From a virus (taxonomy: Duplodnaviria; Heunggongvirae; Uroviricota; Caudoviricetes): a stretch of DNA of 5,152 nt. Under the pieces are notes generated by a model that was given only the letters and a program-made list of their open reading frames with translations, was not told the DNA's origin and made no database searches. Positions 1 to 5,152 of this stretch are shown one piece after another. Numbering within the stretch: the stretch's first letter is position 1; each line of letters begins with the position of its first letter. A program made the translations under genes and the position numbers. Where the stretch lies: IMG/VR virus record IMGVR_UViG_2713896909_000012. One strand, 5' to 3'.

Positions 1-116
1 TCAAGATGGCGCTGGCAGGCCTGAATCACAAACTGGCAGGCCACAATCTTTCCGCGCACGACATCACGGGCATACTGATTGGCAGCATTTACGTTGGGGT
101 AAGATTTCCGGCTCAT
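1..116 (-). CDS. Terminase large subunit, N-terminal fragment (continues beyond window start)
   Basis: Not in the ORF track because it is truncated. The minus-strand frame starting at ATG 116..114 stays open to position 1 (about 38 codons, [38 protein letters not shown]). The ATG overlaps the terS stop in an ATGA arrangement, as expected for translationally coupled terS-terL. Position directly downstream of terS fits terL. Confidence 0.6.
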
Positions 117-607
117 GACTCGATGATTTTCAGAAACGGGTTAGTGGCTTTCTTCTGCCCCGCCAGGCCAATCAGACGCTGGCGGCTGCTGGGGTCGAGT
201 CCGAGCATTGCCCCCGTGCTGCTCATCTCGGACTCCTGTTCTTTCTTGGCGGTCAGCTCCGGGTTTTTGACCCTGCCGCCCATTGCACCGGTAATGGTGT
301 TGCCCTGGCTGGCAATATTTTTCACGGCACGTCGCCAGAACTCATAGGCCACGCACCACCGCTCAAGCACCGCGAAGTCAGTCACGCACAGCAGGCCCTG
401 ACCGCAGAGTTCTTTGGTTGTCAGTTGCCACATGATCGTGGCGAGAGGGAGATCTTCTTCAGCGAACCACTCCGGTGGCTCAACACCTTTGATGGGCGTA
501 AAAACAGGTTCATCTTTATTCAGGGCTCGCTTGCCGGGGTTTCCGGCCAGCGCCTTGCGCGCCGTTGGCTTGGGGCGACGCCCGGAACGCCCCGCCGTTC
601 CAGCCAT
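113..607 (-). CDS. Phage terminase small subunit (P27 / Terminase_4-like)
   Basis: The N-terminus [34 protein letters not shown] matches the remembered P27-family signature (GRPPKPT..K.L.GNPGKR.LN). The track starts at a GTG (616); I prefer the in-frame ATG at 607..605, which has an AGGAG Shine-Dalgarno 8 nt upstream. Sits between the HNH gene and terL. Confidence 0.8.
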
Positions 608-616
608 ATGCGGCAC

Positions 617-732
617 TCCTGGTTAAATTTCATTTTTCGCGGGTATAAAAAAACGATGGGGCGGGCAGTCCGGAAGACGTCAGGTCACAGAGATTTGACC
701 CGCCCCTCCCCTCAGACAGTTGAGAATCATTA
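617..732. other. Putative cos / packaging-recognition region (intergenic HNH-terS)
   Basis: 116 bp non-coding gap between the HNH stop (733) and the terS start. In HK97-like phages the cos site lies at this position. Contains a G-rich core (minus strand GAGGGGAGGGGCGGG), an A7/T7 tract at 647-653 and a GC-rich inverted repeat. Exact cut site cannot be determined from sequence. Confidence 0.35.
658..706. repeat. Inverted repeat GGGGCGGG (658-665) / CCCGCCCC (699-706), 33-nt spacer
   Basis: Perfect 8-bp GC-only inverted repeat read directly from the sequence, inside the putative cos region. Could be a terminase or IHF-type recognition element, or a stem structure. Confidence 0.5.
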
Positions 733-1083
733 TCACTTAAGCCGTTCACGGGCCGTCTTCGCCTTATGACACGGCCAGCACAGACTCTGCAGATTACAGT
801 CGGCATCAGTGCCGCCATGCGCTTTAGGGATGATGTGGTCAACAGTTTTCGCCTCGCGCACTACACCGGCACGCAAACACAACTGACACAGGCCTTTGTC
901 ACGCTTCAGCACGCGCGCGCGGATAACGTCCCACTTCGGACCATAACCGCGCTGATGACGGGATTGTCCTGGCTTGTATTGCTTCCAGCCTTCGCTTTTG
1001 TGGCTTTCGCAATAGCCTGACGGATCAGTAGTAGTATGGCGGCAACCGCGAACGCGGCAGGCTTTTGGGGTTCGTGGTGGCAT
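733..1083 (-). CDS. HNH endonuclease (packaging-associated)
   Basis: 116 aa with the canonical HNH core CQLC...DHIIPKAHGG...N...CWPCH (two Cys pairs, His-Asn-His). Lies immediately upstream of cos and terS, the arrangement in which HNH proteins assist terminase in HK97-like phages. Weak Shine-Dalgarno. Confidence 0.85.
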   Translation of the reverse strand: MPPRTPKACRVRGCRHTTTDPSGYCESHKSEGWKQYKPGQSRHQRGYGPKWDVIRARVLKRDKGLCQLCLRAGVVREAKTVDHIIPKAHGGTDADCNLQSLCWPCHKAKTARERLK

Positions 1084-1109
1084 TGGACACTATCGTTGCT
1101 TATGTTTAT

Positions 1110-1134
1110 AAAAAAAGCCCTGCTTACGCAGGGC
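1110..1134 (-). terminator. Rho-independent terminator (minus strand) closing the AT-rich island
   Basis: Perfect 7-bp stem GCCCTGC (1117-1123) / GCAGGGC (1128-1134) with a 4-nt loop. On the minus strand it is followed by T7 (plus-strand A7 at 1110-1116). Lies 29 nt downstream of the 76-aa gene stop and just upstream of the HNH start. Confidence 0.6.
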
Positions 1135-1162
1135 ATAAAAACTCAATATTGATACTATGAAT

Positions 1163-1393
1163 CTATTCCAAATCCCAACGTGGAATATTTATTATCTTAC
1201 CAGGAGTTAAGGAAAATTTGGCTTTCTTCAATATCTCAACATTAGCATCATCAGGAATCACTAAGAAGTACGAATAGTGCATTTCTCCAGAATTCCCATG
1301 ATTCTCCTGAATATCATCTTCGCTAACTCCCGACGCTTCAAGCTCATCAACTGTGAGTCCTAAATAATCAGCTAGCTTTTGTATATCAATCAT
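1163..1393 (-). CDS. Hypothetical small acidic protein (76 aa), possible N-terminal helix-turn-helix
   Basis: Strong Shine-Dalgarno GAGGTGA 7 nt upstream of ATG 1393. The N-terminus MIDIQKLADYLGLTVDELEASG resembles a MerR/Xis/XRE-type HTH helix-turn-helix (LA..LG.T...L...G). An intact ORF in AT-rich DNA argues for real coding. Function unknown. Confidence 0.55.
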   Translation of the reverse strand: MIDIQKLADYLGLTVDELEASGVSEDDIQENHGNSGEMHYSYFLVIPDDANVEILKKAKFSLTPGKIINIPRWDLE

Positions 1394-1692
1394 TAATCAC
1401 CTCACATATCAACGATGAGGCATCATCATCACACACTCTAGCAAAAGCTTCAACTTATTGTTATTATTAAAATAATTCTATACAAATTACATCTAATGTA
1501 TATCCTATGACACGACAGGTGCGAATATTAATGACAAACAACCATCGTATTTCTCTGAAAAATGGCAAGTATCACTCATTATTCCCCATGCATCTATGTA
1601 CTCTGTTCATGGTCAAGCCATAACTATATTTAATGCAAGAATACGGAAAGTTAAACAAATAAACGTTGATACACTAACATTCCACAAACTAG

Positions 1693-1986
1693 TTATACTA
1701 ATGAAGTAGGCAATTCTTCCTCTGAAATTCCCAATACTCTCATATCGGCCCGCAATTCTGCTATAGCGCACACTTCACTATAAGATGGTGCGGACTTCTC
1801 AGGATAAAGTACATACTCAAAATGCGGCGGAGGATTGAATATTAAAACCGAATACCCAGCTTCTTGAAGGATATTTTGGACGATTGAATAATAAGGTCTA
1901 CGCTCATCAAACCAATAACATCCATTCCTTTCTATTGACGCGATTGCTTTTTTTGCGTGCTTCTTATAAACCCATGCCTTATCCAT
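1693..1986 (-). CDS. Hypothetical protein (97 aa), function unknown
   Basis: A 97-codon open frame is unlikely by chance in AT-rich sequence. An AGGGAG motif lies about 15 nt upstream of the ATG, which is long spacing. No signal peptide, transmembrane segment or motif I recognise. Confidence 0.5.
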   Translation of the reverse strand: MDKAWVYKKHAKKAIASIERNGCYWFDERRPYYSIVQNILQEAGYSVLIFNPPPHFEYVLYPEKSAPSYSEVCAIAELRADMRVLGISEEELPTSLV

Positions 1987-2004
1987 ATCCTGTCAAAAAT
2001 CTCC

Positions 2005-2034
2005 CTACGTAATTGAACAATAACACTACGTAGT
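2005..2034. promoter_or_regulatory. Operator-like pair of TACGTA palindromes in the 5' leader of the 97-aa gene
   Basis: CTACGTA at 2005-2011 and the 10-bp perfect palindrome ACTACGTAGT at 2025-2034, centres 21 bp apart (two helical turns). Lies between a candidate -10 TATAAT (minus strand, 2118..2113) and the ATG at 1986. Confidence 0.25.
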
Positions 2035-2134
2035 AGTCATACACCAGAATATCTAACATATCAATCCAGCAACATTTAATTATTTTAACTTAATCTGAAA
2101 AAGTCTTCAGTGATTATAATTTCACACCTATATA

Positions 2135-2425
2135 TCAATTCAGTAACTTTTCAGAGCCTGTGGCCAGTCTTTGGACACGCTGTTGTTGGACAATAGCTCG
2201 AATATGAGACTTGTCCGTATTACATTGCCCTAATGCAGATAACAAGCTCGCATTTAAGTTGAGACTTGCACCATACGTCAGAGGGTCTGGTATGAGCGGT
2301 ATAGGTGTTTCAGAAATCAAACTAGTTGGTAGTGGTGTAACCGGAGTGCTCACGTAAACTGTCCGCGTACTTCCGCAACCGGTCAGCAGCGGCAGCAGGC
2401 ACAGCACGTGAAGCGCAATCATCAT
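2135..2425 (-). CDS. o-spanin (Rz1-like outer-membrane lipoprotein)
   Basis: Starts at the internal Met-Met of the 152-aa track ORF, in the +1 frame of Rz. Signal peptide MMIALHVLCLLPLLTGC with lipobox LTGC, followed by a proline-rich segment (TPVTPLPTSLISETPIPLIPDP). Extends 187 nt past the Rz stop. Confidence 0.7.
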   Translation of the reverse strand: MMIALHVLCLLPLLTGCGSTRTVYVSTPVTPLPTSLISETPIPLIPDPLTYGASLNLNASLLSALGQCNTDKSHIRAIVQQQRVQRLATGSEKLLN

Positions 2426-2702
2426 TCTCAACAGCCACTTTGATATCTTCCTGGGTTCTCTGTGACTCCAGTGCGATCTGCTGTTTTGCATGCTGGTTAG
2501 CCTCCAGAACTGTATTGACGATTTGTAGTGATTGCAGGACGTTATTGGTAATGGCTGTTGCTGATTCAGCATTTCGTACAGCCTCATCAGCACGTTTCTT
2601 TTCGTGCTGATATTTGCTGTAGTAGTGGTTGGTAGACCAGATGAAAGAACCGATGACAGTAAAGAAGAATGCAGAGATAGCCAGCTTATAGCTCAACTTC
2701 AT
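2322..2702 (-). CDS. i-spanin (Rz-like inner-membrane protein)
   Basis: N-terminal transmembrane segment (LAISAFFFTVIGSFIW) followed by a charged, coiled-coil-like periplasmic domain. Start overlaps the endolysin stop by 17 nt and the Rz1 start is embedded out of frame, as is typical for spanin pairs. Confidence 0.75.
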   Translation of the reverse strand: MKLSYKLAISAFFFTVIGSFIWSTNHYYSKYQHEKKRADEAVRNAESATAITNNVLQSLQIVNTVLEANQHAKQQIALESQRTQEDIKVAVENDDCASRAVPAAAADRLRKYADSLREHSGYTTTN

Positions 2703-3162
2703 TTACCACCCCACCAGCCTCTTTAAACCGGGAAATCAGGTCACCGATTTTATGTTCATACTGACCGTAACCTGCACCAGGTAACGACGCCCAAATATTG
2801 CTGCAACGATCGATAGCCTGACGAATATCGCCGCGATCAATCATCGGTAAAGCGCCACGCTCTTTAATCTGCTGTAATGCAACAGCATCCTGGCTTTTAG
2901 GAGAGAAGTCTGTCAGCCCTAACTGCTTGCGGTAAGCATCCCACCAGCGCGAAAGAAGTTGATAACGGCCTGCAGCTGTTGATTTGAGTTTCGGGTTTAG
3001 CGTGACAAGCTTGCGAGGGTGATCGGAGTAATCAGTGAAGAGTTCTCCACCGACAATAACATCATAACCGTGGTTACGTGTCGGTTGTCGCCCGTTATCC
3101 GTTCCTTCTGACCATGCCACCATATCGAGGAAAGCTTTACGCTGGGAATTTAGTACCTGCAT
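2686..3162 (-). CDS. R: Endolysin, lambda R-like lytic transglycosylase
   Basis: 158 aa, near-identical over long stretches to lambda R as I remember it (NQRKAFLDM.AWSEGTDNGRQ.TRNHGYDVIVGGELFTDYSDHPRKLVTLNPKLKS...RYQLLSRWWDAYRKQLGL). AAGGAG Shine-Dalgarno 6-7 nt upstream, overlapping the holin stop. Confidence 0.9.
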   Translation of the reverse strand: MQVLNSQRKAFLDMVAWSEGTDNGRQPTRNHGYDVIVGGELFTDYSDHPRKLVTLNPKLKSTAAGRYQLLSRWWDAYRKQLGLTDFSPKSQDAVALQQIKERGALPMIDRGDIRQAIDRCSNIWASLPGAGYGQYEHKIGDLISRFKEAGGVVNEVEL

Positions 3163-3165
3163 AAA

Positions 3166-3501
3166 TTACTCCTTAGAGCCACCAAACTTATTACCGATTA
3201 CTCTCATTGCAGCCCCACGAATAGCATCGACCCCGATCAGCCCAACGCCGCCACCAATGGCAACAGAAAGAGATTTAGGCCATCCGACATACTCAAGAGC
3301 GGATGCAAAAGTCAGCGTCAGAGCACCACAGAGCAAAATCTCGAGCGTTTTTCGTTTCCAGCCACCACCACCGCCAAAATAGGCAATGCGCAAGCCAGCC
3401 ATAACGATCGACATAATCACTGCGCCCAGCGGCGTATCTCCACGCCACCAGCTCTGGAACAACTCCAGCCAGTCCGGCCAGGTATTTGGGTTATGAGGCA
3501 T
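3166..3501 (-). CDS. Holin (class I-like, three predicted transmembrane segments)
   Basis: Directly upstream of the endolysin. Three hydrophobic segments (PLGAVIMSIVMAGLRIAYF, LEILLCGALTLTFASALEYVGW, LSVAIGGGVGLIGVDAI) and a charged C-terminus. I place the start at ATG 3501 (GAGGTGAGAG Shine-Dalgarno upstream) and not at the track start 3597, because the extension would span the terminator at 3549-3570 and overlap the methyltransferase gene. Confidence 0.7.
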   Translation of the reverse strand: MPHNPNTWPDWLELFQSWWRGDTPLGAVIMSIVMAGLRIAYFGGGGGWKRKTLEILLCGALTLTFASALEYVGWPKSLSVAIGGGVGLIGVDAIRGAAMRVIGNKFGGSKE

Positions 3502-3548
3502 TTCGTCATCTCTCACCTCGCGATATTTGCGGGTGCTGTGTTGGAAAT

Positions 3549-3570
3549 AAAAAGGCCACGCAACGTGGCC
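3549..3570 (-). terminator. Rho-independent terminator (minus strand) after the methyltransferase gene
   Basis: Perfect 7-bp stem GGCCACG (3554-3560) / CGTGGCC (3564-3570) with a 3-nt loop. On the minus strand it is followed by TTTTTATTT. Begins 8 nt after the methyltransferase stop. Confidence 0.6.
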
Positions 3571-3577
3571 ACCAGAA

Positions 3578-4630
3578 TTATTTCCCCACCAGTTCACTTA
3601 CCTCTTTCACCGTCTGATTAAACCGCTCTGACTCAAGTTCAACACCTAACGCCCGACGCCCCAGCGCCATTGCCGCTTTTATTGTGGAACCGGATCCCAT
3701 AAAGAAATCAGCAACCAGATCGCCTGGTCGACTACTGGCACTGATTATTTGCCGGAGCATATCCGCAGGCTTCTCACACGGATGTTTACCCGGGTAGAAC
3801 TGAACGGGTTTATGCGTCCAGACGTCGGTATAAGGCACGGAAACTGATACGGAGAAATAGCGCCGGAGAGTTTTAAACTCATCCAGCAATTCAGAATATT
3901 TGCGATTCAGTGAATCATAAGATGCCACCAGCTGGTGGTGTGGTTGTTCCAGTTGTTGTTCCTGAAACTTCTCTGCCGCTATACGGGAAAACAGTGCCTG
4001 CAACTTCCGGTAGTCAGCCTCATTCGGTAACTGCCACTGACTGGCACCAAACCAGTGGGAAACCATATTTTTCTTACCAGTGGCTTCGGCAATCTGTTTT
4101 GCCGTTATACCCAGTTCGGCACGAGCATCCCTGAAATACGAAATCAGCGGTGCCATTATGTGCTGTTTGAGTTGACTTTCTTTTGCCGCATAGCCGTCAC
4201 TTTTGCCGCGATATGGTCCCTGGTAATGTTCAGCAAACAGAACGCGTTCTGTTGCGGGAAAATATGCGCGCAGACTTTCTTTATTACACCCGTTCCATCG
4301 TCCGGACGGCTTCGCCCAGATAATATGGTTAAGAACGTTGAAACGTTCACGCATCATGATCTCGATATCAGATGCGAGGCGATGTCCACAGAACAGGTAA
4401 AGGCTTCCGGCAGGTTTCAGCACCCGCCAGAACTGGGCCAGACAGTGGTCCAGCCACTTCAGGTAATCTTCGTCCCCTTTCCACTGATTGTCCCAACCGT
4501 TGGGTTTCACCTTGAAGTACGGCGGATCGGTAACAATCAGGTCAATGGAATCATCAGGCAGGGACTGAATAAAATACAGGCAATCAGCGTTGATTAAATC
4601 AACACTGTTTATTTTTACAGTATTTTTCAT
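3578..4630 (-). CDS. DNA methyltransferase (amino-MTase, N6-adenine or N4-cytosine; DPPY N-terminal, FxGxG C-terminal)
   Basis: 350 aa. Catalytic motif IV DPPY (IDLIVTDPPYF) lies near the N-terminus and AdoMet motif I FFMGSGST near the C-terminus, the beta-class order. No restriction endonuclease gene is present in the window. Weak Shine-Dalgarno. Confidence 0.85.
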   Translation of the reverse strand: MKNTVKINSVDLINADCLYFIQSLPDDSIDLIVTDPPYFKVKPNGWDNQWKGDEDYLKWLDHCLAQFWRVLKPAGSLYLFCGHRLASDIEIMMRERFNVLNHIIWAKPSGRWNGCNKESLRAYFPATERVLFAEHYQGPYRGKSDGYAAKESQLKQHIMAPLISYFRDARAELGITAKQIAEATGKKNMVSHWFGASQWQLPNEADYRKLQALFSRIAAEKFQEQQLEQPHHQLVASYDSLNRKYSELLDEFKTLRRYFSVSVSVPYTDVWTHKPVQFYPGKHPCEKPADMLRQIISASSRPGDLVADFFMGSGSTIKAAMALGRRALGVELESERFNQTVKEVSELVGK

Positions 4631-4779
4631 GGATCAGTAAGCGTAACTCTGGTAGGCTCACTCTGCTTTTGCGCTAAAGCAGTGGGCCGTGGTTCGCTTG
4701 TGACCAGTAAGCATGAGCGAATGGCTGGCAGGTGCTACCAACACCCACCAGCCGCCCATTTTCACAAATTAAAAGTCCT

Positions 4780-4974
4780 TCATTGCTGAAGGCGTCTGTA
4801 ACAGCCGAACTGGTAATCTGCCAGCCCCGCCATAACCAACTGGGTCAGTATTAACTGACAGCGTTCGCGTGAAAGATATGTGTTTTGTGCAATCTCCCCG
4901 GCCGTTGTCGGTTCGATGCTTAATTCATTAAAAACAACTTTCGCCGTTTCTGTCATATCTTGCTGTTTTAGCAT
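4780..4974 (-). CDS. Small protein (64-72 aa), possible winged-helix (FaeA/PapI-like) DNA-binding protein
   Basis: The segment TTAGEIAQNTYLSRERCQLILTQLVMAGL resembles the recognition helix of FaeA/PapI-type small regulators. The track ORF starts at 4998; I prefer the in-frame ATG at 4974, which has AGAAGGA 8 nt upstream. The family assignment is from memory and weak. Confidence 0.45.
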   Translation of the reverse strand: MLKQQDMTETAKVVFNELSIEPTTAGEIAQNTYLSRERCQLILTQLVMAGLADYQFGCYRRLQQ

Positions 4975-5093
4975 GTCTTTTTTCCTTCTGGTTAACATGA
5001 CATACCAATAACTCTTGTCTAAAAAGCCAGCAAGATAAAAAGTCAGTATTCACGATCACCAGCGTGTTTACCGTACTGCCAACATCAAGGCAC

Positions 5094-5122
5094 AAAAAAA
5101 CCCGCTCAGCGGCGCTGAGGGA
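5094..5122 (-). terminator. Rho-independent terminator (minus strand), possibly the late-leader terminator (tR'-like)
   Basis: Stem CTCAGC (5105-5110) / GCTGAG (5114-5119) with a GGC loop and one extra flanking C-G pair across a mismatch. On the minus strand it is followed by CGGG then T7 (plus-strand A7 at 5094-5100). It lies upstream of the first gene in this late-strand cluster. Confidence 0.45.
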
Positions 5123-5152
5123 TCCCCATAAATCAGCGCTAATAAACCAACA

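Follow-up and report, generated by a model that had tools for sequence, protein, structure and literature searches.

The 5,152-nucleotide stretch of DNA analysed here (the window) carries, between the spanin gene Rz1 and an HNH endonuclease gene, an AT-rich segment (1084..2210, minus strand) that, by comparison of sequences, is foreign accessory cargo in a variable slot of SfV-like Escherichia coli prophages. This region is very probably made up of two independently acquired moron units that lie side by side, one with a gene for a 97-aa protein (ORF97) and the other with a gene for a 76-aa protein (ORF76).

The minus strand is the reading direction of every gene in the window, and the order of transcription is methylase, lysis genes, AT-rich cargo, HNH and terminase. 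The individual genes are a winged-helix-like small ORF (4998..4780), an N6/N4 DNA methylase (4630..3578), a lambda-type holin (3597..3166), an endolysin (3162..2686), Rz (2702..2322), Rz1/LysC, which is embedded in Rz (2431..2135), and, on the far side of the cargo, the HNH endonuclease (1083..733) and a P27-type small terminase (616..113). The same DNA was found in E. coli strain 0-4, in an SfV-like prophage adjoining ssrA; upstream of it in that prophage is a Q-type antiterminator, and an HK97-type head module follows downstream. Window position 675 aligns with the right end of the linear SfV genome, which places the cohesive end between the HNH and terminase genes, 0.4 to 1.5 kb away from the cargo. 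In lambda, the right cos end is the last DNA to be packaged and the first to be ejected.

In blastn comparisons with the phages SfV, vB_EcoM-720R4 and vB_EcoM-689R6, homology breaks off precisely at the start codon of HNH (1083) and picks up again at 2202-2211, inside the Rz1 tail. The cargo is absent both from SfV, where just 26 bp separate HNH and Rz1, and from vB_EcoM-720R4; in vB_EcoM-689R6, an unrelated 168-aa gene occupies the slot. A query spanning both flanks was matched in approximately 1,232 of the 5,426 complete E. coli genomes, with the 1084..2210 cargo present in only 8, and the distance from flank to flank ranged from 927 bp (empty slot) up to ∼2,060 bp. At least five other types of cargo were identified in the slot among the E. 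coli prophages inspected, including a GrlR-family protein, hypothetical proteins of 144 aa and 168 aa, a pair of 111 and 189 aa on the opposite strand, and a 285-aa trypsin-like peptidase, also on the opposite strand, that matches PDC-S45, a candidate system in PADLOC (E = 7e-21). These empty or differently filled slots demonstrate insertion polymorphism among related prophages and support the first-pass annotation in its reading of the region as foreign accessory DNA, a moron, between the spanins and the HNH/cos/terminase module. A sensitive blastn search with the cassette gave no match in deposited phages or plasmids, and a tblastn search with ORF76 and ORF97 gave none among 50,697 phage records.

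The Rz1 proteins of these prophages align through ...CNxDKxxIRxI, beyond which they end in tails of 3 to 18 aa, a different one for each cargo variant. By this protein alignment, the left recombination joint (2135..2210, minus strand) is the replaced 3' end of Rz1, amounting to its last ∼25 codons. The foreign DNA had been said to start at the Rz1 stop; its foreign character holds, but the actual span, delimited by the blastn breaks and the GC content, extends from the HNH start codon at 1084 to the conserved part of Rz1 at ∼2210. A 10-nt repeat at both edges of the cassette was evaluated as a target-site duplication and rejected, because all cargo variants diverge into unrelated sequence straight after the HNH start codon. 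The lack of a target-site duplication therefore points to exchange via recombination, not transposition. The slot is a hypervariable recombination site that reaches from the dispensable 3' tail of Rz1 to the HNH start codon in SfV-like (HK97-head, cos) prophages.

The composition of the segment differs sharply from that of its surroundings. The GC content drops from 0.57 at 901-1100 to 0.33-0.40 across 1101-2200 and recovers to 0.42-0.50 after 2200; this dip, set against 0.46-0.60 in the flanks, agrees with the sharp fall that had been claimed. The two small minus-strand ORFs reported in the segment are both intact and are genuine genes, as each has full-length homologues, and RefSeq/PGAP annotates the same pair in strain 0-4; the ORF-free spacers at 1394-1692 (299 bp) and 1987-2134 (148 bp) are real as well. 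Part of the first, between ORF97 and the ORF76 unit, is a unique 200-bp AT-rich spacer (1493..1692, minus strand) that has no similar DNA elsewhere, no ORF longer than 52 aa, no Rfam match and no significant RNA fold (z = 0.61). The second, the AT-rich 148 bp upstream of ORF97 (1987..2134, minus strand), contains a 9-bp palindrome (2007-2035), and its RNA fold is not significant either (z = 1.42). The Rfam search of the whole cassette gave no match. The candidate sigma70 -10 element proposed in the upstream region, TATAAT, is present at 2118..2113, but it lacks a usable -35 element and was not called by a consensus scan. In strain PCP06173, an IS3 element is inserted at 1984-1989, that is, at the ORF97 start codon.

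The ORF76 unit (1108..1492, minus strand) is a self-contained mobile module that consists of a leader, ORF76 and a terminator. The DNA from 1492 to 1108 is ∼80% identical to that of six other loci, and the sequence on either side is unrelated, so that the borders are sharp. Four of these loci are metagenomic contigs carrying the unit (L005-L008). The fifth (L021) is a phi80-like prophage with a terminase 90% identical to that of phi80, and a GC dip surrounds the ORF76 unit there as well. The sixth (L022) is a Fels-1-like Salmonella prophage that is 97% identical to Fels-1. Fels-1 itself does not carry the unit; the stretch from Rz to the hairpin in L022 replaces the Fels-1 counterpart, and homology to Fels-1 resumes ∼40 bp past the hairpin. 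In four other contexts, ORF76 directly follows Rz/Rz1 on the same strand; these four contexts, none of them from E. coli, have one common Rz 3' end and therefore represent a single linkage event, not four. The unit ends in an intrinsic terminator (1117..1134, minus strand), GCCCTGC-GTAA-GCAGGGC followed by seven T residues, that is, a 7-bp stem with six G-C pairs, a loop of 4 and a T-run; the stem and the T-run are conserved in 5 of 5 loci. As had been claimed, a terminator lies at 1134..1117; it is the sole terminator-like site within 1000-2450, and the scan of that interval found none after ORF97.

ORF76 (1163..1393, minus strand) encodes a 76-aa, acidic (pI 4.4), soluble protein in which no hydrophobic segment, transmembrane segment, signal peptide or lipobox was detected. 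Only four clusters of this protein were found among 5.8 billion proteins, and its 80-aa homologues come, by their database names, from Citrobacter and Salmonella. Residues 1-76 match positions 1-76 of the 83 positions of phrog_31861 (E = 9.6e-36), which makes the protein a member of a family without an annotated function. In comparisons with homologues that are 76 to 80% identical, dS is 0.6-0.8 and dN/dS is 0.14-0.22; ORF76 is therefore a protein under purifying selection. A confident structure model was predicted for it, and a structural search found no neighbour. The noncoding leader (1394..1492, minus strand) includes a -10-like hexamer, TAGAAT, at 1480..1475 and a strong Shine-Dalgarno sequence, GAGGTG, at 1403..1398 (GAGGTGATTAATG). 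The leader is 78 to 80% identical to those of four other loci compared with 66 to 67% identity at third codon positions, and this conservation above the third-position level suggests a regulatory role. In the minimum free energy fold of the leader, a possible hairpin that would sequester the Shine-Dalgarno sequence is invariant across loci, with a z score (-0.99) that is not significant.

The distribution of the two genes contradicts the original description, in which both belong to one cassette that shares a terminator. The ORF76 unit moves alone, being found without ORF97 in all six other loci, and the relatives of ORF97 never have an ORF76 neighbour. Variants of the cargo in E. coli bear the same mark of composite origin, with 0 differences in 409 positions of the ORF76 unit versus 10 in 642 positions of the ORF97 part, while HNH diverges by 8.3%. 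If the differences were evenly spread, the chance of all ten falling in the ORF97 part would be ∼0.007, as calculated from the counts. Thus, the flanks are older than the cargo, the two halves of which have histories of their own. A motif present in both proteins, LG(I/L)..(D/E)EL, was evaluated as a sign of kinship between ORF76 and ORF97 and rejected, given an hhalign probability of 2.5%.

ORF97 (1693..1986, minus strand) encodes a 97-aa soluble protein (pI 5.7) of an undescribed, PA2723-like family, with no transmembrane segment, signal peptide or lipobox detected. The spacing of its Shine-Dalgarno sequence is poor, AGGA being one nucleotide before the ATG. A word-based search with ORF97 recovered only its own cluster. 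An exhaustive HMMER search identified 12 distant representatives, all of them full-length at 93 to 106 aa, and a profile search added more; the shared motifs of the family are G-x-YWF, PPxWExV, IAxxR and a C-terminal G-x4-LP. Protein PA2723 of Pseudomonas aeruginosa PAO1 (PDB 6tcb) is probably a remote homologue, judging from profile comparisons. The hmmsearch match to PA2723 has an E value of 0.19 across 88 of 96 profile positions, and hhalign gives a probability of 89% (E = 2.3e-6, 87 columns). Identity is about 20 to 26%, and PA2723 does not contain the PPxWE motif. The structure model of ORF97, predicted from a single sequence, is of low confidence (pLDDT 66), and no functional study was found in the literature on PA2723 or 6tcb. 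Membership of the R3H nucleic-acid-binding domain was considered and rejected, the conserved R-x3-H motif not being found. Across Pfam, NCBIfam, PHROGs and PADLOC, searched with both proteins and 13 ORF97 family members, the sole family match was that of ORF76 to phrog_31861; in PADLOC, neither ORF76 nor ORF97 had a match at E ≤ 1, and only two chance-level matches appeared among the 13 family members.

Judging from the genomic neighbourhoods sampled, the ORF97 family is most aptly characterized as an accessory gene that stands alone in mobile and variable regions. For example, a relative in a Proteus prophage occupies the corresponding slot, flanked by the small terminase and Rz genes, on the opposite strand. 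The closest relative (60% identity) adjoins a KilA-N gene, another is located on an integrative element with an integrase, IS3, AlpA and RadC, and yet another adjoins an orphan Dam methylase. In Aeromonas, a relative is found in a two-gene islet after sucABCD; one more relative belongs to a long array of small genes that all read in one direction. Five metagenomic contigs share the gene order effector (XVIPCD), 144-aa protein and 93-aa protein, with effectors that are 48% identical and 144-aa proteins that are 82% identical. The XVIPCD effectors carry an HExxH motif, and the product of the gene overlapping the effector start has a lipobox in one of the contigs (L029). An all-against-all BLASTP of the neighbours revealed no recurring partner gene, and a narrower scan of species genomes for ORF97 relatives gave no match. 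A 264-aa toxin-like protein in the Proteus prophage matched the XVIPCD effector of L029 at E = 1e-4; this match was set aside as chance, given E = 1.0 to the effector of L015 and no match in the PDB. In P. paraeruginosa, the PA2723 relative is located on the chromosome, behind a GFA-family gene. PA2723-like members in Pseudomonas and Aeromonas also occur in seemingly ordinary chromosomal contexts, a setting that fits a housekeeping or regulatory role equally.

How the cargo might work can be outlined from this arrangement. Unit A (2210..1493) brings ORF97, elsewhere a stand-alone accessory gene, and unit B (1492..1108), with its conserved ∼100-nt leader, ORF76 and the terminator, moves among phage backbones of Escherichia, Citrobacter and Salmonella. 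Q-modified RNA polymerase from the late promoter is expected to proceed through the lysis genes and both cargo genes, and then past the hairpin to transcribe HNH and the terminase genes. As members of a Q-antiterminated late operon, both genes would therefore yield their proteins late in lytic growth, as judged from the late operons of lambdoid phages. Expression in the lysogen would require weak promoters in the AT-rich leaders. The consensus scan found 2 promoter-like sites in the region versus 4.8 ± 2.0 in shuffled sequence, and the match at 1502..1475 is weak, with its -35 element outside the conserved ORF76 unit. Because the two proteins are small, soluble and cytoplasmic, lack transmembrane segments, signal peptides and catalytic motifs, and occur in a mobile context, their likeliest mode of action would be stoichiometric binding of a target, either protein or nucleic acid, in phage-host or bacterium-bacterium conflict; they would serve as inhibitors, immunity factors or exclusion factors rather than as enzymes or virion components. 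That the products are small cytoplasmic binders or inhibitors is a tentative proposal. The explanation as a whole, two morons in a slot with late expression and binder or inhibitor products, stands a slightly better than even chance of being right.

More specific functions rank below that general proposal. The one placed first, although still unlikely, is that one or both proteins are anti-defence inhibitors of host restriction or abortive infection that would aid the phage upon infection or induction. ORF76 has the appearance of such an inhibitor, being a small, acidic orphan with a confident model that lacks structural neighbours and being mobile among temperate phage backbones; furthermore, no more than ∼1.5 kb separates the cargo from the right cos end, and the RadC, integrase and orphan Dam genes near ORF97 relatives on integrative elements make up a typical anti-defence setting. 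However, the argument is one from context: neither protein resembles known anti-defence proteins, the promoter analysis offers no support, and the position in the late operon favours late over immediate expression. In the most far-reaching form of this idea, ORF76 would found a new class of small acidic inhibitors with an unseen fold, carried as a portable unit at the cos end that is last packaged and first ejected and blocking host defence, and ORF97 would give the PA2723 family its first function, the binding or neutralization of a nucleic acid or protein target in conflict between elements; we regard this extension as a long shot.

Somewhat less probable is a role of the genes in guarding the lysogen from other phages, as defence or superinfection-exclusion factors supplied by the prophage. 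The slot itself is suggestive, since elsewhere it holds the peptidase that matches PDC-S45, and variable prophage slots are known to store antiviral systems, as in P2 and P4 (PMC9122126); the terminator and the AT-rich leader are also compatible with a moron expressed from the prophage. Yet PADLOC was negative for both proteins and for the 13 members of the ORF97 family, no effector-type domain (nuclease, TIR or transmembrane) is present in either protein, and single proteins of 76 to 97 aa would be unusually small for a complete defence system. The first-pass annotation had suggested an association of the cargo with defence or anti-defence; no such link emerged.

Below these two comes the reading, which we consider doubtful, of ORF97 as an orphan immunity protein against competitor toxins delivered by T4SS, T6SS or CDI. 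It derives from the five metagenomic contigs, where family members belong to a conserved small-gene row that follows XVIPCD proteins, which are T4SS effectors, with synteny maintained, and from the same-strand small-gene array of one member, which resembles a poly-immunity island; ORF97, as a small, cytoplasmic, stand-alone accessory gene product on mobile elements, would fit. In that row, however, another gene intervenes between the effector and the family member downstream, and the gene that overlaps the effector start is the likelier cognate immunity gene for the HExxH effector. Moreover, the surroundings of ORF97 in the window, and of its relatives in Proteus and Aeromonas, contain no toxin gene, and ORF97 and the 13 members have no match to an immunity family in Pfam or NCBIfam.

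It is improbable that ORF76 is an accessory gene of the lysis cassette that regulates, for example, when lysis occurs or how the spanins function. Such a role would explain why it directly follows Rz/Rz1 in the four other contexts and comes after the lysis genes of the late operon here, but the four contexts, with their common Rz 3' end, count as one linkage event, ORF76 is missing from most phages that have these lysis genes, the protein has no membrane or periplasmic targeting signal, and in the window the ORF97 part separates it from Rz1. Finally, two neighbouring small genes with a common orientation in AT-rich mobile DNA might bring to mind a toxin-antitoxin pair or another obligate two-gene system; that ORF97 and ORF76 constitute one is very improbable and largely refuted by their distribution: a 299-bp spacer separates them, ORF76 occurs without ORF97 in at least 4 loci and relatives of ORF97 never beside ORF76, the proteins are unrelated by hhalign, their divergence histories differ, and there is no recurring partner gene.

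The interpretation as two moron units in a variable slot places the region within a familiar kind of element. Phage morons have reportedly been defined for phages of the HK97 and lambda type, an example being lambda bor, downstream of Rz. Their usual hallmark is expression in the lysogen. Like them, the cargo lies between conserved late genes, at the junction of lysis and packaging, is patchily distributed among relatives and has an atypically low GC content, and the compact ORF76 unit ends in its own terminator. A promoter belonging to the cargo genes themselves, and expression of these genes in the lysogen, are putative. Whereas bor faces opposite to the late operon, the cargo genes face the same way, and unlike Bor, a lipoprotein, the products of ORF76 and ORF97 have no signal peptide. 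A second parallel is with P2-like prophages and P4-like satellites, which contain variable antiviral hotspots (PMC9122126). The SfV slot resembles these hotspots in its fixed position and its many alternative cargos, at least one of which is similar to a candidate defence gene; it differs from them in the phage type, SfV-like, and in location, and ORF76 and ORF97 match no defence family.

Thus, morons of this kind are already known, the ORF76 and ORF97 proteins themselves are undescribed, and the region is an ordinary example of phage mosaicism, without a demonstrated new mechanism. Its two well-delimited orphan genes are available for functional screens, ORF76 with a confident model that lacks structural neighbours, and ORF97 connects a solved structure, 6tcb, of uncharacterized function, to mobile elements. 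More broadly, the Rz1-HNH junction of SfV-like prophages, carried by roughly one in four complete E. coli genomes, is a defined slot for multiple cargos and a practical hunting ground for accessory functions.

The slot between the HNH gene and Rz1, occupied in the window by ORF97 (1986..1693, minus strand) and ORF76 (1393..1163, minus strand), holds other cargo at other E. coli loci. For example, in E. coli A21 (locus L037, 565-1422) a 285-aa trypsin-like peptidase is encoded there on the opposite strand; this protein matches PDC-S45, a candidate defence system in PADLOC (E = 7e-21), and has weaker matches to the RT-protease and LmuA models. A gene pair encoding 111- and 189-aa proteins likewise lies on the opposite strand (L034, 600-1605). 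Further alternative cargos are a GrlR-family protein of 106 aa (L036, 547-867) and proteins without an assigned role of 144 aa (L038, 577-1011) and 168 aa (L035, 509-1015), the last of which is closed by its own terminator immediately ahead of HNH.

In an alignment with the window, the linear SfV genome has its right end at position 675 (junction at ∼674/675), which puts cos between the HNH gene and that of the small terminase. By the same alignment, the cargo falls within the last ∼1.5 kb of packaged DNA.

Relatives of ORF97, which belongs to a PA2723-like family, were also found in other gene neighborhoods. In loci L015 (4682-8479) and L029 (2868-5950), they accompany XVIPCD-domain (type IV secretion system effector) proteins of 498 to 511 aa with an HExxH motif near residue 95. 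The effector gene is preceded and overlapped by a gene encoding 222 to 249 aa, with a lipobox in L029, and is followed by the gene for a conserved 144-aa protein and then by the PA2723-like gene. The 144-aa protein, which contains the motif W..FF..GW.W...QPDFRV, may be nuclease-like. In Aeromonas (L044-L046, 5877-7300), a 99-aa PA2723-like protein and a 355-aa protein without an assigned role make up a two-gene islet that directly adjoins the 3' side of the sucABCD operon and, in one genome, is followed by an IS element. An IS3-family element was also identified in E. coli PCP06173 (L039), exactly at the ORF97 start codon (equivalent to window 1984-1989), where it cuts the intact ORF97 off from its upstream region and leaves the remaining cargo unaltered.

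In the phi80-like loci L005 (2038-2933) and L021 (6586-7487), additional small genes without an assigned role lie between the ORF76 homolog and Nu1, namely, one of 181 to 183 aa with a single hydrophobic segment and another whose 67-aa product is highly hydrophobic, and the low GC content persists downstream of the homolog as far as cos. A hairpin predicted in the ORF76 leader (window 1396-1425, minus strand) would pair CCUCAU with GUGAGG, sequestering the Shine-Dalgarno sequence. In the five loci compared (the window and four others), neither arm shows any variation or covariation, and the fold is no better than that of shuffled sequence (z = -0.99). The ORF76 cluster (P0037, P0003) also includes a 219-aa member on a 1.75-kb contig and, at the end of a contig, a partial 99-aa call with a different N terminus; both are probably artifacts of assembly or gene calling.

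Both borders of the foreign segment are marked by a 10-nt direct repeat, TTGGACA(C/A)TA (window 1083-1092 and 2186-2195), and a third TTGGACA copy lies at 2171; a target-site duplication was not supported when the empty site and the other cargo sites were compared. Beyond the conserved ...CNxDKxxIRxI, the C-terminal tail of Rz1 spans 3 to 18 aa and differs in sequence and length between cargo variants (window 2135-2210, L002, and L034-L038). Because it varies with every cargo variant, the tail seems, from these sequences, to be dispensable and to be used as a recombination joint.

Follow-up and report, generated by a model that had tools for sequence, protein, structure and literature searches.

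A prophage late-region gene predicted to encode an M.EcoGII-type adenine methyltransferase, preceded by a conserved structured leader

In this study, we analysed a stretch of Caudoviricetes DNA of 5,152 nucleotides (IMG/VR record IMGVR_UViG_2713896909_000012; here, the window) and found a gene whose product is probably a non-specific adenine methyltransferase of the M.EcoGII type, silent in the lysogen, expressed late by way of the antiterminator Q and serving to protect progeny DNA from restriction. Our grounds for this reading are family membership, gene order, terminators, the lack of a nuclease partner, purifying selection, and the conservation and covariation of a leader in front of the gene, while the non-specific activity, the silence in lysogens and the toxicity are taken from papers on homologs. 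The leader itself may be a new by-product of the analysis.

RESULTS

The features of the window that bear on this reading are collected in Table 1.

Table 1. Features in and around the methyltransferase transcription unit (window coordinates)
Feature	Position	Strand	Details and evidence
Intrinsic terminator, upstream	5094..5122	-	Stem 5119-5105, then T-run; terminator scan, fold, SfV annotation
Winged-helix ORF, equivalent to SfV orf47	4780..4974	-	64 aa (72 aa from alternative start 4998); phrog_331, weak DprA_WH
Terminator-like hairpin	4765..4792	-	Stem 4792-4777 plus U-rich run; scan, -7.7 kcal/mol, z -2.2
Conserved structured 5' leader of the methyltransferase mRNA	4631..4762	-	About 130 nt; alignments, covariation, fold
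Leader hairpin P1	4753-4742 with 4734-4723	-	
Leader helix P2	4721-4716 with 4698-4693	-	
Leader helix P3	4688-4677 with 4668-4655	-	
Leader long-range/pseudoknot helix	4705-4697 with 4641-4632	-	GGUCACAAG with CUUACUGAUC
Predicted M.EcoGII-family beta-class N6-adenine methyltransferase	3578..4630	-	350 aa; profile, motif, homology and structure-model evidence
Intrinsic terminator, downstream	3544..3570	-	Stem 3570-3554, then T-run; scan, fold, SfV and N15 terminators at the same place
Lambda-family holin, first gene of the lysis cassette	3166..3501	-	TIGR01594, 1.8e-36; start from collinear C11 RefSeq annotation
Endolysin	2686-3162		After the holin in the lysis cassette
Rz	2322-2702		After the holin in the lysis cassette

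The methyltransferase gene appears in the window's ORF listing as an intact frame with an ATG start. Its motif IV, DPPY, occupies residues 35 to 38 (window 4517-4528) and its motif I, FMGSG, residues 310 to 314 (window 3689-3703), and because motif IV, of the form (D/N/S)PP(Y/F), lies N-terminal to the AdoMet-binding FxGxG, the order is that of the beta class. The preliminary description had called the protein an amino-methyltransferase on the strength of these motifs, and the profile searches bear this out: Pfam PF01555 (N6_N4_Mtase) matches residues 29 to 341 with an E value of 2.7e-42 and 145.7 bits (cutoff, 26.7), PHROG phrog_67 ("DNA methyltransferase") matches at 1.9e-101, and the PADLOC model MTase_II matches at 2.3e-152. 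Strong purifying selection on the gene is indicated by dN/dS ratios of 0.07 (compared with SfV), 0.08 (compared with phage 1720a-02), and 0.12 (central domain).

Protein identity reaches 98% with SfV orf48 (NP_599080) and 97 to 99% with the identical-type genes of mEp460, cdtI, Ayreon, and E. coli prophages. The alignment with the enzyme of phage 1720a-02, which Murray et al. termed "very similar" to M.EcoGII (PMC5778455), is gapless at 81% identity. Identity to M.EcoGII itself is about 81% over 349 aa, central domain included, and identity to the reconstructed ancestors is 88.5% for Anc291 and 70% for Anc284/SUPREM, all of them approximate figures, as the M.EcoGII and ancestor sequences come from a machine-read supplement table with visible reading errors (PMC11551740). 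Residue Q179 agrees with the M.EcoGII clade, and the roughly 19% of residues that differ from M.EcoGII lie mostly in the central domain, the fastest-diverging part of the protein (dN, 0.19). By this full-length high identity, approximate in its figures but inclusive of the central domain, the protein is placed in the M.EcoGII family and so is of a known enzyme type.

Characterised members of that family methylate A in any context and have no target sequence (PMC5778455, PMC11551740, PMC13540299). Motif-free DNA methylation has been described for M.EcoGII, for all six reconstructed ancestors, and for the natural homolog EspM, and Anc291, a reconstructed ancestor of M.EcoGII, is likewise non-specific; M.EcoGII and its ancestors also methylate single-stranded DNA and RNA robustly in vitro, and M.PflMI, the closest relative with site specificity, shares only about 27% identity with M.EcoGII. 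For the allele in the window, phylogenetic bracketing by enzymes 70 to 88% identical to it suggests non-specific adenine methylation. Two earlier statements, that the protein does not reveal its target sequence and that its central 150 or so residues match nothing, are superseded by the lack of a target sequence in the characterised members of this family and by the published model of M.EcoGII, in which a four-helix helix-turn-helix domain and a long charged linker replace the sequence-reading domain (PMC11551740). The corresponding helical region of our protein covers approximately residues 135 to 259, where the AlphaFold model has helices at 145-172, 176-183, 188-192, 203-222, and 230-254 (pLDDT, 54 to 81), and HTH_3 gives a weak, below-threshold match at residues 166 to 192 (E, 0.011); both observations are consistent with such a domain but fall short of proof. 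Because the alignment contained only sequences at least 76% identical, confidence in the model is medium (mean pLDDT, 68.6). Its best Foldseek matches are CcrM, M.BceJIV, M.MboIIA, and M.RsrI (E values from 1e-14 to 1e-11), with a probability of 1.00 for the first three on this medium-confidence model, and a sequence search against the PDB returned M.BceJIV (2.5e-24) and M.RsrI (3e-21).

No restriction endonuclease gene is present in the window, as had already been noted, and the orphan status of the gene extends beyond it: none was found in the 25 kb around the gene in the collinear prophage of E. coli C11, and no nuclease gene adjoins the methyltransferase in the window, the C11 prophage, SfV, mEp460, N15, or PY54. 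The pairing of a methyltransferase with an adjacent matching endonuclease, which defines a Type II restriction-modification system, is thus not what is seen here. An HNH endonuclease at 733-1083 was considered as the cognate nuclease and rejected, as it is separated from the methyltransferase by 2.5 kb that include the lysis cassette and adjoins a P27-family small terminase in the manner of a packaging gene; among the PADLOC nuclease models it gave generic HNH-motif matches only (E of about 1e-5).

In the late operon, at whose head it stands, the gene lies upstream of the holin and is bracketed by intrinsic terminators, consistent with the preliminary description. The upstream terminator folds at -14.4 kcal/mol with a z score of -1.4, which is weak by itself; a rho-independent terminator is annotated at the equivalent place in SfV, 107 nt after Q, and in the C11 prophage an antitermination protein gene directly precedes the equivalent terminator. 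The Q gene and most of the pR' promoter fall past the end of the window, and the terminator is probably tR', read through by Q-modified polymerase. The downstream terminator, which separates the stop codon of the methyltransferase (3578) from the first codon of the holin (3501), has a folding energy of -12.5 kcal/mol (z, -3.05) and is also annotated as rho-independent in SfV, while N15 has a terminator in the matching position after gp52. A consensus scan found no sigma-70-like promoter between the upstream terminator and the methyltransferase. As to the start of the holin, a 143-aa frame from 3597 is an over-extension through the terminator, and a lambda-like dual start (M-T-K-M at 3509) was rejected because its ATG does not share the reading frame of the holin; the real start is at 3501.

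The window is 99.55% identical to and collinear with the C11 prophage, where the 25 kb around the gene hold the Q antiterminator upstream and lysis and packaging genes downstream. The order of Q, terminator, (small ORF), methyltransferase, terminator, and holin is common to the C11 prophage, SfV, and mEp460, and in phage 1720a-02 the same module lies between Q and stx2. In 50 of 80 genome loci a Q-like gene precedes the methyltransferase on the same strand, and of 15 diverse loci that were sampled, 12 have lysis genes downstream. Two papers on Stx-phage late regions (PMC6266700, PMC8136144) make no mention of the methyltransferase.

Between the upstream terminator and the methyltransferase, we observed a winged-helix ORF, a third terminator-like hairpin, and the leader, all of which are additions to the preliminary description. 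The ORF matches phrog_331, a group of unknown function, at 5.4e-34 and DprA_WH weakly (E, 0.004), and its homologs carry the NCBI label "TrmB family transcriptional regulator." It is an optional companion of the methyltransferase, being located directly upstream of it in 52 of the 80 genome loci. The third hairpin overlaps the stop codon of this ORF immediately 5' of the leader, and in loci lacking the ORF a hairpin and T-run still directly precede the leader.

The leader lies directly 5' of the methyltransferase start codon, which has no Shine-Dalgarno sequence, and it is conserved across Enterobacterales with base-pair covariation. Its structure was derived from alignments A2, A3, and A4 and model R1, together with covariation counts, and the window sequence has a minimum free energy of -55.4 kcal/mol (z, -3.3). 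One strand of the long-range helix, 4641-4632, is formed by the 10 nt directly before the AUG. The model also matches directly upstream of the methyltransferase genes of PY54 (49 bits) and N15 (26 bits). Searches of 4631-4762 gave no Rfam family match at an E value of 1 or below with permissive filters, the leader region contains no tRNA or tmRNA, and a text search across 8 million papers did not find the conserved leader strings. A helix proposed by RNAalifold (AUGGGC-GCUCAU) was not relied on, as none of its pairs is changed on both sides and it competes with P2, which, unlike it, does have such pairs. We also rejected a small coding ORF (ATG at 4759, 33 codons), given the contiguous invariant blocks and the missing third-position pattern; loop lengths that vary by single nucleotides and stems with compensatory changes likewise speak against coding. 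The prophage sRNAs AgvB/AsxR and Pas sit between moron genes and the holin, not at the leader, and were dismissed as candidates.

DISCUSSION

In the mechanism that we propose, the beta-class, S-adenosylmethionine-dependent enzyme would methylate adenine at N6 in virtually any sequence context, in single-stranded DNA and RNA as well, with a predicted small helical helix-turn-helix domain and charged linker gripping nucleic acid non-specifically. Because the gene lies behind the Q gene and a terminator, transcription in the lysogen would halt before reaching it, and the toxic enzyme would not be made. After induction, Q-modified RNA polymerase would pass the upstream terminator or terminators, the methyltransferase gene, and the next terminator into the holin, endolysin, spanin, and packaging genes, and just ahead of packaging the enzyme would modify a large number of adenines in the replicated phage DNA. 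The progeny should thereby become resistant to the many restriction systems of Types I, II, and III that are sensitive to adenine methylation. The gene is prophage-borne and lacks a cognate restriction endonuclease, and the terminators, the missing promoter, and the homologs all point to silence in the lysogen. We infer the late expression of this copy, from gene order and consensus scans, and with it restriction protection in vivo and the role of the leader. Our literature search turned up no demonstration of hypermethylated virion DNA or of protection by the enzyme in vivo for such phages. Heavily m6A-modified plasmid DNA is known to transform E. coli less efficiently by 4 to 5 orders of magnitude, so heavy methylation could also carry a cost.

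A sequence-specific orphan enzyme, whose central part is a true target-recognition domain for a defined motif, would agree with the classic beta-class layout, in which a domain lies between motif IV and motif I, and with the central domain being the part most unlike M.EcoGII; M.PflMI, of similar predicted fold, is indeed site-specific, and RefSeq often names these proteins "site-specific DNA-methyltransferase." We nevertheless find such specificity unlikely, as that name is a generic label, M.PflMI lacks the charged linker as well as being so distant, the close identity to M.EcoGII and Anc291 includes the central domain, and every tested enzyme from M.EcoGII to nodes far deeper than this protein is non-specific. 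It is also quite improbable that RNA or single-stranded DNA (late mRNAs, host RNAs, or replication and packaging intermediates) is the physiological substrate, for a purpose other than escape from restriction. [quoted passage not shown]

Phage-borne methyltransferases can act as regulators, M.EcoGIII of the O104:H4 Stx phage altering the expression of about 1,950 genes, and it had been suggested that the gene described here, too, might alter host gene expression in lysogens. A low-level epigenetic regulator of this kind is, in our view, very unlikely: expression of M.EcoGI, M.EcoGII, and M.EcoMV is toxic, and in lysogens neither a methylation signal nor an RT-PCR product is seen for them (PMC5778455, PMC4659465, PMC12707154), and the gene in the window sits behind one or two terminators without a promoter-like site of its own, with the region of its start codon base-paired in the conserved leader. 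That the gene belongs to a decaying, non-functional prophage remnant is hardly credible; while many E. coli prophages are defective, and the location of M.EcoGII has been described as a "cryptic prophage," the ORF here is intact with all catalytic motifs, its dN/dS is 0.07 to 0.12, and the same gene is found in the plaque-forming phages SfV, mEp460, N15, and PY54.

To return to the late, protective methyltransferase, its translation is probably braked as well, by the folded leader that is paired with the 10 nt ahead of the start codon. More tentatively, this apparently undescribed leader of M.EcoGII-family genes, with three hairpins and a pseudoknot-like helix at the start codon, might be a translational gate on a toxic, non-specific enzyme, a reading toward which we lean less than not; the gate would then possibly be opened by a protein, by a ligand such as SAM or SAH, or by the methyltransferase itself. 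The mom gene of phage Mu, on which Hattman and Wulczyn and Kahmann worked, reportedly poses the same problem, in that it provides a toxic, broad DNA modification, is silent in lysogens and expressed late, and has its start locked in an mRNA hairpin. Mu Mom makes N6-carbamoylmethyl-adenine, and the small Com protein opens the hairpin. Protein and chemistry are unrelated to those considered here, and a Com-like activator role for the small ORF is weakened and left unsupported because the ORF is undetectable in 28 of the 80 loci, most of which keep the leader. If the gate exists, it would be a second, independent version of the com/mom solution. Mom and M.EcoGII have been grouped as "silent in lysogens and toxic" (PMC12707154).

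The finding of the methyltransferase as such is already known: the allele is a near-copy of an SfV gene annotated since 2002, and by itself it adds little. The M.EcoGII family is characterised, sold as a reagent, and widely used in chromatin footprinting. Against the evidence, which points to a lack of specificity, annotation pipelines still label such proteins "site-specific." At least one relative of the gene is present in about 45% of complete E. coli genomes, which matters for reading methylomes after prophage induction. The leader, if confirmed, would explain how phages restrain so dangerous an enzyme and could become a compact regulatory part and a handle for the safe expression of M.EcoGII-type enzymes.

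Among known systems, M.EcoGII and M.EcoGI of the E. coli O104:H4 C227-11 prophages (EGT69837.1; PMC5778455) share with our protein the family, a length of 349 to 350 aa, DPPY first and FxGxG last, a prophage location in the late region, and the lack of a nuclease partner, and the homolog of phage 1720a-02, which is near M.EcoGII, has the same small ORF and leader; the window allele differs from M.EcoGII mainly in the central domain. SfV shows essentially no difference, with the same terminators, small ORF, and place before the lysis genes, though it lacks the low-GC insert found in the window between Rz/Rz1 and the HNH gene. The linear-plasmid prophages N15 and PY54 have homologs 55 to 60% identical upstream of their lysis genes (gp52, about 56%; gp60, about 60%), and N15 is laid out as late promoter, terminator, methyltransferase, terminator, and holin; unlike in the window, no orf47-like gene lies between terminator and methyltransferase in N15, and both sequences are more divergent. 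M.EcoGIX and M.BceJIII, which are plasmid-borne adenine methyltransferases of relaxed specificity (PMC7736820), as well as T4 Dam and P1 Dmt are likewise orphan adenine methyltransferases of mobile elements and are thought to shield incoming DNA from restriction, but they belong to other families, are GATC-specific or single-strand-specific, and occur in other contexts. The early region of the C11 prophage carries a separate Dam-type gene.

The methyltransferase and its family

The gene under study encodes a protein in which DPPY (aa 35 to 38) precedes FMGSG (aa 310 to 314), and matches to Pfam N6_N4_Mtase (E = 2.7e-42), PHROG "DNA methyltransferase" families (about 1e-100), and a REBASE-derived Type II methyltransferase model (2.3e-152) bear out the preliminary description's assignment to the beta-class amino-methyltransferases. 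The homology comparison proposed there places the protein closely, with 98% identity to SfV orf48, 97 to 98% to the enzymes of phages mEp460 and cdtI, and 81%, without gaps, to that of phage 1720a-02. Against sequences from the supplement of PMC11551740, a machine-read print with a few reading errors, identity is about 81% (M.EcoGII), 88.5% (Anc291, a reconstructed ancestor), and 70% (Anc284/SUPREM). Q179, typical of the M.EcoGII clade, is present. By sequence, the methyltransferase is a member of the known, characterized M.EcoGII family in the family's usual genomic place, and is itself already known. By DNA similarity, 2,460 of 5,426 complete E. coli genomes contain a match, as many as 8 copies in one genome, and the gene's dN/dS of 0.07 to 0.12, central part included, indicates strong purifying selection.

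M.EcoGII, a 349-aa enzyme from an E. coli O104:H4 prophage, methylates adenine in any context in double-stranded DNA, single-stranded DNA, and RNA; the lysogen does not express the enzyme, which does harm when it is expressed (Murray et al., PMC5778455). All six ancestors tested had DNA and RNA methyltransferase activity, no sequence motif was found for M.EcoGII, Anc291, or SUPREM, and M.PflMI, the closest enzyme whose recognition site has been confirmed, is only 27% identical to M.EcoGII (PMC11551740). According to a 2026 paper (PMC13540299), EspM and other natural homologs placed between the nodes Anc291 and Anc289 are likewise nonspecific, and methylome papers have already given the label "nonspecific" to homologs with about 93% amino acid similarity to M.EcoGI/GII. 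Because M.EcoGII, Anc291, SUPREM, and EspM are all motif-free, our protein is bracketed by experimentally nonspecific enzymes. The earlier statement that the target sequence cannot be read from the protein thus missed the family, which is defined by the absence of a target sequence.

The central region, previously described as unmatchable, also has a probable counterpart. The AlphaFold model of M.EcoGII comprises a Rossmann domain (residues 1 to 134 and 260 to 349) joined by a long charged linker to a four-helix helix-turn-helix domain (160 to 237), and a role in holding nucleic acid with no reading of bases was proposed for its positively charged surface (PMC11551740). Limited by a shallow alignment, our model is of medium quality (mean pLDDT, 68.6); it has helices at 145 to 172, 176 to 183, 188 to 192, 203 to 222, and 230 to 254, with a subthreshold HTH_3 match at aa 166 to 192 (E = 0.011). 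The core matches CcrM, M.BceJIV, M.MboIIA, and M.RsrI, and the PDB search found no structure of an M.EcoGII-type enzyme.

Genomic context and predicted expression

Positions 1 to 5114 align gap-free with an E. coli C11 prophage at 99.55% identity, and the window is the late region of a temperate phage. The C11 prophage runs from integrase and early genes through a Dam-type methyltransferase, RusA, a Q-type antitermination protein, the small ORF, and the methyltransferase to holin, endolysin, spanin, two small ORFs, HNH, small and large terminase, and head/tail genes. In the window, too, a lambda-family holin comes next, followed by endolysin and an Rz-like spanin, in agreement with the late setting upstream of the holin first proposed. 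The orphan status of the gene also stands, as neither the window nor the C11 gene order contains a restriction endonuclease; HNH and the P27-type small terminase are an HK97/SfV-type packaging pair.

In all well-annotated relatives (SfV, mEp460, and the C11 prophage), the module is flanked by Q and the lysis genes; in 1720a-02, it is flanked by Q and stx2. The more distant homolog of PY54 (about 60% identity) is likewise upstream of lysis genes, and that of N15 (about 56%) is arranged as late promoter, terminator, methyltransferase, terminator, and holin. In a survey of 80 loci from different Enterobacterales species (methyltransferase identity, 62% to 91%), 50 had a Q-like gene upstream and on the same strand, and lysis genes (holin/endolysin/spanin) followed in 12 of 15 diverse loci sampled. 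In N15 (locus L086, 2501-3589), the gp52 protein match begins at 2501 and the annotated CDS at 2735; the GenBank entry probably lacks about 78 codons at the 5' end of the gene.

Both intrinsic terminators said to bracket the gene were recovered by a consensus scan, each as a hairpin followed by a T-run (upstream, -14.4 kcal/mol; downstream, -12.5 kcal/mol, z = -3.05); in SfV, both are present and bear the annotation of rho-independent terminators. That scan showed no sigma-70-like promoter from the upstream terminator to the methyltransferase. Most simply read, the gene would be reached solely by Q-modified, terminator-resistant polymerase, which would make the present copy a late gene and fits the reported silence in lysogens. 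For M.EcoMV, 99% identical in the methylome comparison with M.EcoGI/GII, methylation signal and transcript were both absent in the lysogen (PMC4659465), and what is known of these homologs lends no support to the suggested alteration of host gene expression in lysogens. According to the published interpretation (PMC5778455, PMC12707154), phage DNA would be methylated ahead of packaging so as to blunt restriction in the next host; no direct in vivo test of this protective role was found in the literature searched.

A conserved leader RNA

Between the upstream terminator and the methyltransferase lie three features, namely, the small winged-helix ORF, a weak terminator-like hairpin, and a 132-nt leader, which is more conserved than the surrounding proteins.

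Features of the window, with further copies of the leader in other loci
Feature	Position	Strand	Remarks
Methyltransferase	3578-4630	-	350 aa
Conserved leader	4631-4762	-	Ends at base before ATG; further copies L003:2914-3063, L004:3499-3648, L002:5023-5173, L085:2350-2500
Weak terminator-like hairpin	4765-4792 (stem 4792-4777)	-	At small-ORF stop codon
Winged-helix ORF, 64 aa	4780-4974 (alternative start 4998)	-	phrog_331, SfV orf47; NCBI homolog name "TrmB family transcriptional regulator"
HNH endonuclease	733-1083		Adjoins P27-family small terminase (113-616)
Small ORF, low-GC stretch	1163-1393		phrog_31861
Small ORF, low-GC stretch	1693-1986		Matches no family
ORF in other frame	2135-2425		Part-overlaps Rz (2322-2702); lipoprotein signal LLPLLTGCGS; RefSeq "peptidase" in C11 prophage

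A covariance model built from 34 copies found the leader in 59 of the 80 loci, always directly 5' of the methyltransferase ATG and on the same strand, and also in SfV, mEp460, 1720a-02, PY54, and, weakly, N15; the same search did not find it in Photorhabdus/Xenorhabdus loci. The small ORF is directly 5' of the methyltransferase in 52 loci and absent in 28, of which 20 still give a leader match (counted within the 59), and the invariant leader blocks persist where the small ORF is merely 34 to 88% identical. In complete E. coli genomes, the leader occurs in 2,689 of 5,426, at 3,971 places, which is close to the count for the methyltransferase; RefSeq leaves these sites without annotation. Rfam gave no match at E ≤ 1, no tRNA was found in the leader, and its conserved strings did not occur in the literature searched; this by-product of our analysis may be new. 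In Stx2c-converting phages (e.g., LC727876.1, 16607-17792; database matches H113 and H171), the leader is 100% identical to ours over 136 nt and the methyltransferase protein 84.9% identical, a contrast that points to recombination with its junction at the leader or else to very strong constraint on the leader.

Where the small ORF is missing, the leader is immediately preceded by a hairpin with a T-run. Many loci, among them L053, L055, L056, and L071 (near 4820-4850), have such a hairpin with a T/U-run right before the leader, so the order terminator, leader, methyltransferase, and terminator seems to be the conserved unit. With this hairpin counted, the window has three sites resembling terminators from Q to the holin.

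The single-sequence fold of the leader has an energy of -55.4 kcal/mol (z = -3.3), and base-pair counts support a fold. Of the 36 pairs proposed, 25 vary on both sides in an alignment of 65 distinct sequences fitted to the model, and 88.9% of cells are paired compared with 23 to 42% when partners are slid by 1 to 3 columns; none of 500 shuffles reached the observed values. A structure-blind check (MAFFT alignment of 22 diverse copies) showed compensatory changes in 8 of 9 pairs of the P1 hairpin, 3 of 6 of P2 (at one position, C-G 11, U-A 6, A-U 1, and U-G 1), and 2 of 5 of the inner P3 stem. In the same alignment, the long-range helix between the 10 nt preceding the AUG and GGUCA.A, located in the P2 loop, is 88 to 95% paired and has one position that switches from A-U to G-C in 7 sequences. 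At one position of this helix G-U is the commonest pair, favoring the sense strand and hence mRNA. Much of the covariation derives from a few clades, and the architecture is tentative, with two nucleotides contested between P2 and the inner portion of the long-range helix.

The methyltransferase start codon has no Shine-Dalgarno sequence. In phage Mu, the mom start site is locked by an mRNA hairpin, which the predicted leader structure resembles in outline. The leader is probably a translational brake on a toxic enzyme, and it is the only feature here deserving more work.

Neighboring genes

The 143-aa holin ORF (GTG 3597; 3166-3597) is over-extended, overlapping the methyltransferase 3' end and the terminator, and the RefSeq annotation of the collinear prophage places the start at 3501; an ATG at 3509 that resembles the dual start of lambda-type holins is in another frame. 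The last 38 nt (5115-5152) diverge from the C11 prophage exactly at the upstream terminator, marking a mosaic boundary between the Q/pR' and late modules. A low-GC stretch at about 1100 to 2250 (35 to 38%, versus about 50% elsewhere) separates Rz/Rz1 from the HNH gene. SfV, where Rz1 adjoins HNH, lacks this stretch, which thus has the appearance of an inserted moron. The ORF overlapping Rz is most likely the Rz1 outer membrane spanin.
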